Part shown: piece after piece, positions 1 to 64,000 of the stretch
Layout of the letters: every line of letters begins with the position of its first letter
Position numbering within the stretch: position 1 is the first letter of the stretch
DNA from: a virus
Lineage: Duplodnaviria; Heunggongvirae; Uroviricota; Caudoviricetes
DNA: 64,000 bases
IMG/VR virus record: IMGVR_UViG_2880372215_000004
Direction: 5' to 3' (one strand)
Notes under the pieces: generated by a model
Told to the model about the DNA's origin: nothing
The model's database searches: none
The model's input: the letters and a program-made list of their open reading frames with translations, nothing else
Made by a program: the position numbers and the translations under genes

Positions 1-1236
1 CTATGATAACCGCGCATTCAACATGGCTACCTGTTCGTCGTTCATGTCATCAATCCACATACCGTAAATTTCATACACCATCTGCGCAGTTTCATGCCCC
101 ATTTGGCTGGCTATAAATGCCGGGTTCGCTCCTGCCGTCAACAGCCAGCAGGCAAAAGTATGCCGCGTATGGTACGGATTACGGCGGCGAATACCAGCAC
201 GTTTTACTGCTGCATTCCACCTTGCCCCCAAACTGCTTACCGAGTAATAAGGTTTTTGTTTTCCGTTACACACCCTGGGCATGAAAACAAAATGCAGTTT
301 TTGCTTTTCGGTTCTGCCGTACTCCCGATGATAAAAGGTGATTTCGCTTTTGCGATGATGCCCGGTCAGTTTGTATTGCTCCTTCAGTGCTTCAAGAGCA
401 GGCTGCAGTAGTGTTACCGTCCGGATCCCCGCATTTGTTTTTGGGGGACCGAACATATCCAGTATCGTCAGGTTTCTTCTGACATTCACAACTCCCTTCT
501 CGAAATCCACATCCTCCCACGCCAGAGCAGCCAGTTCCCCGTGACGAAGCCCGGAGTATACGGCAAATTTCCACAAGTTCTGGCTCTGTCCTTTTTCACT
601 TTCCATTAATGCATTGAATTCTGTTTTAGATAACGGGTCAGGCTTTATTCTGTTTCTCTGTAATTTCTTTACTCCTTCAAATGGTTTGGTTGATATAAAT
701 CCCGACTGATACGCAAAACGTAACAACGAACAGAGCAGGGCGATATAGTTATCAACTGTGCGCACGGTTCTTCCTTTTTTGTTGGATCTTGGATTATCCA
801 GGTAAAGCGTTTCTCCATGCAGCAGTTCATTCCGGTAGTTTAAGATATCGCTATAACGAATATGCGATATCGGAGTACTCTCACAAATTATTATCCTGAG
901 TGTTTTTAATTGTGATTTCGTTTTCTTCATTGTGTTTGTTGTTAACTCTGTTTCTTTAATTTTTGTCCAGATATCACAAAGCTCCCCGAACGTTTTTATG
1001 ACCCTCGTTGTCACCATTTTTGCCCCAGTGCTGGACTGGGGAAAACGTCTTAAATACTCAAACTCACCGGAATTGATTTCATGAACTATCAACGCTCTTA
1101 AATTCCCGGCTTTTTTAATGTTACTGTTAGTAACCTCCCAGCCTTTCAATGTTTCCCGACATCGTTTTCCTCGAAACATGAACCAGATGCGAATGTATTT
1201 ACCTCGAATCTCGACACCTGTTGGTAATTTAGACAT
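1..1236 (-). CDS. intR: Rac-type prophage tyrosine integrase, 411 aa, complete
   Basis: ORF track; catalytic C-terminus (RHTFACWLL, GHETAQM, YEIY); gene order int-xis-ydaC-ralR-recT-recE. Confidence 0.9.
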   Translation of the reverse strand: MSKLPTGVEIRGKYIRIWFMFRGKRCRETLKGWEVTNSNIKKAGNLRALIVHEINSGEFEYLRRFPQSSTGAKMVTTRVIKTFGELCDIWTKIKETELTTNTMKKTKSQLKTLRIIICESTPISHIRYSDILNYRNELLHGETLYLDNPRSNKKGRTVRTVDNYIALLCSLLRFAYQSGFISTKPFEGVKKLQRNRIKPDPLSKTEFNALMESEKGQSQNLWKFAVYSGLRHGELAALAWEDVDFEKGVVNVRRNLTILDMFGPPKTNAGIRTVTLLQPALEALKEQYKLTGHHRKSEITFYHREYGRTEKQKLHFVFMPRVCNGKQKPYYSVSSLGARWNAAVKRAGIRRRNPYHTRHTFACWLLTAGANPAFIASQMGHETAQMVYEIYGMWIDDMNDEQVAMLNARLS

Positions 1237-1237
1237 A

Positions 1238-1453
1238 TCATGAGTCTTTGATAAACTGATTTATCTTTGGATAGTTATACCAGATAATCCCTCGCTTACT
1301 GTCTGGCTTCCCTAAAGGAGATACTCGTTTGAAGTGGAAGCCTTCCACCCAACAGTTCTGGCGGTATGCTTCAATTTGTCTGGCCCCCAGACCAGTGCGA
1401 AGCATCAGGCCGTATTCAACCATCCACTCTTCATTAAAGATTACTTGTGCCAT
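1238..1453 (-). CDS. xisR: excisionase-like protein, 71 aa from MAQVIF (ORF track start 1477 is an alternative)
   Basis: ORF 1238..1477; GAGGTG Shine-Dalgarno 6 nt before internal ATG at 1453; directly upstream of int. Confidence 0.75.
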
Positions 1454-1552
1454 CGCATCACCTCTGGCAGGCGCCAATGTTAGACTTAAATTGACGCCCG
1501 ATGTTGATTATTAATAATCAGCTATGAAGTTTTAATTTGAATACAATGCAAT

Positions 1553-1741
1553 TCACGAGGACTGAAGTTTCTCGCAATTAAAATTTATCAGTTTTACTTT
1601 CTGCTCTCTGGAAACGCCTGCTTCTTTTTTACCTGAGAGCATTTTTTCGCATTCTGATTTCGTTAGTTTAGATTTTGAATATCTTGTCCAGTTAGTAGGA
1701 GTGCCACCTTCCTTTTCAATAGTGGCGGTAATTTTATACAT
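1553..1741 (-). CDS. ydaC: Rac prophage YdaC-like small protein; start at MYKITAT (alternatives 1753, 1813)
   Basis: ORF 1553..1813; GGAGGTG precedes the ATG at 1741. Confidence 0.65.
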   Translation of the reverse strand: MYKITATIEKEGGTPTNWTRYSKSKLTKSECEKMLSGKKEAGVSREQKVKLINFNCEKLQSS

Positions 1742-1778
1742 GAACACCTCCATTATTATTTCCAGTGGTTCGTTTATT

Positions 1779-1928
1779 TCATCGTTCGAGTGCTTCTTTT
1801 TCACTTCCACCATAACCGGTTCGGGATTCGCATCCGTTACACTTCGCTCGGTAATATCCTGAAATGGCTTTCACCGTTACTGATGGACAACCACAAAATG
1901 GACATGGTTTAACATTGTCATATCTCAT
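1779..1928 (-). CDS. ralR: restriction-alleviation protein RalR/Lar, truncated: 49 aa then TGA; read-through would give the 64-aa form ending NNNGGVHV at 1734
   Basis: Read from minus strand (MRYDNVKPCPFCGCPSVTVKAISGYYRAKCNGCESRTGYGGSEKEALER-stop); below ORF-track size cutoff. Confidence 0.6.
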   Translation of the reverse strand: MRYDNVKPCPFCGCPSVTVKAISGYYRAKCNGCESRTGYGGSEKEALER

Positions 1929-1983
1929 AATTTTTCTCATAAAAATATTTCAAGTTGGCGGTGCATTACACCGCCAGGCTGAA

Positions 1984-2793
1984 TTATTCCTCTGAATTAT
2001 CGATTACACTGTATTCCCCGGTTAATACAGAGGAATCTGCAGGATCGATTGTCAGTGGTTCCTTTTCATCCATTGATACTGCACGCTGGATCTCAATTGA
2101 TACGGGCAGATATTTGAACAGGCGACGAATAGCCGTTTTCTTTGCCATTTCTTCCCAGTGAGTTACCCACGGCCCGTTATTACCAGCTTTACTCTGGCTG
2201 CGCACCAGCTCAATCTGTTTGCGCGTCATAACTTCAAACTGAGTACCTCCGTCTTTCAGTCTTGCGACAGCATAGACGTGGGTAACAGGGGCATCTTCGT
2301 TTTCTCCTGGGCGGTGTATTAACTTTTCATCAAGGCCAAATTCGAAATTAAACTCGTCACCTTCACGGACAACACGGGCTGACAAGCTGGCGATTTGACC
2401 TGAACGGCGAGCCAGATCAATCATGCCTCGATAGCCAATGATTAGCTGAACGTTTTTTTTACCGCTCTTTTCGTTTTTATTACCAAAAGGCAGTAAATAT
2501 GCATGACCGAGGGCGCTACCGGGCTCAAGTCCGAGCTGTGAACACTGTACGATTGCACTGACAAAACTCATAGTGTCACAGTTTCCTAACGCCGGAACTT
2601 TACGAATTTCTGTGGTGGCGATACGGATCATACGTTCAGCCGTCATATGGCGTGGAAGAGCTGCTGCCAGTTGCTCTTTCATTGATGGCTGGTTAATAAA
2701 ACTAATCACGTCGTTATTTTTAATTGCTGCTGGTGCACGGTTTCCCTGAGTTTTTTGCAGATCGGCTTTTGCGATTGGTGGTTGCTTAGTCAT
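1984..2793 (-). CDS. recT: RecT single-strand annealing recombinase, 269 aa from MTKQPP
   Basis: ORF 1984..2850; sequence recognised as Rac RecT; internal start 8 nt inside recE 3' end. Confidence 0.95.
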
Positions 2794-5386
2794 TTGCATA
2801 TTCCTTAGCCCAGCGGGGCAGTGATAACGTCTTAATAGCTGGCCATTCATCGGTATTGAGGCAGTCAGCCAGGGTTCGCAGATTGCGGTGATATTCCAGC
2901 TGACCTGCCAGTTTTGCTTCTTCGCCCATCATGAAAATTTCAACCGGATAACGTCCGCATTCAATAGTTGTGCTGGCAACCAGAAAAACGAAAGTTGGCT
3001 GCACTCCAAACTGTGCTTCATAACCGTCACTGTAGAATGCATCCTGAACGTGATAGCGGTAGTCGTAATAAGCGGTTTTGAATCGTTGAATATCCGCCGT
3101 AGTTTTCACGTCCATGATCCAGTGAAATTCAGGGATAATTTTGTCCGGACGGCACCGACACAAAATTGCTGTTTCAGGATCTTCCCAGTAAATTGATGAT
3201 TCAGCGTGTCCGGCGCTTTCAACAAGCCATTGCCCCAGCGGCAAAGCCATAACGCTCTGATACATGAGTTCAATTTTCCGGCCTTCTTCGGCAGTGATAA
3301 CCGTTTTTCCTGTGCTTGCGCATTCCCTCAGAAACGCTTTCTCTTCTTCTTTTCCGGAGTTTGTCCGGCGGTTAAATTCAGGTGCTACGATAAAGCGGTT
3401 ACTGAATTCTTCCGGCTCAAGTACCCGGCAGTGGAAAGCGGTTCCTAAATCGAGCGTTTTTGTCTTTGTGGTGTCCACGGGGGCATTTTTACGCCACAAA
3501 TACAGTGCCGGAGTATCAGCAATGTCATCGAGCTGAGACTTACTGACACCGGGACCCGCGTGGTAATTCTCATTCGAAATTCCGTAATAAATACCTGGCT
3601 CTATGTCTTCTACGATTACGGGATCTGCGACTTCGCCAGTTTCATCACTGCAATCGCGATGCGGATCGCTGCCAGCATTCTCATTGTGCGGATGTTCAGC
3701 GCCTTCCATTTCCTCCGGATCATTTTCCTTAGCTTCAACCTGACTCTCTTCATCGAATGTTTCCTGGTATGTTGCGTCGCCCATCACCGCACCACAGTCA
3801 GGGCAGTTATCCCCGCCAGTCTGGCCGCAGGCATTGCAGGCTATTTCCGGTTCCTGTTGCACTACTGGCTCAGGTTGATTCATATCCGGGCTGGTTTTTT
3901 CCGTTTCTGGCTGGTTCTGGTACACACAATCGCGAGTCTGGATCCCCTTTACCCATTTCGGATCGTTCGGGTCGCTAATTCCGTCAACAAATTCACCACG
4001 TGATGCAGCAAGCAATTTATCGGCATCGACAGGATTTTTTGATGGAATGTTTTTCCGGGCTTCATGGAGTTCTGCCCGCAGTTCCTGATATTTCGCATCA
4101 ACAGAATTTACCTGTGACTGAGCATCCAGCGGCTGCGTGTCCTGATGATGTTCAGTTGCGTCCGGTTCCATTGTTTCAGCCTCTCCCTGTTCAACTGCCG
4201 TTGTTCCAGATGGTTGCGGTTTTTCTTCATCATCCTGTTTTCCTTCTTCTGTTACTCGCTGCGGCATCGGGGCAGAGGAGCGACCGCAGGCAATATCCAC
4301 GATTTCCGGATCAGGGTTGGCATGATCGGTTTCAGTCAGTACTTTGTTCAGATATTCAGTGACGTGCGCGGGGATGACCTCGATCCCAATTGGTGCTTCT
4401 TTTACGGACGCAACCACGATGGCGCGGGAATAATCCAGCCCGCCAGGCATGGTGATGAATTTGTCGCGGAAAACAGAAAAGGGCGGTTTATTTTCAGCGA
4501 TAATTTCCTCAATGCGTTTAGCGTGTGCCGGATGAAGGTTATAGATGTCCAGATCCATTGAACGGGCCAGTACGCCAGTGGCTACGTCGCGCGCCAGTGA
4601 CGTCAGATCGTGTACGAAACCTTCGCCGCGATCGGTGAGGTTTCCGCCGCCAGCATTAGCACCGGAAGCCGTGCGAGTGATGTGTGAAACACGATTACCC
4701 TTCATCCACTCTTTTGTCAGCAGTCCTCGATCGGTGTAGTCAGCGTTCAGGTATGCTTCGAAAAAAGCAGTTATCAGTCCCAGGTTTGAATTACCAGGAT
4801 TAGGGAAAACTTTGTCAGTGTCACGAACCAGTTTGTGGAGTTCGCGAATTTCCAGCGGGTCGAGCAGGCTGGTTTTGTGGGAAACAGCCAGGGCAGTAAC
4901 AGCCGGTAGTTCTTCAGCCCGAGCAATGTGTAATGCCTGGAGTCCGTCGCGTGAAACGTGCGTTACCGGTTTTTCGCTGCCGTGTTGAGCAAGCCAACGA
5001 ATGGGCAGTTCCTGGCCAGAAATTGGGAGTAGCATATTCTCCTCAATCTCAGTCATGTCTTCGCCGTTGACGTTGGTATTGCCTTGATAGTGAGCGTTGT
5101 CTGGTGCTGCTCCCGGTTTTAGTTCCCATGTCATGGAGTCTTTGCTGAGTTGATAGCGTTCACTCCAGGTAAAATCGATCTCACCTTCAGCGGGCAGGTC
5201 ATTAACGACAGGAAAATTCGTGGCAACAGCTTTAAAATAGCTGCTCAGTTTTTTACCTGACTTAACGATCAGGTAGTCCAGAGTGGCACAGGTCGATTCA
5301 AAATCGTTGCTTGCCCACAGGACGACGTCAGGTTCACCGGATGATTTTTTCGCTTTCCGTAACAGGAAGAGTGGTTTTGTGCTCAT
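2786..5386 (-). CDS. recE: RecE exonuclease VIII, 866 aa
   Basis: ORF track; sequence recognised as Rac RecE; overlaps recT start. Confidence 0.95.
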
Positions 5387-5487
5387 TGTTTTTTAACCTC
5401 AACTCAGATTAAAATTCGTTTTGTTCAGTGAATGATCTTGCCGGATACACACTGTTCATAGCCTGCGCCATACGCAGGCTATTTCTT

Positions 5488-5763
5488 TCAGATTTCACCT
5501 TTTAATTTCATTGCAATTAGAGTTGCCAGAAATTCGGCTTTTTTTTCTGTGGGCAGATTCTTTCCGATATGCACCAGGCACATTTTTTTGACACCTTCAT
5601 CAAGTGTTTTTACGTTGCCTGATGGACCATCGATATCAACCACAGTGAATGGGGTTTCTTTATTTTCTGTTTTAATTACGTAGCCAATGCGCTTTCCTTC
5701 CAGATTCACCTCGTGAACAATGTCATCGGTAGTTACAACAGTGGCTTCATAATTGGTAATCAT
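5488..5763 (-). CDS. racC: RacC-like protein, 91 aa from MITNYEA
   Basis: ORF 5488..5811; recognised sequence; position after recE. Confidence 0.8.
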   Translation of the reverse strand: MITNYEATVVTTDDIVHEVNLEGKRIGYVIKTENKETPFTVVDIDGPSGNVKTLDEGVKKMCLVHIGKNLPTEKKAEFLATLIAMKLKGEI

Positions 5764-5837
5764 GTTTTTCTCCTTAATTAAGGTTGAGCGAATACCTGCC
5801 ATTTCTGGCATAAATTCAGTTTCGAATAGTCAATTAA

Positions 5838-6008
5838 TTAAAGTTCATGTGCCATCTGGTCTTTTTCGGCACAAGCTTCACTGCAATATTTTCTCGGTTC
5901 GTCTTTTGATAAAATCCCGTGCATGAAGTGAAGCATTCTTTCAATAGCTTTGCTTTCTTCAACGTCTTTTTTGCAAAGGTGGTAAGCACATTTTATTTTC
6001 TTAGTCAT
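5838..6008 (-). CDS. ydaE: YdaE-like Cys-rich small protein, 56 aa
   Basis: Translated by hand from minus strand ([14 protein letters not shown]...CSEACAEKDQMAHEL); ATGA overlap with kilR stop; below ORF-track cutoff. Confidence 0.75.
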   Translation of the reverse strand: MTKKIKCAYHLCKKDVEESKAIERMLHFMHGILSKDEPRKYCSEACAEKDQMAHEL

Positions 6009-6229
6009 CACCATGACTCCGCCTTTACAGGTAAACCATCACGACCGAGGAAGACTTTAATCATGCGGTCAGTAATGCATGTTTTTGTGGTCAGGTTACG
6101 AATATATAGTTTTCGCTTTTTAATATTGTTTGCCGAGGCAATATATGTCCGGCCTTCATGAAGAACATAATCGCCAGGAGTCACACACTGACGTGGTATT
6201 TCATCAGTTCCGAAGTGATGTGCAATCAT
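6008..6229 (-). CDS. kilR: KilR cell-division inhibitor, 73 aa from MIAHHF
   Basis: ORF 6008..6241; recognised sequence. Confidence 0.8.
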
Positions 6230-6670
6230 AATTATCTCCATTTTTACAAATGAACTTTGTTGATGCGGTGCCTGGTGCCTCCAGGTGACTGCAACCAGTT
6301 AACAATTACAGTCGGCTTTCCCACCCAAACCAATAAGGACTAACATGACTTTTAACTGTGCCACGTGCGCTTAGCCGCATTCACCGCATCACAAAATTCA
6401 CTTTAAAAAGGGCGGACATCAGCCGAACTTCAAGAAAAAAACTGATGCCGCCAGGACTACACACAGCAATGTCGTTATTTACAACCGGAGGCGCACTCCC
6501 ACCATTTAAATTTAACAGACAAGACCGACTCTTTATGGATATCGGAAATGCGCCTTCGTGTTGTGCCCGGTTTTATTTCACCACCTCCGGGCTTCGGTGG
6601 TCTCGGCTATACCCCTACAGCGAGAGCTTGTGTTAACATTTCAATACCCTTACAGTTGAGAGTTATTGAT

Positions 6671-7159
6671 ATGTTGGATGTATTTACTCCATTGTTGAAA
6701 CTTTTTGCTAACGAGCCACTCGAAAGACTTATGTATACGATTATCATTTTTGGTCTCACTCTCTGGCTGATACCGAAAGAGTTTACTGTCGCATTCAATG
6801 CTTATACTGAAATACCTTGGCTCTTTCAGATTATCGTTTTTGCCTTTTCTTTCGTGGTCGCCATTTCCTTCTCAAGATTGCGAGCACATATTCAAAAGCA
6901 TTATTCATTACTACCAGAGCAACGAGTATTGCTTCGTTTATCTGAGAAAGAAATCGCTGTATTTAAAGATTTCCTTAAAACAGGAAATCTTATTATCACT
7001 TCTCCTTGCCGTAACCCGGTTATGAAAAAATTAGAACGGAAGGGCATCATTCAACATCAGAGTGATAGCGCAAACTGTTCTTATTATCTCGTCACCGAAA
7101 AATACTCCCATTTTATGAAGTTATTCTGGAACAGCAGGAGTAGACGTTTTAATCGTTAG
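6671..7159 (+). CDS. sieB: superinfection exclusion protein SieB-like, 162 aa from MLDVFTP; hydrophobic N-terminus
   Basis: ORF 6548..7159; internal ATG at 6671. Confidence 0.8.
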   Translation: MLDVFTPLLKLFANEPLERLMYTIIIFGLTLWLIPKEFTVAFNAYTEIPWLFQIIVFAFSFVVAISFSRLRAHIQKHYSLLPEQRVLLRLSEKEIAVFKDFLKTGNLIITSPCRNPVMKKLERKGIIQHQSDSANCSYYLVTEKYSHFMKLFWNSRSRRFNR

Positions 7160-7311
7160 CTTACTGTGTGCTTCTCCAACCATCGGCGCGCACCAGTTTC
7201 GGTTTTAAATGTTTTGCTTTTGGTATACGTCATGGCAGTGAACGTTCCATCCTGGTTGGGGAACACGCCGCACACCAGGGATTCGTTGTTGCCGAGGTCG
7301 ATTTTTTGCAT
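7156..7311 (-). CDS. ydaF: YdaF-like small protein, 51 aa
   Basis: Hand translation of minus strand (MQKIDLGNNESLVCGVFPNQDGTFTAMTYTKSKTFKTETGARRWLEKHTVS); stop overlaps sieB stop. Confidence 0.75.
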   Translation of the reverse strand: MQKIDLGNNESLVCGVFPNQDGTFTAMTYTKSKTFKTETGARRWLEKHTVS

Positions 7312-7321
7312 TTTGCGAATC

Positions 7322-7456
7322 TCACATCTTGTTGCTACGTATAGCGACTTCTGCCTGCCAGAGATCCCAGTCGTTGCTGCGTAAAGCCTGCACAGCCTGG
7401 TTGTAAGTGATACCGCAACAATCCATCAAATACTGAACTACTTCGTAATGCACCAT
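7322..7456 (-). CDS. ydaG: YdaG-like small protein, 44 aa
   Basis: Hand translation of minus strand (MVHYEVVQYLMDCCGITYNQAVQALRSNDWDLWQAEVAIRSNKM). Confidence 0.75.
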   Translation of the reverse strand: MVHYEVVQYLMDCCGITYNQAVQALRSNDWDLWQAEVAIRSNKM

Positions 7457-7743
7457 CTTATCTATCCCCTTAACGCCGGGTGGCGGAACTAACTGCTGCA
7501 CTGCAAAATTTGAATCCCGCCGTCATGTTCATACGCCTCGGGCTGGCTACTTAACCCCTGACCACTGCCTGGTAACTCGAAGTATTGCCCGGCGTTCTGT
7601 GGGGCGGGGTGGGTTGGTAGGTATATAATGTACTTTGTGTTCATCATTGTAAAGTACTTTAAGTACATTTTATGTATAAAAAAATGAGACGGGATAAAGT
7701 GAAGCACAAACCCGGAGGGGGACGCTACCGGATTTATGCTGGT

Positions 7744-8163
7744 TTAAGAGGCTTTTTGTTTTTTCTTTCGTGCTAACTCTTCGTAAATTGCATTGTACTT
7801 CTGTTTTTTCTCCTCAAGAGTTTTTAAAAGTTCATCTGTCTCACTGTCAGGGAGCTCGTCCAGAAGGTCAATGATGATTTTTTGTCTTGGATTTAACTCC
7901 TGATAGAAACGTATCTGTCCACTTTCTTCTGTATCCTCTCCCAAAAGATAGGTTGGTGTTGTTCCAATGAGTGTTGCTAATTCCCTTAATTTCTCTCGGC
8001 GAGGAATTGTTTCACCATTAAACCATTTGCTAACCGCTTTTGGTGTTAATTTCATTCGACGGGCAATTTCTGCCTGCCTTCCATGTTGTTCATAACCAGC
8101 GTTTTCACAGGCTAGCGCAAGCCTACTGGCGAACTCTTTACGCGCTTTATCTTCATGAACCAT
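7744..8163 (-). CDS. racR: prophage repressor RacR-like, 139 aa as listed (a longer non-ATG start is possible)
   Basis: ORF track; divergent from cro-like ydaS across a 79-bp control region. Confidence 0.75.
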   Translation of the reverse strand: MVHEDKARKEFASRLALACENAGYEQHGRQAEIARRMKLTPKAVSKWFNGETIPRREKLRELATLIGTTPTYLLGEDTEESGQIRFYQELNPRQKIIIDLLDELPDSETDELLKTLEEKKQKYNAIYEELARKKKQKAS

Positions 8164-8242
8164 AAGTTCAATGATATTCGCTCTTGAATGTACTGTCAGT
8201 TCTGTTATAGCATGTACTCAAAGTTCACATTGTGAGGGTGAT

Positions 8243-8497
8243 ATGAACCAGAAAACACTTGAAGATGTAATCAAAACTGTTCGCGTTTCTGTTGTGGCCG
8301 ACGTTTGTGGTGTCAGCCAAAGAGCAATCTACAAATGGATGGATAACGGTAAATTGCCTCGCACAGAATATACCGGCGAAACAAATTACGCTGAAAAAAT
8401 CGCTCATGCATCAAACGGATTATTTTCTGCCGATGCAATTTTAACTATTGGCAGAAATAAAACTACTACGAAAAAGCTGATGGGAGTTGATTCATGA
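8243..8497 (+). CDS. ydaS: Cro-like HTH protein YdaS, 84 aa from MNQKTLEDV
   Basis: ORF 8171..8497; internal ATG 8243; divergent from racR. Confidence 0.75.
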   Translation: MNQKTLEDVIKTVRVSVVADVCGVSQRAIYKWMDNGKLPRTEYTGETNYAEKIAHASNGLFSADAILTIGRNKTTTKKLMGVDS

Positions 8498-8916
8498 AAA
8501 TCAAGCATGAGCACATCGAATCAGTGTTGTTAGCCCTGGCAGCCGAAAAAGGGCAGGCGTGGGTCGCTAACGCAATTACTGAAGAATATCTGCGCCAGGG
8601 GGGCGGCGAATTGCCCCTGGTACCAGGCAAGGACTGGAACAATCAGCAGAATATCTATCATCGTTGGTTGAAAGGTGAAACGAATGCGCAAAGGGAAAAA
8701 ATTCAGAAACTGATCCCTGCGGTTCTGGCAATTCTTCCTCGCGAGCTGCGTCACCGACTCTGCATCTTCGATACCCTGGAACGCCGTGCATTACTGGCGG
8801 CACAGGATGCACTGAGTACGGCAATTGATGCGCATGATGATGCAGTCCAGGCCGTTTACCGTAAAGCACATTTCAGCGGCGGCGGTTCTCCTAGCGATTC
8901 TGTCGTAGTGCATTGA
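8494..8916 (+). CDS. ydaT: YdaT-like protein, 140 aa
   Basis: ORF track; start overlaps ydaS stop. Confidence 0.8.
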   Translation: MKIKHEHIESVLLALAAEKGQAWVANAITEEYLRQGGGELPLVPGKDWNNQQNIYHRWLKGETNAQREKIQKLIPAVLAILPRELRHRLCIFDTLERRALLAAQDALSTAIDAHDDAVQAVYRKAHFSGGGSPSDSVVVH

Positions 8917-8961
8917 TTGAAATTAATCGTACCGAACTGTTTTGTTCGGTATCAGTTAAAT

Positions 8962-9403
8962 GTAACGCTGCGAGCGTTACAAGGTGAAAACAAATGGCTT
9001 CAAACTGGATAAAGCTCGAAGTTATTACGCCGGATAAGCCGGAAATATTCAGGCTTGCTGAGATTCTGAATATTGATCCAGATGCCGCATTAGGGAAAGT
9101 CATTCGCTTCTGGGCATGGGCGGATCAACAAATGATAGACGGTAACGCAGAGTGTAACGCTCGCGGCGTTACAAAAAGTGCAATAGATCGCATCACTTTT
9201 ATGGCTGGTTTTGCTGATGCGTTAATTCAGGTTGGATGGCTGGTCGAAACTAATGGTGTGTTGTCGCTTCCTAACTTTGAGCGCCATAACGGGAAAAGCT
9301 CTAAAAAACGGGCGGTTACAAACGAGAGAGTAACAAAAATACGAGAACTGAAACGAAAAGGTAACGCTGCCAGCGTTACAAAAACGGATCAAAAAGCGTT
9401 ACC
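8962..9403. repeat. palindromic iteron-like sites GTAACGCT-N-AGCGTTAC (8962-8980, 9154-9172, 9361-9379) plus half-sites at 9313 and 9396
   Basis: Read directly in sequence; one site upstream of ydaU, the others inside it. Confidence 0.6.
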
Positions 9404-9782
9404 AGAGGAAGAGAAAGAGGAAGATATAAATACTTATCTCCCCCTAAATCCCCCTCGCCAAAAACGAGCGTCTAAAAAATTCGAACCGGAGGCTATCGAG
9501 CTGCCTGACTGGTTGCCGGAAACACTCTGGCATGAGTGGGTTCAGTTCAGGCAGGCATTGCGAAAACCGATTCGAACGGAGCAGGGCGCTAACGGGGCGA
9601 TACGGGAGCTGGAAAAATTCCGCCAGCAGGGTTTTTCACCTGAGCAGGTGATTCGACACAGCATCGCCAATGAATACCAGGGCTTGTTCGCGCCGAAAGG
9701 TGTTCGGCCAGAGACGTTGCTCCGACAGATTAACACCGTCTCGTTTCCGGACAGTGCGATCCCGCCAGGCTTCAGGGGGTAA
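8994..9782 (+). CDS. ydaU: replication-initiation-like protein YdaU, 262 aa
   Basis: ORF track; AAGGTGA Shine-Dalgarno; iterons inside gene; followed by DnaC-like ydaV. Confidence 0.75.
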   Translation: MASNWIKLEVITPDKPEIFRLAEILNIDPDAALGKVIRFWAWADQQMIDGNAECNARGVTKSAIDRITFMAGFADALIQVGWLVETNGVLSLPNFERHNGKSSKKRAVTNERVTKIRELKRKGNAASVTKTDQKALPEEEKEEDINTYLPLNPPRQKRASKKFEPEAIELPDWLPETLWHEWVQFRQALRKPIRTEQGANGAIRELEKFRQQGFSPEQVIRHSIANEYQGLFAPKGVRPETLLRQINTVSFPDSAIPPGFRG

Positions 9783-9788
9783 CAGACC

Positions 9789-10535
9789 ATGAAAAATATT
9801 GCGACAGGCGGCGTTCTGGAACGTATCCGCAGACTGGCCCCGCCACATGTAACCGCGCCATTCAGGACGGTGGCGGAGTGGCGCGAGTGGCAACTTGCAG
9901 AAGGCCAGAAACGTTGTGAGGAGATCAACCGTCAGAATCGTCAGTTGCGGGTGGAAAAAATCCTGAATCGCTCCGGCATACAGCCGTTGCACCGCAAATG
10001 CTCGTTTGCGAATTACCAGGTGCAGAACGACGGCCAGCGATACGCGTTGAGTCAGGCGAAATCTATCGCTGACGAACTGGTTACCGGATGCACAAATTTC
10101 GCGTTCAGCGGAAAACCTGGTACCGGAAAAAACCATCTGGCGGCGGCTATCGGGAATCGCCTGCTGAAAGATGGCCAGACAGTGATTGTGGTTACCGTGG
10201 CTGATGTTATGAGCGCCCTGCACGCCAGCTATGACGACGGGCAGTCAGGCGAAAAATTTTTGCGGGAACTGTGCGAAGTTGATCTGCTGGTTCTTGATGA
10301 AATTGGTATTCAGCGCGAGACGAAAAACGAGCAGGTGGTACTGCACCAGATTGTTGATCGCCGGACAGCGTCAATGCGCAGCGTGGGGATGCTGACAAAC
10401 CTGAACTATGAGGCCATGAAAACATTGCTCGGCGAGCGGATTATGGATCGCATGACCATGAACGGCGGGCGCTGGGTGAATTTTAACTGGGAGAGCTGGC
10501 GCCCGAATGTTGGTCAGCCAGGTATTGAGAAGTAA
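9789..10535 (+). CDS. ydaV: DnaC-like helicase loader YdaV, 248 aa, Walker [12 protein letters not shown]
   Basis: ORF track; P-loop and DnaC-like layout. Confidence 0.85.
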
Positions 10536-10557
10536 TTTTTACCGGGAGGAAATTTTA

Positions 10558-19950: not shown

Positions 19951-20281
19951 CGGTAAAACTGCGCCTGGCTGTGGCTGCACTCCTGCTGTTTCTGGTGGTG
20001 ATGGTGGATTTCACCAGCAGAATCATGTCGGTGCTGGCGGATGGGGTGCTGGTCTGCGGCATTGTGGTATTGCTGTGGCCGGTGATAAAAAGAAACAGCC
20101 TGCATAATGCTTGATTTTTTTGTTTGCTGTTTATTAAAAACACTTCTGCATGGTGAATCCCCCTGTGCGGAGGGGCGATCAGCAACCAGGTATATGGGAT
20201 AATCGCGGATTCAGGTGCTGATACTGAATTCACCGGGAGGCACCCGGCACCATGCAAGAAAAAGAATGTGCATGCAAACAT

Positions 20282-20305
20282 GCCCCTCTCCGGAGGGGCT
20301 TTTTT
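20282..20305 (+). terminator. rho-independent terminator (GCCCCTC-tccg-GAGGGGC plus TTTTTT)
   Basis: Perfect 7-bp GC stem and T6 in the non-coding gap before the esterase gene. Confidence 0.7.
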
Positions 20306-20524
20306 ATGGGTAAAAAATGCCCGAATGGGTTCGGGCAATAGCATGAGATACTGATATTGTTGTGTTGTTATCGTGTGGATTTTAACCAGGGTTTATCAGG
20401 CTGCGCAACTGCGTGGCCTTTTTTCATTTCTTGGGCTGTAGTCCCCGAGTGTCATTCAGGCTTCCGGACTACAGCCAGCCCACTCCATATCTGATTTAAT
20501 ACACTATCCCGGCCGGGAGGAATA

Positions 20525-22378
20525 ATGACATTTAAACATTATGATGTTGTCAGGGCGGCGTCGCCGTCAGACCTTGCGGAAAAGCTGACACACAAACTGA
20601 AAGAGGGCTGGCAGCCATACGGCGGACCGGTTGCCATTACGCCGTACACACTGATGCAGGCGGTGGCTATTGAAGGAGAGCCACAGGTCGGCCCTTCATC
20701 TGAGCCGGATTGGTACTACGTCATCGTACTGGCCGGGCAGTCCAATGCCATGGCTTACGGTGAAGGGCTTCCGCTGCCGGATTCATACGATGCTCCGGAT
20801 CCGCGCATTAAACAGCTGGCGCGCCGCAGTACAGTGACGCCGGGCGGGGCTGCCTGCAGATATAACGATATTATTCCGGCTGACCACTGTCTGCATGATG
20901 TGCAGGATATGAGTACGCTGAATCATCCGAGGGCTGACCTGAGCAAAGGGCAGTACGGCTGTGTCGGCCAGGGTTTACATATTGCCAAAAAACTGCTCCC
21001 GTATATCCCGAATAACGCGGGGATCCTGCTGGTACCATGCTGTCGTGGTGGTTCGGCATTTACCCAGGGCGCGGAGGGGACATTCAGCGAGTCCACGGGG
21101 GCCAGTCAGGATTCGGCACGCTGGGGGGTGGGCAAGCCGTTATATCAGGATCTGATTTCCCGCACAAAAGCGGCATTGCAGAAAAATCCCAAAAACGTTC
21201 TGCTGGCCGTCTGCTGGATGCAGGGTGAGTTTGACATGAGCGCCGCCACCCACGCACAGCAACCTGCGCTGTTTACAGCCATGCTGACACAGTTTCGTGC
21301 TGACCTCTCCGTGTTTAACGCGCAGTGCCATGGTGGCAGCGCTGCAGATGTGCCGTGGATTTGTGGTGACACGACGTATTACTGGAAAAATACATACGCT
21401 ACCCAATACGACACCGTGTACGGCGGGTATAAAAACAGGGAGAGTGAGGGCGTTTATTTTGTGCCCTTCATGACAGACGGTAACGGCGTCAATACCGCCA
21501 CTAACGCGCCGGCAGAAGATCCGGATATTCCGGCATCAGGATATTACGGTGCGGCATCGAGAACGAATGGAAACCAGGTATCATCAAACCGCCCGACACA
21601 TTTCAGTTCATGGGCGCGCAGGAGCATTATTCCGGATCGTCTGGCAACCGCTATTCTGAACGCAGCCGGGCGCACCTCCGCCTTCATCAGTGGTAAGGCA
21701 CCGGAAATCAAACCCTCGCCCGGCGGCAACACGCCATCGGGTCCGTCTGCAGATACGTCCGTTCGCACAATCTCCCTGCTGCCGGCAGCCGGAGAGGCTG
21801 CTGCGCAGGGCTGGAGCATTAAGGATGGCGGAATTCAGTTGTCAGATGGTGTATTTAAGATCACCAGGCAGAGCAATAAAACCTGGTCCCTGACGCATCC
21901 GGTGGATGACGCAATTACCCTGCTGACACAGGGCGGCAGACTGAACTGTAAGTTCCGCCTGTCAGGCGCACTGACCAACAATCAGTTCGGGCTGGGGATT
22001 TATCTGTATACGGATGCTCCCGTTCCTGATGGTGTGGCGATGACGGGTACCGGTAATCCGTTCCTGATGTCGTACTTCACTCAGACCACTGACGGCAGAG
22101 TGAATCTGATGCATCACAGGAAAGCCGGAAACACGAAGCTGGGGGAGTTCGGCGATTACGGTAACGACTGGCAGACGCTGGAGCTGGTGTTCACCGCCGG
22201 CAGTGCCACGGTTACTCCGAAACTGAATGGAGTGGCTGGCCCGGCATTCCAGGTTATAAAAGACAGTCTGACACTGGGACTGAATGCGCTGACGCTGACG
22301 GATGTTACAAAAAATGCAGCGTATGGCGTTGAGATAGAAAGTCTGGTGCTGGAGATAAATGCACCGGCATCATCATAA
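20525..22378 (+). CDS. nanS-p: prophage sialate O-acetylesterase (NanS-p type), 617 aa
   Basis: [11 protein letters not shown] esterase motif; GGGAGG Shine-Dalgarno; typical position between tRNAs and lysis genes. Confidence 0.8.
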
Positions 22379-22527
22379 AAAGTGAGCCAGTCAAATGGAA
22401 GGTATCGTTAAACTCACCGGTAGTGTCAGTGGGTCGTCTGAGACGCCTGCATGAGTTATCAGAGCCATCAGTAGTTAACTGGTGGCTTTTTTATTGTTGT
22501 CAGCTTCCGGATAACGGGAGACGGGGT

Positions 22528-22743
22528 ATGTACCAGATGGAAAAAATCACAACAGGTGTGTCATACACCACGTCAGCGGTAGGGACGGGATACTGGTTAC
22601 TGCAACTGCTGGACAAAGTCTCTCCGTCCCAGTGGGTGGCAATAGGTGTACTGGGGAGTCTGCTGTTTGGCCTGCTGACGTATCTGACTAACCTGTATTT
22701 CAAAATCAGGGAGGACCGCCGTAAGACGGCGCGGGGAGACTAA
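22528..22743 (+). CDS. S: holin, S21-type pinholin-like, 71 aa with dual-start MYQM
   Basis: ORF 22423..22743; internal ATG 22528; two hydrophobic segments; precedes SAR endolysin. Confidence 0.8.
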
Positions 22744-22747
22744 AGCG

Positions 22748-23092
22748 ATGAAGAAAAAATACGAACTGGTTGTTAAAGAGATAAATAATTACCCGGATAA
22801 GATTGCTGTTACTGTGGCACTTGAAATTGGCGGGCATCCGTCGTTGTTGTTGCCACATGTGGCGATTAGTCTTGACCGTACTGAAGGTGCCACGCTGGAG
22901 TTTTACGAAGCTGAGGCGAAAAAGCAGGCGAAGCAGTTTTTCATGGATGTTGCTGCCGGGTTATGTGAAGGGGATGGTCCGTTACCGGAAAAGCGTCCCG
23001 TAATTTTAGAGGCGCAGGATGTGTTGATAACCTACAGAGGAAAACTACCGGGAATAATTACGGGTTCTCTGAAGACTCCACCGCTGGCCTGA
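22748..23092 (+). CDS. hypothetical protein, 114 aa
   Basis: ORF track only. Confidence 0.5.
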   Translation: MKKKYELVVKEINNYPDKIAVTVALEIGGHPSLLLPHVAISLDRTEGATLEFYEAEAKKQAKQFFMDVAAGLCEGDGPLPEKRPVILEAQDVLITYRGKLPGIITGSLKTPPLA

Positions 23093-23142
23093 AGACTTAA
23101 CATATCCAGGGATTTGAAATCGATAAACCCTGATAAATATCC

Positions 23143-23676
23143 ATGAACGCAAAAATCAGATACGGCCTGTCGGCTGCCGTTCTGGCGCTGATTGCCGCAG
23201 GTGCGCCTGCGCCTGAAATCCTCGACCAGTTTCTGGATGAAAAGGAAGGTAACCACACCACAGCATACCGTGATGGTGCGGGTATCTGGACCATCTGCCG
23301 TGGAGCCACCCGGGTGGATGGTAAGCCTGTTATTCCTGGCATGAAGCTGTCGAAGGAAAAATGCGACCGGGTTAACGCCATTGAGCGTGATAAGGCGCTG
23401 GCATGGGTGGAGAAAAACATCAGAGTGCCACTGACCGAACCCCAGAAAGCGGGGATTGCGTCATTCTGTCCGTACAACATTGGCCCCGGTAAGTGTTTCC
23501 CGTCGACGTTTTATAAACGAATTAATGCAGGAGATCGAAAAGGTGCCTGCGAAGCGATTCGCTGGTGGATTAAGGACGGTGGCAGAGACTGCCGTATTCG
23601 CTCAAATAACTGTTATGGTCAGGTATCCCGTCGTGACCAGGAGAGCGCGCTGGCGTGCTGGGGAATCGACAGATAA
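23143..23676 (+). CDS. R: SAR endolysin (lysozyme-like), 177 aa, N-terminal signal-anchor-release segment
   Basis: ORF track; hydrophobic Gly/Ala-rich N-terminus; lysis-cassette position. Confidence 0.8.
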   Translation: MNAKIRYGLSAAVLALIAAGAPAPEILDQFLDEKEGNHTTAYRDGAGIWTICRGATRVDGKPVIPGMKLSKEKCDRVNAIERDKALAWVEKNIRVPLTEPQKAGIASFCPYNIGPGKCFPSTFYKRINAGDRKGACEAIRWWIKDGGRDCRIRSNNCYGQVSRRDQESALACWGIDR

Positions 23677-23949
23677 GCAGAATATTTTGCTGAAAAATGA
23701 CGTTGGCCAGCGCGGGCGGATAACACGAAATCCTGCGAACTGGCAAAATGTAAGTGAATAAAGTTAGGCAGATTATTTCACGCAGAGGCACCGTAATGGT
23801 GCCTTTGTCATTTCTGCGCTTCGCACAAGCGTAAATAAACCAAAGAACCTTTCAGGATGAGCCCTGGTGGATAACCGGCAGTGGTCTGGTTAACCCTCTT
23901 TGGGCTGGTTATTCCTGTGCGCAGGGTTCATCACTAAAAGGAATCAACC

Positions 23950-24645
23950 ATGAAAGAGATGATTTCTGTCGATCATGAAATATCCATGAGTAGTCTGGAT
24001 TTTCTGAATAACATTATTAATCCAGCCCGGGCAGAAGCCGGAGAAGTCCCTCATGAACCGCGTAAGTTTCTTGCAAAAATTGAGGATGAGCTAGAGCTTG
24101 ATGGAACCGGAAAAAAATTCCGGTTAAACAATAACCAGACAAGAACGGCATACTATGATCTGGATTTTGACCAGATGATGCTCGTTGGCATGAGGGAGTC
24201 AAAGGCCGTTCGTCGTTCTGTGCTGGCAAGACTCAAAGCGATGCATGGTATTCAGATCCCCCGGACTTTACCTGAGGCGTTGCGATTTGCGGCAAAACTG
24301 GCTGAACAGAAAGCAGTGCTGGAAAATCAACTGGCAATAGCAGCGCCGAAGGCTGAATTTGTTGATAACTATGTTGAAGCATCTGGTCTGATGGGATTCC
24401 GGGAAGTTGCTAAGTTACTCGGTATCAAAGAAACCGATTTCCGGCTGTTTTTGTTGGAGAACGGAATAATGTATCGCCTCGCTGGAAAAATGACGCCTTA
24501 CTCGCATCACCTGGATGCGGGGCGGTTTAGCGTGAAAACGGGCGAGGCGGGCAATGGTCATGCTTTTACGCAGGTTAAATTCACCCCAAAAGGTGTTCAG
24601 TGGATTGCTGGTCTGCTTGCTGCATGGAGAGCTACCGCAGCATGA
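23950..24645 (+). CDS. ant: phage antirepressor (Ant/KilAC-domain-like), 231 aa
   Basis: ORF track; sits between endolysin and Rz. Confidence 0.65.
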   Translation: MKEMISVDHEISMSSLDFLNNIINPARAEAGEVPHEPRKFLAKIEDELELDGTGKKFRLNNNQTRTAYYDLDFDQMMLVGMRESKAVRRSVLARLKAMHGIQIPRTLPEALRFAAKLAEQKAVLENQLAIAAPKAEFVDNYVEASGLMGFREVAKLLGIKETDFRLFLLENGIMYRLAGKMTPYSHHLDAGRFSVKTGEAGNGHAFTQVKFTPKGVQWIAGLLAAWRATAA

Positions 24646-24882
24646 AGATGATAAAAACGGACTGGAAATTTTTGCTGGTCTGGCTGATTCCGTTTTTATG
24701 GGTGGTTGCCCGGTTAATTACTGCTATTAAGGGGTAAAGATGTCAGACAAACTCATAATGCTGGCGAAGGGCCTTTGTGTAATCGTCGGTATTTCATTTT
24801 CACTAATGCTGGTTGTTCTTTTTCTTTCCATAACCTGGATGGCGTTGACTTCGGCAGGGCTGGTGGGGTGAGCATAAACCGA

Positions 24883-25341
24883 ATGCTTTCCGCGTTTACC
24901 GTTATTCTGCTGGTGGTCTGTGGTGCGCTTAGTCTGGGGCTGAATCATTACCGCGATAACGTCATCACCTACAAAGCGCAGCGCGATAAAAAAGCCAGAG
25001 AGCTGGAGCTGGCAAACGCAACCATTACTGATATGCAGGTGCGCCAGCGCGATGTTGCTGCGCTCGATGCAAAATACTCGAGGGAATTAGCCGATGCGAG
25101 AGCTGAAAATGAAACTCTGCGTGCTGATGTTGCCGCTGGTCGTAAGCGCCTGCGGATCAACGCCACCTGCTCCGGTACCGTGCGTGAAGCCACCGGCACC
25201 TCCGGCGTGGATAATGCAACCGTCCCCCGACTGGCAGACACCGCTGAACGGGATTATTTCATCCTCAGAGAACGGTTGATGACAATGCAGAAGCAGCTGG
25301 AAGGGGCACAGGACTATATCCGCACTCAGTGCCTGAACTAA
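24883..25341 (+). CDS. Rz: i-spanin Rz, 152 aa from MLSAF (GTG at 24868 possible)
   Basis: ORF 24775..25341; N-terminal TM then NHYRDN..YKAQRDK lambda Rz-like sequence. Confidence 0.8.
   Translation: MLSAFTVILLVVCGALSLGLNHYRDNVITYKAQRDKKARELELANATITDMQVRQRDVAALDAKYSRELADARAENETLRADVAAGRKRLRINATCSGTVREATGTSGVDNATVPRLADTAERDYFILRERLMTMQKQLEGAQDYIRTQCLN
25094..25279 (+). CDS. Rz1: o-spanin Rz1 lipoprotein, 61 aa, embedded in +1 frame of Rz
   Basis: ORF track; lipobox LVVSAC; proline-rich. Confidence 0.8.
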   Translation: MRELKMKLCVLMLPLVVSACGSTPPAPVPCVKPPAPPAWIMQPSPDWQTPLNGIISSSENG

Positions 25342-25673
25342 GTTTTGCTGATGCGCCGTATCGTCGCTGTATTCCCTCATTAACAGAGACCGCAGCCCGA
25401 CAGGGAGACTCCTCTGCGCGAGTGTGCGGGGAGAATCAAAAACGATACGCACCGGGGTTTACCGCGTTAACGGAGCGCGGCGTTGTCCCCTCATGGTCGC
25501 TGGTTCGGTGCGATGGTGGAAGAAACCGGACGATGTGTTACCTCGCAAGACCTGTTATGTCATGTGTCTGATTTGTGATTTAAGTCGGATAATTGTCGTT
25601 GCCATTAAGCAGAGGATTGATGGCCGACAGGGTGGCATTGTTAGAATAAGACTTATTCTTATCTGTGCCGGGA

Positions 25674-26006
25674 ATGAAAATGAAAAGAAATCTTCCGTTA
25701 ATTATTTTGTTGTCTTCTCTGGTTATGGGCTGTACGCAACATAAAACAGATATGCCCCGACAGTTGGTTAAGGCATTACCACAATATCCGGCCTATGCAG
25801 CGGCAAATTATATAAAGGGACGGGTTGATGTGAAGTTTGATATTGGTGCTGATGGTACTGTCACCCGAATTGAGTTTATCCGTTCAGAGCCGCACCATCT
25901 GTTTGATGAGCAGGTTGTAAAGGCGATGGCAAAATGGCGATTTGAGAAGGACAGGCCGCGTAAAGGCGTGAAGAAAACGTTTATCTTTAGTCCTTCTGCA
26001 CCCTGA
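25674..26006 (+). CDS. lipoprotein with TonB C-terminal-like domain, about 110 aa (start 25674 or 25680)
   Basis: ORF 25665..26006; lipobox LVMGC; C-terminal YPAYAAANYIKGRVDVKFDIGADGTV...AMAKWRF. Confidence 0.6.
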   Translation: MKMKRNLPLIILLSSLVMGCTQHKTDMPRQLVKALPQYPAYAAANYIKGRVDVKFDIGADGTVTRIEFIRSEPHHLFDEQVVKAMAKWRFEKDRPRKGVKKTFIFSPSAP

Positions 26007-26137
26007 TTATTTCATCAGAAATTAATTATCACTCTGTTGTTATTCTGTACATTCCGGCTGGGTAAGTCTTGTTCCGCCGGGTATGAAGATGAAATATTGT
26101 TGGAGGACAGTGGGTACCTGCTCCTGTAACCGAACGT

Positions 26138-26338
26138 TCATTTCTCGTTATTTGTCATGCTGGCCGGACGCAGATGCGTTGCATCTGTTGCCAGCCTTCT
26201 CCTGCAGGCTTCAATAACCCACGCTGAAAAGTTACCGGAACCTTTATGTTCAAGGGCGATATTGATCTGTTCAATCATGTGATTGGGGAAACGGATATTG
26301 CGGGTTGTGGTTCTGCGGGTCCGGTTTTTCGATGACAT
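26138..26338 (-). CDS. small basic putative DNA-binding protein, 66 aa from MSSKNRT
   Basis: ORF 26138..26398; AAGGAA 6 nt before internal ATG; divergent from HNH gene. Confidence 0.5.
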   Translation of the reverse strand: MSSKNRTRRTTTRNIRFPNHMIEQINIALEHKGSGNFSAWVIEACRRRLATDATHLRPASMTNNEK

Positions 26339-26379
26339 ATTTATTTCCTTTACTGATTGCCATATGACGGGGATTTTAC

Positions 26380-26745
26380 ATGGCTGAGCTTCGTACACTC
26401 CAGAGCAGAATCAAAACACTGAATACCCGACGGGTGAATATTCTGAAGGGTGAACAGCGTCGTGTCAGTGGCAGTGCACGTGTTTCCCTCAAGCGTCATA
26501 TCTGGCTCAGGGATGCCGGGCAGTGCTGTCTCTGTGGTCGTGTGGTTGACCTCTGTGACAGTGAACTCGATCACCGAATTGCACTTCAGTTCGGTGGTGG
26601 TAATGAGGAGACGAATCTCTGGACGCTCTGTACCGAATGCCATCGACAAAAGTCTGCTCGTGAAGCGGCGGGTGGTATGCCGGACCCGACGCTGCCGGAG
26701 GTGTCCGGAGGTAGTGGCAGAGCGGACGACATCATCGGACTGTAA
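26380..26745 (+). CDS. HNH endonuclease (terminase-associated type), 121 aa
   Basis: CCLCGR...LDHRIALQFGGGNEETNLWTLCTECHRQK. Confidence 0.8.
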   Translation: MAELRTLQSRIKTLNTRRVNILKGEQRRVSGSARVSLKRHIWLRDAGQCCLCGRVVDLCDSELDHRIALQFGGGNEETNLWTLCTECHRQKSAREAAGGMPDPTLPEVSGGSGRADDIIGL

Positions 26746-26835
26746 CCCGAGCGGGGGGGTATCATCCGGCGTAAAAAACGATCGCTCCGGACACCGCGCC
26801 CCCTCTCACGCAGAGAAAAAATTCCCGTTTCAGGG

Positions 26836-26959
26836 CAGTTAACATGTTAACTGGCTGTCCGGGCATTTTTGCGGTTTTTATCTTTATTATTCAGTTTGTT
26901 GTGCGAAAAAAATGTTAACTGGCTTTTTCATCAAATGTTAACCAGGCAGCAGTTAACAT
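26836..26959. repeat. cluster of ATGTTAACTG motifs incl. perfect 18-bp palindrome CAGTTAACATGTTAACTG (26836-26853); copies at 26912, 26935 and inverted at 26950
   Basis: Read in sequence between HNH and terminase small-subunit genes. Confidence 0.6.
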
Positions 26960-27033
26960 TTGCGGCATGAGACGCCGGGAAAAATGGGCTGAACCATACC
27001 CGGCTGAGTGCGTTCTGGACCCGGGAGGAGGCT

Positions 27034-27597
27034 GTGCTGACAACGCAAAAACGAAAATTTGCGCTGGCGCTCATGTCCGGGAAAAACAAAACAGCGTCAG
27101 CCATTGCCGCTGGTTATTCGGCGAAGACCGCCAGGGTTAAAGGCTCGCAGCTGGCAAAAGATCCGGAGGTGCTTGCGTTTATAGCCCGTAAACAATGCGA
27201 GACGGTGGAGGTGGATGAGGTTCCTGTTTACCGGCAGAAAAAATCAGAGCAGGAGGATAAACCCCGTCGCCGTGAGGCGGCTGCAATACCACAGCCGGAC
27301 GAAAACAATCCGGAGATGCCACCGTCCGCGGTGATGTCTCCTGGTATTGAATATATGGAGGATGGTCTTCCCGATCCGGTGAAAGCGATGGGGCGTCTTC
27401 TGGTGGAGAACATTAATACCGACCCCAGGCTGGCGCTGGATGCGGCTTATAAGCTGGCGCAGTTCACGCACCATAAAAAAGGGGATGCCGGTAAAAAATC
27501 GGCAAAAGGTGACGCGGCGAAAAAAGCGGCTAACCGTTTTGCGGTGCCACCACCACCCCGCCTGGTGGTGAATAATGATAATGAGGGCAACGGATGA
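27034..27597 (+). CDS. terminase small subunit, 187 aa, GTG start
   Basis: ORF track; GGAGGAGG before GTG; ATGA coupling to large-subunit start. Confidence 0.7.
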   Translation: MLTTQKRKFALALMSGKNKTASAIAAGYSAKTARVKGSQLAKDPEVLAFIARKQCETVEVDEVPVYRQKKSEQEDKPRRREAAAIPQPDENNPEMPPSAVMSPGIEYMEDGLPDPVKAMGRLLVENINTDPRLALDAAYKLAQFTHHKKGDAGKKSAKGDAAKKAANRFAVPPPPRLVVNNDNEGNG

Positions 27598-29236
27598 TAC
27601 CTGTGTGGAGCACGGCCTGCCCGGACTGGGCAGAGCGCCTGAAAAAGGGGCTGTCGATTATTCCGGCTCCGATTTATCCGGACAGGCTGCACATGCACTG
27701 GCGATTTTTAAACAACTGCGATTGTGGATGCACCGGGTAGCCCGACATTCGGGGAGTCCTGCGCACCGTGGGTGTTTGACCTGGTGGCGGCCCTGTTTGG
27801 CTCCTACGATGCGCAGACCGGTGTTCGCCATATCAAGGAAGTTTTATCCTTATCCCCAAGAAAAACTCGAAGTCCACGCTGGCTGCGGGATCATGATGAC
27901 GGCGCTGTTACTGAACTGGCGGCAGGCGGCGGGCTACACCATTCTGGCCCCGACCGTGGAGGTGGCGGCTAACGCCTTCAACCCTGCCAGGGATATGGTA
28001 CGACGGGACGATGATCTGGATGACCTCTGTCAGGTGCAGACACATATCCGGACCATCACCCATCGGGTGACGGACACCACCCTGAAGGTGGTGGCTGCCG
28101 ATCCGAATACGGTGTCCGGTATCAAGTCCGTGGGGACGCTGATTGATGAACTGTGGTGTTTGGCAAGCAGTACAAGCGGAGACATGTACGTGAAGCCATC
28201 GGCGGCTTGCCTCCCGCCGGAAGGGTTTGTGGTGTATACGACCACCCAGTCGAATGAACCGCCCGCCGGGGTGTTCAGACAGAAACTGCAGTATGCCCGG
28301 GATGTCGCGACGGCAAAATTCATGATCCGCACTTTCTGCCGGTGATTTTTGAGCATCCTCCTGAAATGGTGGAAAGCGGGGCTCACCTGCTGATGGAAAA
28401 CCTCGCCATGGTTAACCCGAATCTCGGTTATTCGGTGGATGAGGCTTTCTGTACCGGGAGTACCGTAAAGCCCGGGAGGCTGGTGAGGAAGCATTTCGTG
28501 GCTTCATGTCAAAACATGCCAATGTGGAAATTGGTCTTGCCCTGCGTTCTGACCGCTGGGCGGGCGCGGATTTCTGGGAGCAGCAGGGCAGGCGCGTCAG
28601 CCTGGACGATATCCTGCAGCGCGCTGATGTGGTGACGGTGGGGATTGACGGCGGGGGCCTGGATGATCTGCTGGGAATGTACGTGATTGGCCGTGACAGG
28701 GAAACCCGCGAATGGCTGGGCTGGGGCCATGCCTGGGCGCATGAAACCGCGGTGGTCGACGGAAGAGCGAGGCGTCCCGGTTTCAGGATTTGTGCCTGTG
28801 GAGATATGACGATTGTCCGTCGGTCGGGGATGACACGGCGGAAGTGGCGGAATATGTGCGTCGCATTCATGAGGCTGAGTTACTGGACATATCGGTATTG
28901 ACCCGTCAGGGTGGGGCAGATTCTGGATTCACTGGCGGAAGCCGGGATCCCCGACGGAATGTGGTGGGGATAAGCCAGGGCTGGAAACTGGGCGGGGCCA
29001 TTAAAACCACCGAGCGCAAACTGGCTGAAGGGGTGCTGATGCATGGTGACCAGCCCCTGATGGCCTGGTGTGTCGGCAATGCCCGGGTGGAGCCTAAAGG
29101 TAACGCCATTCTTATCACCAAACAGGCCAGTGGACGGGGAAAAATTGACCCGCTGATGGCGCTGTTCAATGCGGTCTCCCTGATGTCCCTTAACCCGGAA
29201 CCGAAAAAGAAAGAATATGCGGTTTTTTTCATATAA
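27594..29236 (+). pseudogene. terminase large subunit, reading frame broken into at least six pieces
   Basis: Terminase-like peptides alternate between frames in ORFs 27724.., 27575.., 28342.., 28506.., 28790.. Confidence 0.7.
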
Positions 29237-29299
29237 CCCTGTTCACACTGTAACCATCATGAACCGCTGCGGCGGTTTTTTTATTTTCAGGAGGCTGAT

Positions 29300-60337: not shown

Positions 60338-60976
60338 TTACCAGTCAATCCAGAGTGGACCGTGTTCAGCGTAAATATAACTGTACACATCCAGATTATA
60401 TTTGTGGTCTGTTAAGAACAGGCCGCAAATACATGCCGAAGCTTCCAGTGCAGCGGCTCTGTTACTGAATAACCATGTAGCAACATTCCAGCGTTTTTCT
60501 GCATCCCAGTCTTTCTCAAGGCCTGATACCATGAAGAAACCGTTAGTGTTGCCATCAAATAATTCTGTTTCCAAATTTTTAAGCAATGCCTGATGGACTC
60601 TTGCCAGGTATTCCGCCGGAATTTCGCCACGAATTCTGATGAGATTGTCATAAACAAACATGTTCCCCGCATATGGCGATTTTTCTTTCTTGTTTTTTAA
60701 ACCAGCATCATGAGCAAACTGATCAATTTCTTCTTCCGTTGGTTTCGTATTGATGTTTTGCGCTGTCGTTTCTGCAATTTTATTTGCCACACTCTCTGAG
60801 TCGTGTTTATTTATAGACGCACAGAAATACAATCCGGTAAACGCATCGCGCACATTACGAGCCATATTATCAGTGTCTTTTTTCGTTACCGATTCCAATT
60901 CAAGTTCGTTCAGACGATGACGAAGTGTGTGTGCTGCAATCTCCTGGATTGAAGGAGGTAAATCTTTAAATTCCAT
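60338..60976 (-). CDS. unknown 212-aa protein at the position sieB occupies in prophage 1
   Basis: ORF 60338..60988; GAGG before internal ATG 60976; no motif recognised. Confidence 0.6.
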   Translation of the reverse strand: MEFKDLPPSIQEIAAHTLRHRLNELELESVTKKDTDNMARNVRDAFTGLYFCASINKHDSESVANKIAETTAQNINTKPTEEEIDQFAHDAGLKNKKEKSPYAGNMFVYDNLIRIRGEIPAEYLARVHQALLKNLETELFDGNTNGFFMVSGLEKDWDAEKRWNVATWLFSNRAAALEASACICGLFLTDHKYNLDVYSYIYAEHGPLWIDW

Positions 60977-60987
60977 CGTCAACCTCA

Positions 60988-61140
60988 TCAGTCAGTGTTT
61001 CTGGCTAACCAGCGACGCGCGCCAGCTTCAGTTTTAAACGTTTTGCTTTTGGTATACGTCATCGCGGTGAACGTACCGTCCTGGTTGGGGAACACGCCAC
61101 ATACCAGAGATTCGTTGTTGCCAAGATTGAGCGTATCCAT
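60988..61140 (-). CDS. YdaF-like small protein, 50 aa from MDTLNLGNN
   Basis: ORF 60988..61221; near-identical to ydaF at 7156..7311; GAGGT before ATG 61140. Confidence 0.65.
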   Translation of the reverse strand: MDTLNLGNNESLVCGVFPNQDGTFTAMTYTKSKTFKTEAGARRWLARNTD

Positions 61141-61432
61141 GTTGACCTCATTTCCCCTTAACGCCGGGGTAGCGGAACAAAAACCTGCTGCATAGTTATT
61201 AAAGTTGAACCCTGCCGTCATGTTCTTACGCCTCGGGCTGGCTACTTAACCCCTGACCACTGCCTGGTAACTCGAAGTATTGCCCTGCATTCTGTGGGGC
61301 GGGGTGAGGGAATGAATGAAGTTTAGAAAAACGAACATTTAAGGTCAATGTTTTTTTATCAAAACATTTTAAGCAGGCAGCTGTTACGCCATCACTACGA
61401 TGGCATACAGTTAATCAAATAGATGAGGTTGG

Positions 61433-62071
61433 TTAAATATCTTGTTGAATTTTAAAGCATACTCCCAATATGCAAGATAGATCATCCAGCATAATTGAAG
61501 GGTAGCGAGGATTCGTGGGGACTAAAAGAATATCCGGCCCTTCTATCTCCAGTTTGCGAATGACAGGCGTTGTGGTCCCTTTGGGTAAGGCAAGGACAAT
61601 ATTTCCTGGTTGTACGATTCGATCGGGATCAACAAAAACTGTTGAACCATTTGGGATGGAAACTCCACCACCAGATGTCGACATACTGTCACTCTCTAGA
61701 ACAACAGCAAAGGTATTGGCCGGGATTTCTCCGACAAGCTGCACACAAGAGGTTATTGAGGAATTTTTCATATAATCACTCCAGCTTGCTGCCTGCTGAA
61801 GTGATAGTAGCGGAACCGTTTTTATCGGCGGTAAAGATAGATCAAGCGAATCACCTGTATTTAACTCTCCTCCATTAAGAAGCCAATTTTCGTTTACTTT
61901 CAATATCTTTGCCAGTGAACTTATGTAACGCGAGGACGGCGCTCCTCCACCGTTCATCCATTGACTTACGGAGCCTTTTGATGCGCCAGTGGCATTGACA
62001 AGGTCTTTGCCTTTCAAGTTTAGCGCATGCATACGTTGGGTTATGCGTTCAGATATTGTTTGCTTGTTCAT
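61433..62071 (-). CDS. CI-like repressor (HTH plus S24 LexA-like peptidase domain), 212 aa
   Basis: ORF track; Ser in VLESDSM and downstream Lys; divergent from cro-like gene. Confidence 0.75.
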   Translation of the reverse strand: MNKQTISERITQRMHALNLKGKDLVNATGASKGSVSQWMNGGGAPSSRYISSLAKILKVNENWLLNGGELNTGDSLDLSLPPIKTVPLLSLQQAASWSDYMKNSSITSCVQLVGEIPANTFAVVLESDSMSTSGGGVSIPNGSTVFVDPDRIVQPGNIVLALPKGTTTPVIRKLEIEGPDILLVPTNPRYPSIMLDDLSCILGVCFKIQQDI

Positions 62072-62162
62072 GTTTTGATTTTAAAACACAGATGGTTTTG
62101 TTTCTTGACTTTCTTTGGTTTTGATTATTAAACTTTTGGCGTTCAGTTTTATGGAGCGACTC

Positions 62163-62405
62163 ATGAAAAAATCAGAAGTATTAGGCTATTTTGGCGGAGT
62201 TGTTAAAACAGCCGCCGCTCTAGGAACGTCAAAAACCACAGTCAGCATGTGGGGGGAAGACGTTCCGTGGAAATGGGCGTTGCTAATTCAGGCAGTCACT
62301 GCCGGGGCGCTCAAATATGAGTTACACATACCGACGGTTGTCATTCCCGATTCTGATCATAATCCGCCTTCTAACCAAGGGGGGATTCATGAAAATCAAG
62401 CATGA
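62163..62405 (+). CDS. Cro-like small HTH protein, 80 aa
   Basis: ORF 62115..62405; GGAG 6 nt before ATG 62163. Confidence 0.6.
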   Translation: MKKSEVLGYFGGVVKTAAALGTSKTTVSMWGEDVPWKWALLIQAVTAGALKYELHIPTVVIPDSDHNPPSNQGGIHENQA

Positions 62406-62814
62406 ACACATCCGCATGGCGATGAATGCCTGGGCGCGTCCTGATGGCGAAAAAGTTCCGGCAGCTGGAATAACCCAGGCTTATTTTGAGTTGGGTATGA
62501 CGTTTCCTGAACTGTACGACGACAGCCATCCGGAAGCCCTGGCTCGCAATACCCAGAAAATTTTCCGCTGGATAGAGAAAGACACCCCTGATGCAGTTGA
62601 AAAAATGCAGGCTCTGTTACCGGCGATCGAAAAGGCAATGCCGCCTCTGCTGGTGGCCCGTATGCGCAGTCACAGCTCTGAATATTACCGTGAGATCGTC
62701 GAACGGAGGGATCGGCTGGTGAAAGATGTGGATGATTTTGTCGCAGCGGCGATCGCCTGGGGCACCCTGACTAACAGTGGGGGTCAGCCTGGTAATGCTG
62801 TTGTCGTGCATTGA
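62389..62814 (+). CDS. YdaT-like protein, 141 aa
   Basis: ORF 62317..62814; N-terminus MKIKHEHI and C-terminus VVVH match ydaT at 8494. Confidence 0.7.
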   Translation: MKIKHEHIRMAMNAWARPDGEKVPAAGITQAYFELGMTFPELYDDSHPEALARNTQKIFRWIEKDTPDAVEKMQALLPAIEKAMPPLLVARMRSHSSEYYREIVERRDRLVKDVDDFVAAAIAWGTLTNSGGQPGNAVVVH

Positions 62815-62882
62815 CCAACAATATTCATGCCGGATTTCTTCCGGATGTTCGAGGGTAAAGTTCGGTATCAGAAGAGGTGAGT

Positions 62883-64000
62883 ATGGCTAATGCCTGGCTC
62901 AGATTGTGGCATGACATGCCAAATGACCCCAAGTGGCGAACGATTGCCAGGGTATCAGGACAGCCAATCGCAACAGTGATGGCAGTGTATATCCATCTTC
63001 TGGTGAGCGCGTCACGAAATGTCACGACATGTCACGGCGTGTCACTACGTGGTCACATTGATGTCACGACGGAAGATTTAGCAAGTGCGCTTGATGTGAC
63101 GGAAGACGTAATTGATTCAATTTTGCATGCAATGCAGGGGCGGGTTCTGGATGGTGACCTTATTTCCGGATGGGAAAAACGTCAGGTGCTGAAAGAGGAC
63201 AATGGTAACGTTTCGCAAACGGCAAAATCCCCGGCAGAGCGCAAGAGAGCGCAGCGGGAGCGGGAAAAGCTGCGGAAACATAATGCTGATTGTCACGATG
63301 AGTCACGACGTGTCACGCATCTGTCACGACAAGTCACGACAGATAAAGATACAGATAAAGATACAGATACAGAATTAAACCCCACACATAACGCGCGCGA
63401 GAGTATTCCGACCAGTGAGTCGAATGGTGCGCCGTTGCAGACAGCCGAACCTGAATACCTGGACGGCCTGAGCGAACCGATCGGGAAATTTTCGATGACT
63501 ACTGTCTGGCAGCCGTCGCCGGATTTTCGACAACGGGCAGCAGTGTGGGGTATGGCTCTGCCTGAGCCGGAATTTACACCTGCTGAGCTTGCCGCATTCC
63601 GGGATTACTGGATGGCGGAGGGGAAGGTTTTCACGCAGGTTCAGTGGGAGCAGAAATTTGCCCGCCACGTGCAGCACGTCAGGGCACAGGTAAAACCAGT
63701 CAGCAAGGGGGAAGCCATGCAGCATCAGGTGGCACGGCATCACGGGCAGTTCAGGAAATCCGGGCTGCACGCGAACAGTGGGAACGTGACAACGGATTTA
63801 TCAGCAACGGAAACGGCCTGGAAGCTGTGGGAGCTCATGGGGGAGGTGTATTCGAACCGCTGGACTCAGAAGAACGGGGCCGCACCTTCGAAGCTCTGGA
63901 TTGCCCAGATTGGTGCGATGACTGAACAGCAAATCCGTCTGGTGTGCCGTCAGTGCATGGACCGCTGCCGGGCGGGTGAAACGTGGCCCCCGGACCTGGC
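62883..64000 (+). CDS. replication initiator O-like protein, partial (no stop inside window)
   Basis: Hand-translated open frame from ATG 62883 with GAGGTGA Shine-Dalgarno; not in ORF track; iterons inside gene. Confidence 0.5.
   Translation, partial: MANAWLRLWHDMPNDPKWRTIARVSGQPIATVMAVYIHLLVSASRNVTTCHGVSLRGHIDVTTEDLASALDVTEDVIDSILHAMQGRVLDGDLISGWEKRQVLKEDNGNVSQTAKSPAERKRAQREREKLRKHNADCHDESRRVTHLSRQVTTDKDTDKDTDTELNPTHNARESIPTSESNGAPLQTAEPEYLDGLSEPIGKFSMTTVWQPSPDFRQRAAVWGMALPEPEFTPAELAAFRDYWMAEGKVFTQVQWEQKFARHVQHVRAQVKPVSKGEAMQHQVARHHGQFRKSGLHANSGNVTTDLSATETAWKLWELMGEVYSNRWTQKNGAAPSKLWIAQIGAMTEQQIRLVCRQCMDRCRAGETWPPDL
63011..63372. repeat. origin-like iterons: 11 TGTCACG-type repeats in two clusters with ~10-bp phasing (63011-63070, 63293-63340), then GATAAAGATACA repeats
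   Basis: Read directly in sequence inside the O-like gene. Confidence 0.7.

What the first reader, a model, noticed from the sequence alone, without database searches (positions are those of the whole stretch)
1779..1940. ralR carries a premature TGA; read-through would restore the 64-aa protein
Minus-strand frame reads MRYDNVKPCPFCGCPSVTVKAISGYYRAKCNGCESRTGYGGSEKEALER then TGA (1781-1779); continuing gives WNKRTTGNNNGGVHV and a stop at 1734, matching the 64-aa RalR as I recall it (TGG at this codon). RalR is reported as the toxin of a type I toxin-antitoxin pair with the RalA sRNA, so a truncation could inactivate it.
Basis: partly seen in the sequence, partly recalled or inferred. Interest (0 to 1): 0.4.

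Follow-up and report, generated by a model that had tools for sequence, protein, structure and literature searches.

The report
Natural stop-codon allele of ralR toxin
The small prophage toxin gene ralR really is cut short by a stop codon here, but this is the normal, widespread allele of E. coli O157:H7 and other EHEC lineages and most likely just a dead or weakened toxin gene, so it is ordinary.

Summary
On the minus strand, ralR (start 1928) reads 49 codons and then TGA at 1781-1779. K-12 has TGG (Trp50) there, and the 14 codons up to TAA (1736-1734) match K-12 exactly.

It is not a sequencing error or a private mutation. The window is the Rac-like prophage Sp10/CP-933R of E. coli O157:H7. 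The exact TGA-bearing 81-mer occurs in 307 of 5,426 complete E. coli genomes (O157, O26, O111, O103 and others). RefSeq annotates the product as a 49-aa RalR (WP_001443846.1), not as a pseudogene.

TGA is the derived state. Nine other ralR alleles keep TGG, K-12 and eight more divergent ones. In 57 single-domain Lar-family homologues, Trp50 and Asn51 are as invariant as the four zinc-ribbon cysteines. The stop removes W50, N51 and R53 and the end of the predicted C-terminal helix (residues 43-53).

The RalA antitoxin sRNA (1557-1735, +) and its 16-nt pairing site in ralR (1806-1791) are unchanged. No SECIS-like structure follows the TGA.

Best reading: a lineage-fixed loss- or reduction-of-function allele of a prophage toxin. 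Any residual full-length product would come only from ordinary tRNA-Trp misreading of UGA. Toxicity of the short form was not tested. Low interest.

The parts
1779..1928 (-). Truncated ralR coding sequence: 49 codons plus TGA. An in-frame ATG at 1940 would add MRKI, giving 53 aa.
   Evidence: Searches give the translation. RefSeq annotates exactly 1779..1928 as ralR, WP_001443846.1, in the identical O157:H7 86-24 sequence. The product scores above the curated cut-offs of PF14354, TIGR03655 and NF007260.
1779..1781 (-). Premature opal codon TGA in place of Trp50 (TGG in K-12). The derived base is A at 1779 on the minus strand.
   Evidence: Alignment with K-12. Eight divergent ralR alleles all have TGG. 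W50 is invariant in 57 Lar-family proteins.
1784..1784 (-). Synonymous Arg49 change (AGA in K-12, CGA here) that travels with the TGA.
   Evidence: Searches give exact 81-mer counts: CGA-TGA 307 genomes, AGA-TGG 1109, CGA-TGG 0, AGA-TGA 0. CGA does occur with TGG in more divergent alleles (O145 RM9872, L73).
1734..1778 (-). The cut-off 3' part of ralR: 14 codons (NKRTTGNNNGGVHV) plus TAA, still open and identical to K-12. It overlaps the rcbA start by 8 nt.
1791..1806 (-). The 16-nt site in ralR mRNA (AAGTGAAAAAGAAGCA, codons Gly42-Ala47) that pairs with RalA. It is unchanged and lies 10 nt upstream of the TGA.
   Evidence: 14 of 16 bases, 11 of them contiguous, are complementary to RalA positions 63-78. 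This agrees with Guo et al. 2014. The site is identical to K-12.
1557..1735 (+). RalA antitoxin sRNA gene, full length, antisense to rcbA.
   Evidence: Rfam RF02694: 225.1 bits against a gathering score of 170, model positions 1-179 of 179. No difference from K-12 within it.
1553..1741 (-). rcbA/ydaC homologue (DUF1187, 62 aa). Its ATG overlaps the original ralR stop, and it has its own GGAGG upstream.
   Evidence: PF06688, 132 bits. Annotated as WP_001302840.1. K-12 has a 69-aa stop-loss form.

Best explanation
This is a genuine, inherited nonsense allele (Trp50 to opal) of ralR, the toxin gene of the RalR/RalA type I toxin-antitoxin pair. It sits in the Rac-like prophage Sp10/CP-933R of E. 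coli O157:H7.

The mutation most likely arose once, on a K-12-like ralR background, and was then carried by prophage recombination into several lineages (O157:H7, O26, O111, O103 and others).

Translation stops after Arg49. The product keeps the four-cysteine zinc ribbon but loses the end of the C-terminal helix, including the family-invariant Trp-Asn-x-Arg motif. It is therefore most probably non-toxic or strongly attenuated (inferred, not shown).

The antitoxin sRNA RalA, its pairing site and the downstream rcbA gene are untouched, so the locus is now an antitoxin left with a crippled toxin. That is ordinary gene decay, or detoxification, in a largely silent prophage arm.

Any full-length RalR would arise only from the usual low-level misreading of UGA by tRNA-Trp, which would happen to restore the wild-type residue. 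Nothing in the sequence points to programmed recoding.
For: Shown:
- TGA in the window against TGG in K-12.
- The first 24 kb of the window are 100.0% identical to O157:H7 strains 86-24, ATCC 43888 and others.
- RefSeq annotates a 49-aa ralR at the same coordinates.
- The exact TGA 81-mer is in 307 of 5,426 complete genomes and the K-12 81-mer in 1,109. Neither single-change intermediate is found in any genome.
- The exact 49-aa protein is on at least 1,000 contigs and in three deposited Escherichia phage records.
- Eight divergent alleles all have TGG, and residues 50-54 (WNKRT) are unchanged in them, while 56 and 58 vary.
- In 57 single-domain Lar homologues (33-77% identity), the invariant columns are C9, P10, F11, C12, C30, C33, W50 and N51; R53 is at least 90% conserved.
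- The Pfam Lar score drops from 53.5 to 39 bits, and the profile match ends at position 52 of 58.
- The AlphaFold2 model has strands 17-22 and 25-30 and a helix 43-53, with a low-confidence tail beyond 54.
- RalA is full length and identical to K-12, and its pairing site is intact.
- E2865 (bovine isolate; serotype not given in the record) is identical to the window across 1488-2384 but K-12-like in intR/xisR. This indicates a shared haplotype block moved by recombination.

From the literature: changing residues 44-47 abolishes RalR toxicity (PMC4041452).
Against: - No experiment tests the 49-aa form, so it could retain partial activity. The zinc ribbon and most of the helix remain, and the product still passes all three curated HMM cut-offs.
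- A nonsense allele present in 16% of ralR-carrying complete genomes (307 of 1,921), across two phylogroups, could reflect positive selection rather than neutral decay.
- Single origin is inferred from one shared haplotype block in one comparison, not from a phylogeny.
- Read-through levels in O157:H7 were not measured.
Confidence: 0.82

Rival explanations
1. Sequencing or assembly error: the true base is G and ralR is intact.
For: It is a single-base difference from the K-12 reference. No reads are available here.
Against: The identical 461-bp segment and the TGA 81-mer occur in hundreds of independently sequenced complete genomes, and in three deposited Escherichia phage records. Twelve listed O157:H7 genomes are 100.0% identical over 24 kb. 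The TGA always travels with a second, synonymous change five bases upstream, which a random error would not do.
Confidence: 0.01
2. Programmed recoding: the UGA is decoded on purpose, either as selenocysteine or by efficient regulated read-through, so that a controlled amount of 64-aa RalR is made.
For: - The downstream 14 codons are still open and identical to K-12.
- The near-cognate tRNA for UGA is tRNA-Trp, which would restore the ancestral residue (established knowledge of UGA misreading in E. coli).
- The allele is common.
Against: - No stable structure follows the UGA. Folding 1790-1720 gives -6.2 kcal/mol and a z-score of +0.73, with no hairpin near the stop, so there is no SECIS-like element.
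- The ancestral residue is Trp, not Cys.
- The in-frame TGA is not conserved in any diverged homologue, as a recoding signal would be.
- Forty-five open bases at about 98-99% identity to K-12 are expected without any selection.
- Outside K-12, RF2 carries Ala246 and terminates efficiently at UGA (established knowledge; prfB is not in the window and was not checked).
Confidence: 0.04
3. The 49-aa product is a functional, selected short form. It might be a non-toxic protein that keeps restriction alleviation or another Lar activity, or the allele might keep the ralR mRNA as a target or sponge for RalA while removing the DNase activity. Either way it would be favoured in EHEC lineages that carry many lambdoid prophages.
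For: - The allele is frequent and shared across phylogroups by recombination.
- The zinc ribbon, start codon and RalA site have not decayed further.
- The product passes the family cut-offs.
Against: - The missing W-N-x-R motif is as conserved as the zinc ligands across the whole family, and no natural family member in the alignment ends before it.
- The absence of further decay is uninformative given the very low divergence: three substitutions in 376 nt against K-12.
- Hitch-hiking with a successful prophage arm explains the frequency equally well.
Confidence: 0.1

Closest known systems
RalR (Lar) of the E. coli K-12 Rac prophage, b1348, 64 aa; toxin of the RalR/RalA type I TA pair (Guo et al. 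2014, PMC4041452)
   Same: Same gene at the same place (recT - ralR - rcbA/RalA - xisR - intR at the ttcA end of the prophage). Of the 195 ralR nucleotides, 193 are identical. The RalA gene and the 16-nt pairing site are identical.
   Different: Codon 50 is TGA instead of TGG, so the annotated product is 49 aa and lacks WNKRTTGNNNGGVHV. Arg49 is CGA instead of AGA. The neighbouring rcbA is 62 aa instead of 69 aa.
Lar family restriction alleviation proteins (Pfam PF14354, TIGR03655)
   Same: CPFCG...C-x2-C zinc ribbon followed by a helix. The product scores above both curated cut-offs.
   Different: It lacks the invariant W-N-x-R end of the domain (profile positions 53-58), which all 57 aligned homologues have.
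Inactivated chromosomal type I toxins, such as the hok-like loci of E. coli K-12, reported as mostly inactive (cited in PMC4041452)
   Same: A type I toxin gene disabled by mutation while the locus, including its antisense RNA, persists in the chromosome.
   Different: Here the lesion is a single nonsense codon near the 3' end rather than an IS insertion or rearrangement, and it is fixed in whole pathogenic lineages.

Membership tests
RalR / Lar family (PF14354, TIGR03655, NF007260) | Score above the curated HMM cut-offs | tested here: met
   The 49-aa product scores PF14354 39.0 bits (cut-off 28.6), TIGR03655 40.3 (39.6, only just) and NF007260 126.9 (113).
RalR / Lar family (PF14354, TIGR03655, NF007260) | Four-cysteine zinc ribbon (C9, C12, C30, C33, with the P10-F11 motif) | tested here: met
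   All are present in the window protein and invariant in 57 homologues.
RalR / Lar family (PF14354, TIGR03655, NF007260) | Invariant Trp-Asn-x-Arg motif closing the C-terminal helix | tested here: not met
   The stop replaces W50. N51 and R53 are encoded only downstream of the TGA. The Pfam match ends at profile position 52 of 58.
RalR / Lar family (PF14354, TIGR03655, NF007260) | Position in a Rac-type prophage arm, between recT and rcbA-xisR-intR | tested here: met
   Annotation of the identical O157:H7 86-24 sequence and of K-12.
RalR/RalA type I toxin-antitoxin system | RalA sRNA gene present and complete | tested here: met
   RF02694, 225.1 bits, model positions 1-179 of 179, at 1557-1735 on the plus strand. 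Identical to K-12.
RalR/RalA type I toxin-antitoxin system | 16-nt complementarity between RalA and the ralR coding region | tested here: met
   ralR 1806-1791 against RalA positions 63-78: 14 of 16 bases complementary, 11 of them contiguous, as described in PMC4041452.
RalR/RalA type I toxin-antitoxin system | Intact toxin reading frame (64 aa) | tested here: not met
   TGA at codon 50.
RalR/RalA type I toxin-antitoxin system | Toxin is toxic or DNase-active and is neutralised by RalA | not testable with these tools
   This needs expression of the 49-aa and 64-aa alleles in a rac-deleted host.
Programmed UGA recoding (selenocysteine or programmed read-through) | Recoding signal (SECIS-type hairpin) immediately 3' of the UGA | tested here: not met
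   No hairpin adjoins the stop; MFE -6.2 kcal/mol, z-score +0.73 against shuffles.
Programmed UGA recoding (selenocysteine or programmed read-through) | In-frame UGA conserved among diverged homologues | tested here: not met
   All eight divergent E. coli alleles and all 57 family members have Trp.

The most novel reading that the evidence does not exclude
The opal allele is not decay but a selected 'dimmer switch'. In EHEC lineages the toxin would be made only through tRNA-Trp read-through of CGA-UGA-A, which restores the exact wild-type protein. Alternatively, the 49-aa zinc-ribbon fragment has a function of its own. Either way RalR dosage would be tuned in strains crowded with lambdoid prophages, which would explain why the allele spread by recombination across phylogroups.
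Probability: 0.05. Interest if true: 0.45.

Novelty: already known. Interest (0 to 1): 0.12.

Why it matters
The importance is limited. The finding shows that the RalR/RalA system characterised in K-12 cannot be assumed to be a working toxin-antitoxin pair in O157:H7 and the other lineages that carry this allele. It also shows that RefSeq names a 49-aa product 'toxin RalR' although it lacks the family's most conserved motif. That matters for toxin-antitoxin inventories of pathogenic E. coli and for anyone extrapolating Rac phenotypes (fosfomycin tolerance, DNA damage) from K-12 to EHEC. It opens no new biology unless the short form or read-through proves to be functional.

Tried and rejected
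- Sequencing error: rejected on population evidence.
- Intermediate haplotypes (CGA-TGG and AGA-TGA in the K-12-like 81-mer): searched, and none found in 5,426 genomes.
- Selenocysteine or structured read-through signal: folding the 71 nt around and after the stop gave nothing.
- Solved structures: a sequence search of the PDB gave only spurious hits to the chitin-binding protein CbpD, E = 0.002-0.02. A Foldseek search of the AlphaFold2 model gave no hit better than E = 0.3, only generic zinc ribbons such as RNA polymerase C11/Rpb9 and Elf1/ELOF1. The fold therefore gives no independent clue to the DNase activity.
- Whole-length RNA duplex prediction between RalA and ralR mRNA gave an unrealistic end-to-end duplex and was discarded in favour of the direct 16-nt comparison.
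- King & Murray 1995, the original lar paper, which might define the minimal functional region, is not held in the library. A 2025 review of restriction-modification does not mention Lar or RalR.
- Literature searches for ralR with O157 found no paper commenting on the truncation.
P0004, 92% identical, was used instead.
- RF2 residue 246 of the host was not checked, because prfB is outside the window.

Full report
**Observation**

The minus strand of window 1940-1720 translates as MRKIMRYDNVKPCPFCGCPSVTVKAISGYYRAKCNGCESRTGYGGSEKEALER*NKRTTGNNNGGVHV*. The ORF list gives 1779..1940 (-), 53 aa. Counting from the ATG used in K-12 (1928), there are 49 codons and then TGA at 1781-1779. The frame continues for 14 codons to TAA at 1736-1734.

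K-12 MG1655 ralR (b1348, 195 nt) translates to the 64-aa protein with Trp at position 50. A 501-base alignment of the two loci shows four differences only:
- ralR nt 145, A>C (AGA>CGA, synonymous).
- ralR nt 150, G>A (TGG>TGA).
- One base at the rcbA stop codon.
- One T fewer in the T-run upstream of ralR.

**Where the window comes from and how the gene is annotated**

The first 24 kb of the window are 100.0% identical to at least twelve complete genomes. Most are labelled O157:H7 or O157, including 86-24 and ATCC 43888. The gene order is intR, xisR, DUF1187/rcbA, ralR, recT, recE, kilR, sieB and so on. This is the Rac-like prophage called Sp10/CP-933R, integrated at ttcA (described in PMC4632033).

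In these RefSeq records ralR is annotated at exactly 1779..1928 as a 49-aa 'type I toxin-antitoxin system endodeoxyribonuclease toxin RalR', WP_001443846.1, without a pseudogene flag. The reason is visible in the HMM scores: the 49-aa product still passes the curated cut-off of the NCBIfam equivalog NF007260, 126.9 bits against 113.

**How common the allele is**

I used exact 81-nt queries centred on the two linked SNPs against 5,426 complete E. coli genomes:

| Haplotype (codons 49-50) | Genomes with the exact 81-mer |
|---|---|
| CGA-TGA (window) | 307 |
| AGA-TGG (K-12) | 1,109 |
| CGA-TGG | 0 |
| AGA-TGA | 0 |

- Carriers of the TGA form include O157, O26, O111:H8 and O103 strains and several other human isolates.
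- About 1,900 genomes carry ralR at all, so roughly one ralR-carrying genome in six has the stop.
- The exact 49-aa protein is recorded on at least 1,000 contigs in the large protein collection. The 53-aa reading of it is annotated in a deposited phage record.
- Three deposited Escherichia phage records carry the identical 461 bp.

A sequencing error is excluded.

**Which state is ancestral**

Eight more divergent ralR alleles were fetched from the genome collection (3-25 nucleotide differences from K-12 over the ralR-rcbA stretch in seven; the eighth, E1, has an IS1 inserted in rcbA). All eight encode 64 aa with TGG at codon 50. Residues 50-54 (WNKRT) are unchanged in all of them, whereas positions 56 and 58 vary. 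CGA at codon 49 occurs together with TGG in two of these alleles (O145 RM9872 and L73). So CGA is an older polymorphism and TGA is the derived change.

Comparison of E2865 (bovine isolate; serotype not given in the record) with the window shows a mosaic:
- E2865 is identical to the window from 1488 to 2384, and has only two differences up to 3561.
- It shares K-12's variants throughout intR/xisR (418-1487).

The TGA therefore sits on a haplotype block that has been moved between Rac-type prophages by recombination. A single origin is the simplest reading. This is an inference from one comparison.

**What the stop removes**

A full HMMER scan of 1.84 billion representative proteins, using a 64-aa RalR (P0004), found 1,690 relatives at E<=0.001. 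Nearly all alignments end at query residues 52-57. In an alignment of 57 single-domain homologues (33-77% identical to the query):
- The invariant columns are C9, P10, F11, C12, C30, C33, W50 and N51.
- G13, A46 and R53 are at least 90% conserved.
- Many homologues end within a few residues of the W-N-x-R motif, and none ends before it.

The Pfam Lar domain (58 positions) matches the 64-aa protein over profile positions 2-58 with 53.5 bits. It matches the 49-aa product over positions 2-52 with 39.0 bits. An AlphaFold2 model built on that alignment (mean pLDDT 76.7) has a beta hairpin (17-22, 25-30) carrying the zinc ligands, a helix at 43-53, and a low-confidence tail after 54.

The stop thus deletes the last turn of the only helix, together with three of the eleven most conserved residues. 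The 10-residue tail that is also lost is probably dispensable.

Guo et al. 2014 reported that changing residues 44-47 (EKEA to AIAE) in this helix abolished toxicity. No truncation was tested there.

**The rest of the toxin-antitoxin locus**

- Rfam finds RalA (RF02694) at 1557-1735 on the plus strand, with 225 bits over the whole 179-nt model. It is identical to K-12.
- The 16-nt site in ralR that pairs with RalA is AAGTGAAAAAGAAGCA at window 1806-1791, covering codons 42-47. It matches RalA positions 63-78 at 14 of 16 bases, with 11 contiguous, exactly as published. It lies 10 nt upstream of the TGA and is unchanged.
- rcbA (DUF1187) starts at 1741 with its own GGAGG a few bases upstream. 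Translation of ralR now ends 37 nt before that start instead of overlapping it. Any effect on coupling is speculative.

**Recoding**

The 71 nt around and after the UGA have no significant structure (-6.2 kcal/mol, z = +0.73). The ancestral residue is Trp, not Cys. The TGA is not conserved in any diverged homologue. Programmed selenocysteine insertion or read-through is therefore not supported.

The rate, however, is expected to be low. This rests on established knowledge of UGA termination and on the efficient Ala246 form of RF2 found outside K-12. The host prfB was not examined.

**Mechanism and verdict**

- Shown: the allele is real, derived, common and catalogued. It removes the family's invariant C-terminal motif, and the antitoxin and its target site are intact.
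- Inferred: the 49-aa product is non-toxic or strongly attenuated. The locus is an orphaned antitoxin with a crippled toxin. The allele spread by hitch-hiking and recombination of the prophage arm.
- Not excluded: a residual or new function of the short form (about 10%), or meaningful read-through dosing (about 4-5%).

I found no paper that comments on the truncation, but the sequence and its 49-aa annotation are in RefSeq for hundreds of genomes. This is an ordinary natural nonsense polymorphism in a known prophage gene.

Noticed in passing
window 1553-1741 (-), SNP at 1555: rcbA/ydaC (DUF1187) is 62 aa here and in all seven comparison alleles with an intact rcbA. K-12 alone among those compared has TGA>AGA at the stop, which extends the protein to 69 aa, so the K-12 reference form is the unusual one. 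The same base lies 2 nt upstream of the RalA transcription start.
   Followed up: partly
proteins P0012, P0015, P0018; corresponds to window 1791-1806 and the matching repeat inside rcbA/RalA: Some E. coli genomes encode RalR(1-47)::DUF1187 fusion proteins whose junction lies exactly at the 16-nt direct repeat that serves as the RalA pairing site. These look like deletions by recombination between the two repeats. Another protein fuses the RecE N-terminus to the RalR C-terminus.
   Followed up: no
window 418-1487 versus 1488-3561: Mosaic ancestry of the prophage left arm. E2865 (bovine isolate) shares K-12's variants in intR/xisR but is nearly identical to the O157:H7 window from ralR through recE.
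   Followed up: partly
window 6222-6465 (-): Sub-threshold Rfam matches next to kilR: DicF (6410-6465, 39.1 bits against a gathering score of 48, E = 7e-6) and STnc100 (6222-6408, 35.5 against 47). This is possibly a diverged DicF-type sRNA in this prophage.
   Followed up: no
window 1941-1945 (-): The T-run immediately upstream of the ralR start region has 5 T here and 6 T in K-12. It lies just after a GC-rich hairpin (GGCGGTG..CACCGCC) that follows the recT stop codon and could influence ralR expression.
   Followed up: no
window 13518-17017 and 19097-19349: The prophage carries a DNA cytosine methyltransferase, an O-methyltransferase and an ATP-binding protein as a cluster, and tRNA-Ile and tRNA-Arg genes upstream of the lysis region. 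These come from the RefSeq annotation of the identical 86-24 sequence.
   Followed up: no
RalR family as a whole (model ma9f731e6d613): The predicted fold of RalR is a plain zinc ribbon plus one helix. It has no significant structural neighbour in the PDB; the best hits, at E about 0.3, are RNA polymerase C11/Rpb9 and Elf1-type ribbons. Nothing in the fold resembles a known nuclease, which sits oddly with the reported non-specific DNase activity.
   Followed up: partly

Follow-up and report, generated by a model that had tools for sequence, protein, structure and literature searches.

The segment from about 8960 to 9455 of the window, by which we mean the whole 64,000-nucleotide stretch analyzed here, is probably the vegetative replication origin of a Rac-like prophage. 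Judged from its sequence, this origin would lie in the 5′ half of its own initiator gene, and the palindromes within it would be the binding sites of the initiator. An origin inside the initiator gene had already been suggested by a first-pass annotation of the same DNA. That suggestion is supported by selection on the repeats at the DNA level, by their fixed places within the gene and by their absence from the flanks; further support comes from the 11–12 bp phasing of half-sites, the co-variation of the repeat word, the constant presence of the N-terminal domain, and a tract of low duplex stability.

Palindromes and half-sites in the initiator gene

The window represents a Rac-like prophage of Shiga-toxin-producing Escherichia coli, and its segment 8400–10600 is found at 100% identity in each of the best 15 matching genome records, O157:H7 and O111 strains included. 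The genes are ordered cI-like repressor, cro-like, YdaT/CII-like, initiator, DnaC-like loader, and DUF1627 gene. The 262-aa initiator matches PHROG 2509, "replication initiation protein" (3e-88), and no PHROG families other than generic replication-initiation ones match it. A DnaC-like loader directly after the initiator gene had been called in the first-pass annotation, and the gene at that place, YdaV, indeed matches Pfam IstB_IS21 (2e-20) and Bac_DnaA (2e-8) as well as PHROG 50, "DnaC-like helicase loader" (1e-85). The module also occurs in isolated phages, among them vB_EcoS-666R9, whose N-terminal domain is identical. The features referred to below are as follows.

7744–8163, minus strand: cI-like repressor gene
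8494–8916: YdaT/CII-like gene
8962–8980, no strand assigned: site 1, GTAACGCTGCGAGCGTTAC, a perfect palindrome GTAACGCT-GCG-AGCGTTAC
8994–9782, plus strand: initiator gene, 789 nt, 262 aa; winged-helix-like domain at residues ~8–95, basic helix at 95–122, disordered linker at ~123–170, YdaU/DnaT-like domain at 170–262
9142–9148, plus strand: lone half-site GTAACGC, 12 bp 5′ of site 2 and in the same orientation
9154–9172, no strand assigned: site 2, GTAACGCTCGCGGCGTTAC, that is GTAACGCT-CGC-GGCGTTAC with one mismatch, inside the coding region of the N-terminal domain
9313–9319 (CGGTTAC) and 9330–9334 (GTAAC), no strand assigned: weak everted half-site pair, low confidence
9361–9379, no strand assigned: site 3, GTAACGCTGCCAGCGTTAC, a perfect palindrome GTAACGCT-GCC-AGCGTTAC, in the interdomain linker (residues 123–129)
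9395–9403, minus strand: terminal half-site AGCGTTACC, directly adjoining the purine tract
9404–9438, plus strand: candidate unwinding element, a 21-nt all-purine run at 9404–9424 (AGAGGAAGAGAAAGAGGAAGA) followed by A/T-rich TATAAATACTTATC
9440–9454, plus strand: C5-TAAAT-C5 tract, just 3′ of the A/T-rich stretch
9789–10535, plus strand: DnaC-like helicase loader gene (YdaV), 7 nt 3′ of the initiator gene

A motif search of the 64-kb window located three 19-bp palindromes of the form GTAACGCT-N3-AGCGTTAC, at 8962–8980, 9154–9172, and 9361–9379. With up to three mismatches allowed, these three sites are the only matches in the window, against 0.15 expected by chance, and three or more matches were reached in none of 100 shuffles of the sequence. 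The heptamer GTAACGC has 17 copies in the window, counting both strands, where 5.4 would be expected for the whole window; 8 of the 17 fall within the 441 bp from 8962 to 9402. Sites 1, 2, and 3 are followed immediately by AA, AAAAA, and AAAAA, respectively. The first-pass annotation had listed the same three full sites, additional half-sites, and trailing AA(A), and all of these were recovered, the half-sites being those at 9142–9148 and 9395–9403. It had also placed the repeats in and just upstream of the gene, which is correct, and in its 5′ third, which is not: they extend from −32 to +410 of the 789 nt, that is, over the first half of the gene, with site 1 being intergenic.

The full sites are 192 and 207 bp apart rather than packed in tandem beside the A/T-rich region; close phasing, at 11–12 bp or multiples thereof, is confined to half-sites. 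The half-site at 9142–9148 was generated, together with the residues NAEC, by a 12-bp tandem duplication at 9137–9160 (AGACGGTAACGC / AGAGTGTAACGC). This NAEC insertion falls in a loop of the N-terminal domain. The codon alignment comprises 78 distinct sequences, and 12 of them carry it, which shows that putative binding sites have been gained by duplication inside a coding loop. Position 9146 is polymorphic (C/T) in close relatives. The weak pair at 9313–9334 had no conservation among relatives.

Each palindrome can fold as a hairpin of 8–9 bp (−9 to −10 kcal/mol, z −2.2 to −4.6), the minus strand of site 3 scores as terminator-like, and the switches of repeat word described below preserve the complementarity of the arms. 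All three observations would fit elements that act as hairpins in RNA or single-stranded DNA, such as an element for the stability or processing of mRNA, a terminator of antisense transcription, or a hairpin for primosome assembly. We nevertheless consider such a role very unlikely. The lone half-sites, which lie in direct orientation at 11–12 bp phasing and of which the terminal GCGTTACC is the clearest, cannot pair and yet are equally conserved, and they are therefore evidence against a role as hairpins only. In addition, site 2 and several homologs have uncompensated mismatches in their arms, symmetric changes of the arms are equally expected for a dimeric protein, and an Rfam scan of 7600–10600 returned no relevant match.

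Conservation of the repeats and selection on DNA

A search of one-genome-per-species contigs with a profile of the N-terminal domain yielded 80 loci with 43–95% protein identity, spanning Enterobacterales, Pseudomonas, Ralstonia, Achromobacter, Akkermansia, other Verrucomicrobia, and Planctomycetes. When up to two mismatches are allowed, the palindrome occurs at two fixed in-gene offsets, ~+148/+160 and +337 to +412; each in-gene site is present in 65 of the 80 loci and both together in 60. The flanking DNA of these loci, 356,590 bp in all, contained no match. Half-sites reach a density of 11.5 per kb within −60 to +460 of the gene compared with 0.40 per kb in the flanks, and successive half-sites of the same orientation are spaced only by 11/12, 22–24, or 33/34 bp, which places them on the same face of the helix. 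Sites 2 and 3 are separated by 189–264 bp (most often 207 bp), with a helical-phase resultant of 0.4–0.56 among sequences many of which are related. An upstream copy (−32 to −44) was found, again at up to two mismatches, in only 9 of the 80 loci, all of them enterobacterial relatives.

The position of this upstream copy bears on a second reading, namely that the repeats are operators only, through which the initiator or another regulator represses or roadblocks transcription or translation of ydaU-ydaV, and that replication starts elsewhere. Site 1 lies 14 nt 5′ of the initiator ATG (8994) and adjoins the AAGGTG ribosome-binding site, as would suit an operator; palindromic 19-bp sites are typical of dimeric repressors, and in iteron plasmids, initiators commonly regulate their own synthesis by way of their repeats. 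We judge this reading unlikely, although a secondary autoregulatory role of site 1 is plausible. Two facts count against it: the upstream site is conserved less than any other, the conserved ones being those within the gene, and YdaT has an operator of different sequence. Neither the half-sites phased at 11–12 bp nor the low-stability purine and A/T tract in the linker, both features of origins, would be needed by an operator, and the replication module showed no second repeat cluster and no further low-stability stretch as a candidate origin.

In CP-933P, the operator of YdaT, published as TTGATT-N6-AATCAA, reaches from the end of the cro-like gene into the beginning of ydaT (PMC9986795). An exact copy (TTGATTCATGAAAATCAA) sits intact at window positions 8487–8504, likewise across the cro-like stop and the ydaT start. 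The first-pass annotation had offered operator sites as an alternative to an origin; with YdaT as the regulator, that alternative is not supported, since the YdaT operator differs from the palindromes and lies elsewhere.

We then considered the codons that the sites occupy, in an alignment of 78 distinct sequences. Among degenerate codons, only those of the palindromes and of the terminal GCG-TTA-CC half-site carry 1.1–1.8 bits of third-position information; other four-fold degenerate codons, including those of equally conserved Gly, Ala, and Val residues, carry 0–0.35 bit. The frozen codons of site 2 are GGT (66/78), AAC (76/78), GCT (64/78), AGC (74/78), and GTT (69/78), and those of site 3 are AAC (74/76), GCT (54/76), AGC (63/76), and GTT (61/76). 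At the terminal half-site, the Ala-Leu-Pro codons are GCG (73/78), TTA, a rare Leu codon (69/76), and CCA or CCT, and they are kept as DNA across phyla. Among 49 close E. coli and Shigella variants, the palindrome arms are almost invariant and the 3-nt spacers vary. On the evidence of these codons, the palindromes are under selection as DNA and not as codons.

The converse idea, that the repeats merely reflect a needed peptide, G-N-A-x-S-V-T-K, and that the symmetry of the DNA is incidental, draws on the conservation of N-A-x-S-V-T at both places. We give it almost no credence, and the codon test rules out protein need as the force behind the repeats: synonymous positions are frozen even in GC-rich Pseudomonas, where GCT, GTT, AGC, and TTA are retained. 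Site 1, moreover, is noncoding, and both peptides fall in parts of the protein that are modeled with low confidence: in an AlphaFold2 model, the palindrome-encoded peptides correspond to a low-confidence loop (residues 54–56, site 2 coding for the loop at residues 54–60) and to the linker (residues 124–134). The peptide also changes along with the DNA word at both clusters in one locus, as described next, and the purine tract stays conserved even though it is read in three different registers.

As the N-terminal domain diverges, both clusters switch to a new repeat word in concert. The word is GTCACGC in locus L065 and GTTGCGC in locus L070, which has two extra half-sites and in which the peptide at the sites becomes C-A-P-S-A-T. 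The word GTCCGC/GCGGAC is shared by epsilon15, Klebsiella BUCT711, Pseudomonas phiPSA1, Ralstonia RPZH6, and Cobetia Carin1, and Ralstonia phage Raharianne has GTAGAC/GTCTAC. The layout and the CCAGAGAAGAGAAG tract after the sites persist through these switches, and the tract is alike in all word classes. A small alignment gave no obvious correlated residue that would set word specificity.

The N-terminal domain is the only constant neighbor of the sites, and upstream genes vary. The gene that follows the initiator encodes a lambda-P-like loader, a DnaC-like loader, or a DnaB helicase in the named phages as well as in 9 of 10 distant loci. Centromere-like and pac regions, too, contain clusters of phased short repeats, so that a role in partition (as a centromere-like site), in packaging, or in recombination might be considered here. 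We hold such functions to be extremely improbable: the protein that constantly accompanies the repeats is of the initiator type, and its gene immediately precedes one for a helicase or a helicase loader; genes for ParA/ParB, a terminase, or a recombinase are not consistent neighbors; and virulent podophages of the Xanthomonas CP2 group share the arrangement. In epsilon15 (L164 342–1511) and Vibrio phage 1.211 records, we observed a C-5 cytosine DNA methyltransferase gene directly 5′ of the initiator gene and overlapping it.

The initiator, the purine tract, and a proposed mechanism

The first 140 residues of the initiator belong to no Pfam or NCBIfam family. The N-terminal domain has no Pfam match at E ≤1, homology to lambda O (Pfam Phage_rep_O) is absent from it, and a PDB sequence search with its profile returned no match. 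In the AlphaFold2 model, this domain is a winged helix with a mostly confident fold. The C-terminal domain (residues 170–262) matches DnaT weakly (2ru8, E = 2e-4). Between the modeled domains lies the disordered linker (pLDDT <50). Its residues 123–148 are encoded by the purine and A/T tract together with the two repeat elements before it, site 3 and the terminal half-site. An exhaustive protein search returned 6615 clusters of relatives of the N-terminal domain (50% identity, E ≤1e-3) from many phyla, and residues 1–140 (window 8994–9413) thus represent a large uncatalogued domain family, whose members are called "primosomal protein I," "replication protein O," or "pyocin large subunit" in the source records.

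The gene is a mosaic. It resembles ydaU of E. coli K-12 over 9409–9788 only, with 86% nucleotide identity, and its N-terminal half, where the palindromes lie, shows no relationship to K-12 YdaU, which has a DUF1376 match (3e-26) that the protein of the window lacks. The name ydaU, which the first-pass annotation had given to the gene, hence fits the C-terminal half and not the N-terminal half. A recombination junction is seen when the gene is compared with K-12 Rac, and again when close E. coli variants are compared with one another; it separates the N-terminal domain and its sites from the C-terminal domain and loader, and lies at 9404–9409, exactly at the purine tract. A second E. coli prophage (L002) combines an N-terminal module of 68% identity with a clear DnaT-type C terminus and a lambda-P-like loader.

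The candidate unwinding element at 9404–9438 has a GC content of 0.33 and an AT skew of +0.5. Within it, the 30-bp window 9409–9438 is the least stable duplex of the gene (−31.6 kcal/mol, against a mean of −40.6 and an SD of 3.7), and this least stable duplex adjoins the last half-site. Across relatives, the tract reads CC(A/T)(G/A)AGAAGAGAAGAGAAGA / (AGAAG)n or GAGGAAGAGG. Measured by word counts, it is present at the homologous place in 46 of 83 loci, with a density of 12.9 per kb there compared with 0.010 per kb elsewhere. It is kept as DNA, because it is translated in at least three amino-acid registers: P-E-K-R-R, P-R/K-E-E-K-R-R, and P-E-E-E-E. No DnaA box (TTWTNCACA) was found near the region, and a sigma-70 promoter scan of 8700–9900 gave no match.

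The C5-TAAAT-C5 tract beyond the A/T-rich stretch may belong to the far border of the origin. K-12 Rac has C7-TAAAT-C7-G5 at the homologous place, 9 of 79 distant loci have C5+..C5+ tracts, and similar tracts occur in BUCT711 and Raharianne. Paired C-tracts were also noticed in L001, L007, L013, L170, and L171, often followed by a G-run, and they are common to initiators with unrelated N-terminal domains.

Taking the segment as an origin, we propose the following sequence of events. The N-terminal winged-helix-like domain would bind each 19-bp palindrome as a dimer and the phased lone half-sites as single subunits. Binding at the proximal cluster, site 3 and the half-site at 9395–9403, would place the initiator beside 9404–9438, which would melt. 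The distal sites, which are site 2 and, in enterobacteria, also site 1, lie some 200 bp from there and may join the complex through looping or wrapping of the DNA, and site 1, at the ribosome-binding site, may also damp synthesis of the initiator. The C-terminal DnaT/YdaU-like domain would then pass the opened DNA to the host DnaB through the DnaC-like YdaV.

More tentatively, the segment might belong to a class of phage origins that is very large and as yet undescribed. The binding word and the (AGAAG)n tract of such origins would be nearly unchanged from Enterobacteria to Planctomycetes because they are written into the loops and the linker of the initiator itself. Since the purine tract stays unchanged while the repeat word switches and the C-terminal domains vary, it could be more than a generic A/T-rich region, namely a sequence-specific opening element, single-stranded or triplex-forming, that the conserved part of the initiator recognizes; the distal cluster ~200 bp away could serve to loop the DNA. 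We put this forward as a possibility that we hold with less than even confidence.

Comparison with known origins and other elements of the region

In lambda, the origin occupies the central part of O; it is made up of 19-bp iterons, which are imperfect inverted repeats, and an AT-rich region, and the loader gene follows (PMC7466680). The arrangement described here is alike in several respects to lambda, Stx-phage, and P22-type lambdoid origins: the origin is located within the initiator gene, between the parts encoding the origin-binding N-terminal and the loader-interacting C-terminal domains. As in lambda, the inverted repeats are 19 bp long, an A/T-rich, strand-asymmetric stretch lies 3′ of the last repeat, the loader gene follows, and N- and C-terminal modules are swapped between phages. 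There are also clear differences. The N-terminal domain matches no Pfam family, that of lambda O included, and the word is GTAACGC; the sites form two or three clusters ~200 bp apart, whereas a lambdoid origin has its four to six copies in tandem; there is a conserved (AGAAG)n purine tract ahead of the A/T stretch; and the loader is DnaC-like and not P. Furthermore, the word is almost unchanged across phyla, in contrast to lambdoid repeats, which differ between close relatives. By analogy, and as far as sequence comparison can tell, this is probably the logic of the lambda origin executed with a new initiator and iteron family and an unrelated binding domain.

Rac is mentioned in PMC3945230 and in the reference list of PMC11014345 as carrying an active origin, oriJ. 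The ydaU-ydaV region of K-12 Rac shares with the window the slot order repressor, cro-like, ydaT, initiator, ydaV, and ydaW, as well as homologous versions (at least 86% nucleotide identity) of ydaV and of the part of the initiator gene for the C-terminal half. It differs in that YdaU there has a DUF1376 N-terminal domain and that its gene has other repeats, TGTTCAAACA, the GTAACGC palindromes being absent. These repeats, three direct and one inverted, lie at 2408–2475 of the K-12 Rac locus (L001), just 5′ of an A-rich stretch and the C7-TAAAT-C7-G5 tract, and are, from their sequence and position, a candidate core of oriJ.

Origins of iteron plasmids (RK2 TrfA, pPS10 RepA, F RepE) pair a winged-helix initiator with helically phased sites and an adjacent unwinding element, a combination that the present arrangement may resemble, and their inverted repeats can double as autoregulatory operators. 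These plasmid origins differ from the present arrangement in lying outside the rep coding sequence and in having direct repeats of 17–22 bp. Pfam and PDB sequence searches detected no sequence similarity to initiators of the RK2 TrfA, pPS10 RepA, or F RepE type. DnaT, the primosomal protein I of PriA-dependent restart, resembles the initiator in its DNA-binding domain, which the C-terminal domain of the window protein (weakly, as given above) and many relatives match. This suggests, from sequence similarity, that the C-terminal domain binds single-stranded DNA and hands over to DnaB-DnaC. DnaT, however, has no sequence-specific origin-binding domain and works at stalled forks, not at an origin.

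An iteron origin embedded in its initiator gene is a known design; conservation of the sites across phyla is unusual. The literature, covered with few subscription papers and by literal-sequence searches among others, yielded no description of the repeat word, the tract, or the domain family, and an earlier description is possible. The feature tables of vB_EcoS-666R9, TL-2011b, epsilon15, and CP2 have no annotated origin. Our analysis gives a common type of STEC and Shigella prophage a concrete candidate origin, with its sites, probable opening region, and binding domain, and by homology extends the candidate to very many phages and prophages whose initiator domain lacks a Pfam model and whose records carry no origin annotation. 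The conservation across phyla provides a clean system in which coding and cis-acting constraints act on the same nucleotides, the natural words GTAACGC, GTCCGC, GTAGAC, and GTTGCGC are a ready-made specificity-swap experiment, and the palindrome with the CCAGAGAAGAG tract could mark origins in metagenomic phage contigs.

Several further elements were noted in the window. A weak YdaT-like site with two mismatches, TTGATTGAAATTAATCGT, lies at 8913–8930, just 3′ of the ydaT stop and ~426 bp from the strong site. The YdaT tetramer has been reported to be able to hold two operators. The weak site is probably not meaningful, because about five such matches per window are expected by chance. Between ydaT and site 1, at 8930–8951, there is a hairpin with a perfect 8-bp stem, TACCGAAC-N6-GTTCGGTA, which is terminator-like on the minus strand, with the tail CGATTAATTT; its position presumably recalls that of the terminator of the lambda oop antisense RNA. 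Finally, GGGATTCATGAAAATCAA at 62382–62399 has 15 consecutive bases in common with the YdaT operator at 8487–8504, which suggests, from this match, a second junction of the ydaS/ydaT type near the end of the window, derived from another lambdoid prophage or a remnant of one.

Follow-up and report, generated by a model that had tools for sequence, protein, structure and literature searches.

Genomic context of the lipoprotein gene

The window analysed here is the whole 64,000-nucleotide stretch of a Caudoviricetes genome (IMG/VR record IMGVR_UViG_2880372215_000004), which matches lambdoid prophages of the E. coli O157:H7 type at 100%. Between its lysis cassette and its packaging genes it carries a short gene whose lipoprotein product has a TonB C-terminal domain, hereafter the TonB_C gene, and the features of this region are collected in Table 1. 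Pfam searches identify a P21-type holin, a DUF1327 gene, a lysozyme, an ANT antirepressor and the spanin pair Rz/Rz1 ahead of the TonB_C gene, and an HNH endonuclease and the small terminase subunit beyond it.

Table 1. Features in and around the insert carrying the TonB_C gene (positions are those of the 64,000-nucleotide window)
Feature	Position	Strand	Evidence and remarks
P21-type holin	22528-22743		Pfam; lysis cassette, upstream
DUF1327 gene	between holin and lysozyme		Pfam
Lysozyme	23143-23676		Pfam
ANT antirepressor	23950-24645		Pfam
Rz i-spanin	24883-25341	+	Pfam Phage_lysis, 1.9e-49; end of lysis cassette
Rz1 o-spanin	25094-25279	+	Pfam Rz1, 7.7e-21; embedded in Rz
Direct repeat, left copy (9 bp, imperfect)	25523-25531	+	AACCGGACG; junction relative to the vB_EcoS-569R3 empty site
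Moron insert (595 bp)	25533-26127	+	Absent from vB_EcoS-569R3; low GC
Candidate extended -10	25639-25647	+	TGtTAGAAT; read from sequence
Perfect 8-1-8 palindrome	25643-25659	+	AGAATAAG-a-CTTATTCT; repeat search
Shine-Dalgarno-like GGGA	25670-25673	+	6 nt 5' of ATG 25680; read from sequence
TonB_C lipoprotein CDS	25680-26006	+	108 aa plus stop; same protein as RefSeq WP_000828070.1
Lipoprotein signal peptide	25680-25733	+	MKRN, hydrophobic core LPLIILLSSL, lipobox V-M-G-C
TonB C-terminal domain	25755-25991	+	Equivalent to E. coli TonB 153-231; phmmer, Pfam, TIGRFAM, AF2/Foldseek
Direct repeat, right copy (9 bp, imperfect)	26119-26127	+	AACCGAACG; junction relative to the vB_EcoS-569R3 empty site
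DUF3950 (YlcI/YnfO) gene	26138-26338	-	Pfam DUF3950, 4.2e-20; RefSeq
HNH endonuclease	26380-26745		Pfam; downstream
Small terminase subunit	downstream of HNH endonuclease		Pfam

Comparison with the related phage vB_EcoS-569R3, from which the gene is absent, delimits the insert: the empty site of that phage reads ...GGAAGAAACCGAACGTTCATTTC... and contains one copy of the 9-bp repeat that is found at both junctions in the window. The GC content is ~42-46% across the insert, compared to 52-58% in the neighbouring phage genes, and 43.5% in the open reading frame, compared to 52-57% in the phage genes flanking it. The empty site and this drop in GC identify the gene as a phage moron. A first-pass annotation of the window had proposed just such a moron after the lysis cassette, and the gene does lie directly behind the holin/lysozyme/ANT/Rz/Rz1 series. 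The same annotation had described about 330 bp of non-coding DNA on each side of the gene, which holds for the upstream side (~335 bp, of which just the last ~140-147 bp lies in the insert) and fails for the downstream side, where the DUF3950 gene follows the TonB_C stop codon after 131 bp. This DUF3950 gene is part of the phage backbone outside the insert, as it is also present in the moron-less vB_EcoS-569R3. Within the insert, ~147 bp precede the TonB_C gene and ~121 bp follow it.

The slot between the lysis and packaging genes is a general moron hotspot, with bor residing there in phage 21 and iss in the prophage of Nissle 1917. The Bor/Iss genes of lambda, phage 21 and DLP12-type prophages occupy the same position as the TonB_C gene, from the lysis cassette to cos/terminase, likewise encode small outer-membrane lipoproteins that benefit the lysogen, and are immediate neighbours of it in both phage 21 and Nissle. 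They differ from it in their unrelated fold, their serum-resistance function and their transcription from the opposite strand.

Start codon and lipoprotein signal peptide

A single open reading frame with three in-frame starts occupies positions 25665-26006 on the plus strand. The reading frame reported in the first-pass annotation (25674-26006) is therefore real, and its start codon most likely needs to be moved 6 nt downstream, to the ATG at 25680 (MKRNLP...). This start is favoured because the Shine-Dalgarno-like GGGA is suitably spaced from it, because it is the start given in RefSeq for WP_000828070.1, and because the allele of phage 21 and Nissle has ATA in place of the first ATG. Initiation at 25674, which would add the residues 'MK', is unlikely; the GGGA abuts or overlaps that ATG. 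At the position of the GGGA, the phage 21 allele has AGGAAT.

The signal peptide ends in a V-M-G-C lipobox with Cys18 (codon 25731-25733) as the predicted acylated residue, followed by T-Q at positions +2 and +3, bearing out the earlier description of a lipobox in this protein. The lipobox cysteine is invariant in 12 family members. Since the +2 residue is T, S or A and never Asp in all family members examined, the Lol +2 rule predicts sorting of the lipoprotein to the outer membrane. A linker of 7 residues separates the predicted lipidated cysteine from the residue equivalent to P153 of TonB.

A complete TonB C-terminal domain

The protein is a lipoprotein with a complete TonB C-terminal domain, confirming the resemblance that had been noted from the sequence. 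Both domain profiles score well above their cut-offs, with Pfam TonB_C (PF03544) matching residues 36-103 at 56 bits (E=5.5e-15; gathering cut-off 24.6 bits) and TIGR01352 matching at 56.5 bits (cut-off 27.1). In phmmer searches, the C-terminal domains of E. coli and Salmonella TonB in the PDB (8rd6, 1u07, 1xx3, 2gsk and 2grx) were matched over 79-81 residues at E=3e-16 to 2e-15, and the alignment to TonB 153-231 is free of gaps at ~39-40% identity. An AF2 model built from an input of seven family members has a pLDDT >90 from residue 30 to the end (30-110), with low confidence confined to the signal peptide and linker. Foldseek superimposes this model on 1u07 at 0.8 Å rmsd over 79 residues and on the BtuB-bound TonB (2gsk_B) at 1.1 Å (TM 0.91). 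The predicted fold, three beta-strands and two helices, is thus the same as that of the E. coli TonB C-terminal domain (~150-239), with 0.8-1.1 Å separating the two over 79 residues.

Seven functionally important residues have been described in the TonB C-terminal domain by Postle et al., namely Y163, F180, G186, F202, W213, Y215 and F230 (PMC3005593), and all seven have counterparts in the phage protein (Y38, F55, G61, F77, W88, F90 and F105), counting as retained the Y215 that is replaced by F at F90. Five of these seven are poorly conserved across TonBs generally and conserved in enterics, and have been assigned a role in discriminating transporters and colicins (PMC3005593). Across the lipoprotein family, F77 and W88 are invariant and F105 is nearly so, and the YP motif of TonB is kept in the phage protein. 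Also present is the last strand of the domain, with just four residues after it, so that the protein stops at ~TonB 235. In 2gsk and 2grx, this last strand is the one that pairs with the Ton box. Other positions have diverged: TonB R158, Q160 and R166, in a region close to the Ton box or plug, are K, L and Y in the window protein, with Tyr being usual at position 166 across the lipoprotein family, and Q162 is kept in the window protein and is R in the phage 21 allele.

What the protein does not share with TonB is equally clear. The NCBIfam equivalogs for full-length TonB, whose cut-offs are 265-448 bits, reach 50-73 bits and align at model positions 152-240 only. The N-terminal transmembrane anchor with its SxxxH motif, which in TonB provides the coupling to ExbB/ExbD, is absent and a cleavable lipoprotein signal stands in its place; the proline-rich spacer that spans the periplasm is likewise missing from the 108-aa protein. 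The missing anchor, the missing spacer and the sub-cut-off equivalog scores exclude a genuine TonB energy transducer. In place of anchor and spacer the phage protein has its lipoprotein signal peptide, and it falls in a clade apart from TonB, as described below. No PADLOC-DB family matched the protein at E<=0.1, and neither the Llp nor the Cor family was among its Pfam or PHROG matches.

Distribution, alleles and selection

The protein itself is not new, as databases already name it 'TonB family protein' or 'TonB C-terminal domain protein', and an older entry reads 'partial tonB-like membrane protein encoded within prophage CP-933N'. An identical gene resides in EDL933 in the prophage adjoining ompN, and the gene is found in Stx1a-converting phages. 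Searching 5426 complete E. coli genomes with the open reading frame alone (blastn) yielded homologues in 1615 (30%), nearly always at full length. Copies at >=90% nucleotide identity number 414, and ~1200 at ~74% identity represent a second allele. This second allele is carried by the classical lambdoid phage 21, after bor and before cos, where it is annotated 'TonB C-terminal domain protein', and by the Nissle 1917 prophage, after iss. In IMG/VR, 215 viral contigs carry relatives.

Beyond E. coli, members at 40-49% identity were found in the Klebsiella phage ST13-OXA48phi12.4 and in a Sodalis prophage, again in the slot between lysis and terminase genes. Four unrelated backbones (EHEC HK97-type, phage 21/Nissle, ST13-OXA48phi12.4 and the Sodalis prophage) therefore share this moron slot. 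Relatives also occur on chromosomes outside prophages, in Klebsiella and Raoultella between lacZ-lacI and a DUF1440 gene, and in Serratia grimesii between a CxxCxxCC-domain gene and dsbB-nhaB. Among 1.8 billion representative proteins searched, 4903 TonB_C relatives were detected, and the best of these include a set of 107-133-aa proteins, most of which have lipoboxes. In a neighbour-joining tree of the domain only, the E. coli phage alleles, the Klebsiella phage and Sodalis prophage members and the Klebsiella/Raoultella chromosomal proteins form a clade with 100% bootstrap support that is separate from genuine TonBs. This clade and this distribution point to a dedicated family of TonB_C lipoproteins that moves between chromosomes and phages, and the clade rules out a recent capture of the 3' end of E. 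coli tonB.

An intact gene is present in 1610 of the 1615 E. coli carriers, and the two E. coli alleles differ with a dN/dS of 0.12 (dN 0.19, dS ~1.5). Because of this integrity and this ratio, we conclude that the gene is genuine and under purifying selection, and is not a chance open reading frame. Frameshifted C-terminal variants of the phage-21-type allele are present in databases, as is expected for copies in decaying prophages.

Expression signals in the flanks of the gene

The gene may have a promoter of its own. A candidate extended -10 element, TGtTAGAAT, was read upstream of the start codon, and a block containing it, ATTGT(T/C)AGAATAAGAC, is kept in the phage 21/Nissle allele at 74% overall identity, which is modest evidence for an autonomous promoter at this site. 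The element was not called in a simple scan for the -35/-10 consensus. The perfect palindrome listed in Table 1 covers part of the candidate -10 as well as the site where transcription is expected to begin; its reading as a conserved operator was rejected, as its right arm is missing from the phage 21/Nissle allele. No intrinsic terminator was predicted after the gene or between Rz and the gene. With no terminator after Rz, the gene should also be read through on the late transcript. Neither flank contains a recognisable structured RNA, with no Rfam match at E<=1 and folding z-scores of 0.28 and -0.77.

A putative dominant-negative TonB decoy

Taken together, the retention of seven TonB residues, the predicted anchoring in the outer membrane and the precedent of engineered TonB domains make one reading the most plausible, namely that the gene product is a dominant-negative TonB decoy, tethered to the outer membrane and competing for the Ton boxes of transporters. 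We give this reading a rough probability of 0.45. Under this proposal, the ~7-residue linker would hold the complete TonB domain just beneath the TonB-dependent transporters on their periplasmic side, where its last strand could pair, in the manner of TonB and by beta-strand augmentation, with the Ton boxes of transporters such as FhuA, BtuB, FepA and Cir, and it may engage those of incoming group-B colicins too. Lacking the membrane anchor, the proline-rich spacer and the coupling to ExbB/ExbD, the bound domain would transmit no energy, and its competition with host TonB would dampen every TonB-gated route of entry. For a lysogen or infected cell, the gain would be that TonB-dependent phages (T1- and phi80-like) are shut out and that colicins and microcins relying on TonB are tolerated, paid for with some loss of iron and B12 uptake. 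The location in the outer membrane, the binding of Ton boxes, the competition with TonB and the selective benefit are what we infer from the features of the protein described above. The wider claim, that this is a natural phage-borne dominant-negative TonB that lowers all TonB-gated entry and so provides broad superinfection exclusion and bacteriocin tolerance by mimicry, is put forward tentatively, at somewhat less than an even chance.

An experimental precedent comes from laboratory constructs. According to the summary in PMC9841981, Howard, Herrmann, Stratilo and Braun (2001, J Bacteriol 183:5885) reported that an overexpressed periplasmic TonB domain inhibits iron import through TonB-dependent transporters. 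Like the phage protein, these engineered fragments are periplasmic or C-terminal domains of TonB that reside in the periplasm uncoupled from ExbB/ExbD, and they serve as the working model for it. The two are not equivalent: the engineered fragments are laboratory-made, soluble, longer and overexpressed, whereas the phage protein is predicted to be lipid-anchored, has a short tether and has diverged in sequence. In the 2001 experiments, sensitivity to phi80 and colicin M was reportedly reduced as well. Full-text literature searches returned no functional study of the phage protein itself.

Among natural phage proteins, Llp of T5 and Cor of phi80, N15, HK022 and T1-like phages offer a likeness, in that they too are small phage-encoded outer-membrane lipoproteins; from the periplasmic side they act on FhuA, a TonB-dependent transporter, and so block the entry of phages and colicins. 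The anatomy of the TonB_C lipoprotein is consistent with this functional class, to which it would belong under the decoy proposal. They are specific to FhuA and plug the receptor, whereas a TonB mimic would work by mimicry and could in principle act on all TonB-gated transporters. In a 2024 review on superinfection exclusion, Cor alone is mentioned for FhuA/TonB. A logic of self-exclusion, in which the prophage would shut off FhuA as its own receptor, was considered and rejected. The C-terminus of the prophage J protein matches VT1-Sakai at 99% and the lambda type at ~54%, and J of phi80, N15 or HK022 was not among the matches listed for it, so that there is no sign of FhuA use.

Several observations count against the proposal or complicate it: the non-conserved positions R158, Q160 and R166, the chromosomal orthologues outside prophages, the lack of a PADLOC match, the lack of a self-exclusion logic, and a promoter that is a candidate with no terminator predicted. 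In addition, cells would be starved of iron by strong inhibition of TonB, yet the gene is carried by 30% of complete E. coli genomes, the siderophore-dependent Nissle 1917 among them, which argues for low or conditional expression or for a partial effect. Any decoy effect must therefore be a mild one, or one confined to certain conditions or to lytic growth.

Alternative explanations

The same competition for Ton boxes might have been selected for host physiology, to tune iron/B12 import and the Fur regulon, and not for defence. Chromosomal orthologues at conserved loci outside prophages speak for this explanation, as their fixed positions in Klebsiella, Raoultella and Serratia suggest a housekeeping role that is not necessarily one in defence. 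The protein could then regulate TonB traffic from the chromosome in these genera and, given that the gene is found in Stx1a-converting phages, could affect iron-repressed EHEC virulence genes such as stx1, although this link to stx1 is speculation. Regulatory signals add little to the case. The insert contains two weak matches to the 19-bp Fur-box consensus (13/19 at 25645 and at 26018), but 26 sites in the window score >=13, which places such matches at the background level and led us to reject Fur regulation, and the palindrome at the candidate promoter is not conserved between the alleles. On balance, we consider selection for host physiology unlikely.

A dominant-negative outcome could also be reached by trapping host TonB, through a heterodimer of C-terminal domains, or the periplasmic domain of ExbD, leaving the Ton boxes unoccupied. 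In its favour, the phage protein keeps the aromatic residues that, when replaced by Cys in TonB, give disulfide-linked dimers in vivo (PMC3005593), and it has a counterpart of TonB 153-170. The intertwined dimer of the TonB C-terminal domain, 1qxx, is among the Foldseek matches, if a weak one at rank 20 (E=0.34), and the 1u07 structure contains two chains. Against it, PMC3005593 argues that the dimers seen in crystals are absent in vivo, and a protein tethered to the outer membrane by 7 residues is unlikely to reach ExbD at the inner membrane. The trapping of TonB or ExbD seems to us a doubtful explanation, and binding of Ton boxes remains the preferred route to a decoy.

A third explanation holds that the TonB-like fold binds peptidoglycan or an envelope protein and modulates lysis or the integrity of the outer membrane. 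The top PHROG match, phrog_1267 (E=1.9e-42), is labelled 'Rz-like spanin' in the lysis category, phage copies of the gene always lie directly after the lysis cassette in the orientation of the late transcript, and no terminator separates the gene from Rz. A role as a spanin is nevertheless rejected, since the prophage already has a full and separate Rz/Rz1 pair, the protein is a folded TonB_C domain of 80 residues with no C-terminal transmembrane segment, unlike o-spanins and u-spanins, and the gene is dispensable, being absent from the related phage vB_EcoS-569R3. The chromosomal orthologues stand without lysis genes, and the shared slot is a general hotspot that also receives bor and iss. 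The phage protein belongs to PHROG 1267 by sequence, but the spanin label does not fit its TonB_C fold and is probably an annotation by position. An accessory role in lysis or at the envelope is improbable on this evidence.

Finally, the reading of the gene as a relic without function, captured from the 3' end of tonB, could draw on the word 'partial' in older annotations and on the frameshifted variants of the phage-21-type allele, but it is already close to refuted by a dN/dS of 0.12 at a dS of ~1.5, by the acquisition and conservation of a lipoprotein signal peptide, and by an intact gene in 1610 of 1615 carriers within a fully supported lipoprotein clade apart from genuine TonBs.

Biological implications

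Should the decoy reading prove wrong, the gene would still define a widespread and selected family of outer-membrane lipoproteins, which at least one phage database mislabels as a spanin. Should it prove right, no earlier natural example was found in which a phage uses mimicry of TonB to disarm an entire class of outer-membrane gates. The host range of phages used in therapy would be affected, as TonB-dependent receptors are used by many phages, both therapeutic and model ones, and lysogens with the gene might import siderophore-antibiotic conjugates less well. A TonB decoy would also have a bearing on colicin and microcin ecology in the gut and on iron-regulated virulence in EHEC, and its chromosomal cousins in other Enterobacterales may regulate TonB traffic.

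Family assignment and intragenic features of the TonB_C lipoprotein

The TonB_C lipoprotein (window 25674-26006) belongs to PHROG 1267 (E=1.9e-42), a family placed in the lysis category and labelled "Rz-like spanin". Because Rz and Rz1 are already encoded separately in the prophage, the label seems to have been assigned from gene position. Within the TonB_C open reading frame there is an antisense promoter-like site (window 25807-25834, minus strand; TTCACA-16-TATAAT), a near-consensus sigma-70 match at 11/12 positions, which could give rise to an antisense transcript or could be a spurious promoter within a gene of AT-rich, acquired DNA. Conservation of the gap between Rz and the insert is 93-96% in moron-less phages (L002, which is vB_EcoS-569R3, and a further phage, L003). 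A search of this gap against Rfam gave no match, and its fold z-score was not significant.

Database variants of the phage-21-type allele include five with frameshifted C-termini in which the last beta-strand is replaced (P0012, which represents 130 member sequences, P0013, P0018, P0019 and P0021). These may be cryptic-prophage copies in decay or assembly errors.

Other genes and regions of the window

The antirepressor gene lies within the lysis cassette, flanked by the lysozyme and Rz genes, and is probably another inserted gene; the SASA-family esterase gene is immediately upstream of the holin gene. Downstream of the tail-fibre genes, the DNA of window 47961-52659 is AT-rich, and this region, with NleH among its genes, looks like an effector exchange locus. 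Further along, an IS66-family transposase is followed by a recE-like fragment, and their occurrence together suggests that a second prophage or prophage remnant adjoins the first at window 53625-59097.

Coordinates of features in the window and at related loci
Feature	Location	Strand	Detail
SASA-family carbohydrate esterase	window 20525-22378	+	617 aa; DUF1737 and DUF6645 domains
ANT/KilAC antirepressor gene	window 23950-24645	+	Pfam ANT 2.7e-28
Rz-to-insert gap	window 25351-25532		~180 bp, apparently non-coding
ORF	window 47961-49286	minus	441 aa; unassigned
Tyrosine-recombinase-like ORF	window 49947-50687	minus	
NleH, type III effector kinase	window 51104-52024		581 bits against a cut-off of 450
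ORF	window 52090-52659		189 aa; unassigned
IS66-family transposase	window 53625-55163	minus	
recE-like exonuclease VIII fragment	window 57853-59097	minus	
DUF1440 (YagU-like) membrane protein gene	L004 8744-9307		Raoultella
DUF1440 gene	L019 277-903		Klebsiella phage ST13-OXA48phi12.4
Second small lipoprotein gene	L013 9242-9568		Sodalis prophage; MSMKKMIIPLIFLAVSGCATV...

Neighbours of relatives elsewhere

The chromosomal TonB_C lipoprotein gene of Raoultella adjoins a DUF1440 gene, and in Klebsiella phage ST13-OXA48phi12.4 an annotated DUF1440 gene precedes the TonB_C gene by ~3 kb; this proximity may reflect linkage or coincidence. In the Sodalis prophage, the terminase genes are separated from the TonB_C lipoprotein gene by the second small lipoprotein gene, and this slot therefore has room for more than one lipoprotein moron.

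Follow-up and report, generated by a model that had tools for sequence, protein, structure and literature searches.

The copies of ATGTTAAC that lie between the HNH endonuclease gene and the terminase genes of this E. coli prophage are, judging from sequence comparison, quite probably the recognition sites of the phage's own small terminase (TerS) and the functional equivalent of lambda cosB. This is the most likely reading because relatives and satellites change all of their repeats together with the DNA-binding domain of TerS. The array occupies positions 26836-26959 of the window, i.e., the whole 64-kb stretch of DNA that was analysed. It is cosB-like and, as such, of a known kind, and the cos end of one relative, Lys8385Vzw, has already been published. 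Literature searches turned up no paper that describes these repeats or a cosB in this group of phages; an earlier description is possible.

The window is a BP-4795/Stx1a-type lambdoid prophage of the Shiga-toxin type in E. coli. At 96-98% identity, the region matches BP-4795 and many Stx1a-, Stx2a-, and Stx2c-converting phages, and positions 26300-27700 are 99.9% identical to a prophage of E. coli strain E2863. It is found in 1,282 of 5,426 complete E. coli genomes, at a median of 2 and a maximum of 8 places per genome. The plus-strand genes 5' of the cluster include the lysis genes and a TonB_C-domain gene (25665-26006), and YlcI, a small DUF3950 protein according to Pfam, is encoded divergently on the minus strand (26138-26398), 440 bp upstream of the repeats. 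The HNH gene follows on the plus strand (26380-26745; PF01844, E = 7.5e-7); its product, annotated as an HNH endonuclease in BP-4795 and E2863, is presumed to be a cleavage co-factor of the terminase. The cluster itself lies in a non-coding gap of 288 bp (26746-27033), after which come the plus-strand genes for TerS (27034-27597) and the large terminase TerL (27594-29236). The TerL frame is broken in the window: compared with BP-4795 and E2863, in which TerL is an intact protein of 553 aa, it has 19 single-base deletions. The intact homologue matches the Pfam families TerL_ATPase and TerL_nuclease. The frame-shifted gene may mean that the site is a relic in a defective prophage or that the assembly is poor or error-prone there. 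Downstream of TerL, a 645-aa major capsid protein is encoded, which is taken to be a protease-capsid fusion.

The repeat finder and the sequence itself resolve the cluster into five copies of one short motif. Repeat a (CAGTTAACAT, 26836-26845, with the motif on the minus strand) and repeat b (ATGTTAACTG, 26844-26853, plus strand) overlap to form a perfect 18-bp palindrome, CAGTTAACATGTTAACTG (26836-26853), which is proposed from its sequence as the proximal TerS site. Repeat c (ATGTTAACTG, 26912-26921) and repeat d (ATGTTAACca, 26935-26944) lie on the plus strand, and repeat e (CAGTTAACAT, 26950-26959) is an inverted copy on the minus strand that forms an 11-bp inverted repeat with d. The sequence-only reading had described a repeat cluster with a perfect 18-bp palindrome between the HNH and terminase genes, which the sequence, the repeat finder, and Pfam all confirm. 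Its count of three direct and two inverted copies holds exactly for two of each orientation, the third direct copy, d, being an 8/10 match. The exact 10-mer ATGTTAACTG occurs four times in the 64-kb window, twice per strand and always within 26836-26959; shuffled sequences contain 0.10 copies on average and never more than 1, and 0 of 100 shuffles reach four. The 8-mer ATGTTAAC occurs 6 times in the 64 kb against 1.76 expected, with five of the six inside the cluster. Comparison of 53 distinct close relatives identifies this 8-mer, and not the 10-mer, as the conserved unit: none of 38 core columns varies, whereas 25 of the remaining 191 columns from +1 up to terS do (p = 0.008, one-sided Fisher test), and positions 9-10 of the 10-mer are variable among the relatives, e.g., at 26920 and 26944. 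Copies b and c also have a 13-nt string, ATGTTAACTGGCT, in common (repeat D3). Core-to-core distance differs between the inverted pairs, at 8 bp in a-b and 15 bp in d-e, and one rigid dimeric reader would not suit both spacings.

The position of the array relative to the genome end can be read from Lys8385Vzw (MT225100), a relative 96-98% identical to the window that was induced and sequenced, and for which PhageTerm, applied to short reads only, gave a 10-nt 3' cohesive end, CGCCCCCCCT (PMC7946995). Its record ends in ...GGACACCGCCCCCCCT and restarts with CTCACGCAGAGAAAAAATTCCCG (the start being read as CTCACGCAGAGAAAAAATTCCCGTTTCAGGGCAGTTAACATGTTAACTGG); the window reads GGACAC-CGCGCCCCCT-CTCACGCAGAG across the same site. 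By homology, the cohesive-end sequence of the window, equivalent to cosN, is CGCGCCCCCT on the plus strand (26795-26804), from which we infer a top-strand nick between 26804 and 26805 and a left end whose +1 is 26805. On this scale, the cluster extends from +32 to +155, with the palindrome at +32 to +49, c at +108 to +117, d at +131 to +140, and e at +146 to +155, and terS starts at +230. Because the Lys8385Vzw termini align to 26795-26804/26805, the repeats fall 32 bp inside the left genome end and upstream of terS, in agreement with the earlier suggestion that this spot corresponds to a packaging site. The record start of Burkholderia phage vB_CB2a bears no likeness to this cos block and thus lends no independent support to the cut position.

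Two stretches around the cut are conserved as DNA. The upstream half of the cos block (26753-26804, plus strand), consisting of a G-run...GATCGC...GGACACC and the cohesive end, is nearly invariant across genera although TerS identity falls to 33-49%. The left-end segment CTCACGCAGAGAAAAAATTCCCGTTTCAGGG (26805-26835, plus strand; +1 to +31), with an A-tract at +12 to +17, is independent of class, as it is conserved with every type of TerS, including those of satellites and short-form relatives. By analogy of position, this segment with its A-tract may correspond to the TerS site of HK97.

A first contig scan with a single TerS protein query returned 0 relatives; an alignment-based second scan found 19 TerS relatives with 33-49% protein identity in other genera, among them Kluyvera, Atlantibacter, Enterobacter, Citrobacter, Erwinia, Pantoea, and Buttiauxella. 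The group also takes in Klebsiella loci and Salmonella phage FSL SP-016. All of them keep a nearly identical block, GGGGGGG...GATCGC...GGACACCGCGCCCCCT|CTCACGCACAGAAAAAATTCCCC, which in the 19 short forms is followed directly by TGTAAAC-ATG-TTAACAG; terS begins with the ATG of this string, at +40 (ATGTTAACAG). The palindrome of the window is homologous to the near-palindrome TGTAAACATGTTAACAG, which contains the terS start codon in these short forms, and since their terS begins directly after the block, copy b of the window (26844) is homologous to that start codon. The BP-4795 lineage has ~190 bp extra, with three more copies, before the present terS start, GTGCTGACAACG. The long-form lineages have one skeleton in common, i.e., the block, a first repeat, a T-rich spacer, more repeats, ~75 bp, and terS, and differ in the word that is repeated. 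Small open reading frames arising from the ATGTTAAC copies were considered and rejected as a conserved gene: the frame at 26844 encodes MLTGCPGIFAVFIFIIQFVVRKKC before its stop, its equivalent has 24 codons in lineage L169, 14 in L167, and only 5 in L299, and the Shine-Dalgarno sequence of the short forms (GGAGGG) is degraded in the window.

Across the long forms, the repeated word follows the type of TerS. Class I TerS (KTARVKG) is accompanied by five to six copies of ATGTTAAC. The window, L165 (TerS 80% identical), and L301 have ATGTTAACTG in five copies, L299 has the ATGTTAAC core in six, and L169 (TerS 67%) has ATGTTAACCACC in five to six, with GGTGGTTAACATGTTAACCACC as its palindrome. Class II TerS (KSARCKG) is accompanied by five copies of ATGTTTAY, the class II core ATGTTTAT replacing ATGTTAAC. 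Thus, L167 (TerS 76%) has TATAAACATGTTTATA, ATGTTTATACCC, ATGTTTACAGG, and GGTAAACATT, and GTTAAC is changed to GTTTAY in every copy; the class II counterparts are TATAAACATGTTTATA for the palindrome, ATGTTTATAC for repeat c, ATGTTTACAG for d, and GGTAAACATT for e. The class II interval is present in 11 of the 5,426 complete genomes. Among viral contigs, the T-variant of the cos block was found at only 12 loci, of which those classified are class I, and the IMG/VR scan added no new motif class.

The covariation was counted over 75 distinct cos-to-terS intervals by setting the motif word against the N-terminal type of TerS. The type KN[KR]TA..AGYS.KTARVKGSQL pairs only with five to six copies of TGTTAAC, and KNRTA..EAGYSEKSARCKG (KNRTA..E..KSARCKG) only with five copies of TGTTTAY, in L167, L307, L308, and L303, whose interval is partial. 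The satellite type NPTEAA..KTARVKGWQL pairs with AGTTACA, of which the interval count gives two copies in L170 and four in L172. In the short forms, KSARSKG goes with TGTAAAC-ATG-TTAACA (left half-site GTAAAC) and KTARSQGSRL with TGTTAAC-GTG-TTAACA (left half-site GTTAAC). Ser33 accompanies TTTA and Thr33 accompanies TTAA in long and short forms alike; other residues matter too, since the satellites combine Thr33 with GTTACA. The comparison of the motif in related prophages, which the sequence-only reading had named as a check, therefore shows a repeat word that changes with the class of the TerS DNA-binding domain across lineages. Within residues 1-60, class I and class II TerS differ only by K19R, A26E, A31E, T33S, V36C, I50M, and A51T, and five of these seven differences map to predicted helices 2 and 3 (residues 19-25 and 33-41) or their immediate neighbourhood.

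A natural recombinant separates the repeats from the other neighbouring genes. In E. coli STEC1585 (L307), the HNH protein is identical to that of the window at 121 of 121 residues, YlcI has the same accession as in E2863, and the cos block is identical through +22; beyond that point, class II repeats and a class II TerS (WP_115785671.1) are found. The TerL proteins of the two classes have 96% identity, and the HNH proteins of L167 and the window have 79%. The recombinant and the near-identity of TerL indicate that the repeats go along with the N-terminal part of TerS rather than with HNH, YlcI, or TerL. This part of the gene and the repeats are ~200 bp apart, and linkage explains part of their co-inheritance. 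Only two observations argue for more than linkage: all five copies change alike, and the recombinant breakpoint lies just to the left of the first repeat. Linkage can explain neither the same base change in all five copies nor the invariant cores of class I. The proposal of candidate TerS binding sites is thus supported at the level of comparison, by the 75 intervals and by a recombinant in which the repeats part from HNH and YlcI.

The part of TerS that covaries with the repeats has the features of a DNA-binding domain. PF03592 (Terminase_2) matches residues 2-57 with 35.8 bits against a cut-off of 26.1 bits, and a profile built from 21 TerS homologues hits the SF6/SPP1-like G1P DNA-binding domain in the PDB (4zc3, 3zqp/3zqq, and 2cmp; E = 2.5e-4 to 8.5e-4). 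In the AlphaFold2 model of TerS, residues 1-50 have pLDDT values above 90, and helices span 4-14, 19-25, 33-41, and 44-55; Foldseek returned 4zc3 as the best match (target-normalised TM 0.84, rmsd 1.6 A, 30% identity), and 2cmp scored 0.81. The modelled N-terminus accordingly folds like the SF6/SPP1 G1P DNA-binding domain, and predicted helices 2 and 3 are taken to be its helix-turn-helix (HTH), the predicted HTH domain as a whole covering residues 1-55 (27034-27198). In the monomer model, further helices at 115-125, 131-145, and 154-165 are predicted with moderate confidence, and residues 60-105 are predicted to be disordered. No gpNu1 chain was among the PDB profile matches at E <= 1, and Terminase_2 was the only Pfam match of the window TerS. 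HK97 gp1 aligns to this TerS with a BLASTP E of 1.2 and has no Pfam match in common with it. The HK97-like setting proposed earlier thus stands for the general layout (the HNH gene, the 3' cos end, and the TerL families) and falls for TerS.

Satellite-like elements of E. coli provide a third repeat word. Two kinds share the nicking block of the window and also encode a TerS homologue, one with an AlpA gene and the other with a primase, and neither kind has an HNH or TerL gene adjacent to TerS. These PICI-like satellites (…NPTEAA…WQL) have AAGTTACAC in two to six copies. Repeats of the AAAGTTACAC type number about six in L172 when degenerate copies are counted, two, both direct, in L170, and one in L304, a third kind of satellite. 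An E. coli genome search with the L172 satellite interval returned no full-length copy. The C-terminal part of the satellite TerS is much closer to that of the window than the N-terminal domain is, which suggests a protein composed of a conserved partner-binding part and a variable DNA-reading part.

Four other explanations of the array have to be weighed. The ~190 extra bp could have arisen by repeated duplication of the terS 5' end (ATG TTA ACT GGC = MLTG), leaving copies without function. The short forms lend this some weight, as their terS start at +40 follows the block directly and is the homologue of copy b; likewise, the 13-nt string common to b and c and the resemblance of the present start to a degenerate sixth copy are what duplication would leave behind. 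Neutral copies, however, would drift independently, whereas the cores are invariant in the 53 relatives in which the 25 other columns vary, the same change appears in all five class II copies, and a different motif occupies the same positions in the satellites. A functionless relic is therefore very improbable, and a duplication origin is compatible with sites that are functional now. It is similarly doubtful, to about the same degree, that the inverted pairs a-b and d-e act through nucleic-acid structure, either as hairpins in the late mRNA leader that control terS translation or as DNA cruciforms. The pairs do survive by changes on both arms, e.g., in class II TATAAACATGTTTATA and AAATGTTTAC...GTAAACATTT, and the local DNA hairpins fold better than shuffled sequences (z = -3.2 and -5.0). 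The stems are nevertheless A/T-rich and weak (-6.5 and -8.5 kcal/mol), the folding of the whole leader, from +1 to terS, does not surpass that of shuffled sequences (z = -1.1), the leader has no Rfam match at E <= 1, and satellite L170 has only two direct copies. Moreover, a-b, d-e, and the unpaired copy c carry one motif in every lineage, a match that hairpins do not need.

Repeated, palindromic sites are also typical of operators, and a DUF3950 protein is encoded a short distance upstream, so that YlcI/DUF3950 or a late or host regulator might bind here to control the head genes. The head genes of lambdoid phages are read through from a late promoter upstream of the lysis genes. Promoter-like matches number 2 against 1.3 expected, the sole one in the cluster being made of the repeats themselves and lying on the minus strand, and the terminator search gave one weak match, inside terS and on the minus strand. 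In STEC1585, the YlcI of E2863 and the HNH of the window occur together with class II repeats. Gene calling gave no DUF3950 gene on the upstream side of HNH within the flank taken from L167, and none near the satellite TerS. With a promoter signal at chance level and repeats that do not track the neighbouring YlcI/DUF3950, the late operator offered by the sequence-only reading as a second possibility was dropped, and regulation of this kind is considered extremely unlikely. The least probable of the four is that the HNH protein or TerL, and not TerS, binds the repeats. In favour of this rival, HNH is required for cos cleavage in HK97-type systems and differs by 21% between L167 and the window; however, an identical HNH coexists with class II repeats in STEC1585, TerL is nearly the same in both classes, and the satellites have repeats of their own with no HNH or TerL gene nearby. 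Recognition by TerS remains the preferred reading.

In the mechanism proposed for TerS, the two parts of the array would be brought together across the T-rich spacer of 58 bp that separates the palindrome from repeat c (26854-26911, plus strand). Within it, the alignment reveals an element, ATTCAGTTTGTTG (26889-26901, plus strand; ATTCAnnnTGTTR), that stays invariant in seven lineages although the rest of their spacers diverges. The spacer contains no exact IHF consensus, WATCARNNNNTTR; the element has one mismatch to it and may be an IHF or bending site. The following sequence of events is proposed. Late in infection, TerS would form an oligomer with its N-terminal HTH domains exposed, on the assumption of an assembly like that of SF6/SPP1 G1P. 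These domains would bind both the proximal site, the palindrome at +32 to +49, and the distal sites, the three copies at +108 to +155, and the spacer would bend, intrinsically or through IHF, such that proximal and distal sites reach one TerS assembly. Bound TerS would then hold TerL, helped by the HNH protein, on the adjoining class-independent block, where TerL and HNH would nick to produce the 10-nt 3' end CGCGCCCCCT, and packaging would run rightward into terS. TerS-repeat binding, the oligomeric state, the wrapping or bending of DNA, and the role of IHF are all elements of this proposal. It would imply a division of labour in which the repeats confer specificity and the conserved block, including the A-tract, serves cleavage by TerL and HNH.

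The arrangement recalls lambda cosB, in which the sites R3-I1-R2-R1 for gpNu1 adjoin cosN (PMC6092414). As in lambda, the array lies between the nicking site and the small-terminase gene, repeats one short element several times, in both orientations, over about 120 bp, and has a proximal site parted from the distal ones by a spacer; that of lambda is bendable and of the IHF type, and the one here, with its one-mismatch element, may be so too. The separation of a specificity part (cosB) from a nicking part (cosN) that is common to related phages and PICIs is also similar. The differences lie in the protein and the ends: the window TerS is no gpNu1 homologue (Terminase_2, SF6 G1P fold) and its motif is unrelated, and an HNH gene and a 10-nt 3' overhang, as mapped in Lys8385Vzw, are found here. 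The ends of lambda are 12-nt 5' overhangs.

HK97 offers a closer parallel in layout, with the gene order HNH, cos, terS, terL and a 10-nt 3' overhang (here by homology to Lys8385Vzw), a TerS site (here the proposed one) downstream of the cut on the side packaged first, and a conserved A-tract near the cut. In the cryo-EM complex of HK97, the TerS site spans +15 to +29, and HNH is needed for cos cleavage in systems of this type (PMC11331095). There, gp1 reads one 15-bp site, compared with the array of five repeats extending to +155 here; terS starts at +50 there and at +230 here, and gp1 is unrelated in sequence to the window TerS.

The homologous N-terminal DNA-binding domain links the window TerS to G1P of SPP1 and SF6. 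G1P contacts repeated boxes in pac and bends DNA. SPP1 and SF6, however, are headful packagers without cohesive ends, and their contacts flank the cut on both sides, in contrast to the contacts proposed here, which lie on one side. The array is hence not of the lambda family, its TerS not being Nu1-like, nor is it HK97-like at the level of TerS, which belongs with the G1P-type proteins. For G1P of SF6/SPP1, the structurally closest TerS, DNA binding in vitro via the HTH has been reported as weak or non-specific (review PMC9611059). A further parallel is found in the TerS of SaPIs and PICIs, where a satellite recognises its own site while using the proteins of its helper (PMC6092414). The E. 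coli elements described above resemble these in combining the same nicking block with a different N-terminal domain and different repeats. The window, unlike them, is a phage and not a satellite, and the helper relationship is deduced from sequence alone; on that basis, BP-4795-type phages are predicted to be helpers of terS-carrying PICI-like elements in E. coli.

It is possible, although it falls just short of being probable, that the array and the first ~55 residues of TerS form an exchangeable packaging-specificity cassette on a shared core of nicking block, TerL, and HNH, which is re-tuned so that co-resident prophages and satellites each package their own DNA. If so, the pairing of a few HTH substitutions (T33S, V36C) with a change of one or two bases per repeat would represent a natural recognition code for TerS of the G1P type. 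How small terminases read DNA has been described as unresolved, especially for the SF6/SPP1-type domain (PMC9611059), and this family provides matched natural variants, in that 7 of the first 60 TerS residues and one or two bases in each of the five repeats set class I apart from class II. The module is present in about a quarter of complete E. coli genomes, often in several copies, and in many Stx1a, Stx2a, and Stx2c phages; the proposed recognition site would therefore decide what DNA is packaged by these toxin phages and by their satellites.

A natural recombinant of the two types of locus, in which repeat word and TerS N-terminus are paired, is found in E. coli STEC1585 (NZ_CP129252; positions 843-1130 of the compared locus L307). 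Its left breakpoint lies somewhere from +22 to +27 in the cos region (+1 being window position 26805). Both its HNH gene and its nicking block belong to the window type, the repeats together with the TerS N-terminus are of class II, and the C-terminal end of TerS is again identical to that of the window.

In the short-form relatives (L085-L103 from other genera, L174/L175, and L310 from Salmonella phage FSL SP-016), a near-palindrome, TGTAAAC-ATG-TTAACA, encloses the terS start codon. Since almost all of the 19 genome loci use TTA for Leu and ACA for Thr, even with a protein divergence of 33-49%, the sequence comparison suggests that the first codons of short-form terS are under constraint at the DNA level.

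Around the cohesive end of the window, a perfect 11-nt inverted repeat, GGTGTCCGGAG / CTCCGGACACC, is present at 26700-26710 and 26785-26795; its arms, 74 nt apart, lie in the 3' end of the HNH gene and in the GGACACC element immediately left of the cohesive end. A contig from an isolate genome (L072, IMGVR_UViG_2681813226_000009) begins with the base that corresponds to window position 26804, one base off the inferred cos cut, which may be a coincidence or may reflect an assembly break at the ends of linear phage DNA.

The terL frame of the window (27594-29236) is disrupted by 19 single-base deletions and no insertions, spread across 27683-28960, relative to the intact 553-aa TerL of BP-4795 and E. 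coli E2863. Beyond terL, the comparison with E2863 shows just one more single-base deletion and two small insertions. The broken gene may represent decay, or consensus errors in the assembly of a multi-copy prophage region. Window 25665-26006, which separates the lysis cassette from the YlcI gene, encodes a predicted protein of 113 aa. A TonB C-terminal domain is recognised in it (PF03544, E = 5.8e-15), and the annotations of E2863 and of the related phage Lys8385Vzw likewise place it in the TonB family; the gene looks like an accessory one carried by the phage.

Satellite-like elements of E. coli (L170/L171, ~1400-1990; L172/L173, ~1210-1975; and L304/L305) carry an AlpA or primase gene together with TerS, and a capsid-like gene in some, with neither terL nor HNH near TerS. 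Their cos nicking block is the same as that of the window phage, and their TerS is much nearer to the phage protein in the C-terminal part than in the N-terminal domain; they also possess their own repeat word, AAAGTTACAC. At L172 1371-1387, 130 nt upstream of terS, a single helper-type word, AAAAATGTTAACACCCC, sits amid the AAAGTTACAC copies at the position of repeat c, and may be either a remnant or a site used by the helper's TerS. Judged by sequence, these elements look like PICI-type satellites, for which a BP-4795-type phage would be the helper.

Follow-up and report, generated by a model that had tools for sequence, protein, structure and literature searches.

Nineteen single-base deletions at paralogue-variable sites of a prophage terminase gene point to a consensus-calling artefact

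The large terminase gene (terL) at 27594-29236 (+) of the window, the 64,000-nucleotide stretch of DNA analysed here, lacks 19 single bases, and comparison with natural copies of the gene makes it very probable that the breakage is a consensus-calling artefact of genome assembly and not a biological pseudogene. The gene belongs to an E. coli O157-type lambdoid prophage with nleA, nleH and nleF. All 19 terL deletions, together with five further ones in the same prophage, fall on columns at which paralogous copies differ, and the remaining bases of terL are explained by one or other of two alleles, referred to as A (this nleA prophage) and B (Sp12-like). The terL present in the cell would be an intact gene of 1662 nt encoding 553 aa, and the consensus fits a true locus that is pure A equally with one that is a real A/B recombinant.

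Identity and extent of the broken gene

Six terminase-like peptide stretches in alternating frames were picked out in the initial annotation and all six were found in their places (ORFs 27594-27740, 27724-27972, 27575-28345, 28342-28635, 28506-28901 and 28790-29236). Their assignment to terL was borne out using Pfam with its curated gathering cut-offs, which are 23.7 for TerL_ATPase (PF03354) and 24 for TerL_nuclease (PF20441). The intact copy from the same locus of E. coli NCCP 15739 (L003, 17595-19256, 553 aa) matched TerL_ATPase at 44.7 bits and TerL_nuclease at 39.1 bits, and the last terL fragment of the window (28790-29236) has retained a TerL_nuclease match of 29.1 bits, above the cut-off. 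Synteny of the packaging module is likewise preserved. An intact HNH endonuclease gene (26380-26745) lies upstream of an intact small terminase gene, terS (27034-27597, +; Terminase_2, PF03592), which is identical to copy A (WP_000958380.1 in NCCP 15739), while terL is followed by an intact prohead protease/major capsid fusion of the B-type allele (29300-31237, +; Peptidase_S78 and Phage_capsid) and then by the portal gene.

The prophage as a whole is colinear with the NCCP 15739 prophage. Cargo genes for the type III effectors nleA, nleH1-2 and nleF are located in the region of 47961-52659 and 53625-55163, and behind these effector genes, in the same intervals, an ISEc8 (IS66-family) element lies within an IS256-family transposase remnant (names from the NCCP 15739 annotation). 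The early region contains, within 13518-17017, a DNA cytosine methyltransferase gene (+) followed on the opposite strand by genes for an O-methyltransferase and a 463-aa ATP-binding protein (names again from the NCCP 15739 annotation), a gene set with a possible role in DNA modification or defence.

As deposited, terL measures 1643 nt instead of 1662. Alignment to intact homologues, the check proposed with the initial annotation, showed that terL has lost 19 single bases between 27682 and 28959 and gained none. Global alignment against one intact copy (L001) gave the 19 single-base deletions, all of them inside terL, along with 10 substitutions and no insertions, and the identical 19 deletions were recovered against every other intact copy aligned. 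A two-copy alignment placed the junctions on the + strand after window bases 27682, 27720, 27842, 27886, 28156, 28175, 28180, 28186, 28205 and 28216 (the first ten) and 28305, 28445, 28757, 28789, 28793, 28822, 28887, 28910 and 28959 (the last nine). The coding sequence is thereby divided into 20 segments, the shortest of 4 nt and the longest of 312 nt, each junction setting the frame back by one, and breakage on this scale is far beyond chance. The breakage seen in the initial annotation is thus confirmed, whereas its count of at least five frame switches was a large underestimate of the 19 deletions and 20 segments.

A continuous frame of ~553 codons is absent from the deposited sequence and appears only once the 19 dropped bases are restored, giving a single 553-codon ORF with no stops. 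The repaired protein is 2-7 aa removed from the natural alleles, which themselves differ mutually by 8. Programmed frameshifting or recoding appears untenable given segments down to 4-6 nt, stops in every frame and intact homologues that need no such event.

Two-copy reconstruction of terL

We reconstructed terL by a constrained alignment in which every column was free to take the base of copy A or copy B. Copy A was the same prophage in NCCP 15739, whose flanks are 100% identical to the window and whose terL is intact at 1662 nt (WP_001411753.1). Copy B was the terL of the Sakai prophage Sp12 (L008), also intact at 1662 nt (ECs_2251/NP_310278.1). Both copies come from strains other than that of the source genome; EDL933 contains the two allele types together. 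The 1643-nt window terL could be rebuilt from A and B with no mismatches, no insertions and no private substitutions, its sole departures being the 19 dropped columns. All 19 deletions occupy A/B-variable columns, which account for only 62 of the 1662 columns (3.7%; hypergeometric P = 3.7e-29). At the other 43 variable sites the window has 22 A and 21 B calls, which are interleaved with many switches and grade from A to B. Read 5' to 3', with x for a dropped base, the 62 variable sites run xAAxAABAAxAAAxAABABxAxxxAxxAAAxAxBBABBxBBxxBAAxBxxBBBxBBABBBBB.

Beyond the deletions the calls are nearly uniform on either side. Upstream of 27682 the window has the A base at every A/B-variable site, and downstream of 28959 it has the B base save for one A call at 29039. 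The deletion-free stretch 28965-32530 is 100% identical to the Sp12-type copies of many O157:H7 genomes. Descent of the window terL from a single natural parent was rejected, as the best match among 5,426 genomes requires 10 substitutions and 19 gaps while two parents require no substitutions.

Random long-read or homopolymer error in a low-coverage region, with no mixing of paralogues, is in our estimation a very unlikely source of the damage. In its favour, long-read consensus sequences typically err by deletion alone, several of the sites are in short homopolymers (e.g. GGGG to GGG at 27886), and the EDL933 assembly CP008957 displays a similar cluster in which many indels are in homopolymers. 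Random error would not however pick paralogue-variable columns in 19 of 19 cases or interleave A and B calls, and many invariant homopolymers within terL are untouched.

The inter-prophage repeat and other damaged genes

All of the corrupted sites lie in an inter-prophage repeat (26204-38537) over which copy A and Sp12 share 97.2% identity for at least 12.3 kb. O157 genomes contain 3-7 copies of this packaging module each, placing the damaged block inside a repeat with at least two near-identical copies per genome. At least 60 complete genomes have the B allele with 100% identity. Comparison of the window with NCCP 15739 identified no differences over 10000-27681 (17.6 kb) and one over 36201-57999 (21.8 kb), the other 81 differences all being located within 27682-36201. 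This chimeric block proceeds from the A/B mix of terL to B-type sequence (28960-31048), then to sequence in which A and B are the same with C/D admixture (32539 and 32792), then to C-type sequence with A/B admixture (34783-35992) and finally to A. For the comparison beyond terL we added an EDL933 copy (L004) and a third natural allele (L009), the latter being 100% identical to window 34700-35840. Five further deletions unique to the window (32539, 35852, 35961, 35969 and 36201) are all on columns varying among the paralogous copies. The G5 run at 32792 and the T7 run at 35545 simply match alleles that other copies have naturally.

The portal and major tail subunit genes are both affected. The portal gene (31449-34026, +) is split into ORFs of 366 aa and 405 aa by a dropped paralogue-variable base at 32539, a site that is G in copies A and B and T in copies C and D, and by a G5/G6 allele switch at 32792. 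Copies C and D (EDL933 2023 and E2855), in which the G5 run occurs naturally, are both annotated by PGAP as 'frameshifted'. The major tail subunit gene (35568-36206, +) is frameshifted through dropped paralogue-variable bases at 35852, 35961, 35969 and 36201, and its 212-aa product (ASL59430.1, named 'Phage neck whisker protein' in the source record) is present on one contig only. The terL, portal and major tail genes of NCCP 15739 are all intact.

Two additional features of the structural genes were observed. Within the portal gene, at 32973-33566, a 162-bp (54-codon) unit occurs three times in tandem with ~89-92% identity; the three units give rise to BLAST hits off the diagonal, offset by 162 and 324, and intact reference copies have them too. 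At 46536 (ORF 45351-46934) a C5-to-C4 homopolymer difference joins the N- and C-terminal tail fibre ORFs (437 aa and 89 aa in NCCP 15739) into a 527-aa product (ASL59438.1), unique to the contig bearing the terL fragment ASL59417.1; C4 at this position may be a true variant or an error in homopolymer length.

The most probable origin of the artefact is an O157-type chromosome with several lambdoid prophages, in which the packaging and head-tail modules form repeats of >12 kb at ~97% identity. From ~1.5 kb into the repeat, reads of at least two copies, A from this nleA prophage and B from an Sp12-like one, would have been piled up together. Where the copies agree a perfect consensus would result, and where they differ the call would be A, B or, when neither has a majority, no base at all, leaving a 1-bp deletion. 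With graph-based callers of the kind that treats a mismatch as an insertion plus a deletion and demands a majority, both alleles would be skipped wherever the reads divide evenly. Repetition of this process at the B/C and C/A transitions would have given rise to the portal and major tail damage. We infer the read-mixing step and the behaviour of the caller from the signature itself, for which the observations are the positions of the deletions, the rebuilding of terL from two parents, its location in a repeat and the restriction of the broken product to one contig. A consensus of mixed copies would explain at once why the block is perfect where copies agree, why damage is found only in the repeat and recurs at allele transitions, and why it is absent from independent assemblies.

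Occurrence in other assemblies and comparison with known disruptions

To determine the distribution of the broken gene we searched genomes, proteins and junctions. A megablast search of complete RefSeq E. coli genomes using a 2401-base query found homologous sequence in 1,254 of 5,426 genomes, at 3,124 places in all, with matches extending over 2420 bases and a best identity of only 98.8%; none of the 3,124 places contained an allele comparable to the 19-deletion terL. The 48-aa N-terminal terL fragment (ASL59417.1) forms a one-member cluster among ~15 billion proteins and derives from a single contig of 5,483,726 bp, on which ASL59430.1 and ASL59438.1 are also encoded; exact-product look-ups of the broken ORFs had no contig or assembly on record. 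When 40-mers across each of the 19 terL junctions were used as queries, only seven of the 5,426 genomes were seeded, and no junction-spanning match in any record covered more than one of the 19 deletions. Intermediate terL alleles were found in relatives by none of the genome, protein-cluster and junction searches. The damage is thus not reproduced in independent close assemblies, NCCP 15739 being intact and the broken product being confined to one contig. The initial annotation held that a single open 550-aa frame on resequencing would overturn the breakage; in effect such a frame is provided, from another strain, by the independent NCCP 15739 assembly with its 100% identical flanks and intact terL.

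A few other assemblies do have single deletions at the same sites, which could represent recurrent real mutation or, fitting equally well, recurrent artefact. Three of the seven seeded genomes were aligned and each had exactly one of the 19 deletions in common with the window. In NZ_CP027555.1 and NZ_CP032797.1 the terL genes, labelled 'frameshifted' in RefSeq, have one and two single-base deletions respectively and no others. All three deletions are on A/B-variable columns (window equivalents 27886, 28852 and 28910), and their positions suggest that these genes belong to the same class of artefact in other complete genomes. In a prophage fragment of the third, the 2014 assembly of EDL933 (NZ_CP008957.1, 2314336-2319416), the terS, terL, capsid, major tail and tail chaperone genes are all 'frameshifted'. 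Its terS and terL together contain ~20 small indels, several of them at paralogue-variable sites and many in invariant homopolymers, and the damage resembles that of the window, with more noise, suggesting an assembly artefact here as well. The 2023 assembly of EDL933 is 93 kb shorter than that of 2014.

Neutral decay of terL as a real pseudogene of a defective prophage is a more conventional reading, and one we consider very improbable. Many lambdoid prophages of O157 genomes are defective, the window has breaks in this prophage's portal and major tail genes as well, and PGAP annotates frameshifted terL in other complete genomes. Decay would however be expected to leave indels of several sizes, private substitutions and breaks placed without regard to paralogue variation, and none of this was found: every indel is a 1-bp deletion, private substitutions are absent, and the 19 deletions all lie within the 3.7% of columns at which the paralogues are different, which disfavours decay at P ~1e-29. 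The ~39 kb of flanking sequence has one base difference from a strain with an intact terL, and the intermediate alleles expected of gradual decay were absent from the relatives searched. Natural inactivation of this terL takes a different form. The Sp12-type gene of dozens of cattle O157:H7 genomes (e.g. NZ_CP038423.1, 2029125-2032099) is otherwise 100% identical but split by IS1203 (IS3-family), a real and lineage-shared inactivation of the B-type terL.

A real gene-conversion tract, in which each unresolved heteroduplex mismatch between 97%-identical prophage copies was removed as a single-base deletion, would fit the deletion positions, as a heteroduplex would expose the A/B mismatches at which the deletions are exactly located, the tract is an A/B mosaic, and inter-prophage recombination is plausible in these genomes. 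We nonetheless find it barely credible. None of the E. coli pathways that process mismatches (MutSLH, VSP, MutY) is known to make 1-bp deletions from them, and a comparable allele is absent from all 3,124 places identified in 1,254 genomes. The signature moreover repeats at two further junctions with other alleles, as a caller artefact predicts, and three essential genes would have to be lost in one event. Were it true, mutagenic gene conversion could destroy repeated prophage genes in one step.

We therefore return to consensus calling across mixed copies as the reading that bears on the biology of this prophage. It was initially proposed that the phage could not package DNA if the broken terL is real. 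As a conditional this stands, whereas the truly inactivated gene that it implies does not, in view of 19 of 19 frameshifts on paralogue-variable sites, the A/B patchwork and the intact frame on repair. In all likelihood the terminase of the prophage is normal, and so the deposited sequence permits no inference on its DNA packaging or on prophage decay. More generally, caution is called for with 'complete' multi-prophage genomes, in which frameshifts of packaging, portal and tail genes can stem from cross-paralogue consensus calling. Deletions exactly at paralogue-variant sites, combined with both alleles interleaved in the kept bases, provide a signature of the artefact that needs no reads and can be used for quality control. 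Some annotated O157 prophage pseudogenes may be of this artefact kind, given that the deletions of NZ_CP027555.1 and NZ_CP032797.1, and some of those in the 2014 EDL933 assembly, are at paralogue-variable sites in terL copies that RefSeq labels 'frameshifted'.

Compared with the intact O157:H7 lambdoid terL genes (Sp12 NP_310278.1 and NCCP 15739 WP_001411753.1), the window gene has the same identity and synteny and each of its retained bases is that of one or the other, but it is without 19 bases and mixes both alleles. The O157:H7 terL split by IS1203/IS629 resembles it in that the same gene (allele B) is disrupted in a prophage. That disruption however consists of a single element shared by dozens of related strains, in contrast to 19 point deletions on one contig. 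The 2014 EDL933 assembly, also a complete one, is similar in having small indels clustered over the terS, terL, capsid and major tail genes of one prophage repeat, which are annotated as 'frameshifted'. It differs in having insertions as well as deletions, many of them in invariant homopolymers, with only some sites being paralogue-variable. Errors are known to persist or be introduced in the repeat regions of bacterial long-read assemblies (Polypolish paper, PMC8812927), and the window shares with such errors their restriction to a multi-copy repeat, perfect unique sequence, small gene-breaking indels and absence from independent assemblies. In contrast to these, the window errors are not mainly in homopolymer length, and bases are dropped exactly at paralogue-variant sites amid interleaved alleles, a combination that points to pile-ups of mixed copies and not to a mere failure of polishing.

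Follow-up and report, generated by a model that had tools for sequence, protein, structure and literature searches.

Several replication origins of phages and plasmids are embedded in the gene of their own initiator, in the part that encodes the linker between two protein domains. This arrangement has been described for phage lambda and the Stx phages (PMC7466680), for gene 38 of phage SPP1 (PMC6316719) and for the RepA gene of plasmid pSK41 (PMC5703833), so that an origin within an initiator gene represents a known principle rather than a new one. An active origin, oriJ, has also been reported for the Rac prophage (PMC3945230).

Here, we describe a related locus in a prophage of E. coli O157:H7, located in a stretch of 64,000 nucleotides (hereafter, the window). 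Its lambdoid early-right initiator gene contains two arrays of short repeats, the second of which is joined to an A/T-rich tract. Based on comparison with related loci, we estimate at roughly 77% the probability that this feature serves the lambdoid prophage as its vegetative replication origin, situated within the reading frame that codes for its initiator. A literature search, with thin coverage of subscription journals, returned no published account of this origin, and an earlier prediction of it is possible.

Initiator gene, repeat arrays and A/T-rich tract

The initiator gene occupies positions 62883-64000 of the + strand, with its 5' part inside the window and its reading frame running past the window end. 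Its product comprises a winged-helix N-terminal domain (residues 1 to ~100), a basic helix (residues 117-135), a disordered linker (residues 137-169) and a DnaT-like domain (residues 203-269). The closest low-rmsd folds of the N-terminal domain are the N-terminal domain of DnaD and the pSK41-type RepA initiator. This domain aligns to model positions 1-118 of the 119 positions of TIGR01714 ('phage replisome organizer'), with an E-value of 0.0049 and a score of 17.1 bits against a cut-off of 49.8, and gives weak matches to the PHROG replisome-organizer families 4880 and 5968 (E=2e-6 and 8e-4, respectively). A Pfam search with the N-terminal domain (E<=0.01) returned no family, including RepA_N (PF06970) and DnaD, and searches of PDB sequences, run both with the sequence alone and with a profile built from 37 sequences, yielded nothing usable. 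For the whole initiator, the only Pfam match is DnaT (PF17948, residues 203-269), and the model for full-length DnaT (NF002770) scores 94.5 bits against a cut-off of 201, with only the DnaT DNA-binding domain being present. An earlier note, made from the letters of the window, had called the gene O-like; this is apt for its position and architecture but not in terms of homology, and homology to lambda O was rejected, as Pfam returned only PF17948 and no Phage_rep_O-type match. When the remainder of the window was searched with the initiator by tblastn, no paralogue was detected, and the initiator of prophage 1 belongs to a different family.

Further downstream, a gene for a lambda-P-like helicase loader, the likely partner of the initiator, starts within the window (63717-64000, + strand). 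Its product in strain TR01 matches the Pfam family Phage_lambda_P, and residues 296-372 of the fused open reading frame match the P-like loader family PHROG 109. In the window, a run of five G residues at 63707-63711 puts the loader into the reading frame of the initiator; relatives have six G residues in this run, and their initiators have a conserved length of 343-347 residues. Upstream of cro, a consensus scan identified a candidate pR-like promoter (62105-62134, + strand; 9 of 12 matches), with the hit counts of the promoter and terminator scans lying at chance level. Transcription from this candidate would cross cro and a ydaT/cII-like gene before entering the initiator gene and the arrays.

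The first array (63011-63068, + strand) starts 128 bp into the initiator gene and encodes residues 43-62. It consists of six direct GTCAC(G) iterons, with four exact GTCACG copies (63011, 63021, 63031 and 63063) and two variants (GTCACT at 63041 and GTCACA at 63052), spaced by 10, 10, 10, 11 and 11 bp. The second array (63292-63338, + strand), located ~225 bp further downstream, encodes the disordered linker (DCHDESRRVTHLSRQVT) and comprises five exact GTCACG copies (63292, 63302, 63312, 63323 and 63333), spaced by 10, 10, 11 and 10 bp. All 11 GTCAC copies share one orientation and form short, helically phased direct repeats, in which the conserved word GTCAC(G) is followed by a variable spacer of 4-5 bp. 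Tandem Repeats Finder identified period-10 arrays at 63011-63056 and 63292-63340, bearing out the previous description of six and five GTCACG-type repeats about 10 bp apart, whose coordinates were accurate to within 1-2 bases. Of the 67 GTCAC words on the + strand of the window, 11 fall within 330 bp, corresponding to a Poisson probability of ~1.5e-13, or ~3e-11 once the number of windows is taken into account; among 300 shuffled sequences, the richest 330-bp interval contained 3.3 copies on average and never more than six.

Within the winged helix, array 1 corresponds to the last part of helix 3 and to a loop modelled with low confidence (residues 46-62), with pLDDT values below 50 at residues 49-54 of the predicted structure. 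The structural model suggests that both arrays are placed where the protein tolerates them, namely in this loop and in the disordered linker. At 63096-63100, 28 bp past array 1, the + strand reads GTGAC, a possible single copy of the core in inverted orientation (- strand), for which comparison provides moderate evidence. The GTG codon of V65 is found in 20/20 type-A relatives, and nearly all GTCAC-type loci have GTGAC at the corresponding place; it is absent from the loci with the alternative repeat word CGAACGC and replaced by GTTAC in L109, a locus with GTAAC repeats. No dyad symmetry was detected in the iteron, and the sole inverted repeat of the region is a weak pair of 12 nt (83% complementary) that spans two adjacent iterons of array 2.

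Array 2 abuts an A/T-rich tract (63339-63379, + strand) composed of (ACAGATAAAGAT)n, a (GATAAA/GATACA)n repeat, followed by AATTAAA, which we predict to act as a DNA-unwinding element. The tract contains 74% A+T and 71% purines on the + strand, includes a period-6/12 array (ACAGATAAAGAT; Tandem Repeats Finder, 63339-63373) and represents the least stable 30 bp within the 2.6 kb between positions 61400 and 64000 (2.8 SD above the mean), confirming that array 2 is followed by AT-rich repeats, as noted before. An equivalent tract exists in almost all family members, whatever their iteron type, and the mosaic junction with other initiators is located at this element. Only array 2 adjoins such a tract; array 1 may have an auxiliary or regulatory role. 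Immediately to the right of the tract lies a conserved box, CCCCACACATAACGCGCGCGAGA (63380-63402, + strand), possibly the right boundary of the putative origin. This box is also found next to the tract, on its right, in loci from E. albertii (L084), Serratia (L090) and Sphingomonas (L086) as well as in ydaU of Rac-SA53, in the latter case despite an unrelated N-terminal domain, and it contains a GC-rich palindrome in L084 and L090.

Selection acts on the DNA of the repeats

The 10-bp period places the hexamer in all three reading frames. Loci L084-L122 were collected by a scan of genome contigs with peptide patterns lying outside the arrays, and 21 of them were combined with the phage loci L082 and L083 into a codon set of 23 loci, which covers Entomomonas, Pseudomonas, Bordetella, Chromobacterium, Acidovorax, Gilvimarinus and enterobacteria at a mean pairwise nucleotide identity of 69%. 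Despite this divergence, V47 (GTC), T48 (ACG), G50 (GGT) and V54 (GTC) are each encoded by the same core codon in 23/23 loci, H51 (CAC) in 22/22, and T55 (ACG) and S44 (TCA) in 22/23. Among the other conserved degenerate residues, by contrast, 44 of 45 use several codons (three to six; Fisher p=3e-7), and the spacer position within the R49 codon varies freely among relatives. In the Pseudomonas loci L089, L105 and L111, GTCACGACAGA...AGATAAGAGAAG is kept in another reading frame. Array 2 is found in 26/26 GTCAC-type loci, where it has three to five exact repeats spaced by 10/11 bp, and in each of them it lies directly upstream of the AGATAAAGA / AGATAAAGATAAAGA tract. Similarly, 31 distinct close relatives show variable spacers and invariant cores. 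Array 1 has four copies in most relatives, and the present lineage carries an extra 21 bp (two copies, seven residues). A separate scan of viral contigs, whose peptide patterns overlap the arrays and which is therefore circular with respect to their presence or absence, was used only for micro-variation.

Some members of the family carry a different word, CGAACGC in L112, L114, L115, L117 and L120 or GTAACGC in L086, L116 and, less regularly, L106 and L109. These alternative words are 10-bp phased in most cases, and each gene has the same word at both array positions. The word types also differ in parts of the initiator that the arrays do not encode, with a nine-residue GNPETGAKS segment as opposed to the ERAKRWR type. 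Since the arrays are located inside the gene of the N-terminal domain, their co-inheritance with this domain is partly trivial. The case rests on the fixation of codons, the change of frame and the matching change of the motif at both arrays, which together show, at the level of sequence comparison, that selection acts on the DNA and not on the peptide. Together with the conserved tract, these features also lend support to the origin layout within a lambdoid initiator gene that the earlier note had proposed.

The N-terminal domain, the arrays and the tract (nucleotides 1 to ~490 of the gene) form a block that is joined by recombination to unrelated C-terminal domains and partners, which are P-like in the present case, DnaC-like in Aeromonas phage pAEv1818 and DnaB-like in a P. 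aeruginosa phage. In phage Tritos, the block is joined to another C-terminal domain, and the complete genome record of this phage contains no GTCAC cluster beyond the two arrays and no distant cluster comparable to oriR of SPP1. The module is present in 2128 of 5426 complete E. coli genomes (~39%), with up to five copies each. It is tempting to speculate, at somewhat less than even odds, that these loci constitute a pan-proteobacterial, previously undescribed family of phage origins, characterized by a 6-7 bp word that is arranged in two helically phased arrays within the initiator coding sequence.

Putative mechanism of initiation and competing explanations

The layout is best read as a putative iteron-type origin made up of array 2 and the tract, with an auxiliary array upstream. 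In this scenario, the N-terminal winged helix of the initiator would recognise the 6-bp word GTCACG, with the 10-11 bp repeat placing all sites on one face of the helix. Several initiator molecules may then bind cooperatively to the five sites of array 2, thereby generating a bent nucleoprotein complex to which the six sites of array 1 and perhaps the single inverted site would contribute. A word of only 6 bp is short for specific recognition, so that strong cooperativity would be needed. The resulting strain could open the adjoining A/T-rich, purine-biased tract (63339-63379), and the DnaT-like C-terminal domain, together with the downstream lambda-P-like loader, would bring the host helicase DnaB to the opened DNA. 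We infer that array 1 belongs to the origin and not to its control.

Alternatively, the arrays could be initiator-binding sites that serve mainly for control, through roadblock autorepression, titration of the initiator or handcuffing between the arrays or between sibling prophages, with the unwinding site lying elsewhere. The position of array 1, close to the start of the gene and away from any A/T tract, would suit such a role, and the presence of two separate arrays recalls the origin-plus-control iteron sets of plasmids. Moreover, titration and handcuffing would be relevant in genomes that harbour up to five copies of the module. We nevertheless consider this explanation unlikely, because array 2 invariably runs straight into the region's least stable DNA, the complete genome of Tritos contains no further GTCAC cluster, and the position in the linker matches that of proven origins (PMC7466680, PMC5703833); control and initiation can, in addition, coexist. 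Somewhat less improbable, with odds of about one to three, is the idea that the feature is an origin by descent that is inactive in this strain, its repeats being a relic of recent common ancestry in a decaying prophage. The 2-kb early region of strain TR01 is identical to the window except for one base, and the TR01 copy of the prophage has a partial, frameshifted integrase gene and a truncated recE. These defects and the run of five G residues, which shifts the initiator frame, indicate that the local copy may not fire on its own; in addition, iteron gains in the close relatives L053 and L054 truncate the protein at 157 residues. Yet neither the tract nor any of the eleven cores is damaged, all of them being identical to those of many relatives, and TR01 has three copies of the module, so that the initiator could be provided in trans. 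Furthermore, the five-G run may be a sequencing error: among the full-length matches listed, each spans one extra base except H24, in which an IS1203 insertion splits the match.

Binding of the arrays by another protein, either a host factor or a different phage protein, for packaging, partition or transcription control would be compatible with the shortness of the word. However, no DnaA box (<=1 mismatch) was found in or beside the arrays, the nearest one being located at 62727, and the region 62000-64000 contains no exact IHF consensus. The motif also switches between initiator subfamilies even though their hosts overlap, this switch is accompanied by the GNPETGAKS and ERAKRWR differences outside the arrays, and the arrays persist while the neighbouring genes differ between loci. 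All of this makes a binder other than the initiator highly improbable. The repeats could finally reflect a peptide repeat or chance composition devoid of any function at the DNA level, given that the segments encode recurring VT, SR and CHD peptides. A peptide repeat was rejected, because the word falls in each of the three frames, the fixation of synonymous sites is confined to the cores and the DNA is kept across a change of frame; chance is excluded by the shuffles and the Poisson estimate, and Rfam searches returned no RNA family match. We thus give this last explanation virtually no weight.

The reading of the feature as a replication origin provides a concrete, testable candidate for a module found in ~39% of the complete E. 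coli genomes and in phages from many Proteobacteria. It would explain some conserved motifs of the initiator as DNA sites, which is relevant to annotation and to the inference of function from protein conservation: if the more speculative family of origins outlined above is real, its most invariant peptides (SRNVTRGH, CHDxSRxVT and DKDKD) would be shadows of DNA elements rather than functional sites of the protein. Each switch between GTCACG, GTAACGC and CGAACGC would then have rewritten both arrays and the loop of the DNA-binding domain in concert. Moreover, with one word type in up to five prophages per E. coli genome, initiators could cross-fire or titrate each other's origins throughout the prophage pool of O157, and the three words would predict incompatibility or cross-activation groups among co-resident prophages, including the O157:H7 lambdoids, whose gene dosage after induction is driven by replication.

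Comparison with described origins

Within the window, prophage 1 contains 21-bp palindromes, TGTAACGC-N5-GCGTTACA, at 8961, 9153 and 9361. The earlier note held that the present repeats differ entirely from these sites; the sites are indeed palindromic, but the statement is too strong, since their half-site is one base from TGTCACG and equals the GTAACGC word of other members of the present family. The ydaU gene of Rac-SA53 is 88% identical in DNA to the present gene in its C-terminal DnaT-like half, and the AAAGATACAGATACAGA tract as well as the CCCCACACATA-GCGCGCG box occur in both. YdaU has an unrelated N-terminal domain, however, and its gene lacks GTCACG arrays; upstream of the tract, it has an inverted motif of another kind, GTTCAAAC...GTTTGAAC, recognised by visual inspection.

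In lambda, with its origin in gene O, and in the six-iteron variants of the Stx phages 933W and P27, the origin is found in the part of the gene that encodes an inter-domain linker, with a row of repeats followed by an A/T-rich tract in the direction of transcription. The gene itself belongs to the pR operon, where it comes after cro and cII and precedes a gene for a P-type loader. The putative origin described here agrees with this arrangement. The lambda iterons are ~19 bp long. They are bent, internally symmetric and bound by O dimers, whereas the present repeats have a 6-bp core in a head-to-tail unit of 10-11 bp; moreover, the two arrays described here are ~225 bp apart, and the first of them is located in the region encoding the DNA-binding domain. 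Gains of iterons lengthen the protein in both groups, by 13 residues in Stx O (PMC7466680) and by seven residues here.

Similar to the present locus, oriL of SPP1 combines direct repeats with an A/T-rich unwinding element inside the gene of the replisome organizer G38P (PMC6316719). This likeness extends to the NCBI name of the present protein, 'phage replisome organizer', and to its N-terminal domain, which spans all of TIGR01714 at a score below the cut-off. However, SPP1 has another binding region, oriR, ~13 kb away, whereas both arrays described here belong to one gene and are only ~225 bp apart, and, unlike SPP1, the present family has proteobacterial hosts and a DnaT-like C-terminal domain. 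The Rep boxes of pSK41 form an origin in the centre of the RepA gene, at a dispensable linker, and the C-terminal domain of RepA is exchangeable and specific for the host or partner (PMC5703833); the putative origin and the recombining block described above resemble this arrangement. Copy control by antisense RNA did not come to notice at the present locus. The two also differ in that pSK41 is a plasmid with four Rep boxes in a single cluster, while the present locus belongs to phages and prophages, has two arrays and encodes an initiator with no Pfam match to RepA_N.

Phased repeats and an A/T-rich tract in the initiator gene

The window ends in the early-right region of an E. coli O157:H7 lambdoid prophage, and many O157:H7 chromosomes match its 2-kb stretch 62000-64000 at about 100%. 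The gene order comprises an S24/HTH cI-like repressor gene (61433-62071, minus strand), a P22-Cro-like gene, a gene in the YdaT/cII position, a replication-initiator gene that starts at ATG 62883 and extends past the window end, and a lambda-P-like gene. Within the first 500 bp of the initiator gene lie two rows of repeats and an A/T-rich tract. Exact plus-strand copies of GTCACG are found at 63011, 63021, 63031 and 63063, completed to a row of six by the variants GTCACT (63041) and GTCACA (63052), and again at 63292, 63302, 63312, 63323 and 63333. All GTCAC(G) copies share the same orientation and follow each other at about one helical turn, with spacings of 10, 10, 10, 11 and 11 bp in the first row (array 1) and 10, 10, 11 and 10 bp in the second (array 2). 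An earlier note had described six and five TCACG/GTCACG repeats phased at ~10 bp and AT-rich repeats after the second row, and had suggested a motif periodicity analysis. Both observations are borne out. Tandem Repeats Finder recovered two arrays of period 10 and, at 63339-63373, one of period 6/12 (ACAGATAAAGAT). Moreover, 11 of the 67 plus-strand GTCAC sites of the window sit within 330 bp (Poisson probability about 1.5e-13), and none of 300 shuffles placed more than six in any 330-bp stretch. Based on nearest-neighbour free energy, 63349-63379 is the least stable 30-bp window in 61400-64000 (2.8 SD above the mean), less stable than promoter-bearing intergenic DNA; its plus strand is 74% A+T and 71% purine.

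The gene occupies the position of a lambdoid initiator, as the note's term "O-like" implied, but a lambda O domain was not found in its product by Pfam, whose sole match is a DnaT DNA-binding domain (aa 203-269, E=3e-17). PHROGs group the protein with replication-initiation proteins, with weak matches to the 'replisome organizer' and 'DnaD-like helicase loader' families, and NCBIfam TIGR01714 (phage_rep_org_N) aligns over its full length with a score under the cut-off (E=0.005, 17 vs 49.8 bits). An AlphaFold2 model of aa 1-169, obtained from a 37-sequence alignment, predicts a winged-helix core with high confidence (pLDDT 91-95 in blocks), with helices at aa 4-14, 16-25, 29-45, 63-70 and 74-84 and a beta wing at aa 85-94, followed by a basic helix (aa 117-135) and a disordered stretch (aa 137-169). 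Array 1 encodes a low-confidence loop (aa 46-62, pLDDT below 50 at 49-54), and array 2 together with the A/T tract encodes the disordered linker. The DNA elements thus occupy the least-constrained parts of the protein.

Selection on the array DNA

A period of 10 bp is incompatible with a periodic peptide, and the hexamer is translated in each of the three frames (VT, SR, CH). To collect relatives, we scanned one genome per species with peptide patterns from outside the arrays (WHDMPND, EDLASALDV), which yielded 39 loci from Entomomonas, Pseudomonas, Bordetella, Acidovorax, Chromobacterium, Aquitalea, Gilvimarinus, Castellaniella, Serratia, Rahnella, Erwinia, Pantoea, Sphingomonas, Marinobacter and others. 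Twenty-one of them, together with the phage loci L082 and L083, are gap-free over the first 330 nt and formed a set of 23 for codon analysis, with a mean pairwise nucleotide identity of 69%. Codons over the repeat cores are essentially fixed in this set (S44 TCA 22/23, V47 GTC 23/23, T48 ACG 23/23, G50 GGT 23/23, H51 CAC 22/22, V54 GTC 23/23, T55 ACG 22/23); equally conserved residues outside the arrays use three to six codons each (for instance, six for R7 and four for V32), and four are found for R49, in which the third codon position belongs to a spacer. One codon dominates at ≥95% in 8 of 10 array columns versus 1 of 45 other columns (Fisher p=3e-7). The lone outside column is V65 (GTG 20/20), which together with the following codon forms an inverted GTGAC at window position 63096.

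The cores hardly vary across 31 distinct close IMG/VR relatives, while their spacers differ (ACGT/CATA, CATCT/ACAT) and the 11-bp step is found at different positions. Three Pseudomonas loci (L089, L105, L111) keep GTCACGACAGA...AGATAAGAGAAG after array 2 even though the reading frame differs. In two of the IMG/VR relatives (L053, L054), array 2 has gained one 10-bp iteron, a frameshift that cuts the initiator to 157 aa and is accompanied in L054 by the loss of a 12-bp tract unit. Collectively, these comparisons indicate that selection acts on the DNA of the arrays. An origin of the arrays as peptide repeats or by chance is excluded by the use of three frames, the fixed core codons, the frame change and the Poisson and shuffle results. 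Truncated products like those of L053 and L054 seem to underlie PHROG 21423 (157 positions).

Word switching and modular exchange

All 26 GTCAC-type loci contain three to five copies at 10/11 bp, followed directly by (A/C)(C/T)AGATAAAGATAAAGA, and nearly all have four further copies at nt 129-160, the position of array 1. The two additional copies in array 1 of the window lineage add 21 bp, or 7 aa, within the low-confidence loop. The complete genome of phage Tritos holds no GTCAC cluster besides the two arrays. More distant members lack GTCAC and use another word, 10-bp phased in most: CGAACGC (L112, L114, L115, L117, L120) or GTAACGC (L086 of Sphingomonas and L116 of Marinobacter; less regular in L106 and L109). 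Each of these genes has one word at both array positions and then a GATAAA/GATACA tract. The word types also differ in the protein beyond the array-encoded segments, with a 9-aa GNPETGAKS before the basic helix in the GTCAC type and ERAKRWR-like sequences in the others, and L109, a GTAAC user, has GTTAC at the site of the inverted GTGAC. Two loci, L119 (a Serratia MAG) and L121 (Pantoea), share the N-terminal ~105 aa and continue with a different insert (YVYYVATTDGDVVRVGISRNPWAR...) in proteins of 396-434 aa; phased arrays and a GATAAA tract are absent from their usual positions.

The other prophage in the window, prophage 1, carries an initiator gene without Pfam match (8994-9782), followed by a DnaC/IstB-like gene (9789-10535). 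Its three 21-bp palindromes, TGTAACGC-N5-GCGTTACA, lie at 8961, just upstream of the start codon, and at 9153 and 9361 within the gene. They had been thought to differ entirely from the phased repeats, which holds for the arrangement but not for the half-site: it is one base off TGTCACG and exactly matches the direct-repeat type GTAACGC. Near their immunity regions, the two prophages also share short stretches of 86-97% DNA identity (7168-7611 and 8489-8517 vs 60996-61307 and 62384-62412), which could be substrates for inter-prophage recombination.

Mosaic junctions between initiator genes lie within the GATAAAGATACA tract (63343-63376), and the blocks on its two sides differ in their nearest relatives: the N-terminal block (nt 1-486/492) is matched by phages Evi and Tritos, the C-terminal block (from nt 461/494) by Rac-SA53 ydaU and PPompW prophages. 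Rac-SA53 YdaU shares the tract, the subsequent box (CCCCACACATA-GCGCGCG) and the DnaT-like half, but has an unrelated N-domain and no GTCACG. The layout is thus modular, combining N-domain-specific sites, a common predicted unwinding tract and an exchangeable C-terminal domain with its partner. The box AAACCCCACACATAACGCGCG(..GTGCGCG), directly after the tract at 63380-63402, is conserved as a DNA sequence in loci ranging from E. coli to Sphingomonas (window, L084, L086, L090 and L124 compared) as well as next to the unrelated N-domain of Rac-SA53 ydaU; it holds a GC-rich palindrome in L084 and L090, shortened in the window, and may be an additional origin element. In the window the partner gene is P-like. 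Aeromonas phage pAEv1818 has a DnaC-like gene in its place, and a circular lambdoid element of P. aeruginosa (50.9 kb), deposited under the label of a plasmid, has a DnaB-like one. Two such 50.9-kb 'plasmids', L123 (CP137943.1) and CP124671.1, are lambdoid phage genomes with genes for an S24 repressor, CII, the same initiator type, a DnaB-like helicase, NinB and NinG, and represent either an extrachromosomal phage or a phage-plasmid.

Proposed origin function and precedents

The fixed core codons, the frame change, the word switch at both arrays and the conserved tract support the reading, already put forward in the earlier note, that arrays and tract form a replication origin within the initiator gene, the support being comparative throughout. 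The winged-helix N-domain would bind GTCACG, and helical phasing would let several molecules occupy the same face cooperatively, so that the DNA is bent or wrapped. The resulting stress would open the tract adjoining array 2, and the DnaT-like domain and the P-like loader would deliver DnaB. Transcription from a pR-like promoter would cross the origin, as in lambda; a candidate promoter lies at 62105-62134, with evidence at chance level. It is conceivable that the sites serve control only, which is possible for array 1 but fits array 2 poorly because array 2 is invariably fused to the predicted unwinding tract. Binding of the repeats by a protein other than the initiator is unlikely, since word and initiator change together while neighbouring genes vary. 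As for array 1, it may assist the complex as an auxiliary component, act as a partner in looping or serve control.

This particular prophage copy may be silent. A 5-G run (63707-63711) moves its initiator from the native frame into the P-like frame, and both integrase and recE are truncated in the same prophage of strain TR01, whose 2-kb early region equals the window bar one base. TR01 has three copies of the module, which would allow an initiator to work in trans. Six G are present in TR01 and in every close IMG/VR relative with the same context, and the 6-G relatives encode a conserved initiator of 343-347 aa, whose tail is also conserved in Rahnella and Serratia (...FEPLDxEERG...LDxxDW...) and, as ...FEPLDxEERGxxFEALDCxDWxDD, in distant relatives. 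The 5-G run represents either a mutation that shifts the frame, an error in sequencing or a run prone to slippage. PHROG 15931 (482 positions) covers the fused initiator/lambda-P-like form. The P-like gene probably starts at ATG 63717 (MQHQVARHH...), with PGAP annotating a later ATG; from that start it would share 63717-63925 with the final ~70 codons of the 6-G initiator, read in a different frame, an unusually long overlap.

The module is common, occurring in 2128 of 5426 complete E. coli genomes at up to five copies per genome. We did not find this specific family, with a DnaD-like N-domain and 6-bp words in 10-bp head-to-tail units, in the searchable literature. The family also has two arrays, one of them within the region encoding the DNA-binding domain, and three word types; the principle of an origin inside the initiator gene is well known. 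Proven examples include the lambda origin, whose iterons and A/T-rich tract lie midway along O (PMC7466680), SPP1 oriL, with direct repeats and an unwinding element within gene 38, which encodes G38P (PMC6316719), and the origin of pSK41, which has its Rep boxes centrally in rep and encodes a dispensable linker of RepA, a protein with a DnaD-like winged helix (PMC5703833). The mechanism proposed here would follow the same logic as these three origins.
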